A DNA stretch of 64,000 nt, from NCBI GenBank assembly GCA_963771275.1, contig CAVYSW010000003.1, positions 384,001 to 448,000 of the forward strand, in the 5' to 3' direction. A program made the translations under genes and the position numbers. The notes beneath the pieces were generated by a model. The model made no database searches, was not told the DNA's origin, and saw nothing but the letters and a program-made list of their open reading frames with translations. The number at the start of each line of letters is the position of its first letter. Within the stretch, counting starts at the first letter, position 1. Positions 1-64,000 of the stretch are shown here, in pieces. The DNA comes from an uncultured Gemmatimonadales bacterium (GTDB taxonomy: Bacteria; Gemmatimonadota; Gemmatimonadetes; Gemmatimonadales; GWC2-71-9).

Positions 1-29
1 CGGAAGCGCGGACGCGACCCGGTAGCACG

Positions 30-54
30 AGCGGGGCCCCGACGGGGCCCCGCT
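30..54. terminator. GC-rich hairpin, probable terminator downstream of the small minus-strand gene
   Basis: AGCGGGGCCCC-GAC-GGGGCCCCGCT perfect 11-bp stem. Confidence 0.55.
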
Positions 55-98
55 TGCGCTCCGGATGTCGAAGGGACCTCTTATCGGTTCCGGGTGCG

Positions 99-317
99 TC
101 AGGCCGCGGGCGGCTCCTTGCCCTTGATCGCGTCGTGGATCTTCTGGGCCGTGCCCGGACTGACCACCTTGAGAACGAGGTAGAGCACGAAGCCGACCGC
201 CGCCAGCCACAGCAGGTTTATCAGGAGCGTGACGGCGAACCCCAACAACCCGAATACCACCTTGATCGCGAAGAAGCCGATGATCGCGATGATCGCATAT
301 CCCAGAATCGTACGCAT
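99..317 (-). CDS. small membrane protein (72 aa, two hydrophobic helices)
   Basis: ATG at 317 preceded by GGGGAGG RBS; MRTILGYAIIAIIGFFAIKVVFGLLG...; it is the tail of the 99..1475 shadow ORF. Confidence 0.75.
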   Translation of the reverse strand: MRTILGYAIIAIIGFFAIKVVFGLLGFAVTLLINLLWLAAVGFVLYLVLKVVSPGTAQKIHDAIKGKEPPAA

Positions 318-407
318 GACGTTCCTCCCCGGGCGGCGCGCGGCCGACGCTTTCTGCAAGACGATACGAACGTACGGGCCGGCGGGTTTCACCACAAGGC
401 AGATGCC

Positions 408-1526
408 ATGACGGTGCCGGACGCGCTGGTGGTGGGCGGTGGGATCGTGGGAGCCGCCGTGGCGCGCGCGCTCGCCGCGGGCGGCGCGGCTGTCGAGATC
501 CTCGACAGCGGCTCCGAGGCCGGCATCGCCACGCAAGCGTCGGCCGGCATGCTCGCGCCCCTCATCGAGTCGGCTCCGGACGACCCGCTGCTCGGCATCG
601 GGATGCGCGGCCGCGATCTCTACCGCGAGCTCGCGCCCGCGCTCGCCGAAGAAACGGGCGTGCAGATCGGCCTCCTGACCGACGGCGTGCTGCACGTCGC
701 CTTCACCGAGCAGGAGGAAAGCCGGGCGCGCAGCGCCGCCGCCTGGCAGCGCCAGCAGGGGCTCAACACCGAGTGGCTCACACCCGGCGAGCTCAAGGCG
801 CGCTGCCCCGGCATCAGCCCGGATGCGCGCGGCGCGCTGCTCGCGCGGGAGGACGGCGCGCTCGAGCCGCTGGCGACGCTCGAAGCGCTGCTCGTGAGCG
901 CGACACGGCGCGGCGTCCGGATCACCCGCGGCACCCGCGTGCTCGGCGTCGAGATCGAGGCCGGACGCGTACGAGGGGTGCGCACGGCCGCGGGTGCACG
1001 CCCGGCCGGCGCCGTGGTGATCGCGGCCGGCGCGTGGTCCGGACGGCTGGAAGGCCTCCCGCGGCCGCTCTCGGTCGAGCCGATCCGCGGCCAGATCCTC
1101 ACCTACGACTGGCCCGCGCACGAGCCGCCGGCGATCGTGTTCGCGTGCCGCGGCTACGTGCTGCGCCGTGGCGCCGAAGCGCTGGCCGGATCCACCATGG
1201 AGTACGCCGGCTTCGACGCCACGCCGACCGCGGCCGGCCGGGACCACGTCGCCCAGATTGCCGCGCGCCTGTACCCCGCGCTCGCCCAGGCTCCGGTTCG
1301 CCGCAGCTGGGCCGGGCTGCGTCCCGGCACCCCGGACGGCCGTCCGATCGTCGGCAACGACCCCGACGTGCCCAACCTCTGGTATGCCACCGGCCACGGC
1401 AGGAACGGCATCCTGCTCGCCGCCGTGACCGGTGAGATCATCGCCCACCTGTTCCGCGGCGAGCCGGCGGACCACCTCGAATTCGACCTCGGCCCCATGC
1501 GGCCGGGGCGCTTCTGGCAGGTGTAG
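408..1526 (+). CDS. thiO: glycine oxidase ThiO / FAD-dependent D-amino acid oxidase family
   Basis: N-terminal VVGGGIVG dinucleotide-binding motif, ASAGML, WAGLRPGTPDG, GHGRNGILLA; start trimmed to ATG 408. Confidence 0.8.
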   Translation: MTVPDALVVGGGIVGAAVARALAAGGAAVEILDSGSEAGIATQASAGMLAPLIESAPDDPLLGIGMRGRDLYRELAPALAEETGVQIGLLTDGVLHVAFTEQEESRARSAAAWQRQQGLNTEWLTPGELKARCPGISPDARGALLAREDGALEPLATLEALLVSATRRGVRITRGTRVLGVEIEAGRVRGVRTAAGARPAGAVVIAAGAWSGRLEGLPRPLSVEPIRGQILTYDWPAHEPPAIVFACRGYVLRRGAEALAGSTMEYAGFDATPTAAGRDHVAQIAARLYPALAQAPVRRSWAGLRPGTPDGRPIVGNDPDVPNLWYATGHGRNGILLAAVTGEIIAHLFRGEPADHLEFDLGPMRPGRFWQV

Positions 1527-1600
1527 CGTTCAACCACACGGTTGAAACAGCTCCCGGCGCGCTGGCTCCCCCCGCCGGGGCCGACTATGTTTCGCTGCCT

Positions 1601-2506
1601 ATGGAGCTCGTCCCCCTCACCACCCGTCACCCTCCCGCCTCCGCCGAGCGCAAGCCGGCCTGGCTCAAGGTCCGGGCACCCGGCGGGCCGACCTACGTCG
1701 AGGTGCGACGCCTCATCCGGCAGCTCGCGCTGCACACGGTATGCGAGGAAGCGCACTGCCCCAACATCGGCGAGTGCTGGGAGCACCGCGCGGCGACGTT
1801 CATCATCCTGGGCGATGTGTGCACCCGCAACTGCGCCTATTGCGCGATCGCTCACGGCACGCCCGCGCCGTACGATGCCGCGGAGCCGGCCCGGCTCGCC
1901 GATGCCGTCGCCCATATGGGGCTCGAGCATGTCGTCATCACCAGCGTGGACCGCGACGACCTGCCAAACGGTGGCGCCGAGGCGTTCGCCGCGTGCGTGC
2001 ACGAGATCCGGCGGCGCCGGCCGGGCACGTCGGTCGAGCTGCTGATCCCCGACTTCAAGGGATCCGACGATGCGCTGCGGATCGTGGTGGACGCTCGGCC
2101 CGACATCCTCAACCACAATCTCGAGACCGTCGAACGGCTCTACCGCATCGCGCGCCCGGGCGGGCGCTACCCGCGGGCGCTCCGCCTGCTGCGCCGCGCG
2201 AAGGAGATGGCCCCCGACCGACTCACCAAGTCCGGCCTCATCTGCGGGCTCGGCGAGGAGTGGGATGAGCTGCTCGTGGCGATGCGCGATCTCCGCGAGC
2301 AGGGCGTCGACATTCTCACGCTGGGCCAGTACCTCCGTCCCTCGGCGAGCCATCTGCCCGTCGCCCGCTTCTACACGCCGGCCGAATTCGCCGAGCTGCG
2401 CCGCGTCGGCCTCGGCCTCGGCTACCGCCACGTCGAGAGCGGGCCGCTCGTCCGCTCGTCCTACCACGCCTGGGAGCAGGTGCGGAGCGCGGAGGCCGCG
2501 CGTTGA
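1601..2506 (+). CDS. lipA: lipoyl synthase
   Basis: CEEAHCPNIGEC auxiliary cluster motif, CTRNCAYC radical SAM motif, C-terminal VRSSYHA. Confidence 0.97.
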   Translation: MELVPLTTRHPPASAERKPAWLKVRAPGGPTYVEVRRLIRQLALHTVCEEAHCPNIGECWEHRAATFIILGDVCTRNCAYCAIAHGTPAPYDAAEPARLADAVAHMGLEHVVITSVDRDDLPNGGAEAFAACVHEIRRRRPGTSVELLIPDFKGSDDALRIVVDARPDILNHNLETVERLYRIARPGGRYPRALRLLRRAKEMAPDRLTKSGLICGLGEEWDELLVAMRDLREQGVDILTLGQYLRPSASHLPVARFYTPAEFAELRRVGLGLGYRHVESGPLVRSSYHAWEQVRSAEAAR

Positions 2507-3483
2507 GCGCGCTCGACCCGGCGCGACGGGACTTCTACCACGAGCTGTTGCGCCGCATGATCCTGCTGCGCCGCTTCGAGGAGCGGGCGGGTGAGGCCTA
2601 CGCACAGGGGAAGATCGGCGGCTTCTGCCACCTGTACATCGGCCAGGAAGCGGTGGCGACGGGCGCCATCACCGCCCTCCGCCCGGACGACTACCTGTTC
2701 GCCGCGTACCGCGAGCACGCGCACGCGCTCGTCCGTGGCACGCCGGCCCGCGCCGTGATGGCCGAGCTGTTCGGCAAGGCGACGGGGTGCTCGCGCGGCA
2801 AGGGCGGCTCGATGCACCTGTTCGACGCCTCGCGGGGCTTCCTCGGCGGGCACGCCATCGTCGGCTCGCACATCCCGATCGCGGCCGGTGCCGCCTTCGC
2901 CGTCAAGTACCGCGGCACCGATCAGGTCGCCGTCTGCTTCTTCGGCGAGGCCGCGGTCAACATCGGCGCCTTTCACGAGACGCTCAACATGGCGGCGCTC
3001 TGGGAGCTGCCGGCGATCTTCGTGTGCGAGAACAACCGCTATGGCATGGGCACCGCGCTCGAGCGCGCCGCGGCAGTGTACGACGTCGCGCACCGCGCGT
3101 GCTCGTACGACATGGCCTCCGAGACCGCCGACGGCATGGACGTCCTCGCCGTGCTCGACGCCATGACCCGGGCCGTCGAGCGCGCGCGCACACACAAGCT
3201 CCCCACGCTGATCGAGGCGCGCACCTACCGCTACATGGGGCACTCGATGGCCGACCCGATCCACGGGCACTACCGCACCAAGGAAGAGCTCGAGGAGCAG
3301 AAGGGCCGCGACCCCATCGCCGCGCTGCAGCACCGCCTCGAGGAAGCCGATCTCCTTCCCGAGGCCGCGCTCGCCGCGCTGCGCCAGGGCGTCGAGGGCG
3401 AGGTGGACGACGCGGTCCGCTTCGCCGAGGAGAGCCCGGAGCCCCCCCTGGCCGAGCTCCACACCGACGTCTGCCAAGGCTGA
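2503..3483 (+). CDS. pdhA: pyruvate dehydrogenase E1 alpha subunit
   Basis: GFCHLYIGQEA, GKGGSMH, TYRYMGHSMADP; operon context. Confidence 0.95.
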   Translation: MSALDPARRDFYHELLRRMILLRRFEERAGEAYAQGKIGGFCHLYIGQEAVATGAITALRPDDYLFAAYREHAHALVRGTPARAVMAELFGKATGCSRGKGGSMHLFDASRGFLGGHAIVGSHIPIAAGAAFAVKYRGTDQVAVCFFGEAAVNIGAFHETLNMAALWELPAIFVCENNRYGMGTALERAAAVYDVAHRACSYDMASETADGMDVLAVLDAMTRAVERARTHKLPTLIEARTYRYMGHSMADPIHGHYRTKEELEEQKGRDPIAALQHRLEEADLLPEAALAALRQGVEGEVDDAVRFAEESPEPPLAELHTDVCQG

Positions 3484-3484
3484 C

Positions 3485-4471
3485 ATGCCCGTCATCACGT
3501 ACCGTGATGCGCTGAACCAGGCGCTGCGTGAGGAGATGCAGCGCGACCCCAACGTGTTCCTCATGGGCGAGGAGGTCGGCGTCTATCAGGGTGCGTACAA
3601 GGTGAGCCGGGGCCTGCTCGACGAGTTCGGTCCGCGGCGCGTCGTGGACACGCCGATCGCGGAGCTGAGCTTCGCCGGGATCGGAGTCGGTGCCGCAATG
3701 GTGGGGATGCGACCGGTCATCGAGTTCATGACGTGGAACTTCGCCCTGCTCGCGATCGACCAGGTCGTCAACTCCGCCGCCAAGCTGCACTACATGTCGG
3801 GGGGCCAGGTCGCCGTGCCGATCGTGTTCCGCGGCCCCGGCGGCCCGGCTCTCCAGCTCGGCGCGCAGCACTCACAGGCGTTCGAGTCCTGGTTCGCCCA
3901 CATCCCCGGCCTCAAGGTGGTGGCACCCGCGACGCCGCACGATGCGAAGGGGCTCCTCAAGTCGGCGATCCGCGACGACAACCCGGTCGTGTTCCTCGAA
4001 GGGGAGATGCTCTACAACGCCAAAGGCGAAGTCCCCGACGGCGAGTACACGATCCCGCTCGGCGTGGCCGACGTGAAGCACGCCGGCACGGACGTCACCA
4101 TCGTCTGCCATTCCAAGACCGTGGCGGTCGCGCTCCGCGCCGCCGACCAACTGCAGCGCGACCTCGGGATCGCCGCGGAGGTCGTGGACCTCCGCACCAT
4201 CCGGCCGCTCGACGTCGCGACGCTCGCCGCCAGCGTCGCGAAGACCAATCGCTGCGTGGTGGTCGAGGAGGGCTGGCCGTTCTGCGGCATCGGGGCGCAG
4301 GTGGTCGACGAGCTGCAGCGCGCCGCGTTCGACGACCTCGACGCGCCGATCGAGCGCGTCACCCAGGCCGACGTGCCCATGCCGTACAACAAGCACCTCG
4401 AGAAGGCGGCAAAGCCCGACCCCGCCCAGGTCGTGAGCGCGGTCAGGCGCGTCACGTACCGCGACCGCTGA
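3485..4471 (+). CDS. pdhB: pyruvate dehydrogenase E1 beta subunit
   Basis: MGEEVGVYQGAYKV, DTPIAE, AQHSQ. Confidence 0.95.
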   Translation: MPVITYRDALNQALREEMQRDPNVFLMGEEVGVYQGAYKVSRGLLDEFGPRRVVDTPIAELSFAGIGVGAAMVGMRPVIEFMTWNFALLAIDQVVNSAAKLHYMSGGQVAVPIVFRGPGGPALQLGAQHSQAFESWFAHIPGLKVVAPATPHDAKGLLKSAIRDDNPVVFLEGEMLYNAKGEVPDGEYTIPLGVADVKHAGTDVTIVCHSKTVAVALRAADQLQRDLGIAAEVVDLRTIRPLDVATLAASVAKTNRCVVVEEGWPFCGIGAQVVDELQRAAFDDLDAPIERVTQADVPMPYNKHLEKAAKPDPAQVVSAVRRVTYRDR

Positions 4472-4485
4472 TCCCGGAACGAGCG

Positions 4486-5775
4486 ATGATCACCAGGGTC
4501 CACATGGAAGCCTTGTCGCCGACGATGGAAGAGGGCCGGATCGCGTCCTGGCTCAAGCATGAGGGCGACGCGGTGAAGGTGGGCGACGTGCTGGCCGAGG
4601 TCGAGACCGACAAGGCCATCATGGAGCTGCAGGCCCGGGGCGACGGCGTGCTGCGGAAGATCCTGGTGGGGCCCGGCGCCACGGCGCCGGTCGGGAGCCT
4701 CGTCGCGGTGATAGCGGACGCGGGGGATGATATCGCGAGCCTCGTCGCCGGCGCCCCTGCCGTCCCTGGCGCTCCTGCCGCCTCTGCCGCTTCTCCCGCT
4801 CCTGCCGCTTCTGCCCCCCCGGATCAGAGGGGGAGAGGGGCAGAGGTGGAGACCGGCGCTCGTCCCTTCCCCTCCACGCCCCTGCCCCCGGGTGAGGTCG
4901 CGGCGGGGCGGATCAAGGCCTCACCGCTCGCGCGCCGGCTCGCGCGGGAAAAGGGCGTCGCGCTCGCGGCCCTCACCGGCTCCGGCCCGGCCGGCCGCAT
5001 CGTCAAGCGCGACGTGGAGTCTGTGGCGTCGACGGCAGCCTCTGCCGCCCCTGCCGCTCCTGCCCCCTCGGCCCCCGGTGCCGCGGGCGAGGGGAGCGGG
5101 TGGCATGACGTCGTCCCCAGCCAGCTCCGCAAGACCATCGCGCGCCGGCTCACCCAGTCGCTGGGACCCGTGCCGCACTTCTACCTCACCGTCGAGATCG
5201 ACATGGAGCGCGCGGCGGAAGCGCGCGACGCCCTCAACGCGCTCGGCGACGTCCGGATCTCGTTCAACGACATCGTCGCCAAGATCGCGGCCATGGCGCT
5301 GCGACAGCACCCGGCGTGCAACGCCTGGTGGCAGGACGGCGCGATCCGCTACTTCGACGCGGTGCATCTCTCGATGGCGGTGGCGATCGACGACGGCCTG
5401 ATCACGCCTGTGATCCGCGACGCGCACCGCAAGTCGCTCCGCGAGATCGCGACCGAGAGCCGCGACCTCGCCGACCGGGCCCGCGCCCGCCGGCTGCAGC
5501 CGGAGGAGTACACCGGCGGCACGTTCTCGATCTCCAACCTCGGCATGTTCGGCATCGACGAGTTCACGGCGGTGATCAACCCGCCGGAGGCGGCGATCCT
5601 CGCCGTGGGGGCGGTGGCCGAGAAGCCCGTCGCGCTGGCCGGCACGGTCACGGTCCGCAAGCGGATGCGGATCACCCTGAGCTGTGACCACCGCGTCATC
5701 GACGGCGCCACCGGAGCCCGGTTCCTCCAGACCGTCACGCGCATGCTCGAGAACCCGCTCGCCATCGTTTGGTAG
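4486..5775 (+). CDS. pdhC: pyruvate dehydrogenase E2 dihydrolipoamide acetyltransferase
   Basis: lipoyl domain EVETDKA, E3-binding ASPLARRLA, catalytic DHRVIDGA; start trimmed to ATG 4486. Confidence 0.95.
   Translation: MITRVHMEALSPTMEEGRIASWLKHEGDAVKVGDVLAEVETDKAIMELQARGDGVLRKILVGPGATAPVGSLVAVIADAGDDIASLVAGAPAVPGAPAASAASPAPAASAPPDQRGRGAEVETGARPFPSTPLPPGEVAAGRIKASPLARRLAREKGVALAALTGSGPAGRIVKRDVESVASTAASAAPAAPAPSAPGAAGEGSGWHDVVPSQLRKTIARRLTQSLGPVPHFYLTVEIDMERAAEARDALNALGDVRISFNDIVAKIAAMALRQHPACNAWWQDGAIRYFDAVHLSMAVAIDDGLITPVIRDAHRKSLREIATESRDLADRARARRLQPEEYTGGTFSISNLGMFGIDEFTAVINPPEAAILAVGAVAEKPVALAGTVTVRKRMRITLSCDHRVIDGATGARFLQTVTRMLENPLAIVW
4825..4890. repeat. inverted octamer-repeat element lying in frame in the pdhC linker
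   Basis: GAGGGGGA-GAGGGGCA-GAGGTGGA ... CTTCCCCT-CCACGCCC-CTGCCCCC. Confidence 0.5.
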
Positions 5776-5805
5776 CTCACGTCTTTCGTCAGGACGGGTA
5801 CGGCC

Positions 5806-7200
5806 GTGTCCAAGACCTTCGATGTCATCATCCTCGGCGGCGGGCCCGCGGGCTACGTCTGCGCGATCCGCTGCGCCCAGCTCGGCCTCGCCACGGCCGT
5901 CGTGGAGCGCGAGAAGCTGGGCGGCGTCTGCGTCAACATCGGCTGCATCCCCAGCAAGGCCCTGCTCCATGCCGCCTCCGTCGCCCGGCTCGTGCAGCAC
6001 GACGCCGCGGCGCTCGGGGTCGGCGTCGGCGACGTGACCCTGGACTTCGGCGTGGCGATGCAGCGCTCCCGCCAGGTGGCGGATCAGAACTCCAAGGGCG
6101 TCGACTTCCTGATGAAGAAGTTCAAGGTGACGGTGCTTCGCGGCACCGGTGTGCTGCAGCCCGGCCGCCAGGTCAAGGTCGGCGACGACGTCTACACCGC
6201 CGCCAAGGCCCTGGTGATCGCGACCGGCAGCCGCGTCAAGGGTCTCGCCCAGGTCGGCCTCGCGCTCAACAAGACGTCGGTGATCTCGACCGACGAAGCG
6301 TTGCTGCTCGAGCAGGCGCCGCCGCGTCTCGCCATCGTCGGCGCGGGCGCCGTGGGCATGGAGTTCGCCGACATCTTCAACGCGTTCGGCTCCGCGATCA
6401 CGCTGATCGAGGTGCTGCCCCGCGTCCTCCCGCTCGAGGACGCGGACGCGTCCGCCGCGCTGGCGCGCGTCTACAAGAAGCGCGGGATCACGGTGCTGGC
6501 CGGCGCCGCGGTGAGAGGCGCCCGCGTCGAGCCGGCCAAGGTCACGCTCGACGTCGAGGCCGGCGGCAAGACGCAGGCGATCGAGGTCGAGCGCGTGCTC
6601 GTCGCCGTCGGCCGCGCGGTGAACGTCGAGGGGATCGGCCTCGACCAGGCCGGCGTGCAGCTCTCCGACCGTGGGTTCATCGAGGTGGACGCCCAGCTCC
6701 GCACGACGGCCGCCGGCGTCTACGCCATCGGCGACGTGGCCGGCCCGCCCATGCTCGCGCACAAGGGGAGTCGCGAGGGCGTGGTCGTGGCCGAGCTGAT
6801 CGCGGGCCACACGCCGCACCCGATCCGCTACGACAACGTCCCGTCGGTCACGTACTGCCACCCCGAGGTCGCGAGCATCGGCCTCACCGAGGAGCAGTGC
6901 AAGGAGCGCAAGCTCGACTATCAGGTCGGCAAGTTCCCGCTCACCGCCAACGGACGCGCCCGCGCCGCCGGCGAGACCGACGGGTTCGTGAAGATCATCC
7001 GCGACAAGCGGTACGGCGAGATCCTCGGCGCCCACATCGTCGCCTCGCACGCCAGCGAGATGATCCACGAGCTGGTCGTGGCCCGCGAGAACGAGTGCAC
7101 CGTCGAAGAGATCGATCTCGCGATTCACGCGCACCCCACGCTGTCGGAGGCGATCGCGGAAGCGGCGCTCGACTCGATGGGGCGGATGATGCATGCGTGA
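5806..7200 (+). CDS. lpdA: dihydrolipoyl dehydrogenase E3
   Basis: GGGPAGY, GGVCVNIGCIPSK redox disulfide, HAHPTLSE. Confidence 0.96.
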   Translation: MSKTFDVIILGGGPAGYVCAIRCAQLGLATAVVEREKLGGVCVNIGCIPSKALLHAASVARLVQHDAAALGVGVGDVTLDFGVAMQRSRQVADQNSKGVDFLMKKFKVTVLRGTGVLQPGRQVKVGDDVYTAAKALVIATGSRVKGLAQVGLALNKTSVISTDEALLLEQAPPRLAIVGAGAVGMEFADIFNAFGSAITLIEVLPRVLPLEDADASAALARVYKKRGITVLAGAAVRGARVEPAKVTLDVEAGGKTQAIEVERVLVAVGRAVNVEGIGLDQAGVQLSDRGFIEVDAQLRTTAAGVYAIGDVAGPPMLAHKGSREGVVVAELIAGHTPHPIRYDNVPSVTYCHPEVASIGLTEEQCKERKLDYQVGKFPLTANGRARAAGETDGFVKIIRDKRYGEILGAHIVASHASEMIHELVVARENECTVEEIDLAIHAHPTLSEAIAEAALDSMGRMMHA

Positions 7201-7579
7201 CGCCGCCCCGCCCGACCGCATCGGCGTCGCGCTCGGCGCCCTCGCCGCCGGCGCGGCCGCCGGCGGGGCCGTCATCCTGGCCGGGCTCGCCATGTTCCGC
7301 CCGGCGCTGGCGGCCAGCCGGGACGGCCTCCCGCTCGTCCTGTTCGCCGGCATCGTCGCCGCCGCGACGCTCGGCTGGTCGCTCAGTCGCGCGATCCCCG
7401 ACGCCTGGCGGCGCGGGGTCACCGCCGCCCTCGCCGCGGTCGCCGCCCTGATGCTCGCCGGCCTCGCCGCCCCCGCCGACATGATCGCCGGCCGGGCCGG
7501 GCTGGTCGGCTACGCGGCCGTGCTGGCGGTGCTCGCCGTCCTGGCGGTGCGCTACAACCGCCGCCAGACCGGATCGTGA
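7193..7579 (+). CDS. hypothetical membrane protein (about 4 TM helices)
   Basis: hydrophobic ORF overlapping the lpdA stop and lipB start. Confidence 0.7.
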   Translation: MRDAAPPDRIGVALGALAAGAAAGGAVILAGLAMFRPALAASRDGLPLVLFAGIVAAATLGWSLSRAIPDAWRRGVTAALAAVAALMLAGLAAPADMIAGRAGLVGYAAVLAVLAVLAVRYNRRQTGS

Positions 7580-8274
7580 GCGCGGAGCTCGGCATCGCGA
7601 CGCTCGGTCGCATGCCGTACCGCGAGGCGCTCGCGCTGCAGCGCGACCTGGCCCGGCGCCGCATCACGGGCGAGATCCCCCATGACCTGCTGCTCCTGGT
7701 CGAGCACCCGCCGGTCATCACGCTCGGGCGCGGCTTCCGGCCCGAGCATCTGCCGACCCCGCGGGAGCGCCTCGCCGCAAGGGGTGTCGAGCTGTTCGAG
7801 GTCGAGCGGGGCGGCGATGTCACGTTCCACGGTCCGGGTCAGCTGGTGGGCTACCCGATCTACCGCCTGGACGAGCACCGTCAGGACCTCCACTGGTTCC
7901 TGAGACGAATCGAGGACGCCGTGATCGCGGCGCTCGCCGCCCTCGGCGTCCCCGGCGAGCGCCGCGCGGGTGCCACGGGCGTGTGGACGGCGGGTCGCAA
8001 GATCGCGAGCATCGGGATTCACGTGCGGCAGTGGGTCACGTGGCACGGCTTCGCGCTCAACGTGACGACCGACTTGTCCTACTTCGATCTCATGGTGCCG
8101 TGCGGGATCCCCGACGTCGTGATGACGAGCGTCGCCCGCGAGCTGGCGGAACGCGCTCCCCGCGACCTGTGGAGCCGGGCGGTCGAGCAGGTGATCGTGG
8201 GCTTCGCGGAGACGTTCGGCCAGGCACCCGAGCTCGAGGACGTGGGACTGCTCACCGGGCCCCGATTGCTCTAG
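7576..8274 (+). CDS. lipB: lipoyl(octanoyl) transferase
   Basis: EHPPVITLG, RGGDVTFHGPGQLVGYPI, KIASIG, HGFALN, VPCGI. Confidence 0.96.
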   Translation: MSAELGIATLGRMPYREALALQRDLARRRITGEIPHDLLLLVEHPPVITLGRGFRPEHLPTPRERLAARGVELFEVERGGDVTFHGPGQLVGYPIYRLDEHRQDLHWFLRRIEDAVIAALAALGVPGERRAGATGVWTAGRKIASIGIHVRQWVTWHGFALNVTTDLSYFDLMVPCGIPDVVMTSVARELAERAPRDLWSRAVEQVIVGFAETFGQAPELEDVGLLTGPRLL

Positions 8275-8283
8275 GCACGTTCG

Positions 8284-8407
8284 GCCCCAGTCGCACGCGA
8301 GTCGCACGCGGGGATCCCGGAGGACGCGTAAGTGAGCGGTGCCAGACCCTCCAGCCCACCGGACTCGCGAACTTCAGCGGACGGAGGGATCCCCGCGCGA
8401 CTGGGGC
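8284..8407. repeat. inverted-repeat element between convergent genes
   Basis: GCCCCAGTCGC...CGCGGGGATCCC (8284-8318) vs GGGATCCCCGCGCGACTGGGGC (8386-8407). Confidence 0.55.
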
Positions 8408-8429
8408 AGAGACACCGGTTCCCTTACGC

Positions 8430-9788
8430 CTATTCGCCCATCAGCTCGAAGAACCGCGCAAACACCCGCACGCCCTTCCACACCTGCTCGACCGCGATCT
8501 TCTCGTCGGGCGCGTGCAGCCGGTCGTCGGGCAGACCGATGCCGGACAGCACCACGGGGGCGCCCTCCTTGGCCAGCTGCGGCACGATCGGAATCGACCC
8601 GCCCGACCGCACCGGCACGACGCCGCGGCCCTCGACCTCGTTGAACGCCCGGTCGATCACCGCGATCGGGTGCGACTCGACGTCCACCAGGACCGGGTTG
8701 GCGCCGTGGATGAAGGTCACCTTGGCGTCGGCATAGGCCGGGGTCAGCGCCTTCACCGCCTTCGTCAGCATCGCCTGCACCTTCTTCTCGGTGAGTTTGG
8801 GCACCAGCCGCAGGCTCACCTTTGCGGTCGCCACGGCCGGGATCACCGTCTTCGCGCCCTCGCCGGTGAACCCGCCCATGATCCCGTGGATCTCGAGCGT
8901 CGGCAGCGCCCAGATCCGCTCGAACACCGAGTAACTCTTGATCCCGGTGAGGGCCTTCACCCCCACCTCGTCCTTCACGAACCGCCGCAGGTTGAACGGC
9001 AGCTTCGCCCAGGCGTCGCGCACCTTCTTCGACGGCCGCTCCACCGCCTCGTACAGACCGGGCATCTTGATCCGTCCGTCCGCGCCCTTGAGCCCCGCCA
9101 GAATCCGCGCGAGCGTTTCGTGCGCGTTTGGCGCCACGCCGCCGTACAGCCCCGAATGGAGGTCGCTCTTCGCCGTCCGGACCTTGATCTCCGCGTAGAC
9201 CAGCCCGCGCAGCCCGGTCTCGACCGACGGCCAGCCCGGCGCGTAGTACGGCGTGTCCGCCACGATCACCGCGTCGGCACGCACCCGCTCCGGCTCGCGG
9301 GCGAGCAGATCGAACAGGATCGTGCTGCCCGACTCCTCCTGACCCTCGAGCAGGAACCGCACGTTGACCGGCGGCTTCCCGGCGGCCAGCACCGCCTCGA
9401 GGGCCTTCACCACCGCGAACACCTGGCCCTTGTCGTCCGTCGCCCCGCGGGCGAACAAATCGCCGTTGCGCACCGTCGGCTCGAACGGCGGGCTGGTCCA
9501 CTCGTCCACCGGATCGGGCGGCTGCACGTCGTAGTGCCCGTAGACCAGCACGGTGGGCCTGCCCGGCGCCGCCGGGCCCACCGCCCACACGACAGGGTGG
9601 GTCTCGCTCGCCAGATACTCCACGGTGCAGCCCAGCCTGCGCAGGTGGTCGCCCAGCCACTCGGCGGCCTTGCGGCAGTCGGCGTTGTGCTTGGGATCGG
9701 TCGAGATGCTCGGGATCCGGAGCAGGGCCTTCAGCTCGTCGAGCATTCTCGCCTGGTTGGCATCGACAAACGGTTTGAAGTCGGTCAT
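8430..9788 (-). CDS. M20/M25/M40 family dipeptidase
   Basis: YGHYDVQP, ARGATDDKG, EGQEESGS, DLHSG, LHAPDE. Confidence 0.9.
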   Translation of the reverse strand: MTDFKPFVDANQARMLDELKALLRIPSISTDPKHNADCRKAAEWLGDHLRRLGCTVEYLASETHPVVWAVGPAAPGRPTVLVYGHYDVQPPDPVDEWTSPPFEPTVRNGDLFARGATDDKGQVFAVVKALEAVLAAGKPPVNVRFLLEGQEESGSTILFDLLAREPERVRADAVIVADTPYYAPGWPSVETGLRGLVYAEIKVRTAKSDLHSGLYGGVAPNAHETLARILAGLKGADGRIKMPGLYEAVERPSKKVRDAWAKLPFNLRRFVKDEVGVKALTGIKSYSVFERIWALPTLEIHGIMGGFTGEGAKTVIPAVATAKVSLRLVPKLTEKKVQAMLTKAVKALTPAYADAKVTFIHGANPVLVDVESHPIAVIDRAFNEVEGRGVVPVRSGGSIPIVPQLAKEGAPVVLSGIGLPDDRLHAPDEKIAVEQVWKGVRVFARFFELMGE

Positions 9789-9856
9789 GGCAGTGCGTGG
9801 GTGAAGGTGAGCGGGACCGGGAAGCGGTACGTCGGCGAACCACGACGGAATATACC

Positions 9857-10951
9857 CTACGGACCGCCGCGCTCCAGCAGCCCCTCGAGCACGGCATAGG
9901 GGTCCGCATCCCCCCGCGCGCGCATCGCCCCCGCGATCATCGCCACCGCCTGCCGCACGCCCCCGGCGCGCTGGTAGACGGCCTCGAGCACGTCGAGCCG
10001 CGTGCGGTAGATCCGGGCCGCGATCACGCTGGCGTTGTTGAGCGGGCGCTCGGCCAGGCGCGCGCCGCTGTACACCTCGAGCGCCTCCCCGAGCGGGCCC
10101 GCCAACTCCGCCCGCGCCACCCCGAAAACCCGCGCCCGCCCTTGCTCCAGCGCCGCGTCGCGCGCCCCCGACCGGTACAGCACGGTGAGGCTGTCCGCCA
10201 GGCGTGCGTAGAACGCCGAGAGCCGGACCTCGTCGCGCCAGATCGCCGCCGCCCGCGCCGCCGCCCCCGAGTCCCCCACAGCCCGGAAGAACGCCTCCGC
10301 GCCGCGATAGCCCACCAGCTGCGCGAAGCTCTCGTCGAACGGCGTGGCGCCCGGCACGTACAGCGTCGCGTGCGCCGACTCATGCAGCACGGTCTCCACC
10401 ACGCCCACCCGATCGCCGTCCAGCACCGTCGACAGCAGCGGGTCGCTGAACCAGCCCAGCGTGGAGAACGCGCTCGCCGGCCGGAGGTAGGTGTCGTAGC
10501 CGCGCGCCGCAAACGCCCGCGCCGCGGCCTCCGCACTCGCCAGCGAGAAGTAGCCGCGGTACGGCACCGTCCCCACGATGGGGAAGTGCCAGAGATAGGG
10601 CGTCAGCGCGTCCTTCGGGCTTGCCGACATCACTAGCAGCAGCGTGTCGCGCCCCACCCGCGCGAACGTCGTGTAGGTATCCCCCACGCGCAGCCCCAGC
10701 CCGGTATCGGCATACCCCCGCGCCGCGATCACGAGCGCCGCCTTCTCGCGCCACGCGGCGGGGGCGTCCGGGTCGTTCACCAGATCGGCGAGCGGCCGGC
10801 GACGCAGCAGGATGCGCGCCTCTTCGTACGTCCCGCGCAGCACGAACCGCACGTCGGACGAGACCGCCGCGGCCAGCGCGATCGCCAGGACCAGCGCCAC
10901 AACCAGCCCGAGCACGATCCGGCCGACCAGCCGCCAGGGACGCGCGGCCAT
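9857..10951 (-). CDS. putative zinc aminopeptidase (membrane-anchored)
   Basis: [29 protein letters not shown] zinc motif followed by FDESFA; start at ATG 10951 is a judgement. Confidence 0.8.
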
Positions 10952-11030
10952 CACCAGGCCGACCGGCGGTGACCCGGCGCCGCGAGCCGTTTCATGCACC
11001 CGCCTTCATCAGCCACGATGACCGACCACC

Positions 11031-11146
11031 TGCACCGCAGAGCACGCAGAGCCCAGAGGGCTGCGGGATACTGGGTTGACGAGGCTTGGGAGCCTGATAC
11101 GTACGAACGCTGACTTCCCTGCGTTCTCTGCGATCTCTGCCGTGCA
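11031..11146. repeat. inverted nonamer-repeat hairpin element (CGCAGAGNN / NNCTCTGCG)
   Basis: left TGCAC-CGCAGAGCA-CGCAGAGCC-CAGAGGG; right arm reverse complement TGCAC-GGCAGAGAT-CGCAGAGAA-CGCAGGG. Confidence 0.7.
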
Positions 11147-11175
11147 TCCGCCCCGGCAGCGTCCGCCCCGGAGCG

Positions 11176-12138
11176 TCACAGAATGAGCCGCAGCCCGATC
11201 CGCTGCGAGCCGTCCCCCAGCAGGTCGATCGGCTCGTAGGCGTAGTCCACCGTCAAGCCGCCGAGCGCGAGGCTCAGGCCGACCGTGAAATGCGACGTGT
11301 CGGTGCCGGCTTCCCTGGTGCCGTACGCCCCACGACCGAGCAGGCCGATCCCGTGCACGACCACGCCGCCTTCCACGCCCGCCACGAAGCGTGCGTGCCG
11401 CTCCTGCGGCCACTGCAGCTCGAGGGTGGACAGCAGCCGGTAGGTCTCCTGGGGATCGACGTAGTTCATCGTGAACCCCAGGCGGGTGAGCCGCGGCATG
11501 GCAAGCGTGCTCGCCGAGCGCCAGTTGCCGCTCACGTTCTGCACCGCGAACCCGAGCGCGGCAATGTCGAACACGGCCACCGTGAGGCCGAGGTCGCCGG
11601 AGACGCCGCGATCCTGCACGTCCGCCACGCGCTGGTCGACCAGCTTGACCGCGCCGCCGGCGGCCAGCAGCCCCCAGCGGTAGATCAGGCTCCCGACCCC
11701 GAGAAACTCCCGCGCGCTCACGCTGCCGCCGGTGGGCAGGCCCGTGATGCCGCCCGTCGCGGGGTCGGGCACGATCTCCGGCTCGGAGCCGAAATCGAAG
11801 TACTTCATCCCGCCCCCCACGCTGAACTGCCCGAGCCGGAAGGTGAGCGCCCCGGTGGTCTGGTAGGAATCGAACGGTCCCGCGAAGAACCCCGCCTCCA
11901 GCGCGAGATGGGGCGCGAAGGCGAGGGCCGTGGGGTTCGTGAACACCGACGCGGCATCGCCCATCAACGCGGCACCGGCGCCGTTCAGCCCCGTGCCGCG
12001 CACGGAATTCTGCGTCCGGAGAATGACCGGGCCGTCGGCGCCCGCCGCCTGGGCCCGCGCCTGCCCTCCGAACAGCAGCACCGCTCCCGCGATCATCCCG
12101 GCGGCCCAACGCCCCGTTCCGCAGTCTGCAATCTGCAT
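11176..12138 (-). CDS. PorV/PorQ-like (FadL-fold) outer membrane beta-barrel
   Basis: signal peptide, RGTGLNGA...SVFTNPTAL N-terminal motif, C-terminal VDYAY...QRIGLRL. Confidence 0.7.
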   Translation of the reverse strand: MQIADCGTGRWAAGMIAGAVLLFGGQARAQAAGADGPVILRTQNSVRGTGLNGAGAALMGDAASVFTNPTALAFAPHLALEAGFFAGPFDSYQTTGALTFRLGQFSVGGGMKYFDFGSEPEIVPDPATGGITGLPTGGSVSAREFLGVGSLIYRWGLLAAGGAVKLVDQRVADVQDRGVSGDLGLTVAVFDIAALGFAVQNVSGNWRSASTLAMPRLTRLGFTMNYVDPQETYRLLSTLELQWPQERHARFVAGVEGGVVVHGIGLLGRGAYGTREAGTDTSHFTVGLSLALGGLTVDYAYEPIDLLGDGSQRIGLRLIL

Positions 12139-12150
12139 GCTGCCTTCGAA

Positions 12151-14337
12151 TCACTGGATCCGGATCACGTTGAGCCGCGCCCCGATCGCGGCCGGAAGCG
12201 CCGCACCACCCGGCCCCGTCAGCAGCACCGTGAACCCCTTCTCGCCGGCCGCCTGCACCACCCGGAAATAGTCGCCGGAGCCCGCCAGCAGCGTCCCGCT
12301 GAACGCGAACGTCCCGCCGTTGACCTCCAGCGGCACCAGCGGGAACACCAGCGGGAAGCGTGCCGGCAGCTGGTCGTGGAGCGACTGGTAGGTCGTACGG
12401 AAATGCCACGTCTGGTACGTCAGCCGCGCGGGCGGCGTGAATCCCGGCAGATCCGATACGTAGTTCGCCAGGAACCACTGCGAGGCGAGCTTGCTGAACG
12501 GCTCGCCGGTCACCGCAACGACGTTGTCGGCCCCGGTACGGTCGGTCTCGTCGAGCCGGCGCGTGAGATCCTCACCGTACTGATCCCGCAGCCAGCGCAG
12601 GAACGCCCACGACGCACCACGCTCCTCGAGCGACCCGGTGCCCTCGGTCGGGAGCAGGAACACCGCGCCGGGATCCAGCAGGTAGAGGTAGTTGTTGTAC
12701 ACATCCCCGATCGCGAATTGCGAAAACAGGTCGTCGCGGCCCAGCGCCTCGAAGTGCAGGCCGCCAAGCTCCTCGGCCGTGTGCGACAGCCCCTCGTTGA
12801 GCCACAGGATCTCGGACGCCCCCCCGCGCACCAGCACGTGCTGGTTGTAGCTGATCATATGCTGGAACTCGTGGATGAACGTCACCGGCACCAGCCGCCG
12901 CACGCTCTCCGTGCTCAGATTGCACGTCACCGTGCCCGCCGGATCGGGCGCGATGGCGTAGAACACCTCGCCCTTGTTCGACCGGGAGTCCATCTGAAAC
13001 AGCGGGTCGATGTCGATGCCGAAGAAGTAGCCGGTGATCACCGACGTCGCGCACTGATCCCGCGGCGTCAGGCGGTTCACCGCGGGCGTGAACAGCACGA
13101 TCACGACCCCGTTGGCGTCGATATCCGACTCCGAGCCGAAGGCCCGGGTGTCCACGTCGTACAGATCCTGATCGAACATCATGCCGACGGAGTCGTAGTC
13201 GGCGGCCGTGAACCCGGCCGGGGCCGCATCGTCGGTGAACAGCGCCGCGTGCAGACCGACGTACTCGGCCCGCGCCGTCACCGCCGAGAAGTCCGTCGCG
13301 GCCGAGCACGGGATGTTGGTGCAGACCTGGAAGGTCCGTTTGTCGCCCACCTTCACGGTCACCTGGGCACTCGGCGCAAGCAACGCGGCCGACACCGGGG
13401 CGCGCGGCAGCAGCGAGGCCGCGCGCTCCTGCGCCCGAAGCAGGTCGTGGAACCGCGTCGCGAACGGCACGGCGGTCGGATGCGGCTCCGCCGCGCTGAG
13501 CGCGACCACCACGGAATCACCCTGCAGCCGGTACGACGCCGACACCCCCGGGGTGCCGGTCGTGGACTGCGCGGCGAGTAGGTACTCGGCACCGCTCGGC
13601 CCGGCGTCGGCGAACGCGGCGCACCCCGCCAGCTGCGCCGGGTCCAGCGACGCGTACTCACCCACCGCCAGCGCCAGGGGGGCCGCCGACGCCGTGTACG
13701 TGGCCTGCAGCGCGTTGCTCCAGGCGCCCTGCACCTGCGCCCTGACCGACACGGTCCCCGGCGCGAGACAGATCGGCGCGACCACCGTGAGCTGCGTCGC
13801 GCTGCCGCTCACCACCAGCGCGGGCGAGCCCGCGATCTCCACCTCCGCCGCCGCGCCCAGCGCCGAGCCGCTGAGCTGCACCGTATCGCCCGCGGCGAAC
13901 GTCGCGGGGGCGACACCGGCCAGCGTCGGCGCGGCGCCCGCCGTCGCCGTGAACACGACCGCCTGGGCCGGCAACGCGGCAAGCGCCGCCTGCACGCGGT
14001 ATTCGCCGGCGGCCGGACCCAGCCGGAGCGCCGCCTCCGCCCGCCCCAGCCCGTCGGCCAGCGTCACCGAATCAGACAGCGTGGCACCGGCCCCCGTCGT
14101 CACCGTCCACCGCACCCGGGCGCGCGGCACTTCCAGGCCGCTCGTGGCCCGCGCGACCACCGCGAGCGCCTGGGGCAGCGCCGCCCCCGCCGGCGCCGTC
14201 TGCCCGTTCGTGGCGGCGACGATCTCGAGCGTCGCGGCCTCCGGCAGGGGCTCCGCGCCACCGCACGCCGCGAGCGCGACGACAACGCCCCCATAACCGA
14301 TCCCGCGCCGCATTCCCTTCCCCAGCGTCAGCTGCAT
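12151..14337 (-). CDS. surface lipoprotein with Ig-like/IPT domains and a zinc metallopeptidase (M30-like) domain
   Basis: lipobox LAAC, Ala/Thr/Val-rich Ig-like region, HEFQH with downstream WLNEGLS; start could be 14313. Confidence 0.75.
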   Translation of the reverse strand: MQLTLGKGMRRGIGYGGVVVALAACGGAEPLPEAATLEIVAATNGQTAPAGAALPQALAVVARATSGLEVPRARVRWTVTTGAGATLSDSVTLADGLGRAEAALRLGPAAGEYRVQAALAALPAQAVVFTATAGAAPTLAGVAPATFAAGDTVQLSGSALGAAAEVEIAGSPALVVSGSATQLTVVAPICLAPGTVSVRAQVQGAWSNALQATYTASAAPLALAVGEYASLDPAQLAGCAAFADAGPSGAEYLLAAQSTTGTPGVSASYRLQGDSVVVALSAAEPHPTAVPFATRFHDLLRAQERAASLLPRAPVSAALLAPSAQVTVKVGDKRTFQVCTNIPCSAATDFSAVTARAEYVGLHAALFTDDAAPAGFTAADYDSVGMMFDQDLYDVDTRAFGSESDIDANGVVIVLFTPAVNRLTPRDQCATSVITGYFFGIDIDPLFQMDSRSNKGEVFYAIAPDPAGTVTCNLSTESVRRLVPVTFIHEFQHMISYNQHVLVRGGASEILWLNEGLSHTAEELGGLHFEALGRDDLFSQFAIGDVYNNYLYLLDPGAVFLLPTEGTGSLEERGASWAFLRWLRDQYGEDLTRRLDETDRTGADNVVAVTGEPFSKLASQWFLANYVSDLPGFTPPARLTYQTWHFRTTYQSLHDQLPARFPLVFPLVPLEVNGGTFAFSGTLLAGSGDYFRVVQAAGEKGFTVLLTGPGGAALPAAIGARLNVIRIQ

Positions 14338-14409
14338 GATTCCGCCGCTCCCTTGGGCGTGGCTCTGTAACCTCCGGAATGACATGAACATACGCCGCTC
14401 GAGTCCGTT

Positions 14410-14438
14410 TTGACAACACCGCGGGCCCGCGGTAGCTT
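14410..14438 (+). promoter_or_regulatory. sigma70 promoter for dnaE operon
   Basis: TTGACA-17 nt-TAGCTT, 11 nt upstream of the dnaE ATG. Confidence 0.7.
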
Positions 14439-14449
14439 ACCACGGTTCC

Positions 14450-17400
14450 ATGGCGTTCGCTCACCTCCACACCCACTCCGAGTACTCGCTCCTCGACGGC
14501 GCCAACCGGATTCCCGACTTGGTGGCCCGCGTCAAGGAGCTGGGGATGGACAGCCTCGCGGTTACCGACCACGGGAATCTCCACGCCGCCTGGTCGTTCT
14601 ACGAGACCGCCCGGGCCCAGGGCATCCGGCCCATCATCGGCTGCGAAGCGTACGTGGCGTTCGGGCCCCGCCAGGCGCGGGAGAAGCCACCCGACGCCCC
14701 CGCCAACTACTCGCACCTCGTGCTGCTCGTCCGCAACGCGACCGGCTACCGCAACCTCATCAAGCTGTCGTCGCTCGGCTACCTCGAGGGCTACTACCGT
14801 CGGCCCCGCATCGATCACGACGCCCTCGTCCAGCACCACGAGGGATTGATCGCCCTCGCCGCGTGCCTGTCGGGCGAGATCGCCCTGTACCTGCGGCAGC
14901 AGCACTACGAGCAGGCGAAGCGCGCCGCCGAGTGGTTCGCCCAGTGCTTCGGACCGGACGGATTCTGGCTCGAGGTCCAGGACCACGGCATCCCCGAAGA
15001 GCGGATCGTGCGCGACGGCATGCTGCGCCTGGGACAGGAGCTCGGGCTGCCGATCGTGGCGACCAACGACGCGCACTACCTGCGCCGCGAGGACCACGAA
15101 GCGCACGACTGCCTGCTCGCCATCGGCACCGGCAAGGACCTCGACGACCCCGCGCGGTTCCGGTTCGTCGGGCAGGAGAGCTACATCAAGTCCGAGGCCG
15201 AGATGGCGGCGCTGTTCCCCGACCACCTTGACATGCTCGCCAACACGCAGCGCGTCGCCGACCTGTGCGAGTTCGACTTCGAGAAGCGCTACTACCTGCC
15301 GCAGTTTCCCCGGCCCGCGGCCTACGCCACCGACAACGACCTGCTCGTCGAGCTGGCCACGCGCGGCGCCGAGGCGCGCTACGGCAGCCCGCTCCCCGCC
15401 GCGGCGGCGGAGCGGCTCGCCTACGAGCTCGGCGTCATCACGACCACCGGCTACGCGGGCTACTTCCTGATCGTCCAGGATTTCATCAATGCCGCGCGCG
15501 CGCGCGGCATTCCGGTGGGCCCCGGACGCGGGTCCGCCGCGGGCTCGCTGGTCGCCTACGCGCTCGGCATCACCAACGTCGATCCGCTCCGCTTCGACCT
15601 CCTGTTCGAGCGCTTTCTCAACCCCGAGCGCGTGTCCATGCCGGACATCGACGTGGACTTCTGCTTCGAGCGCCGCGGCGAGGTGATCGAGTACGTGCGC
15701 GAGCGTTACGGCCGGTCCAGCGTCGGCCAGATCATCACGTTCGGCACGCTCAAGGCGCGGGCGGCGCTGCGCGACATCGCGCGCGTGCTGCGCGTGAGCC
15801 CCGCCGACGCCGACCGCATGGCGAAGCTCGTCCCCTCGGGTCCGGCCTTCAGCCTGTCCGTCGCCGAAGCCGCCCGGCGCGTCCCGGAGCTGCGCGCGCT
15901 CGTCGCAGCGGACCCCACCGCCGCCCGCGTCGTCGACCTGGCGCAGCGCATCGAGGGGCTGTCACGTCACGCCTCGGTCCACGCGGCCGGGATCGTGATC
16001 GCGCCCGGCCCGCTCCAGGACTACGTGCCGGTGTGCACGGCGCCGCAGCGCGGCAACGGCGCGCAGGGCGAGGAAGCCATCATCACCCAGTACGACATGA
16101 TCGGCCTCGAGAAGGTCGGCATGCTCAAGATGGACTTCCTCGGCCTGCGCACGCTCACCGTGATCCACGACGCGGTCGCCATGATCCGGGAGCGCCGCGG
16201 CGTCACCGTCGACCCCGACGCGATCGACCTCGACGATCCCGCGGTTTACGCGCTGCTCCGCACGGGCCGGACCGCCGGGGTCTTCCAGTTCGAGTCGCCG
16301 CTCGCCACCGACACGCTGCGCCAGATGCGCTGCGACCGGTTCGACGACCTGGTCGCGACCAACGCGCTGCTCCGCCCCGGCCCGCTCGACTCCGGCATGC
16401 ACCTCGTGTTCATCCGCCGCAAGCGTGGCGAGGAGCCGACCCGGTTTCCCCACCCGGCGCTCAAGGAGGTGCTCGCGCCCACCTACGGCGTGATCGTCTA
16501 TCAGGAGCAGGTGATGCGGATCGCGAACATCCTGGCGGGGTTCTCGCTCGCCGAGGCCGACGTGCTCCGCAAGGCGGTGGGGAAGAAGGATGCCGACGCG
16601 CTGCGCCGCGAGCTGGGCCGGTTCATGGAGCGGGCCGTCGCGCTGGGGCACGACCGCGGGGTGATCGACGACCTCGCCGCGCAGATCGAGACGTTCGGCC
16701 GCTACGGCTTCCCCAAGGCGCACAGCGTCGCCTACAGCATCATCTCGTTCCAGACCGCGTGGCTCAAGGCCCACTACCCGGCCGAGTTCATGGCCGCCCT
16801 GCTGTCGTCCGAGATCGGCAACACCGACAAGGTGGTCGAGTACATCAACGAAGCGCGCGAGATGGGGCTCCAGGTGCTGCCGCCGTCGGTGAACGAGTCG
16901 GGCTGGAAGTTCACGGTGACGGCGGACGACGAGATCCGCTTCGGACTCGGCGCAGTGCGCAACGTCGGCCGGGGCGCAATCGAGTCGATCCTCGAGGCCC
17001 GCGCCAGCGCGGGGCCGTCCACCGGCCTGGCCGATTTCTGCGACCGCGTCGACCTGCGGCTGTGCAACAAGCGCGTCATCGAGTCGCTCATCGCGGCCGG
17101 CGCGTTCGACCAGGTCGGCGGCCATCGGGCACAGCTGCTGGCGGCGCTCGACGTCGCCCTGGGCGAGGCCCAGCTGCGGCAGGTCGAGCGCGAGTCCGGC
17201 CAGGGCTCCCTGTTCGGCGCCCTCGCGCACGCCGCGCCCCAGGCGGCGTTGGTCCCCCTGCCCGACGTGCCGCCCTGGACCGAGGCGGAGCGGCTCGCCA
17301 AGGAGCGGGACGTGGTGGGCTTCTTCATCTCGGGCCACCCGCTGGAGCGATTCCGGGACGAGGTCGCCCTGTTCGGCACGCGCACCACCGCCACCCTCGG

Positions 17401-17932
17401 GACGTGGAGTGAGCATCAGGTGATTGCGGCGGTGATCGTGACGGCGGTCAAGCGCCAGATCAGCCGGAAGACGGGGGCCGAATACGCCCGGCTCACGGTC
17501 GAGGATTTCCACGGGACGGCCGAGGCTCTGGTGTTTCCCGAGGCGTGGAGCAAGCTTTCCCGGGTCATCTTGCCCGACGCCGCCCTGCTGCTCACGGGGA
17601 GCTACAGCCCGCGGGACCGCGGCGAAGACCGCGCGCCGTTCATCGTGGATGACGCCGCCCCGCTCGCCGACCTGCGGGCGCAGGGCCAGGTGGGTGTCGA
17701 GCTGGGCTGGGGCGGCAGCGGCGCGCCGGACGGCGAGGCCGCGCGTGCCGTGCGCGCGCTGTGCGCCGCCCACCCGGGCCCGGCCCCCGTGTTCGTCGCG
17801 TGGAATGACGGCAACGGGACCACGGCGCGCTTGCGCGCCCGCGGGCTGCGTGTCGACTTGAGCGGCCCGCTGCTCGACGCGCTCCGCGGGGTGCTCGGGA
17901 CCGATCGCGTCCGGCTCACGAAGGCGAGGTGA
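14450..17932 (+). CDS. dnaE: DNA polymerase III alpha subunit
   Basis: PHP HLHTHSEYSLLDG, GRGSAAGS, MPDIDVDF, KMDFLGL, OB fold. Confidence 0.97.
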   Translation: MAFAHLHTHSEYSLLDGANRIPDLVARVKELGMDSLAVTDHGNLHAAWSFYETARAQGIRPIIGCEAYVAFGPRQAREKPPDAPANYSHLVLLVRNATGYRNLIKLSSLGYLEGYYRRPRIDHDALVQHHEGLIALAACLSGEIALYLRQQHYEQAKRAAEWFAQCFGPDGFWLEVQDHGIPEERIVRDGMLRLGQELGLPIVATNDAHYLRREDHEAHDCLLAIGTGKDLDDPARFRFVGQESYIKSEAEMAALFPDHLDMLANTQRVADLCEFDFEKRYYLPQFPRPAAYATDNDLLVELATRGAEARYGSPLPAAAAERLAYELGVITTTGYAGYFLIVQDFINAARARGIPVGPGRGSAAGSLVAYALGITNVDPLRFDLLFERFLNPERVSMPDIDVDFCFERRGEVIEYVRERYGRSSVGQIITFGTLKARAALRDIARVLRVSPADADRMAKLVPSGPAFSLSVAEAARRVPELRALVAADPTAARVVDLAQRIEGLSRHASVHAAGIVIAPGPLQDYVPVCTAPQRGNGAQGEEAIITQYDMIGLEKVGMLKMDFLGLRTLTVIHDAVAMIRERRGVTVDPDAIDLDDPAVYALLRTGRTAGVFQFESPLATDTLRQMRCDRFDDLVATNALLRPGPLDSGMHLVFIRRKRGEEPTRFPHPALKEVLAPTYGVIVYQEQVMRIANILAGFSLAEADVLRKAVGKKDADALRRELGRFMERAVALGHDRGVIDDLAAQIETFGRYGFPKAHSVAYSIISFQTAWLKAHYPAEFMAALLSSEIGNTDKVVEYINEAREMGLQVLPPSVNESGWKFTVTADDEIRFGLGAVRNVGRGAIESILEARASAGPSTGLADFCDRVDLRLCNKRVIESLIAAGAFDQVGGHRAQLLAALDVALGEAQLRQVERESGQGSLFGALAHAAPQAALVPLPDVPPWTEAERLAKERDVVGFFISGHPLERFRDEVALFGTRTTATLGTWSEHQVIAAVIVTAVKRQISRKTGAEYARLTVEDFHGTAEALVFPEAWSKLSRVILPDAALLLTGSYSPRDRGEDRAPFIVDDAAPLADLRAQGQVGVELGWGGSGAPDGEAARAVRALCAAHPGPAPVFVAWNDGNGTTARLRARGLRVDLSGPLLDALRGVLGTDRVRLTKAR

Positions 17933-17934
17933 CC

Positions 17935-18891
17935 ATGGCGTTCGAGCTGGATTTCGAGAAACCGCTGATCGACCTGGAGCGCCAGATCGCGCACTTGAAG
18001 CGGCTTGCGCTCGACCAGCGGCTCGACGTCCAATGGGAGATCGCGCCCCTCGAGCAGCGTCTCGGTGAGCTGCGCCGCGAGATCTACCGCGACCTGTCGC
18101 CGATCCAGCGGGTGCAGGTGGCCCGCCACCCCCGCCGCCCCTACACCATCGACTACCTCGGGTCGGTGTTCACCGACTTCATGGAGCTCAAGGGCGACCG
18201 CCTGTTCCGCGACGACCCCGCCATCGTGGCCGGCTGGGCCCGGCTCGGCGATCAGCCGGTCATCGTCATCGGCCAGCAGAAGGGGCGCGACACCAAGGAG
18301 AACCTCCGCCGCAACTTCGGCATGCCGCACCCCGAGGGCTACCGCAAGGCGCTCCGCCTGATGCACACGGCCGAGCGCTTCGGCACCCCCGTCATCACGC
18401 TGATCGACACGCCGGGCGCCTACCCGGGCCTCGGCGCCGAGGAGCGCGGCCAGGCCGAGGCGATCGCCAAGAACCTCGAGGAGATGGCCCGCCTGCGCAC
18501 CCCGCTCGTGGCCGCCATCATCGGTGAAGGCGGCTCGGGCGGGGCGCTCGCCCTCGGGCTCGCCGACCGCGTCCTGATGCTGGAGAACGCGGTCTACTCG
18601 GTGATTTCCCCCGAGGGATGCGCCGCCATTCTGTGGAAGGACGCCGGGCAGAAGGAGCGGGCGGCCCAGGCGCTCCGCCTCACCGCGGCCGACCTGCTGG
18701 AGCTGGGCGTGATCGATGTCATCGTGCCCGAGCCCGACGGCGGTGCGCACGCCGACCCCGACGGCGCCGCCCAGGCGCTCGGCCAGGCACTGCGCCACGC
18801 GGTCGACGAGCTGACCCCCGTTCCCCACGACCAGCTGCTCGCCCAGCGTGCCGAGAAGTTCCTCCGCATGGGACAGTTCACCACCCGCTGA
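17935..18891 (+). CDS. accA: acetyl-CoA carboxylase carboxyltransferase alpha
   Basis: LDFEKP, ARHPRRP, FGMPHPEGYRKA, GEGGSGGA. Confidence 0.96.
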   Translation: MAFELDFEKPLIDLERQIAHLKRLALDQRLDVQWEIAPLEQRLGELRREIYRDLSPIQRVQVARHPRRPYTIDYLGSVFTDFMELKGDRLFRDDPAIVAGWARLGDQPVIVIGQQKGRDTKENLRRNFGMPHPEGYRKALRLMHTAERFGTPVITLIDTPGAYPGLGAEERGQAEAIAKNLEEMARLRTPLVAAIIGEGGSGGALALGLADRVLMLENAVYSVISPEGCAAILWKDAGQKERAAQALRLTAADLLELGVIDVIVPEPDGGAHADPDGAAQALGQALRHAVDELTPVPHDQLLAQRAEKFLRMGQFTTR

Positions 18892-18893
18892 CC

Positions 18894-19931
18894 GTGGCCA
18901 CCCTCGTCGAGGTCCGGTTCAAGGGCAACCGGAAGGCGTTCTTCACCTGGGACCAGCCTGACCCGCTCAGCCCGGGCCACTGCGTGATCGTGAGCGCCGA
19001 CCGCGGTCAGGACCTGGGCACCGTGTCCGCGTTCGGCGCCCCCGCGGAGCGGAAGTGCGGCACGGGGTGCTCCGGGTGTGCCCTGGGTCAGCCGCGGGCG
19101 CCCGAGGGCGCGGTGATCCGGCGCGCGTCCACCGAGGACGCGTATCTCGCGGACGAGCTCCGCCGGGCCGAAGACGACGTGCGCCGCAAGGTGATGGAGC
19201 GCGTCACCCAGCACCGCCTCGCGATGAAGATCTCGGACGCCGAGTGGCAGTGGGACCGGAAGCGGCTCACCATCTACTTCACGGCGGAGCAGCGCGTGGA
19301 CTTTCGCGCCCTGGTCCGGGATCTCGCCAGTCTGTTTCGCACGCGCATCGAGCTGCGCCAGATCGGCGCCCGCGACGAGGCCAAGCGCCTCGAAGGCGTG
19401 GGGCGCTGCGGACGCGAATACTGCTGTTCCTCGTGGCTCCCCGAGCTCCGGCCGGTGAGCCTCGCGCTCGCCAAGGATCAGCGGCTCTCGCTCAACCCGT
19501 CGCAGATCTCCGGCGGGTGCGGCCGCCTGCTGTGTTGCCTCCGCTACGAGCACGACTTCTACGTCGCGAGCCGCAAGCGATTCCCCAAGGAAGGCAAGCT
19601 CGTCACCACCGGGCGCGGTGCGGAGAAGGTGCTGGCGGTGGACATCTTTCGCGAGCGCATCCTGCTGAAGGACGACGACGGGCGCACCCGTACGCTGGCC
19701 CTGGCCGATCTCAAGGCGGAAATGGCCGACGCGTCGCCCGCCCCGCGCGAGGCGGAGCCACAGGCCCCGGCCGCGCTGCTCACGTTCGATGAAGGCCAGA
19801 TCACCGTGTCCCCCGAACAGGCGATCGCGTCGGTCACCCCGCCGACGCCACTCAAGCGGCGGCGGCGCGGGCGGCGTGGCTCGGGCCGCCAGGGCCGGCC
19901 CCCGGACACGCCCCGTGAGCCCGGTGCCTAA
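18894..19931 (+). CDS. PSP1 / RicT (YaaT) family Fe-S protein
   Basis: RVDFRALVRDLA, RIELRQIGARDEA, GRCGREYCC, SGGCGRLLCCLRYE; GTG start 18894. Confidence 0.9.
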   Translation: MATLVEVRFKGNRKAFFTWDQPDPLSPGHCVIVSADRGQDLGTVSAFGAPAERKCGTGCSGCALGQPRAPEGAVIRRASTEDAYLADELRRAEDDVRRKVMERVTQHRLAMKISDAEWQWDRKRLTIYFTAEQRVDFRALVRDLASLFRTRIELRQIGARDEAKRLEGVGRCGREYCCSSWLPELRPVSLALAKDQRLSLNPSQISGGCGRLLCCLRYEHDFYVASRKRFPKEGKLVTTGRGAEKVLAVDIFRERILLKDDDGRTRTLALADLKAEMADASPAPREAEPQAPAALLTFDEGQITVSPEQAIASVTPPTPLKRRRRGRRGSGRQGRPPDTPREPGA

Positions 19932-21429
19932 GTTCTACATCACGACGGCCATCGATTACGCGAACGGCGAGCCCCACCTCGGGCACGCCTTCGAGAAGAT
20001 CGGGGCCGACTGCATCGCCCGCTACCGGCGGCTGCGCGGTGACCATGTGCACTTCGTCATCGGCATGGACGAGCACGGGCAGAAGGTGGCGCAGGCGGCC
20101 GACGAAGCCGGCGTCGACCCGCAGCGGTGGGTCGATGGCATCGCCGCGCAGTTCGAGGCTGCCTGGCGCGAGCTGGCCATCAGCCACGACGATTTCATCC
20201 GCACGACCGAAGGCCGCCACGCTCACGCCGTCCAGGAGCTGTTCCGCCGGATTCGCGACCGCGGGTTCATTGCCGATGGCGTCTACCGCGGCTACTACTG
20301 CGTCGGCTGCGAGGCGTTCAAGCTCGAGAAGGATCTGGTCGAGGGCCGCTGCCCCATCCATCCCACACGCGAAATCTCCTGGGTCGAGGAGCCGAACTAC
20401 TTCTTCCCGCTGTCGCGCTTCGCCGGCTGGCTGCTCGAGCGGTTCGACGCCGCGCCACCGTTCGTCCGGCCGCCCGCCAAGCTCAACGAGATCCGCAACG
20501 TGGTCACGGACGGCCTGCAGGACATCTCGGTGAGCCGGTCGCGGGTTCCGTGGGGCATCCCCTGGCCCGACGACGCCTCCCATACGGTCTACGTCTGGTT
20601 CGAGGCCCTCACCAATTACCTGTCGGCGACCGGCTTCCCCGACGCGTCGTTCACCGACCTGTGGCCCGCCGACCTGCATATCATCGGACCGGACATCGTC
20701 CGGTTCCACGCGGCGCTCTGGCCCGCCATGCTCCACGCCGCCGGGCTGGAGCCGCCGCGCGGCATCTGGTGCCACGGCTGGGTCAACACGGCCGGCGCAC
20801 GGTTCTCCAAGAGCGCCGGCGTCAAGCTCACGCTGCGGGACGCGATCGACCGCCACGGCCCCGACGCGCTGCGCTATTTCCTGCTGCGCGAGGTGCCGTG
20901 GGACGGCGACGGCAGCTTCACCTGGGAGCGGTTCGACGCGCGCTACACCGCCGACCTCGCCGACGGCTACGGCAACCTCGTGAGCCGCGTGCTCGCCATG
21001 ATCGCGCGCTACGTGGACGGCGTCGTGCCGTCCCGACCGGCCGCCGTGTCCCTCGACGACGCCACCGACCAGGCATGGCGGCGCTACGTCGCGGCGATGG
21101 ACGACTACCTGCTGCACGAGGGCGCCGCCGAGGCCATGCAGCTCGTGACCGCCGCCAACGGGTTCATCGAGGCACAGGCGCCGTGGACGCTCGCCAAGAC
21201 GGGCGCGACCGATCGGCTCGCGGAAACGCTCAGCGCCCTGGCCGACACGCTCGCCACGATCACCGTGATGCTCGCGCCGTTCCTGCCCGGGAAGACGGCC
21301 GTGGTGTGGCAGGCGCTCGGCAGTGGGGAACCCGACGTGACACATGTCACCACGCAATTGCGGCGTTTGACGGGAAACCGCATCAGCAAGGTGGCGCCAC
21401 TGTTTCCCAAGCCTCGGACAGAATCGTAA
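19924..21429 (+). CDS. metG: methionine--tRNA ligase (short form, no C-terminal tRNA-binding domain)
   Basis: YITTAIDYANGEPHLGH, GMDEHGQK, CVGC/CPIH knuckle, WGIP, FSKS. Confidence 0.95.
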   Translation: MPKFYITTAIDYANGEPHLGHAFEKIGADCIARYRRLRGDHVHFVIGMDEHGQKVAQAADEAGVDPQRWVDGIAAQFEAAWRELAISHDDFIRTTEGRHAHAVQELFRRIRDRGFIADGVYRGYYCVGCEAFKLEKDLVEGRCPIHPTREISWVEEPNYFFPLSRFAGWLLERFDAAPPFVRPPAKLNEIRNVVTDGLQDISVSRSRVPWGIPWPDDASHTVYVWFEALTNYLSATGFPDASFTDLWPADLHIIGPDIVRFHAALWPAMLHAAGLEPPRGIWCHGWVNTAGARFSKSAGVKLTLRDAIDRHGPDALRYFLLREVPWDGDGSFTWERFDARYTADLADGYGNLVSRVLAMIARYVDGVVPSRPAAVSLDDATDQAWRRYVAAMDDYLLHEGAAEAMQLVTAANGFIEAQAPWTLAKTGATDRLAETLSALADTLATITVMLAPFLPGKTAVVWQALGSGEPDVTHVTTQLRRLTGNRISKVAPLFPKPRTES

Positions 21430-21468
21430 CCCATTACAAAACAATAACTTGGAAACACACGTCGAGGG

Positions 21469-21497
21469 TTGACACCCCCCGGCACGGGGGGTACTTT
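21469..21497 (+). promoter_or_regulatory. sigma70 promoter for the M23 peptidase gene
   Basis: TTGACA-17 nt-TACTTT with an AT-rich upstream tract. Confidence 0.7.
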
Positions 21498-21576
21498 AGG
21501 CTTCCCGTCGCGTCGGCCGGGATGGCACGGGACCCGGCCCTTGTATGCGTTCGCACCACAACCGTGTGAGGTCACC

Positions 21577-22509
21577 GTGGCATCCAACCGACGCTGGACC
21601 ATCCTCGTGGTGCCGCACGGCGCGCGGCAGTCGCGCAGCGTCGAGGTGTCGGCGCGCGCGCTCAAGTGGGGCGTCGGGGTCGGCGGGTTCCTCGGCGTAG
21701 CGCTGCTGGCCTTCGCCGTGGCCACCGTGACCAAGACCATCAACCTCACGCGCCTCGACCGGCTCGAGCGCACCAACCAGCTGCTCGGCCAGGAGCTGGA
21801 CCTGACACGCGGACAGATCATTCAGCTGCGCGACACGCTCGCCGCCGTGGCCGTGCGCGACCGCCAGGTGCGCCTCCTCGCGGGGCTCGAGCCCACCAAC
21901 GCCGACGTGCAGCTCGCCGGCATCGGCGGGCCCGTGGGTCAATGGACGGAACGCGAGCAGCTGCTCGCCGAGGGTGCCGAGGGCCGCACGGCGCTCGAGA
22001 TACGCGTCGACTTGGCGACCCTGCTCCGCCGGGCCAATCTGCTGGCGGGCTCGTTCGCGGACGCGGCAGAAAGCCTGGAAGTCCACACGGATCGGCTGCG
22101 CCGCACGCCCTCCATCATGCCCACCCACGGCTTCCTGAGCAGCCGGTTCGCGCTCGACCGCATTCACCCCATCTACCACGAGGCGCGCGCCCACGAGGGC
22201 ATCGACATCTCGGCGCCCATGGGGACGCCGATCCTCGCCTCCGCCGGCGGGCGCGTCGTCGAGGTCGGGACGGAAGCCGGCTACGGCCGCATCGTCTCAC
22301 TCGACCACGGCGACGGCGTCGTGACGCGCTACGCGCACCTCTCCAAGGCGCTCGTGCAGCTCGGCCAGCGCGTCAAGCGGGGCCAGGAGATCGCCCTGGT
22401 GGGGAACTCCGGCATCACGACCGCTCCGCACCTCCACTACGAGGTGATCGTGAGCGGGAAGCACCAGGATCCGCTCAAGTTCATCTTCCCCGAGACGATC
22501 GTGGATTGA
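21577..22509 (+). CDS. M23 family metallopeptidase
   Basis: TM helix, coiled coil, HEGID and HLHYEV zinc motifs; GTG start after GAGG. Confidence 0.92.
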   Translation: MASNRRWTILVVPHGARQSRSVEVSARALKWGVGVGGFLGVALLAFAVATVTKTINLTRLDRLERTNQLLGQELDLTRGQIIQLRDTLAAVAVRDRQVRLLAGLEPTNADVQLAGIGGPVGQWTEREQLLAEGAEGRTALEIRVDLATLLRRANLLAGSFADAAESLEVHTDRLRRTPSIMPTHGFLSSRFALDRIHPIYHEARAHEGIDISAPMGTPILASAGGRVVEVGTEAGYGRIVSLDHGDGVVTRYAHLSKALVQLGQRVKRGQEIALVGNSGITTAPHLHYEVIVSGKHQDPLKFIFPETIVD

Positions 22510-23267
22510 TCGCGCTCCGCCGCCCGACAATCCATCTCGCGGGCCTGCTGGCGCTCGGCTGCTCCGGCCGGGCGGTGCCGATTGACGTGCGGGCGTCCCT
22601 GCCCGACTCCACGCCCCTGCCCGGCGTCGAGATCACTGCCTGGCCGTACGATCCCGAGCGGCTGCTGGACTCACTCGCCGCCACCGACACGGTGCCGCCC
22701 CCCGATTTCTCCGCCCTGGAGGCTGAGCTGCTCGGCTTCACGCGCCCGCTGCTCGTCCCGGACGATTCCACCGACCGCGCGTGGCAGGCCACCCGTGACA
22801 CCGTCCGGCGCCTCGGCGACTCGCTCCGCCGGGTGGATCGCCGGTCGCCGGGGTACGCCGCGGCCTACGGTCGCTTCCGGCAGCTCTACCGGCGCCTGAT
22901 GGAGCGCTCCGGCGCGCGTGACGCCGTGCTCCGGTCACTCACGGCCGATGTCCGCAACCTGGCCGAGTGGGCAGGCCGGGCCGCGGACTCGCTCCGCGCG
23001 TGGGAGCGAACAGCCTACGCGGCCTTCGACAGCCTGTCGGCGGCGGCCGTGCGCGCCAGCGGCCGGAGCCCAATTGCGCAGGAAACCGATGCCGAAGGGT
23101 GGGCACGACTCGAACTCCCTCCTGGGACGTGGCATCTGACCCTCACCGTCCCGAGCCCCGAGAACCCCTTCCTCGAATACGCGTGGGACCTGCCTGTGAC
23201 CGTTTCCGCGTTCCCCCTTCGCGTGCCGGTCACGGACGCTAACGCCAGGCTCCGCTGGCGACACTGA
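22506..23267 (+). CDS. hypothetical lipoprotein
   Basis: TTG overlaps the M23 stop; lipobox LALGC; C-terminal half of ORF 21666..23267. Confidence 0.65.
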   Translation: MIALRRPTIHLAGLLALGCSGRAVPIDVRASLPDSTPLPGVEITAWPYDPERLLDSLAATDTVPPPDFSALEAELLGFTRPLLVPDDSTDRAWQATRDTVRRLGDSLRRVDRRSPGYAAAYGRFRQLYRRLMERSGARDAVLRSLTADVRNLAEWAGRAADSLRAWERTAYAAFDSLSAAAVRASGRSPIAQETDAEGWARLELPPGTWHLTLTVPSPENPFLEYAWDLPVTVSAFPLRVPVTDANARLRWRH

Positions 23268-23315
23268 ACTCGCGCACCGGACGGCTGGGCGCGCCGGAGG
23301 CCTTCCTCCTGAAAC

Positions 23316-23351
23316 GCGGTGCCCCGGGGCCTTCGAGCCCCGGGGCACCGC
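23316..23351. terminator. hairpin terminator between convergent operons
   Basis: GCGGTGCCCCGGGGC-CTTCGA-GCCCCGGGGCACCGC perfect 15-bp stem. Confidence 0.75.
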
Positions 23352-23377
23352 TTCTCGCAAAAGGTCGGACCGGTCTA

Positions 23378-24748
23378 CTACTTCTTGGTGACCTTGACCT
23401 TGATGTTGTTGATGCCGGCGCCCGCCGTCCACGGCGAGAAAATGATGAAATAGTCCGTGTTCGCTTGCAGGACCACATTCACCGCGCCCAGCTCGTCCAG
23501 CGTGTTGCTCGAGACACCCGCGCCGGGACATTCCGAGTAGTCCGTCGCACAGACGTAGATGTCGTTGTCCCCGCTCACACCCCAGGTGGCAGCGACGTCG
23601 ATCACTTCGGCGGTGGATCCTGTTGTGTAGACGATGTAGTGGTCGTAGCCGGTGGGCGTCCCCGAGTTCTGACACCCCCGCGTGCCCTGCGTGCTGCCTC
23701 TGTGTACCAGGTACACCGCGTTCCCCGGCGACTTGACCGTGGCGAAGTCCGGCGGGGAGGGCGGATCGCTGCAGTCGTTGGTGATGTTGCCCGGCTGGTA
23801 CTGGTCCCTGTCGGCAACGGTCGGCCTGATGGTCCCCGCGGTCTGCTGCAGTTGCCCGGTTCCTATGTTGCTGAAGCTGAGCGCCGCCGCTGTCGTTGCG
23901 CCGGTTGCGGGAAGGGCGAACAGCACTTCCTCACCACCGAGATCCGGCCGGCCAAACACGACCGGACGCACGTAGTCCACCCCCAGGGTCGCGCTCCCGA
24001 GCCTCACTTGCGTGTCGCTGTCCCAGTATGGACCGTCCGCCGCCCGCGTCGCCCTGATCAGCGTGCCCGGCGCCGCCGCGGTGTCCGAGATGGTGCCCGT
24101 GAACACGCTGGCCCTTACGAGAACGGACTTTCGGGCGTCGGCACCGCCCGCCACTTGGACCTGCACCAGGACGGTGCCGGGGGTTCGACCAGTGGCCTCC
24201 GCCGTGTCCGCGCTCAGCGGCCCGATCACCGCCGTCGTACGACTAGACGTACTCCACGTCACGGGTACGGAGCCCGTGAGGGTGTCACCGGCGGCATCGA
24301 GGAACGTGACGGCATAGTTTCCCGTGAAGCCCGAGAACAGGGTGTCTGGCCCGGACACCACGACACCGTTGGGTCCCACGACAACCGGAATCGTGTCGGG
24401 AGTGAGCCCGGCGGTCTGGGCGACCACGCATGAAGTGCCCATGCCGGCGCCCTTGACGAACGCCGTCGTGGTCCAATCCAAGTTGGATGACCCACTGGTG
24501 ACCGTCGCGACGCCAGCGTCACACGTCGTCAGCGTGACCGCGGCGTCCGTAAGGTTGCCGACCGCGTCCTCGGCCCGCGTGCCGATAGTGGCGGAATCAC
24601 CGATGACCGTCGTTATACTGCTGTTCGAGATCCTCAATTGGGTCGCCGGGCCCGGCGGTCCCCCGATGTAGAGCGCCGGCTCTTTCGAGCAGCCCTGGGT
24701 AGCCACGAGCACCACGGCCCCCAAGATCAGAGCGCATTGCCGCTTCAT
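23378..24748 (-). CDS. hypothetical lipoprotein with Ig-like domains and a PPC-like C-terminal beta-sandwich
   Basis: ATG 24748 after GGAGG; lipobox-like TQGC; Thr/Gly/Val-rich; DNDIYV motif. Confidence 0.75.
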   Translation of the reverse strand: MKRQCALILGAVVLVATQGCSKEPALYIGGPPGPATQLRISNSSITTVIGDSATIGTRAEDAVGNLTDAAVTLTTCDAGVATVTSGSSNLDWTTTAFVKGAGMGTSCVVAQTAGLTPDTIPVVVGPNGVVVSGPDTLFSGFTGNYAVTFLDAAGDTLTGSVPVTWSTSSRTTAVIGPLSADTAEATGRTPGTVLVQVQVAGGADARKSVLVRASVFTGTISDTAAAPGTLIRATRAADGPYWDSDTQVRLGSATLGVDYVRPVVFGRPDLGGEEVLFALPATGATTAAALSFSNIGTGQLQQTAGTIRPTVADRDQYQPGNITNDCSDPPSPPDFATVKSPGNAVYLVHRGSTQGTRGCQNSGTPTGYDHYIVYTTGSTAEVIDVAATWGVSGDNDIYVCATDYSECPGAGVSSNTLDELGAVNVVLQANTDYFIIFSPWTAGAGINNIKVKVTKK

Positions 24749-24803
24749 ATCGTGCAAGCTCCTCCGCCCGGCGTTGGCGTCCGGGCGCGTGCAGGTTCGC
24801 ATC

Positions 24804-26141
24804 TCACTGGACCTCGCTCGGCACATCTCCGGCCAGGGAAACGGACTTCTTCGGCCCAGGGGCGACTCCTGCCTTGGGCTCCAGCTTGAGCTGGAATCGC
24901 GCCAACCCCTTGAAGGTGTCGGTCGCCGGGAGATTCATGGCGTTCTGGCAATTGTTGACGGCGGAGCCCGCTGCGCAGTTCCGCACCTGGGCGGCCCGGA
25001 TGTCTACCCCGGAGATCCCGGGAAGCGTCGGGTCCACGTCGGCGTTGTACAGGCTGACGCGGCTGATCGTCGTGTCCCTGCTCCATGCCGACCGCAGCGT
25101 GTCCACCACCACGCCACTGCCCCACGCGTCCACGAGATAGCCCCGATAGAAGAAGCCGATCGGCGGCCGGGCGACTTCCCGGAAATCCACCGAAAGCTCC
25201 GCGCCCCGGGCCCCACCCAGCCCCGAGCCCCTCGGACCGAACACATAGTCGTTCGGCGAGGCGGCGAGCACCACGTCGAGACCGCCGTAGTTGCCCATCG
25301 TGAGCGCACCGCTGCCCGTGAGCACGCGCCGCGCATAGCGGGTGACCACGAGGGTGTCGGGAACTGGATCCCCCCCCCCCGGTGGATTGGTGGACACGCG
25401 CACCGTATCCGCCCTGAGAATCACGTCCGCGGTGGTCGCTCCACCCGTGGCAATCCCGACCCTGCGCCAGAGGAACTTGACGTTGCTCGGCGTGGTGGCC
25501 GGGCCCGACTCGATCGTCACGAGCAGCGCGTTGACGGCGTTGTCGCTGAACGGATTGACGGTGTTCGCCGGATCCGACGGGATGATGCGGAACGCAACCG
25601 AGTCCACCAACGGGTCGTCACTGCCGACATACGTGCCCGACCCGGATGCCGCGACTGGCACGCTGTCGCGCGCGAACAGCGAGTCGCCCGTGATCGGGTC
25701 CAGCTGGGTAAAGTAATGCGTGTACTCCGTCACCCGCCCGTACACGGGGGTGATGGTCCCGTCCGGGCCATGCGCCCAGACCTGGTACACGGCGCCCCCG
25801 CCAAGCGCCCGGAGCGTCGCCACCATCACGACGGCCGCCGAGTCCGTGGCGGTGGTGTCCTGCGTGCGGGGTGGCCCGGACGGAGCGGTAATCACCGTGT
25901 CGAAGAGCACCGCGCCGGTCGCGTTGTAGTAGACCCGGTGAGTCTGCACCAGGGTGCGCACCAGGTCTCGATCGGCGTGGCCGCCCGGGAGTCCGAGGGC
26001 CGCGGACCCGACGGGAAAATCGAACGCCCGCGGGCCCACGAGGTCCGTGATCTCAGTGAGCTTGGATTCGCAGGCCGCGAACACACAGCTGGCCAGGAGG
26101 GCGTAACCGGCCGCTCGGCCAAGGTTTACTCGGCTGCTCAT
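24804..26141 (-). CDS. hypothetical lipoprotein
   Basis: lipobox FAAC; overlaps the upstream stop; contains a G11 tract. Confidence 0.75.
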   Translation of the reverse strand: MSSRVNLGRAAGYALLASCVFAACESKLTEITDLVGPRAFDFPVGSAALGLPGGHADRDLVRTLVQTHRVYYNATGAVLFDTVITAPSGPPRTQDTTATDSAAVVMVATLRALGGGAVYQVWAHGPDGTITPVYGRVTEYTHYFTQLDPITGDSLFARDSVPVAASGSGTYVGSDDPLVDSVAFRIIPSDPANTVNPFSDNAVNALLVTIESGPATTPSNVKFLWRRVGIATGGATTADVILRADTVRVSTNPPGGGDPVPDTLVVTRYARRVLTGSGALTMGNYGGLDVVLAASPNDYVFGPRGSGLGGARGAELSVDFREVARPPIGFFYRGYLVDAWGSGVVVDTLRSAWSRDTTISRVSLYNADVDPTLPGISGVDIRAAQVRNCAAGSAVNNCQNAMNLPATDTFKGLARFQLKLEPKAGVAPGPKKSVSLAGDVPSEVQ

Positions 26142-26809
26142 CGGCCACCTCCCGGCGTGAAGATGAACGAGATGGCGGCGTAGATGTTGTGCGCCGTGCC
26201 GCTGAATTCCGGCTGAATGGGAATGACGTCGGGGAACCGCACCGGGCGGAACCGCGGCTCCACCGGATTGATGCTCTCGCGCGTAAAGTTGGGGTAGATC
26301 AGATCCTGGACTTCCAGGGTCACGCTCGTCCCGCCACCCGCGCGCAACCGGATCCCGCCGCCCGCCGTGAACATCCAGTCGGACACCGTGATCCTGCCGT
26401 GCGCCGCCTGCGGATCGAGGGTGATCGAGCGCCCCCCGCCACCACCCCTCGCGAACACGCTCAGCGCTCCCCCGGTCTCGAACTGCGCCTGCACCCCGTA
26501 CTGCAGCACGGTGAGCGGCTGGCTGACCGCCAGGATCATCGTGGTGTCGTCGCCGAACGTCATCTCGGCGGGGAAGTACTTGCCATCCGTGCCCGGCCGC
26601 GCGACGTCGAACCGCACGCCGAGGCCCAAGCGCGAGGAAACCCTATAGGTGGCGTCCACACCGAGCATCGCCGCGTTCTTCATCCCCGTCTCCGCTTTCC
26701 ACTTCACGTAGCCGAGGCGCGGGCCGATCTCGAATTGCTGGGCCGCCACGGGGCCCGCCGCCAGCGCGACGAGTCCCAAGCCCACTACGAGTCGTCGGTA
26801 CATGCACAT
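26138..26809 (-). CDS. small outer membrane beta-barrel protein
   Basis: signal peptide ending VAA-QQ, alternating amphipathic strands, C-terminal ISFIF. Confidence 0.7.
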   Translation of the reverse strand: MCMYRRLVVGLGLVALAAGPVAAQQFEIGPRLGYVKWKAETGMKNAAMLGVDATYRVSSRLGLGVRFDVARPGTDGKYFPAEMTFGDDTTMILAVSQPLTVLQYGVQAQFETGGALSVFARGGGGGRSITLDPQAAHGRITVSDWMFTAGGGIRLRAGGGTSVTLEVQDLIYPNFTRESINPVEPRFRPVRFPDVIPIQPEFSGTAHNIYAAISFIFTPGGGR

Positions 26810-26819
26810 TCTCCCCGCG

Positions 26820-26856
26820 GGCGGGGGTGCCGGGCATCGTGCCCGGCACCCCCGCC
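26820..26856. other. intra-operon 17-bp perfect hairpin without U-tract
   Basis: GGCGGGGGTGCCGGGCA-TCG-TGCCCGGCACCCCCGCC. Confidence 0.7.
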
Positions 26857-26863
26857 ACGCCCG

Positions 26864-27964
26864 TTATTGGCTTCCGCCGAGTTCGAACGAGAACGCGTGC
26901 ACGTTCTGGAGCTCACCCATGTTCGTGTACGCGTAGTCGAAGGACAGCCAGCTCCCGAACACCGGCAGGCGAAGCCCGCCGCCGAACGACAGCGCGTGGC
27001 TGAAGGACCGGAAATCTGAGTGCGCCTCGTTCACGAACTTCTTCCCCGCCCGCAGGAAGATCAGGTGGTTGAAGCTGTACTCGCCACCCACGGACATCTG
27101 GATGTCGGTATCCACCGCGTCGTTGAGCTCGGCCGCGATTTTGAGGTCGTGCTTGCCGCCCGGCGTCACCAGCGCGTCGGGGCCACCCATCAGGTTGGAC
27201 ACCACCGCGAACCGGAACGTCGTCGGCAGCGTGTACCCGGTGGTCTTGTAGCGGATCGGGACGCCGAACGGGAAGGCCTGGTCCGTGTTGATCCGGGCCG
27301 TGATCACCCCGCCCTCATACCGCGCCGACGGGCCGATGTTGGCGAGCGTCGCCGCGATCGTGACCCCGTACAGCCCGGTGTTGAACAGCGTGCCGAAGTC
27401 CAGGCCCCACCAGTTGATGCTGGCCTGGGAGATGCCTTCGCTGATCACGCGACCCGTGAACCCGACCTGGAGGCGGTCCGTCAGGCGCCGGCCGTAATGC
27501 AGGCCGATCGCCTTGGACGTGAACGTGAAGAACTCGCCCGCCGCCTGACTCCCGCCGCCCGGGTTTGATTCGTCCGTGCGCGGAATGTCGCCGGAGTTGA
27601 GTCCGATGTATGACACGCCGACGGCGCCGCCGAACATCGGCAGGACGGCCGCGGCGAAGTCGTGCCGCAGCCCGAGATCGCCGTACAGGTCGAGGCGCGT
27701 GAACGCAACGGTGAACCGGTCCACGCTCCCCAGACCGGCGGGGTTCCAGAACGTCGCGGTCGCGCCGGAGGCAAGGCCGGTATACGCCTCACCCATGGCG
27801 CGCCCGCGGGCGCCCACCCCGATCTCGAGGAAGTTCGCGCCGCGCTGCGCGACGCGGGTCGTCCCCTCGGTCGGGAGGGGCAGCAAGAACGTGCCGGTCC
27901 GCTGCGCCGCAAGCACATCGGGCAGCAGCAGGAGCGCGGCAACGAGCATCGTAGGCTTATGCAT
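26864..27964 (-). CDS. PorV/PorQ family outer membrane protein
   Basis: ANFLEIGVGARGRAMGEAY...FWNPAGL, LPTTFRF, C-terminal FDYAY...HAFSF. Confidence 0.85.
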   Translation of the reverse strand: MHKPTMLVAALLLLPDVLAAQRTGTFLLPLPTEGTTRVAQRGANFLEIGVGARGRAMGEAYTGLASGATATFWNPAGLGSVDRFTVAFTRLDLYGDLGLRHDFAAAVLPMFGGAVGVSYIGLNSGDIPRTDESNPGGGSQAAGEFFTFTSKAIGLHYGRRLTDRLQVGFTGRVISEGISQASINWWGLDFGTLFNTGLYGVTIAATLANIGPSARYEGGVITARINTDQAFPFGVPIRYKTTGYTLPTTFRFAVVSNLMGGPDALVTPGGKHDLKIAAELNDAVDTDIQMSVGGEYSFNHLIFLRAGKKFVNEAHSDFRSFSHALSFGGGLRLPVFGSWLSFDYAYTNMGELQNVHAFSFELGGSQ

Positions 27965-27981
27965 GTGGTCTCTCCTTTCCC

Positions 27982-30900
27982 TTACTGCGCGTCGCCGCGG
28001 ATGACCACGAACTTGCCGCGTGCCCGGAGCGCTGCGCTGGCCGGGTTGTTTGGGTCGCTGGGCGCGGTCAACACCCAGAGGTAGAGCCCGCTGGCGATGT
28101 CGATCCCTTCACGGGTCTTGAGATCCCAGAACAGGTCGCCGTCGCCGAGCAGATCGGCAGGCTCCCACGTGATCTGCTGCACCAGCTGCCCCGCCACGGT
28201 GTAGATCCGCATCGTTCCGCGCGAAGGCACGTTGGTGAACAGCAGGCGCGAGTTCGTCACGTTCGCCTGGTACGCCGAGAAGATCACGAACGGGTTCGGC
28301 ACCACTCTGATCAGCGCCAGCGCCGAGTCCGTGATCGCGGTGATCTGGTCCCCCGTCACGGCCGCGTTCACGGTGAACGCGTACTCGGTCGTGGGCGTGA
28401 AGCCCAGGTAGTAGCCGAATCGGGTCTTGTCGCCGTTGCGCATCGGGTCGTAGCCCGTGGCCCCGGGCGTCGCCAGCGGCACCGGATTGCACGATTCGCG
28501 GATCTGATCGCAACCCAGCACTGCTTTCGAAAACGTCATGGCCCGTCGCGTGCGCTGCACCGGCTGCCCAGTGGCATCCAGCACCAGCCCATGCGGGGTC
28601 GTCGAGTCTTCCACGATGTCCTCGATGAAGTACAGCGCGTCGCCGGGCACCCACACGTCTGCCGGCACCGCCACCGAAATCGTGTCCTGGACGCTCCCCA
28701 GCACTACTCGGCTCAACAGTCGTCGCACCATCGCGACCTCGACCGGCCGGTCGAACGTCCTGTTCTGGATGGTGAACGGCAGCTTCACCGCCACGAGCTC
28801 GGCCTGCGCGACGCCCAGGAGATCCGCCGTCGTCTGATCCGTGAGGCCCGTCGACCCCACCGCCCGGGCCTCCAGCGCCGCCTGGACCTCGGCCTGCGTT
28901 GTCGCCGGGTTAACCAGGTCCAGCACGAACCCCCGCTGCGCTCCGTACGGATCGTCCACCCAGGAGACCTCGTAGTTCCCGCCCCCGTCGATTGCCCGGG
29001 TGGACGAGGCTTCCCGCCACTGCACCATGTTGGCGTTCACCCTGCCCCGCGGCACGATCGTGTCCGACGCGAACAGCTTGAGCTCCGCGCGCGATTCCTC
29101 GCCCCGGTACTGCGACTCGGGGCCCGGGCAGGACACAAAGTTCGTCGGGCAGGTGGTGATGTTGATGTTCCCCTTCACCGAGTTGTCGGCGTTGATCGTG
29201 AAGCCCGGATACTGCGCCCGGCCAAACAGCGTCGTGGGCGTCGCCTTGTCGGCCGTCAGGGTCGTGCTGCCGAATACCGGCGTCCCGTTCACCTCCGCCA
29301 GCACGAAGGCCAGCCCGGTGTCCGGAGCGGTCCGGCCGTACAGCGTCGCCATGCGGGTCGTGTCACTCGTTACCGTCGACCCGAGGTTTCCCACGGCGGT
29401 CCCCGTCACCAGGAACACTTCCGGCCCGGTGTAGGTGAACGACTCCCGGCGGATGACCGAATCCACGCTGGCGCCGGCCACGTCCACCGTGTCGCGGCGT
29501 TGGATGGTCACGAGCGACCGGAACGCCTGGTGGGTTGCGGTGTTGGAATCCCGCTCCACCAGGATCTCGGTCCCGAACACCGCGCGGTACGACTGGGTCG
29601 CCACGTTCTCGCTCAGGCTCAGCGTGAACGGCACCGTCGAAATCGGCGCCGCCGTCGTGTCCGCCCAGGCGGACTGGAAGCCGGCCGGATGGCTCGCCGG
29701 CACGAAGACCGACACCACGTTCGGGTCCGAGGTCGAGCGCGACAGCGAGTTGGCGATGGCTGGCTCAAACGTGTACGAGATCGGCGCGTCGCTGAGGGTA
29801 TCCGCCTTCAGCAGCAACGTGACGCCGCGCGACCGCCCGACGATGGCGTACAGATACGTGCGGCCGCCGTCCACGTTCCCGTCCGAGAACACGTTGGGGA
29901 TGTCCCCCTTGTTGGCGTCCACGTCGAAGATCGAGTACGGCCGCCACCCGAACCCACTGCTCGCGGTGTCGGTGACCTGGGTCGGGTCGCCGTCGCAGTC
30001 GCCGTCGGCGGTCCAGGAAGTGCCGCCGTTGCACGACTTGTAGATCTCGAGCCGCCGCAGGTTGTGCCGCGCCAGCGATCGGAGCGAATCCGCCAGCCAA
30101 GGATTCGCCGTGCGGAGCTGCCCATACAGGGCGGTCGGCGGCGCGGCATCGATGTCGTCCGCCGTCTTCGCCAGGAACGCGTCGACCCACACTTCGGGAG
30201 CGTCGGAGAAGAAGATCCGGACCGACGGGTTGGCCGAGCCGAATTGATCGGTGCCGGCAACCAGCTGCGTCGAAACCACGTCCACCGGGGGCGGGGCGTC
30301 CGGCGCCAGGAAGAAGCTCATGTACAGGTCGCTGACAGCCTTGACCTGCGACCAGAACGCCGTCGAGTCACCGTCCCCCACCATGGCATAGATCAGCGAC
30401 GTGGTGTCGCCCGCCGCCAGCTTGAACGGCCCGAACGACTGGAGCCCACCGATGTTCCCCCGGCGGTTGATCCACCCGCCCGGCATCGTGTCCGAATCCA
30501 CCCCCGCGCAGCCCAGCCGGCCGCAGGTGTTGAGCGCCAGTGTGTCCGGGATGCCGTCGTGGTTGTAGTCCCACGCCGGGGTCGCCGGCGGCACGTACTT
30601 GTTGTAGTGCACCTTGTTGCTGGTCCAGTCCTCGCTCCGGAACACCGTCCACAGCGTGCGGTCGGGCTGCGAATTGGGGTCGCGGCCGTCGTTCGTGAGG
30701 TTCTCGTCGGCCGCCACGTAGCCGAACGTGGCCTTGGCCCCGGTGGCGAACGTATAGTTGTAAGCGTTCGCGTAGTCCCCGAAGCCCTGGCGGTTGAACG
30801 TGATCGTGTCGCCCGCCAGCGGGTGCCCCGGCCGGCAGAACTTATCCACGCCCACCGTGCACGGCGTTCCGGCCAGCGTCCGGGTGAACAGCTTGTTCCG

Positions 30901-32163
30901 CAGGTCGCCGAGCGGGCTCTTCAACATCATGATCGCGAGCGCGCCCGCTCGGTAGGAGCGGGTGTTTGACGTCGGCCCGGTGCACCCGTTGCCGTCCGGG
31001 CGGCGGAAGGACTGGTCGCACGGACCGCCCGCCCCCTGGACGTTCGAGTTGTGCATGACGACCATCCCCTTGTCGGGCAGTGCGTACCGGGAGCCGTTCT
31101 GGTCAGACATCAGCTCGCCGTACCCAAACCCGAAGTAGAGCGAGTCGTAGTCGATCCCCGCGCCCCAGATGTCCTCCGACCGGTTGATGATCGAGACCTG
31201 CACGAAGTACGCGTCGTTGACCGTCGGCACCCCGAAGTTGAACGCCTCGAAGTGGAGCTTGAGCCCCAGCGGATACCCCTGCAGGATCGGCGTGCCCGTC
31301 CCGCCCGGCACGACGGCGCCGTAGTTCGGCAGGATGTCGGAGCTGTAGTCGCTGGTCTCGCCGTAGGTGTGCATCCGGCTCCCGAGGAACGGCTTGTCGA
31401 GCCGCTGGTTCTCCGCCGGCACGCGCCAGAAGTCGAACGCGAAGTTGTCGCCCTGGGCGTCGAACAGCGTCTTGTAGCCCGCCTCGTCGATCGGGTGCGC
31501 GCCCTTCCACCCGTCACTGCCCCACGTGTCCGGACAGTCCGAGCCCGGCAGCAATTGCAGCCCGGTCGTGTAGAACCCGTTGAACCGGCCCGTATGGTCT
31601 TTGCACGAGCCGTCGGCCGTGTTGGTGGCCCCGGAGAACATCTTGCCCAGGGTGCCGTCGGCCGGCCCGATCCGCCGCGGGGCGCCCAGCACCACGGCGT
31701 TGTAGCCGCCCGTCCAGCCGCCGCCCCTGGCGTTGGCGATCGACGGCGCGACCTGCTTGATCTTCACGTACGCTTCGGGCGGCGCCGCCAGGAGCCATTC
31801 CATCTCGAACACCGGCGCGTACCAGGCGTTTTGGGCCGGCGAGAAGATCGTATTCCCCTGGCAGTTCCGCAGCACCGTGGTGCAGTCGGCGTAGTTGCTG
31901 AGCGCCGAGCCGAACCGGCCCGTCGAGCGCATGCCGGAAAACGCGGCGTCGCCGCCGCCGAACAGGTTGAAGCCCCGCCGCACGGTCCGGGTGTCGAAAT
32001 CCGGCCCGGCTCCACCGGCGTCAATGATGGTGACCTCGGGCTCGGCTCGCTGGGACACAGCGCGCTGTGCCACGGCGAGTGAGAGCGGCAGGAGCGTGGC
32101 CACCGCCCCCACCGCGGCCGCCCGGGTCAGCCTCGTGCCAAACATACCCTTGATCAAACGCAT
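27982..32163 (-). CDS. large exported protein (1393 aa) with FN3-like region and T9SS type A / FlgD-like C-terminal domain
   Basis: signal peptide; C-terminal IRVVPNPF...MRIYTVAGQLV...WDLK...IASGLYLW...GKFVVIR; many Cys. Confidence 0.8.
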   Translation of the reverse strand: MRLIKGMFGTRLTRAAAVGAVATLLPLSLAVAQRAVSQRAEPEVTIIDAGGAGPDFDTRTVRRGFNLFGGGDAAFSGMRSTGRFGSALSNYADCTTVLRNCQGNTIFSPAQNAWYAPVFEMEWLLAAPPEAYVKIKQVAPSIANARGGGWTGGYNAVVLGAPRRIGPADGTLGKMFSGATNTADGSCKDHTGRFNGFYTTGLQLLPGSDCPDTWGSDGWKGAHPIDEAGYKTLFDAQGDNFAFDFWRVPAENQRLDKPFLGSRMHTYGETSDYSSDILPNYGAVVPGGTGTPILQGYPLGLKLHFEAFNFGVPTVNDAYFVQVSIINRSEDIWGAGIDYDSLYFGFGYGELMSDQNGSRYALPDKGMVVMHNSNVQGAGGPCDQSFRRPDGNGCTGPTSNTRSYRAGALAIMMLKSPLGDLRNKLFTRTLAGTPCTVGVDKFCRPGHPLAGDTITFNRQGFGDYANAYNYTFATGAKATFGYVAADENLTNDGRDPNSQPDRTLWTVFRSEDWTSNKVHYNKYVPPATPAWDYNHDGIPDTLALNTCGRLGCAGVDSDTMPGGWINRRGNIGGLQSFGPFKLAAGDTTSLIYAMVGDGDSTAFWSQVKAVSDLYMSFFLAPDAPPPVDVVSTQLVAGTDQFGSANPSVRIFFSDAPEVWVDAFLAKTADDIDAAPPTALYGQLRTANPWLADSLRSLARHNLRRLEIYKSCNGGTSWTADGDCDGDPTQVTDTASSGFGWRPYSIFDVDANKGDIPNVFSDGNVDGGRTYLYAIVGRSRGVTLLLKADTLSDAPISYTFEPAIANSLSRSTSDPNVVSVFVPASHPAGFQSAWADTTAAPISTVPFTLSLSENVATQSYRAVFGTEILVERDSNTATHQAFRSLVTIQRRDTVDVAGASVDSVIRRESFTYTGPEVFLVTGTAVGNLGSTVTSDTTRMATLYGRTAPDTGLAFVLAEVNGTPVFGSTTLTADKATPTTLFGRAQYPGFTINADNSVKGNINITTCPTNFVSCPGPESQYRGEESRAELKLFASDTIVPRGRVNANMVQWREASSTRAIDGGGNYEVSWVDDPYGAQRGFVLDLVNPATTQAEVQAALEARAVGSTGLTDQTTADLLGVAQAELVAVKLPFTIQNRTFDRPVEVAMVRRLLSRVVLGSVQDTISVAVPADVWVPGDALYFIEDIVEDSTTPHGLVLDATGQPVQRTRRAMTFSKAVLGCDQIRESCNPVPLATPGATGYDPMRNGDKTRFGYYLGFTPTTEYAFTVNAAVTGDQITAITDSALALIRVVPNPFVIFSAYQANVTNSRLLFTNVPSRGTMRIYTVAGQLVQQITWEPADLLGDGDLFWDLKTREGIDIASGLYLWVLTAPSDPNNPASAALRARGKFVVIRGDAQ

Positions 32164-32257
32164 GGCATCGTCCTCTTTCGCGGTCCGTCTGGGTGCGCGC
32201 CGCGGACGCGGCGCGGCGGGCGTCCCCCCTCCAGGAGAACGCCCGCCCCGTGTCCCG

Positions 32258-35200
32258 TCAGAAGCTCATCCGAGCACCGAAGTTGATCGAGCGCCGCGGC
32301 CCGAAGTAAGCCGCGCGATCGTAGAACGTGCTGGTTCCCGCCGTCACGCCGTTGCCGGTGCGGCGACGGTCCTGGTCCACCGTGCCACCGTCGCAGTTGC
32401 CCGTGCTGGCGTACACCTGATTGCAGCTGTGCGTGTCGAGCAGGTTGCTCACCCGCAGGAAGACGCCCCACTGCAGGTTGGTCAGCCGGAAGGCCTTGTC
32501 CGCCTGCAGATCGACGTTGAACACGCCCGGCTGCCGGCCGCTGTTCTGCTCGAGCTGCGTGTTGGTCCCGATGCCGAACGTGGTGAACTGCGGCGTGTAC
32601 GGGAAGCCGCTCCGCGCGGTCACGGTCACCGTGGCGCTCGCGTTCCGGACGACCTCATCCAGCAGGCCGATCCCGAACGGCCGCTCGTTCCCCACCCGGA
32701 AGAACACTGAGGCGTTGAGCGAGGCCGGGAGGTCCACTTCCGACCGGATCTCCTTGAGGTTCTGCGGATCGCCCTGCTGCTCACGCTCCGTCTCCAGCTC
32801 CGGCGCCGCCGCGTTGGTCGTGGCCTGCGTCAGACCGAAGTTGAGCCGGAAGCCCCAGTAGTTGAACAGGCGGCGCTGCAGGCTCACCTCGAACCCGCGC
32901 ACCGTCTGGAAGTCCTGGTTGATCATCACCCAGTAGTTGTAGATCGCGTTGCCGTAGGTCGAGCCGACGTCGAAATACCGCGTCCCGTCGGCCGCCTGGC
33001 CGCCCTGCCGGGTGCCGGTGAGCCCGAACTGGTCCTTCGAGAACGCCGCCACCTGCAGGCCGTACTGGCCGCCCAGCTCGGTCGCGAAGCCGACCTCGTA
33101 GGCCGTCGTCTTCTCGATCAGCAGGTTGGGGTTGCCGAGGAACTGGGGCGTCCCCCACACGTTCGTGATGATCGGGTAGCACTGGTCGGTACCCGGGATC
33201 ACCGCGGTCGAGCTGCACAGCCCCAGCGAGTCGCCGGCCACCGTGCCGTTCCCCGTGTTGGTGTACACGTTGTTGTACAGCGGGTTCTGGCTATAGCGGC
33301 CGAAATTGAAGTAGACCTGCGACCGCTCGGTCAGCGGGAAGCTCACCCCGATGCGCGGGCTGAACTGCGTCCGCGTGCTGGCATCCACGAAGTCGTCGGA
33401 CTGCGCCGCCGCCGTCGCCTCCGTCATGAAGGCCCCGTTCAGCGCGCAGGCGGCGAACCCGGTATAGGTCTGACCGTTCTCGACGATCGTATAGTGGCTC
33501 GGATCGGCATCGCAAATCTCGCGCGCCGTCGTCCCGTTGGTCGGATCGCGCGGGTTCGCGAACGCCTTGCCGGGCGCCGCGCCCCAGTCGTACCGCACCC
33601 CGACCTTCACGGTCAGGAAGTCGTACTCGATCTTGTCCTGGATGTAGGCCGCGGCCTCCCACGGCTTGGCGGCGTAGTACTTCGGCACCACGAACACGTC
33701 GTTCGTGCCGACGTTCTCCCACTCCGAGTAGACCAGGTTGTGCTTGGTGTAGGCGCCGCCGAACTGCAGCTGGTGGTGGTCGGTCGCCTGCCCCTGTATG
33801 TCCACGCCGCCCGTCGTGGTGATCAGATGCTCACCGCCGAAGATGACGTCCGTGCCGTCCGTGGCGCTCTTGGTGATGCCGCGCTCCTGGAACTGCTCGG
33901 TGAAGTTCATGTCGGCGAACTGGTTGCCCAGGCAGACGCCCTGCCAGACGTTGCAGGTCTCGCGCCGCTGGTCAAACCGGCCGACCCGGGCCTTGTAGGC
34001 CCAGCGACCCAGCGTGTGGTCCCACTTGGCCGAGAACAGCGTGCGCTGCGCGTAGAGCGAGCCCTGCACCGCGTCGTAGCTGCCGCCCGCGCTGGCCACC
34101 GGCTGCACGACGTTGCCGCCGTTCGTCTGGACGGCGAGCGAGTCTTCCAGGTTGTTCACCGCCGGCGCGTTCAGCGGGAAGAAGCCCATCAACATCCAGT
34201 CGAAGTCGAATGGCAGCCGCTGGCCCTCGTACCGGATGCCCGACACGCTGAGCTTCGCGGTCGGCGTGAAGTAGTAGGTCAGCTTGGCGGTGATGTCCCG
34301 CAGGTTGTTGTAGCCAAACGCCCGCCACCCCGGGAACAGGTCGAGGTTCTGCGGGTTGCCCAGGTTGGGATCCCGACCCGGGGCCGGGCCCGACCCGCGC
34401 GTCACGTCGTTGTCGAACAGCAGCACGCGGTCCGCCCCGGTCTGCACGCGCCCCGCGGCCATGAAGCGCAGCCGCTGCGCGGTGCCCGGGATCGGGCCGG
34501 ACAGATAGCCCTCGAGCTGGCTGTAGCCCATCAGCTCGTCGGGCCGGTTGCCCAGCGCCCCGCCGATGGCGGACGTCTGGTAGCGGAACGCGCCCGCCAG
34601 GTTCGTGCCGCCTTCACGGGTCGCGATGTTGATGATGCCCGACAACGCGTTGCCGTACTGCGGCTCGAAGCCGCCGCGCTGATAGTCGAGCTGCTCGATC
34701 GCCTCGGTCGTGATCCCGAACGACGGGCCGCCAAACACGAAGTTGTTGATCGGCACCCCGTCGATCAGCGTTAGCGACTCGCCACCGCGGCCGCCGCGGA
34801 TCCGGATCGGCGTGATCAGATTCCGCCGGCTCTCGGAGAACGAGATCATGTCCGTGTTCTGCGGCACTTCGATGAAGCCTTGCTGCAGCGCTAGCACGCC
34901 CTGGATGTTGGTCACCGGCAGGGCGGAGATCTCCTCGGCCCGGAGGTTGGTGCCCGTCCCCGTGACCCCGGGCTGCACCAGCGGCACCTCCTCCGCCGTG
35001 ATCGTGATCTGCTCCACGCCGATTGCGCCGGTGGCCGTCAGCTCCACGTCGACCGTGCGCGTCACGTCGATCTGCACCAGGACGTTGCGCACCTCGGCCG
35101 AGGTGTAACCAATCCGGCGTACCATGAGCGTGTACGTGTTCGGTGGCACGTTGACGACGAAGAACCGACCGTTGGCGCCGGTCAACGCGCTGATCCCCGT

Positions 35201-35362
35201 GTTCTGCAGGATCACTTGTGCCCCTTCGAGCGGTACGCCCGACTGGGCGTCCGTGACGATGCCGGTGAGCTTGCCGGTCTGTGCCTGAGCGGTGCCAGCG
35301 GCCACCGCGCAAAGCACGATAACCGCAAGTCCGGCCAAGAGGCGGGACATTGCGTGCTTCAC
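32258..35362 (-). CDS. TonB-dependent receptor with carboxypeptidase-regulatory-like N-terminal domain
   Basis: signal peptide, GKLTGIVTD...PLEGA, plug IRGGRGGE...IDGVP, GGFEPQYGNALSGIINI, terminal Phe; GTG 35362 after AAGGAG. Confidence 0.92.
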   Translation of the reverse strand: MKHAMSRLLAGLAVIVLCAVAAGTAQAQTGKLTGIVTDAQSGVPLEGAQVILQNTGISALTGANGRFFVVNVPPNTYTLMVRRIGYTSAEVRNVLVQIDVTRTVDVELTATGAIGVEQITITAEEVPLVQPGVTGTGTNLRAEEISALPVTNIQGVLALQQGFIEVPQNTDMISFSESRRNLITPIRIRGGRGGESLTLIDGVPINNFVFGGPSFGITTEAIEQLDYQRGGFEPQYGNALSGIINIATREGGTNLAGAFRYQTSAIGGALGNRPDELMGYSQLEGYLSGPIPGTAQRLRFMAAGRVQTGADRVLLFDNDVTRGSGPAPGRDPNLGNPQNLDLFPGWRAFGYNNLRDITAKLTYYFTPTAKLSVSGIRYEGQRLPFDFDWMLMGFFPLNAPAVNNLEDSLAVQTNGGNVVQPVASAGGSYDAVQGSLYAQRTLFSAKWDHTLGRWAYKARVGRFDQRRETCNVWQGVCLGNQFADMNFTEQFQERGITKSATDGTDVIFGGEHLITTTGGVDIQGQATDHHQLQFGGAYTKHNLVYSEWENVGTNDVFVVPKYYAAKPWEAAAYIQDKIEYDFLTVKVGVRYDWGAAPGKAFANPRDPTNGTTAREICDADPSHYTIVENGQTYTGFAACALNGAFMTEATAAAQSDDFVDASTRTQFSPRIGVSFPLTERSQVYFNFGRYSQNPLYNNVYTNTGNGTVAGDSLGLCSSTAVIPGTDQCYPIITNVWGTPQFLGNPNLLIEKTTAYEVGFATELGGQYGLQVAAFSKDQFGLTGTRQGGQAADGTRYFDVGSTYGNAIYNYWVMINQDFQTVRGFEVSLQRRLFNYWGFRLNFGLTQATTNAAAPELETEREQQGDPQNLKEIRSEVDLPASLNASVFFRVGNERPFGIGLLDEVVRNASATVTVTARSGFPYTPQFTTFGIGTNTQLEQNSGRQPGVFNVDLQADKAFRLTNLQWGVFLRVSNLLDTHSCNQVYASTGNCDGGTVDQDRRRTGNGVTAGTSTFYDRAAYFGPRRSINFGARMSF

Positions 35363-35912
35363 TGGGAGCTCTCCTTTTTCTGGGAACGAACGGAAGTTCG
35401 AACGAAACACCTGTATGGCACACCCTCCTTTCGCCCGGCCACGCCTCGGCGCGACCCTTCCACCACGTTGCCGCCGTCAGCGGCACGCCCACCCCAGATC
35501 CCGCCCGACGGCGGAATCCGGCATGTCATGCTCCTAGATCCCTATACCTGTCTGGCTGGCGCACCGTAACACATCACGCCCTGCCAGTGGAACGCGGAAA
35601 CCTCGTGAACCGGCCGAGCCTTCTATCGTGGGGCAGGCGCTCGACGGAATTCCGGAGCGCGCCGCTAGCGATCTGGTCACTGCAAGAGGAACTGCAATCC
35701 GGTGGCCCAAGAAACCAGCCAAGAACCGGACGACAACCTCAAGCTACGGGTCCCCCCAACGGTCCGCAAGAGGCCCGAACCGGGAAACCCAACCTAGCGC
35801 CGGGGACCAGGTCCGGCATATTCTCCCAAAGGACGGGGCACAAAAGACACCGCCGACGCGGGTTCCGCAAGGGGTACCCGTCGGACGGGCCCGAAGGGGG
35901 GAGCGTGGAGTA

Positions 35913-38168
35913 ATGAGGGGGGGGCACTCCGTTGCCGGGCCGGCCGCCACCGGCTCAATTGGTTGGGCCTCACGCGCCGGGTTGCTGGCGCTGCTGCTCG
36001 CGGTGCCGGTCGCAGCCCAAGGCCCGCAGGCCGGCGGCGTCGTCGACGCGCGCCGGCTGGTGGACGAGGCTCTCGTCCTGGCCGACCGCGGCGACACGGC
36101 CGCCGCCCTCGAGCGGCTGGAGCGGGCCACCAAGCTCGCCCCGACCATGGCCGCGGCCCATTACCGGCGCGGCATGCTGCTCGCCCACCAGGCCGGTACC
36201 GGTCTCGGCGACATGGCGAAGCGCCGGGCCGCCGACGCCGCCCTCGAGCGCGCGATCCGATACGAGCAGGGCAACCCCGCCTACTATCTCGAGCTGGGGC
36301 GGTTGCGGCTGAAGCAGGGGGTGATGCGACTCGACGCCCAGCGGCTGTTTGGGCGGGCGCTCTCGGCCGCCAAGGAGCGTGGCGACCCCACCCTGCTCGC
36401 GGACGTCGAGGCCGAGCTGGGCGACATCTACTATCGGCGGTACACGGCCGTGGGCCACCGCCGGCTGCTCACCGGCGACGCCTGGCGGTTCGATCCCGGC
36501 GAGGCGATGGCCAACCCCCATTACGCCAAGGACTTTCTCTCCCAGCGCACATCCGTGATCGAGGACGCCGGGGAGCTCGACCTGCGCCAGGCCGAAGGGC
36601 ACTACCGCGAGGGTGCAGCCGCGTATCCGGCGCACGACCTCTGCAACGCCGGGCTCCTCGGAATCATGTACGACGACGCCCGCTTCGAGGAGTTCCTCGA
36701 ACAGGCGCGGCGGTTCGTGCAGGCGGCGCCGACGAGCGCGCGCGCCCATCTGTTCCTCGGGCTCGGCCTGTGGCGCGTGGGCCGCGGCGCGGAGGCGGCC
36801 CGCGCGTTCGACCGCGGCTTCGCGCTGCTGCCGCCCGGCGAGCGGGATCACCTCACCGACCTGGCGGTCATCCTGCGGCGAACCGACGCGCAACAGTACG
36901 AGGCGCTCACCGCGGCCCAGCGCGCCGAGTTCAATCGCATCTACTGGTCGGCCAACGATCCGCTCAAGCTCACCGCCGAAAACGAGCATCGGCTCGAGCA
37001 TCTGGCGCGGGCGGCCTACACGGACCTGCGGTTCTCCGCGCCCGACCTGCGGATCCGGGGGTGGGACACCGATCGCGGCGTGATCTACCTGCGCTACGGA
37101 CCGCCCCCCGTGGTGGCCACGTTCCCGCCCGAGACCAGCCAGCTCGGCACGGAAATCGGCACCGCCGGCAAGATCACGACGGTGTGGTACTATCCCGACC
37201 GCAACCTGCGCTTCGTGTTCTACGGCCCGCCGGGTTACAACTTCGCCCGCTTCGCCGGGGAGTTCCAGACGTACGTCGAGGACGTGCGCTACGCGCAGCC
37301 CGTCAAGTACGACAACGTGCCGGTGAACGAGGCGATGGACTCGATCCCGGTGCAGGTGGCGGCGTTCCGCGCGCGGGGCGACAGCGCCCAGACCGACCTG
37401 ATGTTCTTCGCCGGGCTGCCGCTCACCCGCATGGCGAGCGGCGTGGATCTCGCCGAAGGCCCGATCCAGCACGGGCTCTTCGTCACGGACCCGCTGGAGC
37501 GGCCGGTCACGACGCAGCGTCGCGACGAAACCGTGCGGTTCACCGATTCGGCGCAGCTCGAGCAGCGCACGTTCACGACGGCGTTGCTGCCGGGTGAATA
37601 CCGCTTCCGGGTCGAGGCGCGGCAGCCCACCACCGGGCGCGCCGCCCGCGGCATGGGACCGCTCACCGTCGAGTCATTCAACCGGCCGACGCTCATGCTG
37701 AGCGACGTGATCCTCGCCGATCGCGTCGCGCCGCGCGTCGAGACCCCGGCGGGCCGCCAGGAATTCCTGCTCGACCCGAACCCCGCCATGCAGTTCGCGG
37801 CGGGCAGTGAGGTCCACCTCTATTGGGAGATGTACAATCTCCAGCCGGACAGCGCCGGCGAGGTCAGCTACGAGGCCGAGGTCATCTTCCGCGTCCAGTC
37901 GCTGGAGCGCCGCGGGCTCGTGGCCAGGATCGTGGGCGGCGTGCTGGACGCCGTGGGGACCACCGCCAAGGGCGACGATCAGGTCTCGGTGCGGTATGAC
38001 GTGTCCACCGCGCTCGCGGGACGTGACCGCCTGCCGGGCTGGGTGGCCGTCAATCTCGCCGACGCGCCGCGCGGCACGTACACCCTCGAGCTGGTCATCA
38101 CCGACCGGCAGACCGGACAGACGGCGATTCGCCGGCGCGCCTTCACCGTGACCGGCGGAACGCCGTGA
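35913..38168 (+). CDS. GWxTD domain protein with N-terminal TPR repeats
   Basis: YWSANDP...ENE, GWDTDRGVIYLRYGPP motif; TPR-like helices; signal peptide. Confidence 0.85.
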   Translation: MRGGHSVAGPAATGSIGWASRAGLLALLLAVPVAAQGPQAGGVVDARRLVDEALVLADRGDTAAALERLERATKLAPTMAAAHYRRGMLLAHQAGTGLGDMAKRRAADAALERAIRYEQGNPAYYLELGRLRLKQGVMRLDAQRLFGRALSAAKERGDPTLLADVEAELGDIYYRRYTAVGHRRLLTGDAWRFDPGEAMANPHYAKDFLSQRTSVIEDAGELDLRQAEGHYREGAAAYPAHDLCNAGLLGIMYDDARFEEFLEQARRFVQAAPTSARAHLFLGLGLWRVGRGAEAARAFDRGFALLPPGERDHLTDLAVILRRTDAQQYEALTAAQRAEFNRIYWSANDPLKLTAENEHRLEHLARAAYTDLRFSAPDLRIRGWDTDRGVIYLRYGPPPVVATFPPETSQLGTEIGTAGKITTVWYYPDRNLRFVFYGPPGYNFARFAGEFQTYVEDVRYAQPVKYDNVPVNEAMDSIPVQVAAFRARGDSAQTDLMFFAGLPLTRMASGVDLAEGPIQHGLFVTDPLERPVTTQRRDETVRFTDSAQLEQRTFTTALLPGEYRFRVEARQPTTGRAARGMGPLTVESFNRPTLMLSDVILADRVAPRVETPAGRQEFLLDPNPAMQFAAGSEVHLYWEMYNLQPDSAGEVSYEAEVIFRVQSLERRGLVARIVGGVLDAVGTTAKGDDQVSVRYDVSTALAGRDRLPGWVAVNLADAPRGTYTLELVITDRQTGQTAIRRRAFTVTGGTP

Positions 38169-39319
38169 GGCGGGCCGCCGCCGCAGGGCTGCTGGTTGCA
38201 GTGCTCGCCGCGCCGCTCCAGGCGCAGTCGGCGGGGCACCGCCTGCCCCGGAAGTGGCTGTTCGCCGCAATCGGGGCGTTGGCCTCCGGAACGGTCGGAC
38301 TCGTCTACGCCGTCAGCTTCGAGCGGGATATCGGCGGATGCTCGGCGGCCGGCTGCGTGCTGACGGTGAGCACCTTGGGCGGCGCCCTGCTCGGCTTCAT
38401 GATCGGGAGCGAAGTGGACCACCTGTACAACATCCGCTACAGCCATGCCCCGCCGATCACGCTGCGCGGCAGGGCGCTCTCCCTCGCGGTGGTTCCCACT
38501 GACCTCGCCGTGCGCGAGCACACCGCGTTCGTGACCGGGCAGGAGGGCATCGAGCTCGTGGGGACGGATCAGCGCCTGGAGCGGCTGGGGTTCAAGGCCC
38601 GCGGGCTGCGCGGGATCGGTCCGATCGCCAGCGACAGCGCCCGCAACGAGCTGCTCGTGGGCACGGCGGCGGGGCTCTACCGCTTTCCCCTCCGCGGCGA
38701 CGACCCCGGCGCACTCGCGTTCCAGGCCGACATCTCCGCGCTCGCGCGCCGCGACGGCGTGCTCGCGCTCGGCCTCGGAACGGATCTGCAGCTCGCCATG
38801 CCCGACGACTCGCTCCGGATGCTCGACTCCGCGCGGACCACCGACAGTCGCGTCGTGGATCTCTCCTGGCAGGGCGATTCCACCCTGTGGGCCCTCACCG
38901 AGGAGGCCCTGACCGCCTATGCGGCAGATTCCTCAGGGGCGCTCACGCACGTCGGCTCGTTCCCGCTCCCCGGCATCGGGCGCCGCCTCGTGATCGGTGA
39001 CTCGCTGGCGTTCGTGGCCGCGGGGTCGGGCGGGCTCTACGCAGTCGACATCCGGGACCCGGCGGCCCCCGTCACGGTGGGTAACTGGAGCGGTGCCCGG
39101 TTCGTCTACGATGTCGCGGTGTCCGGCAGCCTCGTCTACGCCGCGGCCGGCCCCGAAGGGCTGTACGTGCTCCAGCTTGCCGGCGGTACGTTCCATCCGA
39201 TCGGCCTGTCCCGCGGCTTGGGGTTTGTCGCCTCGGTGGAAGCCGGCGAAGGCGCCATCTTCGCGCTCGACCGCGCGGGCGGCACGCTCCGACGCATCGA
39301 CCCCGTGGCTCATCCATGA
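38165..39319 (+). CDS. exported beta-propeller (LVIVD-like repeat) protein
   Basis: signal peptide; repeats AFVAAGSGGLYAVDI / VYAAAGPEGLYVL. Confidence 0.7.
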   Translation: MRRAAAAGLLVAVLAAPLQAQSAGHRLPRKWLFAAIGALASGTVGLVYAVSFERDIGGCSAAGCVLTVSTLGGALLGFMIGSEVDHLYNIRYSHAPPITLRGRALSLAVVPTDLAVREHTAFVTGQEGIELVGTDQRLERLGFKARGLRGIGPIASDSARNELLVGTAAGLYRFPLRGDDPGALAFQADISALARRDGVLALGLGTDLQLAMPDDSLRMLDSARTTDSRVVDLSWQGDSTLWALTEEALTAYAADSSGALTHVGSFPLPGIGRRLVIGDSLAFVAAGSGGLYAVDIRDPAAPVTVGNWSGARFVYDVAVSGSLVYAAAGPEGLYVLQLAGGTFHPIGLSRGLGFVASVEAGEGAIFALDRAGGTLRRIDPVAHP

Positions 39320-40008
39320 ACCACCGCGTGCTGCTCGCAGCCGCCGGCGTGCTGCTCGTGCTCGGCGGCGGCGCCGCCGCGTTCCGTGCGGCCCGGCCGC
39401 CCGCCGCCGCTCCCGCCACGCCCCGGCCCGAAGCCGCGACGAGCGCGCCTCAGGATTCGGCGTTGGGAGCGCGCACCAAGGGATCGCCCGACGCCCCGGT
39501 GACGGTCCTCGAGATCGCCGACTTCCAGTGCCCGGCCTGCCGGGTCTTCTGGGAACAGACCATGCCCCATCTCCAGCAGGAATACGTGGAGTCGGGCAAG
39601 GTGCGCTTCGTGTTCCTGAACCTCCCCCTGGTGGAAATCCACCACAACGCCGCCGCCGCAGCGCAGTTCGCCATGTGCGCCGCACGGCAGCATCGCTTCT
39701 GGCCGATCCACGATGCGCTGTTCGAGCATCAGTCGGCATGGGCCGCGCTGCCGGATCCGAGTGCCTACTTCTTCAGCCTCGCCGCCGCCGCGGGCCTCCG
39801 GACCGACGCGCTCGGCGCGTGCGTCGGCGACACCGCCCTCCGAACCGCGATCGCCGCCGAGGCCGAGGGTCTGGCACGGGCAGGCGTCCGCAGCACCCCG
39901 TCGTTCGTGATCGACGGCAGCTTGCTCGAAGGAGCCGCCCCGATCGAGAGCTGGCGGCCGATCCTGGATTCGATCTACGCGGCCAAGAAGAACGCCGTTA
40001 GCCGATAG
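39316..40008 (+). CDS. DsbA family thioredoxin-fold protein
   Basis: KGSPDAPVTVLEIADFQCPAC, GVRSTPSF cis-Pro loop; its TAG stop lies in the heptamer array. Confidence 0.9.
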   Translation: MNHRVLLAAAGVLLVLGGGAAAFRAARPPAAAPATPRPEAATSAPQDSALGARTKGSPDAPVTVLEIADFQCPACRVFWEQTMPHLQQEYVESGKVRFVFLNLPLVEIHHNAAAAAQFAMCAARQHRFWPIHDALFEHQSAWAALPDPSAYFFSLAAAAGLRTDALGACVGDTALRTAIAAEAEGLARAGVRSTPSFVIDGSLLEGAAPIESWRPILDSIYAAKKNAVSR

Positions 40009-40054
40009 CCGATAGCCGATAGCCGATAGCCGATAGCCGATAGCCGATAGCCGA
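39999..40054 (+). repeat. heptamer tandem array (TAGCCGA)8
   Basis: eight perfect copies read directly. Confidence 0.97.
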
Positions 40055-40127
40055 CGAGTGCGATGGACTGCGCCCGCGCGCAACGAAGTGGTGCTCCCAC
40101 CCCCGACAATCTGGTTACCCTAGCCGC

Positions 40128-40511
40128 ATGGAGGGGTACAAGGCACTCCACAGCTGGCGGCTGGCGCGACAACTGTGCCTTGGGGTGCTCGAGGCGACGG
40201 ACGGATCGCTGCCCCGACGGGCGTGGACCGTGGTCGACCAGCTTCGGCGAGCAGCCGTTTCCGTGGATGTGAACCTCGTTGAGGGGTACGCGCTCGGGAC
40301 CGTACCGCTCTTTCGCCGTCACGCACGCATTGCCCTGGGTTCCGCGGCAGAGGCCCAGCGCTTGCTGACAATCGCTGCCGAACGGGGCTACCTGGCGCGA
40401 GACACAACGGTCGAGCTGCTCAGCCTGGCGGATAGGACCGTGGCATGTCTGGTGGGACTGCTGCGTAGCCGGAACCTCGTCGTTACCCAAAGGTCACCAC
40501 CCGATAGGTGA
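40128..40511 (+). CDS. four helix bundle protein (TIGR02436 / 23S rRNA intervening-sequence protein / Avd-like)
   Basis: L.SW..A..L, DQLRRAAVSV..N..EG, F..H..IALGS..E, GYL; 127 aa. Confidence 0.9.
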   Translation: MEGYKALHSWRLARQLCLGVLEATDGSLPRRAWTVVDQLRRAAVSVDVNLVEGYALGTVPLFRRHARIALGSAAEAQRLLTIAAERGYLARDTTVELLSLADRTVACLVGLLRSRNLVVTQRSPPDR

Positions 40512-40670
40512 CGGCTATCGGCTATCGGCTATCGGCTATCGGCTATCGGCTATCGGCTATCGGCTATCGGCTATCGGCTATCGGCTATCGGCTATCGGCT
40601 ATCGGCTATCGGCTATCGGCTATCGGCTATCGGCCATCGGCCATCGGCTAACGGCCAACGGCTATCGGCC
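40512..40670 (-). repeat. heptamer tandem array (CGGCTAT)17 plus 5 mostly degenerate copies, inverted relative to 39999-40054
   Basis: perfect copies 40512-40630, then CGGCCAT x2, CGGCTAA, CGGCCAA, CGGCTAT. Confidence 0.97.
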
Positions 40671-41415
40671 CAACAGGGCAAGCCCCACATCGTACAGGGC
40701 GTGGGTCCAGGCGGTGATGCCGAAGCCGCGCGCGACGTACAGCCCGGACAGCAACAGTCCCGCGACGGCGCGAAACGTGCAGGACGCCAGCGTCAGCGTG
40801 TCGCCGTAGGGACCGACGTAGTGGAAGGCCGAGAAGATCAGCGCGCTCAACGACGAGCGCGGCACCGACGGCCACCGGCCGGCGCCAGCCAAGTGCGATC
40901 CCCAGGCTGGTGAGCCCCGACACGAGCAGCACCCGGAACAGCAGCTCCTCGTAGATGCCGGCGCCCAGCGAGATCACGAGCTGCCCACCCAGCGACAGGC
41001 TGGCGACCCCGCCGCCTGCCGCGGCGCCGCCCTGCGCGACCGCGAGCGTCGGATGGAGCAGCAGCGTCGTGAGCGCCGAGGCCACACTGCCGAACACGAT
41101 GGCGTACACGACGCTTTCGCCCAGCATGCCGAGGAAGTAGCGGCGTTCGAGCCGGCCGGGATGCCGCCGCCGGTCGCGCCACACGAACCACCCGCCGGCG
41201 CCGAGCACCACCAGCGTGAACAGCGCGACCCCGTGCCGCCCGCCCAGTGCCAGAAACGCGGTCTTCAACAGCACGTCCGCGCCGTTGCGCACCCCGGCGA
41301 ACGCCGACCGGGTCATGCCGAACGAGAGCCCCTCGTACAGCAACAGCAGGGGTAACGCGAACAGCAGGCTGTAGCGCGACTCGCGCGCGGCGGTCCAGTA
41401 CGCCCGTAGCCTCAT
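40662..41415 (-). pseudogene. CPBP (Abi/CAAX) intramembrane glutamic endopeptidase, frameshifted near 40851
   Basis: EELLFR in one frame; FSAFHY and HALYD in another; genuine lesion or sequencing error. Confidence 0.75.
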
Positions 41416-41444
41416 GCGCGCGAAGCTAGCACATTCGAAGTGCC

Positions 41445-42721
41445 ATGGAAACGGCGTATCGCACCGTCGCGTGGGTGTTGCATCGCCTGCCGCTTCGCGC
41501 GAGCAGACTGGCGGACAGTCTCGCGGGCCGGCGTGCGGCACCGGAGCGCTGGCGGGCATGGGCGGACCACCATCGGCGCGATGGGCGCCTCGTGTGGCTG
41601 CACGCGGCATCGGTGGGCGAAGCGCTCGCCGCCGACCCGGTCGTGCGGCGGCTGCGCGCGGCGCTGCCCGGCTTGCAGGTCGACGCTCACCCACACGTCG
41701 CCATCGGTCACCGACGAGGAGCGGCTGGCCGGGGCGGACCACGCCGACTACCTGCCGCTCGACGAGCCGCGGCCTATCGCGCGCACGCTCGACGCGCTCC
41801 GCCCCGACCTCCTGCTGTTGAGCCGCGGGGACCTTTGGCCCGAGCTTGTCCGCCAGGTGCAGGCCCGGGGCGTACCGGTGGCCGTCACGGGAGGGATCGT
41901 GCGCTCGCGCAGCGGCCGACTGCGCTGGCCGGCGCGCGCCGTGCTGCGCCCTGCCTGCCGACGGCTCGCCTACGTGGGCGCCGTGACCGACGGCGACGCC
42001 GAGCGGTGGCGCCGGCTCGGCGTCCTCGAGGACAGGGTCGAGGTCACGGGCGACCCGCGCCACGATCAGCTGATCGAGCGCCCGGTCAATTGGAGATGCT
42101 CGAGCCGCTGCGGTCCTGGACCCGCCCATGTGTGATCGTGGGCGGCAGCGTCGAGCACTCGGATGAGCGTGCGTGCTTGCCGCCGCGGCGGTACTGGCTT
42201 CGGACCCCACAATCCGCTGGCTCATCGTCCCGCACGATCCCGGCTCGGTCGCTGTGCGGCGGCTGCTTTCGGGGGCCCGATCCCGGGGGCTGGCGGCCGC
42301 CGCCTGGTCCGGCGAGGCCTCGCCGCCCGCCGACGCGGTGCTCCTCGTCGTCACAACACGCGGCCTGCTGGCCGACCTCTACGCTCTTGGATCCATCGCC
42401 TATGTGGGCGGCGGGTACCGGCGCGGGGGCCTCCACGCCGTCGCCGAGCCGGCGGTCCTTGGGCTGCCGGTCCTGTTCGGACCGTGTTGGCGGGAGCATC
42501 GCGACGCGGCGTCGCTGATCGCCTGCGGGGGCGGCGTCGGGATCGACGGGGCCGCCGACCTCCTCGCTCACCTCCGGGAGTGGCGGGCGGAGCCCGACCT
42601 CCGGAGCAAGGCAGGTCTGCAGGCTCGGAGCATGCTGGACCAGGGCGCCGCGGTGCGGACGGTGAGCGGGTTGCTCAGTCGCGCGCTTTTGGTTCAGCCG
42701 GCCCGAGCCGGGGCGATGTGA
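41445..42721 (+). pseudogene. waaA: Kdo transferase (3-deoxy-D-manno-octulosonic acid transferase), three frameshifts (~41681, ~42089, ~42172)
   Basis: WLHAASVGE, YLPLD, DLWPE, VTGDPRHD, IVPHDP, AYVGGG...HAVAEPA...FGP spread over three frames. Confidence 0.8.
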
Positions 42722-42723
42722 AA

Positions 42724-42752
42724 GCGGGGCGTTCCAACGTGGAACGCCCCGC
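42724..42752. terminator. hairpin terminator between convergent genes
   Basis: GCGGGGCGTTCCA-ACG-TGGAACGCCCCGC flanked by AAA and AGTTT. Confidence 0.75.
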
Positions 42753-42783
42753 AGTTTCTACTGGGGTCAGCTGATTTCGCTAA

Positions 42784-43437
42784 TCAGCCACCCGTCTTGA
42801 ACGTGTAGTGCAGACCGCCGCCGAACAGGAACGGGCTGCCGCCGCTCACGTTCGTGTAATCGAGGGCGATGTCGAACCCGACGCCCATCGGGAGCCCGAA
42901 GCTAATGCCGCCCGAGCCACCGAACTTCGTGGTGCTCGCCCAGGTGCCGGTGCCCGGATCGACTCGCAGATAGCGGAGCCCCGGGGAGACCCACGGCACG
43001 ACGGAAATGCCCGACGCCGGGACCTTAAGGGCGAGAGTAACGCCCGCCGGGACGGTCATGGTCTTGAAGCCCGACTTGCTCATATAGCCCAGGCCGGCGA
43101 CGACTCCCACCTTCACCGGAAGGCTCTCACCCAACGGGAGGTTCACTCCCACATTGCCGCCGAACGACACGGCCTTCAGGCCGCCGCTCGACATGTCGAA
43201 GTACGACGCACCGGCGCCAACCCAGAACATATTGGCACCATAGGTCAGCATGCCGCCGACGCTGCTGGTCTTGCCGGATGCATCGTTCAGCCCCTTGCCG
43301 AACATGCCAGACACGGTGACGCCCGCCGCAGCCGGCGCGTAGTTGTACGCCGGCAGGCCCGCGAGCTGGGCAGCGGCCGGCGCCGCGAACAGGACCAGCG
43401 CCAAGGCGGCGATGGAGACACGAGACACGACTTTCAT
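42784..43437 (-). CDS. outer membrane beta-barrel protein
   Basis: signal peptide AAA-QL, Gly/aromatic amphipathic strands, C-terminal GLHYTF. Confidence 0.75.
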   Translation of the reverse strand: MKVVSRVSIAALALVLFAAPAAAQLAGLPAYNYAPAAAGVTVSGMFGKGLNDASGKTSSVGGMLTYGANMFWVGAGASYFDMSSGGLKAVSFGGNVGVNLPLGESLPVKVGVVAGLGYMSKSGFKTMTVPAGVTLALKVPASGISVVPWVSPGLRYLRVDPGTGTWASTTKFGGSGGISFGLPMGVGFDIALDYTNVSGGSPFLFGGGLHYTFKTGG

Positions 43438-43658
43438 CAGAACATCTCCAGAGAGAGTGGACACTTGGCTCAGATGCTCAACTCACGAGCCGGCCCCGTG
43501 CCGACCCGGAAACCCCCATCTCACAAGGCACTAATAGCTATAAACCCAACGGACTACAGTCAATACCCTGCACTCTGCAAGCCGACTTGACTACCCCCCC
43601 GGGGCCGCCCCACAGCCCGCCAGCCACGGCCGGATCTGGCCGCCGGGAGGGACCCACC

Positions 43659-44264
43659 TCACCGAATCCAGACTGCACTGATCGAGATTCCCTCGGGCGC
43701 CCACGTGCTCCCGAAGCCCCCGCTCACCCGCGCATCGAAGAACCGGCTGAGCCGCACGTCGGCGCCCAGACCGAAGCTGAAGCCGGCATGGCCACCCGGA
43801 TCGCCAAACACCATGTTGAGGGTGGGCTGCACGTAGGGAATGACGCTGATGTCGGAGTTCTCCAGGTTGAGACGCCGACCGAGCGACAGGCCGACCGGGA
43901 TGTTGCCGGTTGTGCCCCCATCGAAGGCGAACCCCAAGCCCAAGATGATGGCGCCGTCCAGCGGCATCTGCTCGGAGTGCGTCAGGACGCGGCCCCGCCC
44001 CTCGACGCCGAGGAGGACTGGGTCATCGCCCGGGGTGAACGCCATACCGCCGCGCAGCCCGATGTCGAACGCCCGGTAGCCGAAGCGGAACTGCCCTTCG
44101 AGCCCCGTGACATCGCCCGTATTGAAGCTCACCGTGCCGCCGAACTCGTATTTCGCGAACGCCCGATACGGCGCGTTGAACGACGCCGTCCCCGTGGCCT
44201 GCGCCGCCGCGCTGCCGCTCGCGATCATCAGGCCAAGACCCACCGCTGCCAGCCGACCCGTCAT
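43659..44264 (-). CDS. outer membrane beta-barrel protein
   Basis: ATG 44264 after GAGGAGG; signal peptide AAA-QA; amphipathic strands. Confidence 0.7.
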   Translation of the reverse strand: MTGRLAAVGLGLMIASGSAAAQATGTASFNAPYRAFAKYEFGGTVSFNTGDVTGLEGQFRFGYRAFDIGLRGGMAFTPGDDPVLLGVEGRGRVLTHSEQMPLDGAIILGLGFAFDGGTTGNIPVGLSLGRRLNLENSDISVIPYVQPTLNMVFGDPGGHAGFSFGLGADVRLSRFFDARVSGGFGSTWAPEGISISAVWIR

Positions 44265-44275
44265 GCCCTGCCTCC

Positions 44276-44538
44276 TCAGTGAGATGTCTCGGGGGCGACG
44301 CCCGCGGATTCGGCGACCACGCGGACCGTGTCGTGTACGACCTGCAGGAACCCGCCCCGAACGCGAAAGTTCCATGCGGTGGTTCCGGCGTGCACTTGGA
44401 GCCGGCCCGCTCCCAGCAGCGTCATGAACGGCGCGTGCCGCGGCAGAATGCCCACCTCGCCGTCGTAGGCCGGCGCCACCACCGACGTGGCATCCCCATC
44501 AAAAACGACTCCCTCGGGAGAAATCACCGTGACGTGCA

Positions 44539-44539
<1 letters not shown>
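44276..44539 (-). CDS. atpC: ATP synthase F1 epsilon subunit (N-terminal domain only)
   Basis: VISPE, GEVGILPRHAP, GGFLQV; follows atpD. Confidence 0.92.
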
Positions 44540-48483
<3,944 letters not shown>

Positions 48484-48531
48484 GTAGGCTGCCACACCCT
48501 GGTTGAGGGGTCGCAAACAACGCTGCGGAAG

Positions 48532-48551
48532 CTTGTGAAAAGCGTCACAAG
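48532..48551. promoter_or_regulatory. Rex-type (or CRP-type) palindromic operator upstream of atpA
   Basis: CTTGTGAAAAGCGTCACAAG vs Rex consensus TTGTGAANNNNTTCACAA; abuts minus-strand TTGAGG-16-TATCTT. Confidence 0.65.
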
Positions 48552-48601
48552 ATAACTAATCTGCCCGGCTCCTCAAAGCGGCGCCGGTCCTTGTTCCGCG
48601 C

Positions 48602-49369
48602 TCAAATCCTACTGCGGGTGCGGCCACGGAGGAAGTGCTGCAACACGCCGCGCGGACCGAGTTGCGCCAGTTCGGCGGGTGCGACGCCAGCAATGCGCCG
48701 CGCCGTCGCCGCGAAGTGGCCCGGTGAGGAGAACCGGAGGATGCGCGCGACGGCCTCGTCGTCGTAGCCCGGGCTCGCGAGCAGGTCCGCGGCGCAGGCG
48801 GTGCGCGCGAGGTCGATCACGCGCTTGAGATTCGGCGCTCCCCCGGCCGCGAACTCGCGCGAGAGGTGCTCGCGGCTCCGGCGCAGCGCACGAGCGATGT
48901 CCGCTGTCGTCGTGCGGACGCCGACCCGCGCGAGCGCCTCGTCCCACGCGGCGCGCTGGATCGGCTCCGTGAGCCGGAGCAGACGCGGTCCGTCCGCCAG
49001 CTGCCGCCCGCGCCGGCGGCCGGCGGAGCGCGCCGTGATCAGCTCACCCGCCACGGGCTCATCCACCCCTTCGACGAGCACGCCGCCGAGCCCGGCGTCC
49101 CCGCACGCCGCCAGCGTCTGCCCGTCGTCCGGGCGGAACGGGCCGAAGGCGAACACGGGAATCGCCGGGAAATCCGCAGCCAGGGACGCCGCTTCCATGA
49201 GCCAGCCGGGCGCGAGGCCGACGACGACCGCGTCCGCCAGGTCGCGGCGCAGCAGGGTACGCGCAGCGGCGAACGAGCGGCAGGCCCGGACGCGGACGTG
49301 GCGTGGGAGCCCCCGCCGCATCGCCGCGCGCTGGGGCGCATTCACCCCCACGGTCGGCACGACCGGCAT
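48602..49369 (-). CDS. AraC-family HTH regulator with receiver-like N-terminus
   Basis: IARALRRSREHLSREF and VARILRFSSPGHF double HTH. Confidence 0.75.
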   Translation of the reverse strand: MPVVPTVGVNAPQRAAMRRGLPRHVRVRACRSFAAARTLLRRDLADAVVVGLAPGWLMEAASLAADFPAIPVFAFGPFRPDDGQTLAACGDAGLGGVLVEGVDEPVAGELITARSAGRRRGRQLADGPRLLRLTEPIQRAAWDEALARVGVRTTTADIARALRRSREHLSREFAAGGAPNLKRVIDLARTACAADLLASPGYDDEAVARILRFSSPGHFAATARRIAGVAPAELAQLGPRGVLQHFLRGRTRSRI

Positions 49370-49370
49370 G

Positions 49371-49829
49371 CTACCCCGCGGCCTCCCCGGGAAGCTCGGC
49401 GCCATCGACCAGATCGCGCGCCGAGGTGAGGACGCTCCGGGCGTTCGCATGGGTGAGCTTGTCGCGTGCCGCTTGGTAGGCGAGCCAGGTGCAGGCCGCG
49501 ATGCCTTCGTCCGCCTGCGGCGTCGGGTCGCCCGTGACGGAGGTGAACAGGAAGAAGTGGCAGAACTTGTGGATCAGCCGGCCGCGGTGGCGAAAATACC
49601 AGTCGATGCAGCCTAGCGGCTCGTGCAACGCCAGGTCCGTGAGCCCCGTTTCTTCCTCCACCTCGCGCCGCGCCGCCGCCTCGGGACTCTCTCCCTCATC
49701 GAGATGCCCCTTGGGGAACCCCCAGTTGCGGTGCCCGTCGTGGATCAGCAGATAGCGCACCTCGCCGTCTCTGCGGCGCACGACCACCCCGCCGGCGCTG
49801 GTCTCCCGTCGTGCGCGCTGTCGCCCCAC
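49371..49829 (-). CDS. NUDIX hydrolase (Ap4A hydrolase-like)
   Basis: SAGGVV, WGFPKGHLDEGESPEAAARREVEEETGL Nudix box. Confidence 0.9.
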   Translation of the reverse strand: MGRQRARRETSAGGVVVRRRDGEVRYLLIHDGHRNWGFPKGHLDEGESPEAAARREVEEETGLTDLALHEPLGCIDWYFRHRGRLIHKFCHFFLFTSVTGDPTPQADEGIAACTWLAYQAARDKLTHANARSVLTSARDLVDGAELPGEAAG

Positions 49830-49838
49830 GTCGATCCC

Positions 49839-50846
49839 TCAGAAGACGGAGAACTTGAAGTACTTGCGCGGGTTCGCCTGAATGTCGGCGAGGAGACTCC
49901 GCAGCTGCTGGACCGCAAGTGTCGTCTCGCGATACAGGGTCGAGTCCCCCACCAGCAGGCCGACCGTTCCCGAGCGGTTCGCGATGCGGCTCATGACGCT
50001 GTCCGCCGCCTGCAGGACCCGCACCATGCTCTGTTGGTTGGCCCGCGCGGCGGCCATCAGCTCCCCGAACGCTTCGGAGGCCTGGCGCATCTGCTGCGAG
50101 GTCGCCGCGGTGTTGTCGAGAATCCGCTTCAGCTCGCCCTGGTTGGTGGCGGAGTCCACCCGCGCCAGCGAGGACTGCAGGCTCGCAGCCGCGTGAACCA
50201 GCACGTCCGATCCCTGACCGAGCCGTTCGCCCACACCACGCAGCACAGTGGTCTGCTGCTCCGTGAACTGGGCGATCTGCTGAGCCACCTGGCCGAAGTC
50301 CCGGATCGACTGCTGCAACTGGCGCACCGCGGAGGAGTCGAACGCCTCCTGGACGCGGGACGAGACGGCCGAGATGTCGGTGGCGATCCGGCTGGCCTGC
50401 GCGGTGAGCTGGCCGATGTCGGGGAGCGTCGCCCCCGGCCAGAGGCCGCCGCCCTCCTGCCGGGCCTCCTCGAGCGCGCGCCGCACGTTGGGATCGTCCG
50501 GCGGCTGATCCAGGCTGATGATGCCCGCCTGCCATTCGCCGAAGAACGAGGCCGACGCGGCGACGATGGCCGGGTGAGGGGGAATCACGACGTCGCGGTA
50601 CACCTGAAGCTCCGCCTCGACCCAGTTGCGCTCCCCCAGGCGGATCTGCGCCACGCGCCCCACGCGAACGCCGCGCAGCACCACGGGATCTCCCACCCCG
50701 AGCCCGCCCACCGTGCGGAAGCGCGCCGTGTGGGTCTCCCCACCCTGGCCGAGGTCCGCGCGGGACAACCAGATGGCCCCCGCCACGACCAGAAACAGAG
50801 CCGCGAACACCGTCGCCCCGACGACGATCTCGTCCCGCCGTTTCAC
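49839..50846 (-). CDS. mlaD: MlaD/MCE family protein
   Basis: TM helix, GLGVGDPVVLRGVRVGRV MCE motif, coiled coil, NPRKY tail. Confidence 0.88.
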   Translation of the reverse strand: MKRRDEIVVGATVFAALFLVVAGAIWLSRADLGQGGETHTARFRTVGGLGVGDPVVLRGVRVGRVAQIRLGERNWVEAELQVYRDVVIPPHPAIVAASASFFGEWQAGIISLDQPPDDPNVRRALEEARQEGGGLWPGATLPDIGQLTAQASRIATDISAVSSRVQEAFDSSAVRQLQQSIRDFGQVAQQIAQFTEQQTTVLRGVGERLGQGSDVLVHAAASLQSSLARVDSATNQGELKRILDNTAATSQQMRQASEAFGELMAAARANQQSMVRVLQAADSVMSRIANRSGTVGLLVGDSTLYRETTLAVQQLRSLLADIQANPRKYFKFSVF

Positions 50847-51607
50847 GGCAGAGCTCCCGCCGCCCGCTCCGCCTCGTCGGCGGCCTCCGGACGACCCTCG
50901 ATGAACTGGCGCACCACGGGGTCGTGGCTGCCACGGATCTGCGCCGCGCTCCCCACCTCCCGTACAGCCCCGCGATAGAGCATGGCAACGCGGTCGCCCA
51001 CGGCGAACGCGCTCCGCATGTCGTGCGTCACCACCACGCTGGTCACCCCGTACGTCTCCCGCGTGCGGATCATCAGCTGGTCCATCACGGCCGCGGTGAC
51101 GGGGTCGAGCCCCGTCGTGGGCTCATCATATAGGATATAGCGGGGGCGCAGCGCAATCGCCCGGGCAATCCCCACCCGCTTGCGCATGCCGCCCGACAGC
51201 TCCGCCGGAAACCGCCCCTCGCTGCCCGCCAGGCCGACGAGGCTCAACGCTTCCTGCGTCCGCTCGGTGATGTCTGCCGCGCCGAGGCCCTGGCGGCGCA
51301 GGCCCAGCGCGAGGTTCTCCGCCACCGTCATCGAGTCGAACAGGGCTGCGAACTGGAAGACGAATCCGATCCGCGCTCGGAGCGCCGTGAGCCCCTGGCG
51401 GTCGAGCTCGTGGACGACCACGTCGTCGACTTCGACGGCGCCGAAATCCGGCTCGAGCAGCCCGACGATCAGCTTGAGCGCGACGCTCTTGCCGCTCCCC
51501 GTGTAGCCGACGATGACGGTGGTCTCCCCGTCCGGGATCTCGAGGGCGAAGCCCTCCAGCACCCGCTTCTCGCCGAAGCTCTTGTGGACGTCGCGGAAGA
51601 CGATCAC
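50843..51607 (-). CDS. mlaF: MlaF-like ABC ATPase
   Basis: GYTGSGKS, FQFAALFDS, LSGGMRKRV, YDEPTTGLDP. Confidence 0.92.
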   Translation of the reverse strand: MIVFRDVHKSFGEKRVLEGFALEIPDGETTVIVGYTGSGKSVALKLIVGLLEPDFGAVEVDDVVVHELDRQGLTALRARIGFVFQFAALFDSMTVAENLALGLRRQGLGAADITERTQEALSLVGLAGSEGRFPAELSGGMRKRVGIARAIALRPRYILYDEPTTGLDPVTAAVMDQLMIRTRETYGVTSVVVTHDMRSAFAVGDRVAMLYRGAVREVGSAAQIRGSHDPVVRQFIEGRPEAADEAERAAGALP

Positions 51608-52365
51608 AGGAGCACCACCGCCCAGAAGGCGTCGAGCACGAGAATCACTTGGGCGCCGAGTACCACCGCCTGCGTCGTGGCCCGGCCCACTTCTTCCGCG
51701 CCCTGGCGCACGGCCAGCCCTCGCGCACACCCAATCAGGGCGATCGCGAACCCGAACGATGTGCCCTTCAGCAGCCCGAACCAGATGTCCTTGGCGTGAT
51801 AGAAGAGTCGCAGGCCGCGGACGAACTCCACGGTGGTGAGGTCGAGCATGTTGACCGCCGCCACGAGGCCGGACAGCACGCCGGTCGCCATCGCGCAGGC
51901 GACGACCACCGGGAACATCAGCGTCGCGGCGGTGACGCGCGGAACCACGAGGTAGGAGATCGGGTCGTAGGCGAGCGTCTCGAGCGCGTCGACCTGTTCC
52001 GTGACACGCATCGTGCCGAGCTCGGCGGCGATGTTGGCGCCGACGCGTCCCGCCAGGGCAATCCCCGTGAGCACGGGACCGAGCTCGAGCATGATCGATT
52101 TCCCGACCGCCGTGCCCACGAAGTAGAGCGGCACGGCGCCGGTAAACGTGTAGGAGGCCTGCAGCGCGAGGACGATGCCGGTGAAGGTCGCGATGAACAG
52201 CGCGATCGGCAGCGAATCGACACCGATGCGCCGCATCTGGACCAGCGTGAGGCGGGGCCACACGTCCGTGTCCTGGAAGCCCCGGACCAGGTCGCCGAGC
52301 AACTGGCCGAGGCGGCCGAGCGCCGCCAGTGAGCGGCGCACCCGATCGAGCACGAAGCGGCGCAC
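51604..52365 (-). CDS. mlaE: MlaE-like ABC permease
   Basis: ELGPVLT, AELGTMRVTEQVDAL, GAEEVGRATT. Confidence 0.92.
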   Translation of the reverse strand: MRRFVLDRVRRSLAALGRLGQLLGDLVRGFQDTDVWPRLTLVQMRRIGVDSLPIALFIATFTGIVLALQASYTFTGAVPLYFVGTAVGKSIMLELGPVLTGIALAGRVGANIAAELGTMRVTEQVDALETLAYDPISYLVVPRVTAATLMFPVVVACAMATGVLSGLVAAVNMLDLTTVEFVRGLRLFYHAKDIWFGLLKGTSFGFAIALIGCARGLAVRQGAEEVGRATTQAVVLGAQVILVLDAFWAVVLL

Positions 52366-52379
52366 GCGGCGAATGTAAC

Positions 52380-52480
52380 AGACGGGGGCAGAGACGAGGA
52401 GGGGCAGAGACGACGACGGGGGCAGAGACGAGAACGGGGCAGAGAGACGCGCGTCTCTCCTGCCCCTCTGCCCCCCTGCC
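52380..52480. repeat. tandem GGGGCAGAGA repeats followed by inverted CTGCCCC units
   Basis: four GGGGCAGAGA(CG) units, then CGTCTCTC-CTGCCCC-TCTGCCCC-CCTGCC. Confidence 0.75.
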
Positions 52481-52493
52481 GCGGGCCGCTACA

Positions 52494-53399
52494 TCAGGCC
52501 GCGAAGCTGGCCAGGGCTTTCCCGATGTCCCCTTCGCGCAGGCGCTTGAGGGCGCGGTCGCGTAGCTGACGCACGCGCTCGCGCGTGACGCCCAGCATGC
52601 CGCCGATCTCCTCCAGCGTGTGCTCGCGGCCACCGTCCAGACCGAAGTAGAGCCGCAGCACCTTGGCATCGCGGGCGGGCAGTGAGCGGAGGGCCGACTC
52701 GACCTCGTCGCTCAGGAACCGCTCCATCGTCTTCTCTTCGGTATCCGGCAGATCCTCCGCGATGAAGCGCTCGATCAGGGAGCGGTCGCCGTCGGGGTCG
52801 AGCGGCGCGTCGAGCCGGACTTCGCCCGTGTTGAGCGCCGCGAGGGACTGCACGACCTCGAGCGACAGGGCCGTCGCTTCCGCGATCTCCTCGGGGGTCG
52901 GCTCGCGGCGCAGCTCCTGGCGAAGCGCCTCAGCCGTCCGGACGATCTTGGACAGGTCGGCGGTGCGATTCAGCGGCACCCGCACGGTCCGGCCGTGACG
53001 CGCCAGGGACGCGAGAATCGCCTGCCGGATCCACCATACGGCATACGAGATGAACTTCACGCCCTGGTCCGGATCGAACTTGCGGGCCGCCGTGAGCAGG
53101 CCGACGTTGCCCTCGCCGATCAGATCGGTGAGTGGCAGCCCGCGGTTCTGGTACTTCTTGGCGACCGAAATGACGAATCGGAGGTTCCGCTTAGCCAGTT
53201 CCTGCATGGCCTCCTGGTCGCCGGCCTGGACCTTGCGGGCAAGCGCGATCTCCTCCGCCGGCTTGAGGAGCGGCGTCTTGCTCACCTCGTAGAGGTACTG
53301 GTCGAGGAGGTCCCGATCGTCTTCGTTCGCCGCGAGGATCGGCGCGGGGCGACGACGACGCTTCTTGCGATGTGGAGTGGCGGCCATGGTGCTTCCCAT
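52494..53399 (-). CDS. RNA polymerase sigma factor, RpoD/SigA family (no region 1.1)
   Basis: NLRFVISVAKKY, DLIGEGNVGL, SYAVWWIRQ, TLEEIG...TRERVRQ; start may be 53387. Confidence 0.93.
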   Translation of the reverse strand: MGSTMAATPHRKKRRRRPAPILAANEDDRDLLDQYLYEVSKTPLLKPAEEIALARKVQAGDQEAMQELAKRNLRFVISVAKKYQNRGLPLTDLIGEGNVGLLTAARKFDPDQGVKFISYAVWWIRQAILASLARHGRTVRVPLNRTADLSKIVRTAEALRQELRREPTPEEIAEATALSLEVVQSLAALNTGEVRLDAPLDPDGDRSLIERFIAEDLPDTEEKTMERFLSDEVESALRSLPARDAKVLRLYFGLDGGREHTLEEIGGMLGVTRERVRQLRDRALKRLREGDIGKALASFAA

Positions 53400-53504
53400 A
53401 TATCACGAATCAGCACACCCCGGAAGAGGCGCTCCGACTCGACGCTGTTCGATTATCCGGATACCCCGCACCGCTCCGGAGGTTGCAGCCCCGTCCACCC
53501 GTGC

Positions 53505-53533
53505 TTGACACTGCCGAAACGCGCGGCTAGGTT
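53505..53533 (+). promoter_or_regulatory. sigma70 promoter for tRNA cluster
   Basis: TTGACA-17 nt-TAGGTT, 40 nt upstream of tRNA-Ala. Confidence 0.7.
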
Positions 53534-53573
53534 GCCGTGTTCCCAGCGGGACTTCGGGGCCCGACAATATAAC

Positions 53574-53646
53574 GGGGGCGTAGCTCAGTTGGGAGAGCGC
53601 GTGAATGGCATTCACGAGGTCAGGGGTTCGATCCCCCTCGCCTCCA
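53574..53646 (+). tRNA. tRNA-Ala(GGC)
   Basis: GGGGGCG/CGCCTCC acceptor stem, loop ATGGCAT, GGTTCGA. Confidence 0.95.
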
Positions 53647-53751
53647 CTCCCACCTCCCGCTGCACCCCTCAGGTCCTCGCCCGTGGGGGGTCGACGTTCG
53701 ACGCCTGGCGATCAGGGGGATGAGAGCAGTAGGTTGTCCCTGACGGTGCTC

Positions 53752-53824
53752 GCGGGAATAGCTCAGTTGGTAGAGCACAACCTTGCCAAGGTTGGGGTCG
53801 CGGGTTCGAGTCCCGTTTCCCGCT
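53752..53824 (+). tRNA. tRNA-Gly(GCC)
   Basis: GCGGGAA/TTCCCGC acceptor stem, loop TTGCCAA. Confidence 0.96.
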
Positions 53825-53885
53825 CTCGAGGCGGCGCCGCAGCTCCGGCGTATTGACCAACGGTGGCTCGAAGCCGCTCACACGG

Positions 53886-53959
53886 CGCGGGGTGGAGCAG
53901 TCTGGTAGCTCGCCGGGCTCATAACCCGGAGGTCGTGGGTTCAAATCCCACCCCCGCTA
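53886..53959 (+). tRNA. tRNA-fMet(CAT), initiator
   Basis: C1:T72 mismatch, three G-C pairs in the anticodon stem, loop CTCATAA. Confidence 0.95.
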
Positions 53960-53962
53960 CTG

Positions 53963-54036
53963 ACGGCGGAACGACGGAACGACGGAACGTTTCCCCTTTG
54001 ACCTTCCGACGTTCCGTCGTTCCGTCGTTCCGCCGT
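53963..54036. repeat. inverted octamer-repeat hairpin (ACGACGGA / TCCGTCGT), 28-bp perfect stem
   Basis: 53963-53990 is the exact reverse complement of 54009-54036. Confidence 0.9.
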
Positions 54037-54041
54037 TTCAC

Positions 54042-54115
54042 GGGCGGTTAGCTCAGTTGGTTAGAGCGCCACGTTGACATCGTGGAGGTCACAAGTTCGA
54101 GTCTTGTACCGCCCA
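54042..54115 (+). tRNA. tRNA-Val(GAC)
   Basis: GGGCGGT/ACCGCCC acceptor stem, loop TTGACAT. Confidence 0.95.
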
Positions 54116-54119
54116 CTTC

Positions 54120-54193
54120 GCGCCCTTAGCTCAACTGGATAGAGCGTCTGGCTACGGACCAGAAGGCTGGAGGTTCGAGTCCTTCAGGGCGCA
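54120..54193 (+). tRNA. tRNA-Arg(ACG)
   Basis: GCGCCCT/AGGGCGC acceptor stem, loop CTACGGA. Confidence 0.95.
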
Positions 54194-54197
54194 TGTG

Positions 54198-54272
54198 CGG
54201 GGCGTAGCGCAGCCCGGTTAGCGCGCCTGCTTCGGGAGCAGGAGGTCCCCGGTTCGAATCCGGGCGCCCCGA
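54198..54272 (+). tRNA. tRNA-Pro(CGG)
   Basis: CGGGGCG/CGCCCCG acceptor stem, loop TTCGGGA. Confidence 0.95.
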
Positions 54273-54283
54273 CCTAAACCGTT

Positions 54284-54389
54284 GCCGATCGCCGATGGCC
54301 GATAGCCGATGGGTTGAAGGAGCAGGACGGGCGGGACGCAGCCCGGCCGGCACCTGGGACAATCGGCTATCGGCAAACGGCCATCGGCA
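54284..54389. repeat. inverted heptamer-repeat element (GCCGATN x4 ... ATCGGCN-type x4)
   Basis: same heptamer as 39999-40670, with a ~50-nt loop and no gene. Confidence 0.85.
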
Positions 54390-54400
54390 GCCGTGAAGAC

Positions 54401-54475
<75 letters not shown>

Positions 54476-54592
54476 TGGCGACACCTCCGGCCCGAACGGC
54501 CGGACGGTCGCATTCCGACTTGCCCCATCCCGATTTCCTGTTTACGGTTCGTCACGCCCCGCGCCCCGCGGCCACCGATCCACAGACGCCCC

Positions 54593-55297
54593 ATGACCGT
54601 GACGACCCGCCCGCGACTCGACCGCCGCTTCGTCTCGAACGAGGACGAAACGTGCCGCATGTTCCGCAGCGACCTGATCGAGCGGTTGAGCCACGTGCAT
54701 CCGCTGGTGCCGCACGTGCTCTATCTCCCGCTGATCGCGTTGATGGTGGCGCTCGCCGTCCAAGCTGGTCAGGGAATCGGCCGGATCGCGCTCCTGCTCG
54801 CGACCGGCGCGCTGACGTGGAGCCTGGTCGAGTACGTCATCCACCGCTTTCTGTTCCACCCGCCCCAGTGGATTGAGGACGAAACCCGCGCCGTGACCGC
54901 GGCGCTCGGGCGGGGGGAAGCCGTGCTCCCCGCGCTGCCGTCCTTCCGGCACAAGTTCTACTTTCTGGTGCACGGCGTGCACCACGACTACCCCAACGAC
55001 TCCGGACGGCTGGTGATGCCGCCGAGCGTGAGCATTCCGCTCGCGCTGCTGTTCTTCTTCCTGTTCCGCTGGCTGCTGGGCCCGGCCGCCCCCGCGGCGT
55101 TCGGGGGATTCGTGGCCGGCTACCTCGTGTACGACACGACGCACTACCTCACGCACCACTCGGCGGGCCGGACGGCGCTGGCGCGCTACCAGAGGAAGCG
55201 GCACTTCCGCCACCACTACTACGACTCGACGCGCAATTTTGGCGTGAGCTCCCCGCTGTGGGATCTCGTGCTCGGCACGATGGGGCGCGGGAAGTGA
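54593..55297 (+). CDS. fatty acid hydroxylase / sterol desaturase family
   Basis: EYVIHRFLFH, HGVHHDYP, YDTTHYLTHH, HFRHH, NFGVSSPLWD His boxes. Confidence 0.9.
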   Translation: MTVTTRPRLDRRFVSNEDETCRMFRSDLIERLSHVHPLVPHVLYLPLIALMVALAVQAGQGIGRIALLLATGALTWSLVEYVIHRFLFHPPQWIEDETRAVTAALGRGEAVLPALPSFRHKFYFLVHGVHHDYPNDSGRLVMPPSVSIPLALLFFFLFRWLLGPAAPAAFGGFVAGYLVYDTTHYLTHHSAGRTALARYQRKRHFRHHYYDSTRNFGVSSPLWDLVLGTMGRGK

Positions 55298-55321
55298 CGC
55301 CCGAGGAGTAGCCTCCCGCCG

Positions 55322-56320
55322 TCAGAGCTCGCGCAGCCCCGCCACGAACCGCGGGTGGTCGCGCAGCTCGGCCCAGTCCGGTTCATGCTCGATCCACTCC
55401 TTCTTGCGGAGCCCCACCGCGACCGCGGCCTTGAGCAGGGTCAGGGCCCGGTCGGTGAGCCCGAGCACCGCGCAGTCGCAGCCGACTCCGTAGAGCACCA
55501 CCGCGTCGTCCGGATCGATCGCGCGCGCGCGGATTCTCGGTCCGCCCGCGCCGCATTGCGCGGCGCTCCTCGCGGCTCAGCACCACGCGCAGTGAGCGCA
55601 CCACGCTTCCGGCGATCTCGTCCTGGATGACCAGCACGTCCTCGAGCTCCCGGTCGTAGCGCTCCGACCAGAGCTGAAACCCGTCCGTGACGTCCACCAG
55701 GCGCACCGTGACCCGCAGCCGTCGCCCCACGACCCGGGCGGTGCCCTCGAGCACCGCGGCCACGCTCAGCGTCCGCCCGACCTGCTGCGCATCCGGAGCG
55801 CGAACGCGGACGTCCGGGACGCGACGTGCAGGCCGTCCACCGTCATCAGCGCGGCGAGGATCTCCTCGCTGAGGCCCTCGCCGAGGTAGGCATCGTCGGG
55901 CTCCACCCCGACGCTCACGAACGGCAGCACGGCAATGGACCGCGGGGACGGACTCGTGGCGCCGGTCTCCGGAGCCGTGAGCGCCTCCGTGAAGGTGCAC
56001 ACCGTGGGGTACCGGTCGGCCGGCGCCTTAGCCAGCGCGCGCGTTGCGTCCGGCAAACGGCGGATGGCCGGCCAGCATCTCGTAGAGATCGGCAGCTGGC
56101 CTTCCCGCTCGAGCCGGTCGCGCAACGAGCCGCCCGGCACGTACGGCGTCACGTAGTAGAGCAGGCCCCCGGCTTCACCCGAGTCGTGCAACGGCAGGAT
56201 GTGCGGATGGGAGAGCTGGGCGAGGATCTCGATCTCGCGGAGGAAGCGCTCCGCACCCAGCGCCGCCGCGAGCTCGGGTCGGAACAGCTTGAGCGCCGCC
56301 TGGCGGCGGTGTCGACGACG
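55322..56320 (-). pseudogene. internally deleted Ser/Thr kinase-TolB_N-TPR gene remnant
   Basis: ERFLREIEILAQLSHPHILPLHDSG joined to ALAKAPADRY with no HRD/DFG; SIAVLPF; LWSERYDREL; tail LRDHPRF; frameshifts. Confidence 0.8.
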
Positions 56321-56352
56321 CCCTGCAGGGCTTCCGCCGCGCCGACCGCGGG

Positions 56353-56664
56353 ATGTGTCGCATCTGCGTGCTGCCGGGGATCGCGCAGGTGTACGAGCGC
56401 GAGGGGAATACGGACTCGGTCTTGGCGGTGCTCGAGCGGTACGTCACCACGACCGACGACGACCGTTGGCAGGTGGACCCGCTGGAGCTGCCCGGCATCC
56501 TGGTCCGTTTGGGGCAGCTCTCCGAGGCCCGCAGGGATACCGTGAAGGCCGTCGCATACGACAGCCGACTCCTCGACATCTGGCGGGACGCCGCCCCGGA
56601 GCTTCAGCCGGTCGTCGCACAGGTGCGGGACCGGCTCGGGCGCCTCGCGGGCGAGCGACGCTAG
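56353..56664 (+). pseudogene. orphan C-terminal TPR fragment
   Basis: LGQLSE...A...LLDIWRDAAPELQPVV..VRDRLGRL resembles kinase-TPR protein tails; no convincing start. Confidence 0.5.
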
Positions 56665-57797
56665 GGCAGGAAGAAGAACGCCATCCCCAGCACGACGTAC
56701 ACCGCGACCATCAGCGCCCCTTCCAGCCAGTTCGACTCGCCGTCCTGCGCCACCATGTTGACGACGGCCACGGCGATCGCGACCGACAGAACCTCGAACA
56801 CGGTGAACCGCAGGTCCATCGGCCCGTGCGGCATCAGGTAGGACACGAATACGAGCAGCGGTGCCACGAACAACGCCACCTGGATGCTCGAGCCGATGGC
56901 GATGTTCATCGCCAGATCCACCTTGTTCTTGAGCGCCACCAGGATCGCCGTCGAGTGTTCGGCGGCGTTGCCGATGATCGCCACGACGATCACGCCCACG
57001 AACACCTCGGTGAGGCCCAGCGCGTGCGCGGTTTCCTCCACCCGGCCGACCAGGATCTCGCTCATCCACGCGACGAGCGCGGTGGCGGCGAGCAGCGTCA
57101 CCCCCGCGCGGACGGGTGAGCGGGCCGCCTCCCCGTCGTGCGCCGCGGGGTGGCTTTGGCCGGCGTACAGGCGGCGGTGGGTCCGGAGACTGAACACCAG
57201 GCTCAGGAGGTAGGCCAGGAAGAGCACCACCGCGATCTCGAGCGACAGGCTCCGCTCCAGGGCCACTTCGCGCGTCTGCGACAGCTCGGCGCGCGCGACG
57301 GCGGACCCCGCGATCGTGTGGAACATCGCCGGCACGACCAGCCCGATCGCGGCCAGCGCGAGCAGCGTGGAGCCCGCGGCCGCCGCGGCCCGGTCGAACG
57401 TCAGGCGCTCGCGCTTGAGTCCTCCGGCGAGCAGCGCCACCCCGAGCACGAGCAACACGTTGCCGATGATCGACCCCGTGAGACTCGCCTTCACCACGTC
57501 GTACAGCCCGCGGCGCAGCGCGGCCAAGGCGATGATCAGCTCGGCCGCGTTGCCGAACGACGCGTTGAGCAGTCCCCCGACGCCCGCTCCCAGTCGTGCC
57601 GCGAGGTGCTCGGTGGCACTGCCCATGATGCCGGCGAGCGGGACGATCGCGAGACACGCGAACACGAACACGGCGAGCGCAGACCAGCCCAGCCACTCCG
57701 CCAGCGCCGCGAGGGGGACGAACAGCAGCAGGACTCGGAGCAGGCGCCCGGGCGAGGACGCCGCGGGACGTGCGGCGGAGGCGGCGTTGCGGCTCAT
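56661..57797 (-). CDS. calcium/proton exchanger (CaCA family)
   Basis: two alpha repeats GNAAELI and [21 protein letters not shown]. Confidence 0.92.
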
Positions 57798-57837
57798 CGT
57801 GTCACGCTCCCGGGAATGGGGGCACCCGAGGGGACCC

Positions 57838-58614
57838 TCACGTCAGCAGCAGCAGGCCAAGGGTCACTAAGTTACACGCGACGAGAGACCAGCCCACCCG
57901 TTTCAGCCTCCGGGGATGCACGCGCAGCGCCGCGACGGTGAGCGCGAGCACCGCTCCCGGAGCCAGCGCCAGCCCCACGAACACGGGCACCGGGCCCAGC
58001 ACCGTCGCCCCGATTCCGCCGAGCAGCGCCACAGCCGCCAGGGCGGGGGCCGCCCAGAGCGTCCATGGCGCCGTCAGCTCGGGCTTCGCGCGCGCCTTGA
58101 TGGCGTGCACCGCAAGGGTCGCGGCCCAGTAGGTGAGCAGCCACACCCCCGCAGCCTGGACGGCTGACCGCAGCGTCATTCCCCCCGCCAGCCCGACGGG
58201 CAGCAGCATCGCGGAGAGGGCCGTGGCCACCAGGAGCTCCGCGCCGAGGGTCTTCGGGCGCCCGCGGAGCACGGCGGGCAACACGAATACCGCAGCCGCG
58301 CCGGGCACGAGCGCGGCGAGCCGCGCTGCCGGAGGAGCGAGCGCCAAGCCGACAGCAGCCGCGAGCGCGCCGAGGCCGCCCAGCCACCAGGCGCGCCGCC
58401 AGGCCGGCGCGCCCACCTCGGTCTGCCGACGGCGGCCGCGCGCGCCCCGCAGGATCGCGAGCGGCTCGTACAGCAGAAACCAGCTGACCACGGCCAGCGT
58501 GAACGCCACACCAGCCGCAGAGGGACCGCCGGCCAGGAAGGCGGTAAGCAGCGGGAAGAACAGCTCCGCATAGGCGCCGTATTCGCGGGGCCAGAGCGGC
58601 GGCGCAGTGCCCAT
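57838..58614 (-). CDS. YwiC-like membrane protein
   Basis: N-terminal PREYGAY motif, multiple TM helices, C-terminal KRVGW. Confidence 0.75.
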
Positions 58615-58770
58615 CGTGCGATGTCTCCCCTCTCCGATACGCCCGGCGAACCCGCGGCTTCGCTAAGGTAATACCGCCCTGCCGGGACGGCGCGAGCGCG
58701 CTGCCGTGGCGGGTCGCGCCCTGGCCGCCTATCCTTCCGCTCAGCCTTCTCGCCGACGCCAGGAGCCCCG

Positions 58771-59870
58771 ATGTCGCAGACGTCGCACGACCCTGCCCAG
58801 TTTCGTCGCATCGTGGTCGCCCTGCTCGCCATCGGCATCTCGATCGTGTTCTTCGCGATGCTCCGGCCGTACATCGTGACCGTGACGGTGGCCGCGATCC
58901 TGAGCGCCATGGCCCAGCCGCTCAACGCGGCCGTGCGGAACCTGCGCGTCTTCCGGGGGGGAAGAGCGGAGCCACCGTCGCCTCGTCACTGACGCTGTTG
59001 CTGGTCGTGGCACTGGTGCTGATCCCGGCCCTCCTGCTGATCGGCACCCTGGTCAATCAGGCGATCAACGTGAGCCAGCGTGTCGGCCCCTGGCTCGAGA
59101 CCCACGCGACGGGCGGAAGCCTGTTCGACCGCGCTGCGGCCTACGCCCCGTTTCTGGAGCGGTTCCGGCCAATCGAGGACATGATCACGGAGAAGCTCGG
59201 GGAGTTCGCGAGCCGGCTCGGCGAGTGGGTCGTGGGACAACTGGCCGCGGTGACGCGCGGGGCGGCCATCTTCCTGTTCCACTTCTTCATCATGCTCTAC
59301 GCGATGTACTTCTTCCTCAAGGAGGGCGGCAAGTTCCTCGAGCGCATGGTGCGCACGATCCCGCTGGCCGACGATCAGCGCGAGAAGATCGTGGCGAAGT
59401 TCCTCTCCGTGGCGCGCGCCACGATCAAGGGCACGATCGTGATCGGCATCCTCCAGGGGACGCTCGGCGGTATCGGACTCGCGATCGCCGGCATCCCGAA
59501 CGCGGTGTTCTGGGGCGCCGTCATGGCGGTCGCCACGCTGATTCCCGCGATCGGCACGGGGCTGGTCTGGCTGCCGAGCGTGGTGATCCTGTTCGCAACC
59601 GGCCATTCCGCGGCGGCGATCGGGCTCGCCGTGTGGAGCCTCGCCGTGGTCGGCACCGTCGACAACTTCCTCCGCCCGAAGCTCGTGGGGCGCGATACGG
59701 CAATGCCCGAGCTGCTCGTCCTGCTCTCGACCCTGGGAGGGCTCGGGCTGTTCGGCGCGCTCGGCTTCCTGATCGGCCCGCTCGTCGCGGCCATCTTCCT
59801 CACGGTGTGGGAGATCTTCGGCGCGACGTTCGCGGATGTGCTCGGGCGGGTCGGGGAGCCGGTGACGTAG
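58771..59870 (+). pseudogene. AI-2E family transporter, frameshift at G7 tract 58955-58961
   Basis: N-terminal fragment 58771-58992 plus IPAIGT...VDNFLRP...GFLIGP in another frame. Confidence 0.8.
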
Positions 59871-59933
59871 GGCGCCGTTCGGGTGCGTCGCTGGCGCGGC
59901 GATCGGGACCGCCGCGCGCGGCGAGATGCGCAA

Positions 59934-59954
59934 AGGGGCCCGCACCGGGCCCCT
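59934..59954 (-). terminator. hairpin terminator
   Basis: AGGGGCCCG-CAC-CGGGCCCCT, with TTT at the stem base on the minus strand. Confidence 0.55.
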
Positions 59955-59984
59955 CACTGTCGCGTCATCCCGGGTGATCGCGCC

Positions 59985-61166
59985 TCAGGGCGTGAAGTCC
60001 ACCAGCAACCCGGCGCGATAGCCGTTGAGGCCGATGTCCGTCGCCGCCTGCACGACGCTCCCCACGATCCCGCTGCCGGTGAGCACCACGGCGAATTGGC
60101 GCGTGAACTGCTGGCGCAGGTCGAGCCCGAACCGGAACGACGTACCGGCCTTGGCCAGAGGCCCCTCCACGTACGCGTCCAGGGTGCCGTCCGGCGGGAC
60201 GCTCGTATCCTGCCAGTCGCCGGGGGCTTGCCGCGAGTAGCGGTACTCCCCCCTGGGAGTGATCGTGAGCGTCCGGCTGACGGGCACCGCAAACTGGAGC
60301 CCGCCGACCATCAGGTTGCCCTTGGGCAGCGCAGCCGCCCCAAGCACCGAGCCTCCCAGTTGCGGCGAGCTGCGATACACGTCGAACGCGTAGGCCCTGA
60401 GCTGCAGGTTGCCGAATCCCTGGGCCACCTCGAAGTAGCCGATCACGCGCGCCCCGACCCCGGGGCGCGTGGTGTCGGCGAACACGTCCTTCTGGCGCAA
60501 CGCGAACACGCCGGCCAGCCGCAGGTACGTCGTCCGGCCCAGTGGTCCCTCCAGGCCGGCGCGGGCGCGCAGCTCGGCGCCGGGCTTGATCTTTGCCGTC
60601 TGACCGACCACGGGCTGATACGACAGCGGATGCTGGTAGGTCGCCCCGATCCCCAGAGCCATCCGCCCCACGGGGAGCGCCCCTACGAGTCCACCGCTCA
60701 TCGAGCCACCAGACCCGAGCGTCGGCACCGCGAACCCGATCACGTCGCTGGAGATCGCCCCCAGGACCGACAGCTCGGGATCGCTCACCGACTTCACCCC
60801 GGTCGGGATCGCGCCGCTTGCGACGGCGATCAGGCGGCCGGGGATGAGGTTCACGCTGAGCCGCACTTCGGTCTCGAGCGCCCCGGACAGCGACTGGTCC
60901 GCGAGCTGCGTCTGGTTCGCGCTCGTCACGTCGGCCTTCACGAACCCCGACGAAATGCTCGCGGAGGCGAGTCGGCCCAGGAAGAGGTCGATGCCGACCG
61001 GGATGGTCAGCTCCCTCACCTTGGTGAACGCCAGCCCCGGATCGAACGAGTAGCTCTCGAAGTAGGACGAGACGCGTACCTGCGAAACCACCTTCTGCTG
61101 CGCACGCAGCAGGGACGGCGCGGCCACGAGCGCCACGCCCGCGTAGACGACGAGTCGGCGCATCAT
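59985..61166 (-). CDS. probable outer membrane beta-barrel protein
   Basis: signal peptide LRA-QQ, amphipathic strands, C-terminal YRAGLLVDF. Confidence 0.7.
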   Translation of the reverse strand: MMRRLVVYAGVALVAAPSLLRAQQKVVSQVRVSSYFESYSFDPGLAFTKVRELTIPVGIDLFLGRLASASISSGFVKADVTSANQTQLADQSLSGALETEVRLSVNLIPGRLIAVASGAIPTGVKSVSDPELSVLGAISSDVIGFAVPTLGSGGSMSGGLVGALPVGRMALGIGATYQHPLSYQPVVGQTAKIKPGAELRARAGLEGPLGRTTYLRLAGVFALRQKDVFADTTRPGVGARVIGYFEVAQGFGNLQLRAYAFDVYRSSPQLGGSVLGAAALPKGNLMVGGLQFAVPVSRTLTITPRGEYRYSRQAPGDWQDTSVPPDGTLDAYVEGPLAKAGTSFRFGLDLRQQFTRQFAVVLTGSGIVGSVVQAATDIGLNGYRAGLLVDFTP

Positions 61167-62467
61167 GGCAGTCGGAACACGATACGGATCGTGCCAATCT
61201 GGGGCGCCGTCAGCAGGGGTGGCTGCGCCGTGGTGGTCCCCACTGCCGCCCGCGTGGGCTCCCCGCCGATGGCATTGATCTGCTCCACGCGCGTGGGCAT
61301 GAGGTCGCTCGTGGCCGACCCGACCGCGGCGTCGGTTCCCAGCCCTGCCGGGAGCGCGGTCTGCGGCGGCTCGGCGGCCAGGACCGTCACCTGCGACGGG
61401 TCCGCCGATGCGACGTCCGGCGCCGCGCTGGCCGCCGCGAACCCCTCGCGTGCGGCCGTGAAGCCGGGATCCAGCCGAGTCGCCTCGGCGTAGTGCGCGG
61501 CCGCGGCCTGGTAGTCACCGCGGTCTTCCGCCCCGAGCGCCCGGGAATACGCGAGGAACGCGGCGAGGTTCTGCGTGCCGTTCTCGAGGATGGCACGGCG
61601 CTCGGCTTCCGACAGGGTGTAGCCCATCCGGCCGGCGAGCCCCACGACCACCTCCTTCTCCATCCTCAGCAGGTCCTTGAGCCGTCCCGTCGCAGCGGCC
61701 GGGGTCGAGACTTCACCGCTCCCCAGCAGGACCGATGCTTCGAGTCGCGTGTCGCGATCGCCGGGGATCGACGCCAGGCCCTGTACCAGGCGGCCGGCCC
61801 GCATCAGCAGCCCCGCCCGCGCCGCGCTCGCCTGGTCGACCCGCCCCGTCTGCCCGAGGTGCATCTCGTCGAGCAGTGCCGTGAGCTGGATGCGCTCGAC
61901 CATGCGGAACCGTCGCAGCAGCGCGAGATCACTCGTGAGCATCTGGGCCAGCCCGCGCGACAGCGGCTGGTAGATCGAGTCGCCGTTCACCTGGATCGGC
62001 AGCACGGCCACGGTCTGCGCATCCGCCGGCTGTTGCGCCAACGCCGCCTCCTGCGCAAGCGCCGTCCGCGCCTCCCGGATGGCGGCGGCCCGGGACGCCA
62101 GCAGCTCGCGGGCGCGCACGGCCCCCGATCCCGGTCCAGCAGGGTTGCTCGTCAGGAACTGCCGGTAAGTGGCGAGGGCGTCGCGGTACTGCTCGGCCCG
62201 CTCCTGGCACTGTCCCAGCACGAGTGGGCCCACCGCGCTGCGCGGCGCCAGGGTCATACCGCGACGGGCGAACACGACCGCCGTGTCGCACCGGCCCGCC
62301 GCATGCAGCGCCGCCGCGTAGCGCAGCACCAGCACGCCGTCAGTCGGCTCCTGCGCGACGCGACCCGCCAACTGCGAGATTTCCGCCGGGGATACCGGCG
62401 CCGGGCGTGGTGTGCAGCTCCACGCCGCGCCGAGGAGGACCACGAGACTGCCACGGGTCACGCGCAT
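61163..62467 (-). CDS. TPR lipoprotein with CsgG/HfaB-like (TolB_N-like) domain
   Basis: lipobox-like AWSC, TPRs, TVAVLP...MVERIQLTALLDEM...AARAGLLMRA. Confidence 0.75.
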   Translation of the reverse strand: MRVTRGSLVVLLGAAWSCTPRPAPVSPAEISQLAGRVAQEPTDGVLVLRYAAALHAAGRCDTAVVFARRGMTLAPRSAVGPLVLGQCQERAEQYRDALATYRQFLTSNPAGPGSGAVRARELLASRAAAIREARTALAQEAALAQQPADAQTVAVLPIQVNGDSIYQPLSRGLAQMLTSDLALLRRFRMVERIQLTALLDEMHLGQTGRVDQASAARAGLLMRAGRLVQGLASIPGDRDTRLEASVLLGSGEVSTPAAATGRLKDLLRMEKEVVVGLAGRMGYTLSEAERRAILENGTQNLAAFLAYSRALGAEDRGDYQAAAAHYAEATRLDPGFTAAREGFAAASAAPDVASADPSQVTVLAAEPPQTALPAGLGTDAAVGSATSDLMPTRVEQINAIGGEPTRAAVGTTTAQPPLLTAPQIGTIRIVFRLP

Positions 62468-62662
62468 GCGTCTACTCCGGCAAAACGGTCTACAACGGGC
62501 CACGGGGCGCCGCGTCACTGGGGGCTCAACTTGCTGCCCAATATCGGGGGCCGTCAAGGAGGGTCCGCTCTCCACGGGGCCGAATGAGCCGTCGAGGGGC
62601 AGGAAGCGTGCCGGGTGGGAGGGATATGGGATTGTGGTAAGGACCGGTAGGCGGATAGGGCG

Positions 62663-62851
62663 TCAGCCGACTCCGTGCAGGATATCCCGCATCCGTTGCG
62701 CCAACCGCTCGATCTCGCGGAACGCGTTCTCGGCGTCGGGCGGCAGGCCCTCGGCCGCAAGGAGCTGGAGCTGCGTCTCCGCCAACAGCGCCGACAGCGG
62801 ATTGGAAAGGTCGTGGCGCAGCTTGCGAACGCGGTCGTCGGCCTCGGCCAT
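62663..62851 (-). CDS. stand-alone histidine kinase dimerization/phosphoacceptor (HisKA) domain, 62 aa
   Basis: LRHDLSNPLSALL H-box followed by a second helix; no ATPase domain. Confidence 0.75.
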   Translation of the reverse strand: MAEADDRVRKLRHDLSNPLSALLAETQLQLLAAEGLPPDAENAFREIERLAQRMRDILHGVG

Positions 62852-62859
62852 CCGCGAAC

Positions 62860-63147
62860 CTACCCGGTGACCGACCGGTACAGGTCGCGGATGTGATGCT
62901 CGCGTAGATCCCGCACCGCCTGCCACAGGTCCGTTTCACTCGGGCCACAGAGAATCTCCGCCGTGGCGGGGGCGAGGCTCGTCTCAGCGGCGCCAAACAG
63001 CAGCTTGCCGCGCCACATGCCGTCCTCGGCTCGCCGCACGACGAGACGCACCGGGATCTCCTCCCCGGCGTAGCGAACAGAGGCAAGGTCGTGAACGACG
63101 GGTTCGAACGGGTCTGCTTGGCCGTACCGGACCGACTGCGCGGGCAT
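62860..63147 (-). CDS. hypothetical protein (95 aa)
   Basis: ATG 63147 after GGAG; MPAQSVRY...WRGKLLF...TAEILCG...LYRSVTG. Confidence 0.65.
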   Translation of the reverse strand: MPAQSVRYGQADPFEPVVHDLASVRYAGEEIPVRLVVRRAEDGMWRGKLLFGAAETSLAPATAEILCGPSETDLWQAVRDLREHHIRDLYRSVTG

Positions 63148-63248
63148 CCAGGTCTCCGCCGGTTTGCGTAAATATAGCGGCTCGATGGACTTACGCAATC
63201 CCGGAACGATGGCCGGGCGGCCGGAACGCCGCCGCCGGGCACCAGACG

Positions 63249-64000
63249 CTACGGCATGATCGGAACCGGCGTGAACGTCACGAGGAACAGCAGCACCGTG
63301 GCCCACCCGAACGGCACCCGGCTCCGAGGCAGGGGTCGGAGCGGCTCCAGGACTCTGGGGTGCGCCAGGCGCCCACCGCTCATCAGCACCGCCAGGACCG
63401 CGATGAGCCACCAGGGCATCAGCCACCACGGGCGGAACCACACGCCAAGGAGGGCAAGCGCCGCAAGCGTGAGCAGCGCGACGTAGCGCTGGCGGCTGCC
63501 GAGCAGCGCGTAGAGGACGTGGCTGCCGTCGAGCTGCCCGAGCGGCAGGAGGTTGAGGGCGGTCACGAGCATCCCGATCCACCCCGCGGCGGCGAGGGGG
63601 TTCAGCACGGCGGTCCCCCCGCCCAGCAGCAGGTGCCGCAGCCCCCAAGTCACGATCGAATCGCCGAGCATCCAGTCGTGTCCCCAGACGTTCTCGACGA
63701 CCATCGGCGCGGGGAACGTGCCGGGGGCAAGCAGCACGGACCGTTCCAAACCCACGACGAGCATGAGGAGGGCGACGCCGAAGCCGAGCCACGGGCCGGC
63801 GGCCCCCACGTCGAGCAATTGCCGGCGATCCACGATCGGGCTGCGCAGCCGGATGAACGCGCCGAACGTTCCGATGAAATTGACCTCGATCGGCGCCGGG
63901 ATGAAGAACGGCGGCGACGCGTTGATACCGTAGCGCTTGGCGGTGAGGTAGTGCCCCATCTCATGTGCCAGCAGGATCGCCATCAGGGCCATGGCGAACG
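63249..64000 (-). CDS. site-2 protease (M50), N-terminus outside window
   Basis: HEMGH, GTFGAFI, AAGP, LNLLPLGQLDGSH. Confidence 0.92.
   Translation of the reverse strand, partial: FAMALMAILLAHEMGHYLTAKRYGINASPPFFIPAPIEVNFIGTFGAFIRLRSPIVDRRQLLDVGAAGPWLGFGVALLMLVVGLERSVLLAPGTFPAPMVVENVWGHDWMLGDSIVTWGLRHLLLGGGTAVLNPLAAAGWIGMLVTALNLLPLGQLDGSHVLYALLGSRQRYVALLTLAALALLGVWFRPWWLMPWWLIAVLAVLMSGGRLAHPRVLEPLRPLPRSRVPFGWATVLLFLVTFTPVPIMP

Follow-up and report, generated by a model that had tools for sequence, protein, structure and literature searches.

Genes of the PF05635 family are normally enclosed in inverted heptamer arms, and one such cassette lies between two host genes in the window (the whole stretch of 64,000 nucleotides of bacterial DNA that was analysed). 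At this junction the cassette has been gained, lost, flipped and replaced among relatives, and four junction states are seen. The reading we favour, with a probability of roughly 45%, is that of a slow-moving, REPIN/RAYT-like selfish cassette which likely spreads and persists through natural transformation, without a transposase of its own and without excision by RNase III.

Structure of the cassette and its protein

A preliminary description of the window had reported inverted heptamer arrays enclosing a 127-amino acid open reading frame, and re-measurement returned exactly this layout, with 8 units on the left and 17 plus 5 on the right (Table 1). The hexamer TACCCT (40116-40121) also precedes the ATG by 6 nucleotides, as claimed. 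Both neighbours, dsbA and the CPBP gene, terminate in the outermost arm units, where each has its stop codon in the context CGA TAG.

Table 1. The cassette, its host genes and two gene-less hairpins in the window of genome G000 (positions are window coordinates).
Feature	Position	Strand	Remarks
DsbA-family thioredoxin host gene	39316..40008	+	PF13462, 106 bits; stop codon 40006-40008 inside left arm
Left (opening) arm	39994..40054	+	8 perfect TAGCCGA units at 39999-40054
Upstream promoter box, predicted	40078..40095	+	20 nt 5' of the -10; common to comEA, radC, comM, ssb and a pilin gene
-10-like hexamer TACCCT	40116..40121	+	6 nt before ATG; predicted leaderless start
127-aa four-helix-bundle gene (PF05635/TIGR02436)	40128..40511	+	TGA ends at 40511
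Right (closing) arm	40512..40669	+	17 perfect CGGCTAT units to 40630, then 5 degenerate
CPBP/Rce1-like membrane protease host gene	40662..41415	-	weak Pfam match; stop codon 40662-40664 inside right arm
Gene-less hairpin, other unit family	45968..46044	.	fills atpG-atpD junction (names read from translations)
Gene-less hairpin, TAGCCGA unit family	54284..54389	.	between tRNA-Pro and tRNA-Arg

The cassette carries terminal inverted repeats able to form a stem: the arms pair with each other in the minimum-energy fold of the RNA (z -11.2) and, for the other strand, of the DNA (z -6.9). The stem is absent from the centroid folds of both, most likely because the register slides. A duplex looping out the gene had been suggested earlier. 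The gene's own predicted transcript begins at the ATG and lacks the left arm, so that the duplex requires read-through RNA or single-stranded DNA.

The arms of 8 and 22 units far exceed the usual 3-5 units, and the neighbouring genes contain apparent indels, both of which would suit arrays produced by the assembly, or a microsatellite that arose by chance next to an ordinary gene. However, independent contigs hold three joins (dsbA to left arm; left arm through the gene to right arm; right arm to CPBP), including both arm-gene joins; they support the layout rather than the unit counts of 8 and 22, and contig set X1 may be the source sample. Moreover, relative G004 carries the same arms at the dsbA-CPBP junction, and the layout is found family-wide. 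As to the presence of the arrays, the artefact reading is therefore refuted, and taken as a whole we consider it extremely improbable. Period-7 arrays exceed chance expectation: contig C3 of G000 holds 79 of them, compared to 1-10 each for periods 4, 5, 8, 10, 11 and 13. Regarding an excised intermediate, which was looked at in contigs only, the two joints fall entirely inside the arms. The frame shift of the CPBP gene near 40850 is probably an assembly indel, and between 40648 and 42721 the CPBP and Kdo-transferase genes are both frame-shifted, probably by long-read indels.

The protein matches the profiles TIGR02436 (66.2 bits, cut-off 24) and PF05635 (65 bits, cut-off 33.8), in line with the family assigned to it before. 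A Pfam scan found no other family in it and no HUH Y1 domain. Its predicted model is all-helical and has the Xcc0516-like four-helix fold. The relationship to Avd that had been put forward holds in part: comparison with the structures PDB 2GSC, 4DWL and 8UB7 indicates that the protein is homologous to Xcc0516 and resembles Avd more weakly in its fold, the Avd scores being such as helical bundles generally give. Judging by 2GSC, the protein may form a homopentameric ring, and a guess from the fold would be that this ring is basic, binds the single-stranded arms and helps to copy or protect them. The gene is under purifying selection, with dN/dS values of 0.07-0.18 in 8 of 8 pairs, some of them near saturation.

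Packaging, junction states and gene-less hairpins

We collected 193 homologous loci, of which 192 gave a hit, 178 had enough flanking sequence and 165 encode distinct proteins. An inverted-repeat score of at least 18 flanks 110 of these 165 loci, but only 14 of 3352 genes of G000, three of which are PF05635 cassettes themselves. Flanking inverted arrays, which the preliminary description had expected in other family members, are thus family-wide. The plain order arm-gene-arm is found in 108 of the 165 loci. Where both arms are present (n = 117), the unit is a 7-mer in 104 cases and the opening side is G-rich in 109. One homologue, L034 of genome G031, lies inside a 28-base inverted repeat without tandem units, and family f2 may use non-periodic arms. 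Our literature search found no publication describing a PF05635 gene inside inverted heptamer arms. Genome G000 has five PF05635 genes: four are inside inverted heptamer arms, each with its own unit, and the fifth and weakest is without arms.

Among 30 dsbA loci, 13 are empty, four hold a bare hairpin, four a cassette with the gene and one a different gene; one is doubtful and seven have no adjacent CPBP gene. Five of the 13 empty junctions have overlapping stop codons. These empty sites, for which a comparison had been proposed in the preliminary description, bear out the idea of a self-contained cassette inserted between housekeeping genes. Two of the four filled junctions are in forward and two in reversed orientation, and the repeat units at this junction are unrelated between relatives. 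The cassette of G004 corresponds to that of the window. Genome G003 has a 65-71% identical homologue, reversed and with a different unit, on a contig that stops short of CPBP. The homologue in G038, also reversed, has an 8-base unit and an identity of about 30%, and in the tree it occupies a different branch, which is well supported. According to a quick tree, the four dsbA-CPBP genes require two origins and the remaining genes group by junction; the next relatives of the window gene (71-72%) adjoin other genes. The cassette moves, but slowly, since the PF05635 paralogues within G000 share only 32-40% identity.

Both orientations occur at four of the 13 junctions represented by at least two loci. 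For L104 and L207, whose proteins are 90% identical, and for L073 and L131, the flanks align in reverse and the switch point is inside the arms. Flips between close relatives thus break inside the arms. In 18 of 41 pairs of close proteins (at least 70%) at the same junction the unit differs, in both arms together, and the protein is therefore not strictly unit-specific.

Arrays are not confined to the cassettes. With our own detector and gene caller we found 203 heptamer arrays in G000, 84% of them mostly intergenic. There are five unit families and about 35 short gene-less hairpins, compared to four that bear the gene. The hairpins have a fixed polarity, which is shared by 33 of 34 pair rows and reversed in none; the remaining row is a tie, and one hairpin is counted twice. 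Sites at most 3 kb apart share the unit family in 29 of 49 cases, a number reached in none of 2000 permutations, against 10.9 expected. The unit of each armed G000 cassette is that of one of the array families of the genome. Three of these cassettes are surrounded by a halo of same-unit hairpins, and the window copy has one such hairpin within 15 kb. Elsewhere in the window, the spacers of a seven-gene tRNA cluster are filled by 8-base (53963-54037) and 7-base (54284-54389) gene-less hairpins, and inverted arrays with longer units, of 8-16 bases, separate a permease gene from a sigma-factor-like gene (52381-52480). An E2-like pyruvate-dehydrogenase gene, so named on the basis of its translation, contains 9-base (4752-4852) and 8-base (5038-5064) arrays in its linkers, partly inverted to each other.

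PF05635 genes number 0-13 per genome and are absent from five of 41. Across these 41 genomes, which are kin and not independent, gene copies correlate with matches to the consensus heptamer pattern (rho 0.46, or 0.53 if the reversed pattern is added). Within family f1 rho is 0.64; within family f2, where genes are present without this heptamer pattern, there is no correlation. Four of the five gene-less genomes have 0-2 pattern matches and the fifth, G014, has 20. G014 contains 7 arrays in 182 kb and G011 none in 187 kb. It is this genome-level correlation that makes binding the repeats, or propagating them, a candidate role of the protein, as proposed in the preliminary description.

The same figures bear on a different view, which we think rather unlikely: the gene might be a domesticated host factor belonging to the regulon described below. 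The hairpins would then be elements of the host, of terminator or REP-like type, produced at junctions by slippage and gene conversion, and the gene would have come to lie in their loops because hairpins are safe, recombination-prone landing sites. The preponderance of gene-less over gene-bearing hairpins, the long residence at junctions seen in the tree, the purifying selection and the arrays of G014, in which no PF05635 gene was found, all fit this view. However, the loops hold almost no other gene, the copy number varies from 0 to 13 with five genomes lacking the gene altogether, and arrays are nearly missing from four of these five. Moreover, the armed cassettes carry units of the array families of the genome, three of them with a same-unit halo.

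A predicted promoter pattern shared with DNA-uptake genes

The earlier claim that the gene has its own -10 element is corroborated across the family. Of 165 homologues, 134 have the pattern YANNNT at a distance of 5-7 nucleotides from the start codon, compared to 243 of 3357 G000 genes, and Shine-Dalgarno-like words precede 2% of homologues compared to 33% of G000 genes; the host gene starts in both comparisons come from a crude gene caller. Thus, the gene is predicted to have its own leaderless promoter inside the arms. Upstream of the -10 is a box with the consensus GC[G/A]-N6-[T/A][T/A]Y-G[G/A]T[G/T][A/C].

A model of box plus -10 was trained on 149 cassettes from other genomes, with G000 held out. 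Among 3360 G000 genes it ranks the four armed cassettes 7, 16, 17 and 25, in the company of comEA (5), ssb (21), radC (23), a pilin gene (24) and comM (30). In other bacteria these five are established competence genes. In relatives, 12 of 29 radC and 10 of 28 comM genes score at or above the 99th percentile, compared to none of 30 dprA and none of 29 dsbA genes, the background at this percentile being 1.3% of 798 genes. If the -10 is held fixed, the box is found in only 10 of 386 leaderless-like G000 genes, four of which are competence genes. Directly upstream of comEC (rank 2482), dprA (2398) and recA (328) of G000 the pattern is missing, and lexA does not score. We infer that competence induces the cassette promoter; because comEC, dprA and recA are without the pattern, however, the regulon may extend beyond competence or differ from it.

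Other high scorers in G000 are four Uma2 genes, one DUF559, two ORF6N, two DUF4160, an aspartyl protease and a Y1 transposase gene, all of them lone genes (C10:75955, C10:829474, C4:2418, C3:1441187, C3:1284284, C3:1290618, C3:654181, C3:1449561, C2:6192, C10:831391, C3:659845), and several further top scorers are unrelated housekeeping genes or unnamed. The model thus also exposes a set of lone genes for nucleases and transposases which seem to belong to the regulon as well, possibly as hitchhikers on that of comEA, radC and comM. A second recA of G000 (C6:12414-14049) has heptamer hairpins on either side and frame breaks in recA itself and in the upstream gene. The latter, which we take to be YraN-like, is preceded by the same promoter pattern.

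The Y1 gene suggests another source of mobility: a RAYT-like HUH (Y1) transposase encoded elsewhere under the same promoter could move the hairpins in trans as single-stranded DNA, with the four-helix gene as passenger or helper. REPINs are moved by such enzymes, as described in the available part of PMC3116915. The Y1_Tnp gene of G000 (C3:659845-660240) has the promoter pattern, which was also found for 13 of its 22 relatives that were scored, and the median number of arrays is 187 in genomes with Y1_Tnp compared to 19.5 in those without. In addition, one 55-nucleotide hairpin loop is found on two contigs, between unrelated genes. However, the Y1_Tnp query matches only 13 of 41 genomes, the array-rich genomes G007, G018 and G024 have no match, G012 has a match but almost no arrays, and Y1_Tnp genes are not inside inverted heptamer arms. 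We therefore regard action of a Y1 transposase in trans as improbable.

RNase III, natural transformation and known systems

Excision of the cassette from mRNA, in the manner of an intervening sequence (IVS), had been raised in the preliminary description. In favour of a cut at the stem by RNase III, the predicted RNA stem is stable, and gene family, stem and heptamers are as in the Coxiella 23S IVS, which according to the available text of PMC4990558 is cut by RNase III in vitro. However, four genome searches did not find RNase III in G000, which is 96.7% complete, and it was found in none of 183 genomes of families f1-f8 (its own and seven others), in which the controls were detected; another double-strand RNase could take its place. 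Four other families of the phylum, f9-f12, have the enzyme in 16 of 17 genomes. The single match among the 41 relatives comes from a genome with 3% contamination, in which it is located on a contig of 1.5 kb. The idea of RNase III excision thus fails here, since the enzyme was not found in G000 or in its order. Moreover, the dsbA-CPBP junction is convergent, and of 22 tandem junctions 18 have the gene in antisense orientation relative to the host operon, three in sense and one in both. Mismatches in the stems are not biased towards G-U on the mRNA strand as compared to the other strand, in tests that are weak: 13 and 12 in 21 hairpins (little power), 31 and 20 in one set of cassettes (n = 36) and 1 and 5 in another (n = 8). 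An mRNA IVS is thus very unlikely.

Natural transformation is able to add and remove inserts between homologous flanks, as the available part of PMC7064763 reports. For the slow-moving selfish cassette the following course can be envisaged. Competence would induce the cassette promoter, so that the protein is made as DNA enters. The arms would fold in the incoming single-stranded DNA, whichever strand it is, and bring the flanking host homologies together, and RecA/ComM recombination would carry the insert of ~650 bases into empty alleles. Foldable arms and a protein made at uptake might thus favour gain or retention of the insert. Recombination between the arms would flip the cassette, and loss of the loop would leave gene-less hairpins. 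The promoter pattern thereby points to competence as a candidate condition, and to single-stranded DNA as a candidate substrate, for the protein.

A bolder version, which we hold to be unlikely, makes PF05635 proteins the engine of transposase-free, RNase III-independent selfish elements: a pentamer made at competence would grip the heptamer arrays on incoming single-stranded DNA and drive hairpin insertion and rewriting at gene junctions. If true, it would explain both the orphan PF05635 family and the bacterial heptamer repeats, and rRNA IVSs would be one special landing site.

What is new here is the missing RNase III and the held-out, cross-genome promoter test. The element thrives where neither RNase III nor reverse transcriptase was found, so that for this order the obvious routes, those of an IVS or a retroelement, drop out. 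RNase III went undetected across Gemmatimonadales and in some related families, which also bears on the maturation of their rRNA.

Of the known systems, the helix-45 23S IVS of Coxiella burnetii with S23p, as presented in the available part of PMC4990558, has in common with the cassette the protein family, terminal inverted repeats, heptamers in variable number and a patchy distribution. In contrast to it, the cassettes here lie between protein genes, as in the window, or beside tRNA genes, and not in rRNA; the one 23S match of G000 (2977 nucleotides over model positions 1-2925) has no large insert, and the window cassette sits between dsbA and CPBP rather than inside a 16S or 23S rRNA gene. 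The cassettes also occur in either orientation, have their own predicted leaderless promoter and belong to an order in which RNase III was not found. Since RNase III was not found in Gemmatimonadales, the mechanism that PMC4990558 describes for the IVS does not apply in this order. A likeness between PF05635 and Avd is noted in PMC10053308; as to diversity-generating retroelements, Avd scores as any helical bundle would, and no match to the reverse transcriptase family PF00078 was found in G000.

REPIN/RAYT systems, as far as the available text of PMC3116915 describes them, share with the cassettes inverted doublets that form extragenic hairpins and many copies without a gene. In both, a genome has several families of repeats, and every family is associated with a lone gene of long residence. 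Here, however, the arms are tandem heptamer arrays and not REP palindromes, they abut or supply stop and start codons, and the enclosed gene encodes an all-helical PF05635 protein instead of a HUH transposase. Finally, TAACTGA intergenic heptamer repeats occur in Beggiatoaceae, cyanobacteria and Bacteroidetes, where their mechanism is unknown (PMC4679880). Common to both are oriented tandem arrays of 7-base units that lie within a few bases of start and stop codons and often provide the stop codon. In its available part, PMC4679880 treats them as direct repeats and translational signals, without the gene, and 'four helix' occurs 0 times. In contrast, the heptamers described here are paired arms tied to a gene, and the PF05635 family and bacterial intergenic heptamer arrays, both long unexplained, are now linked.
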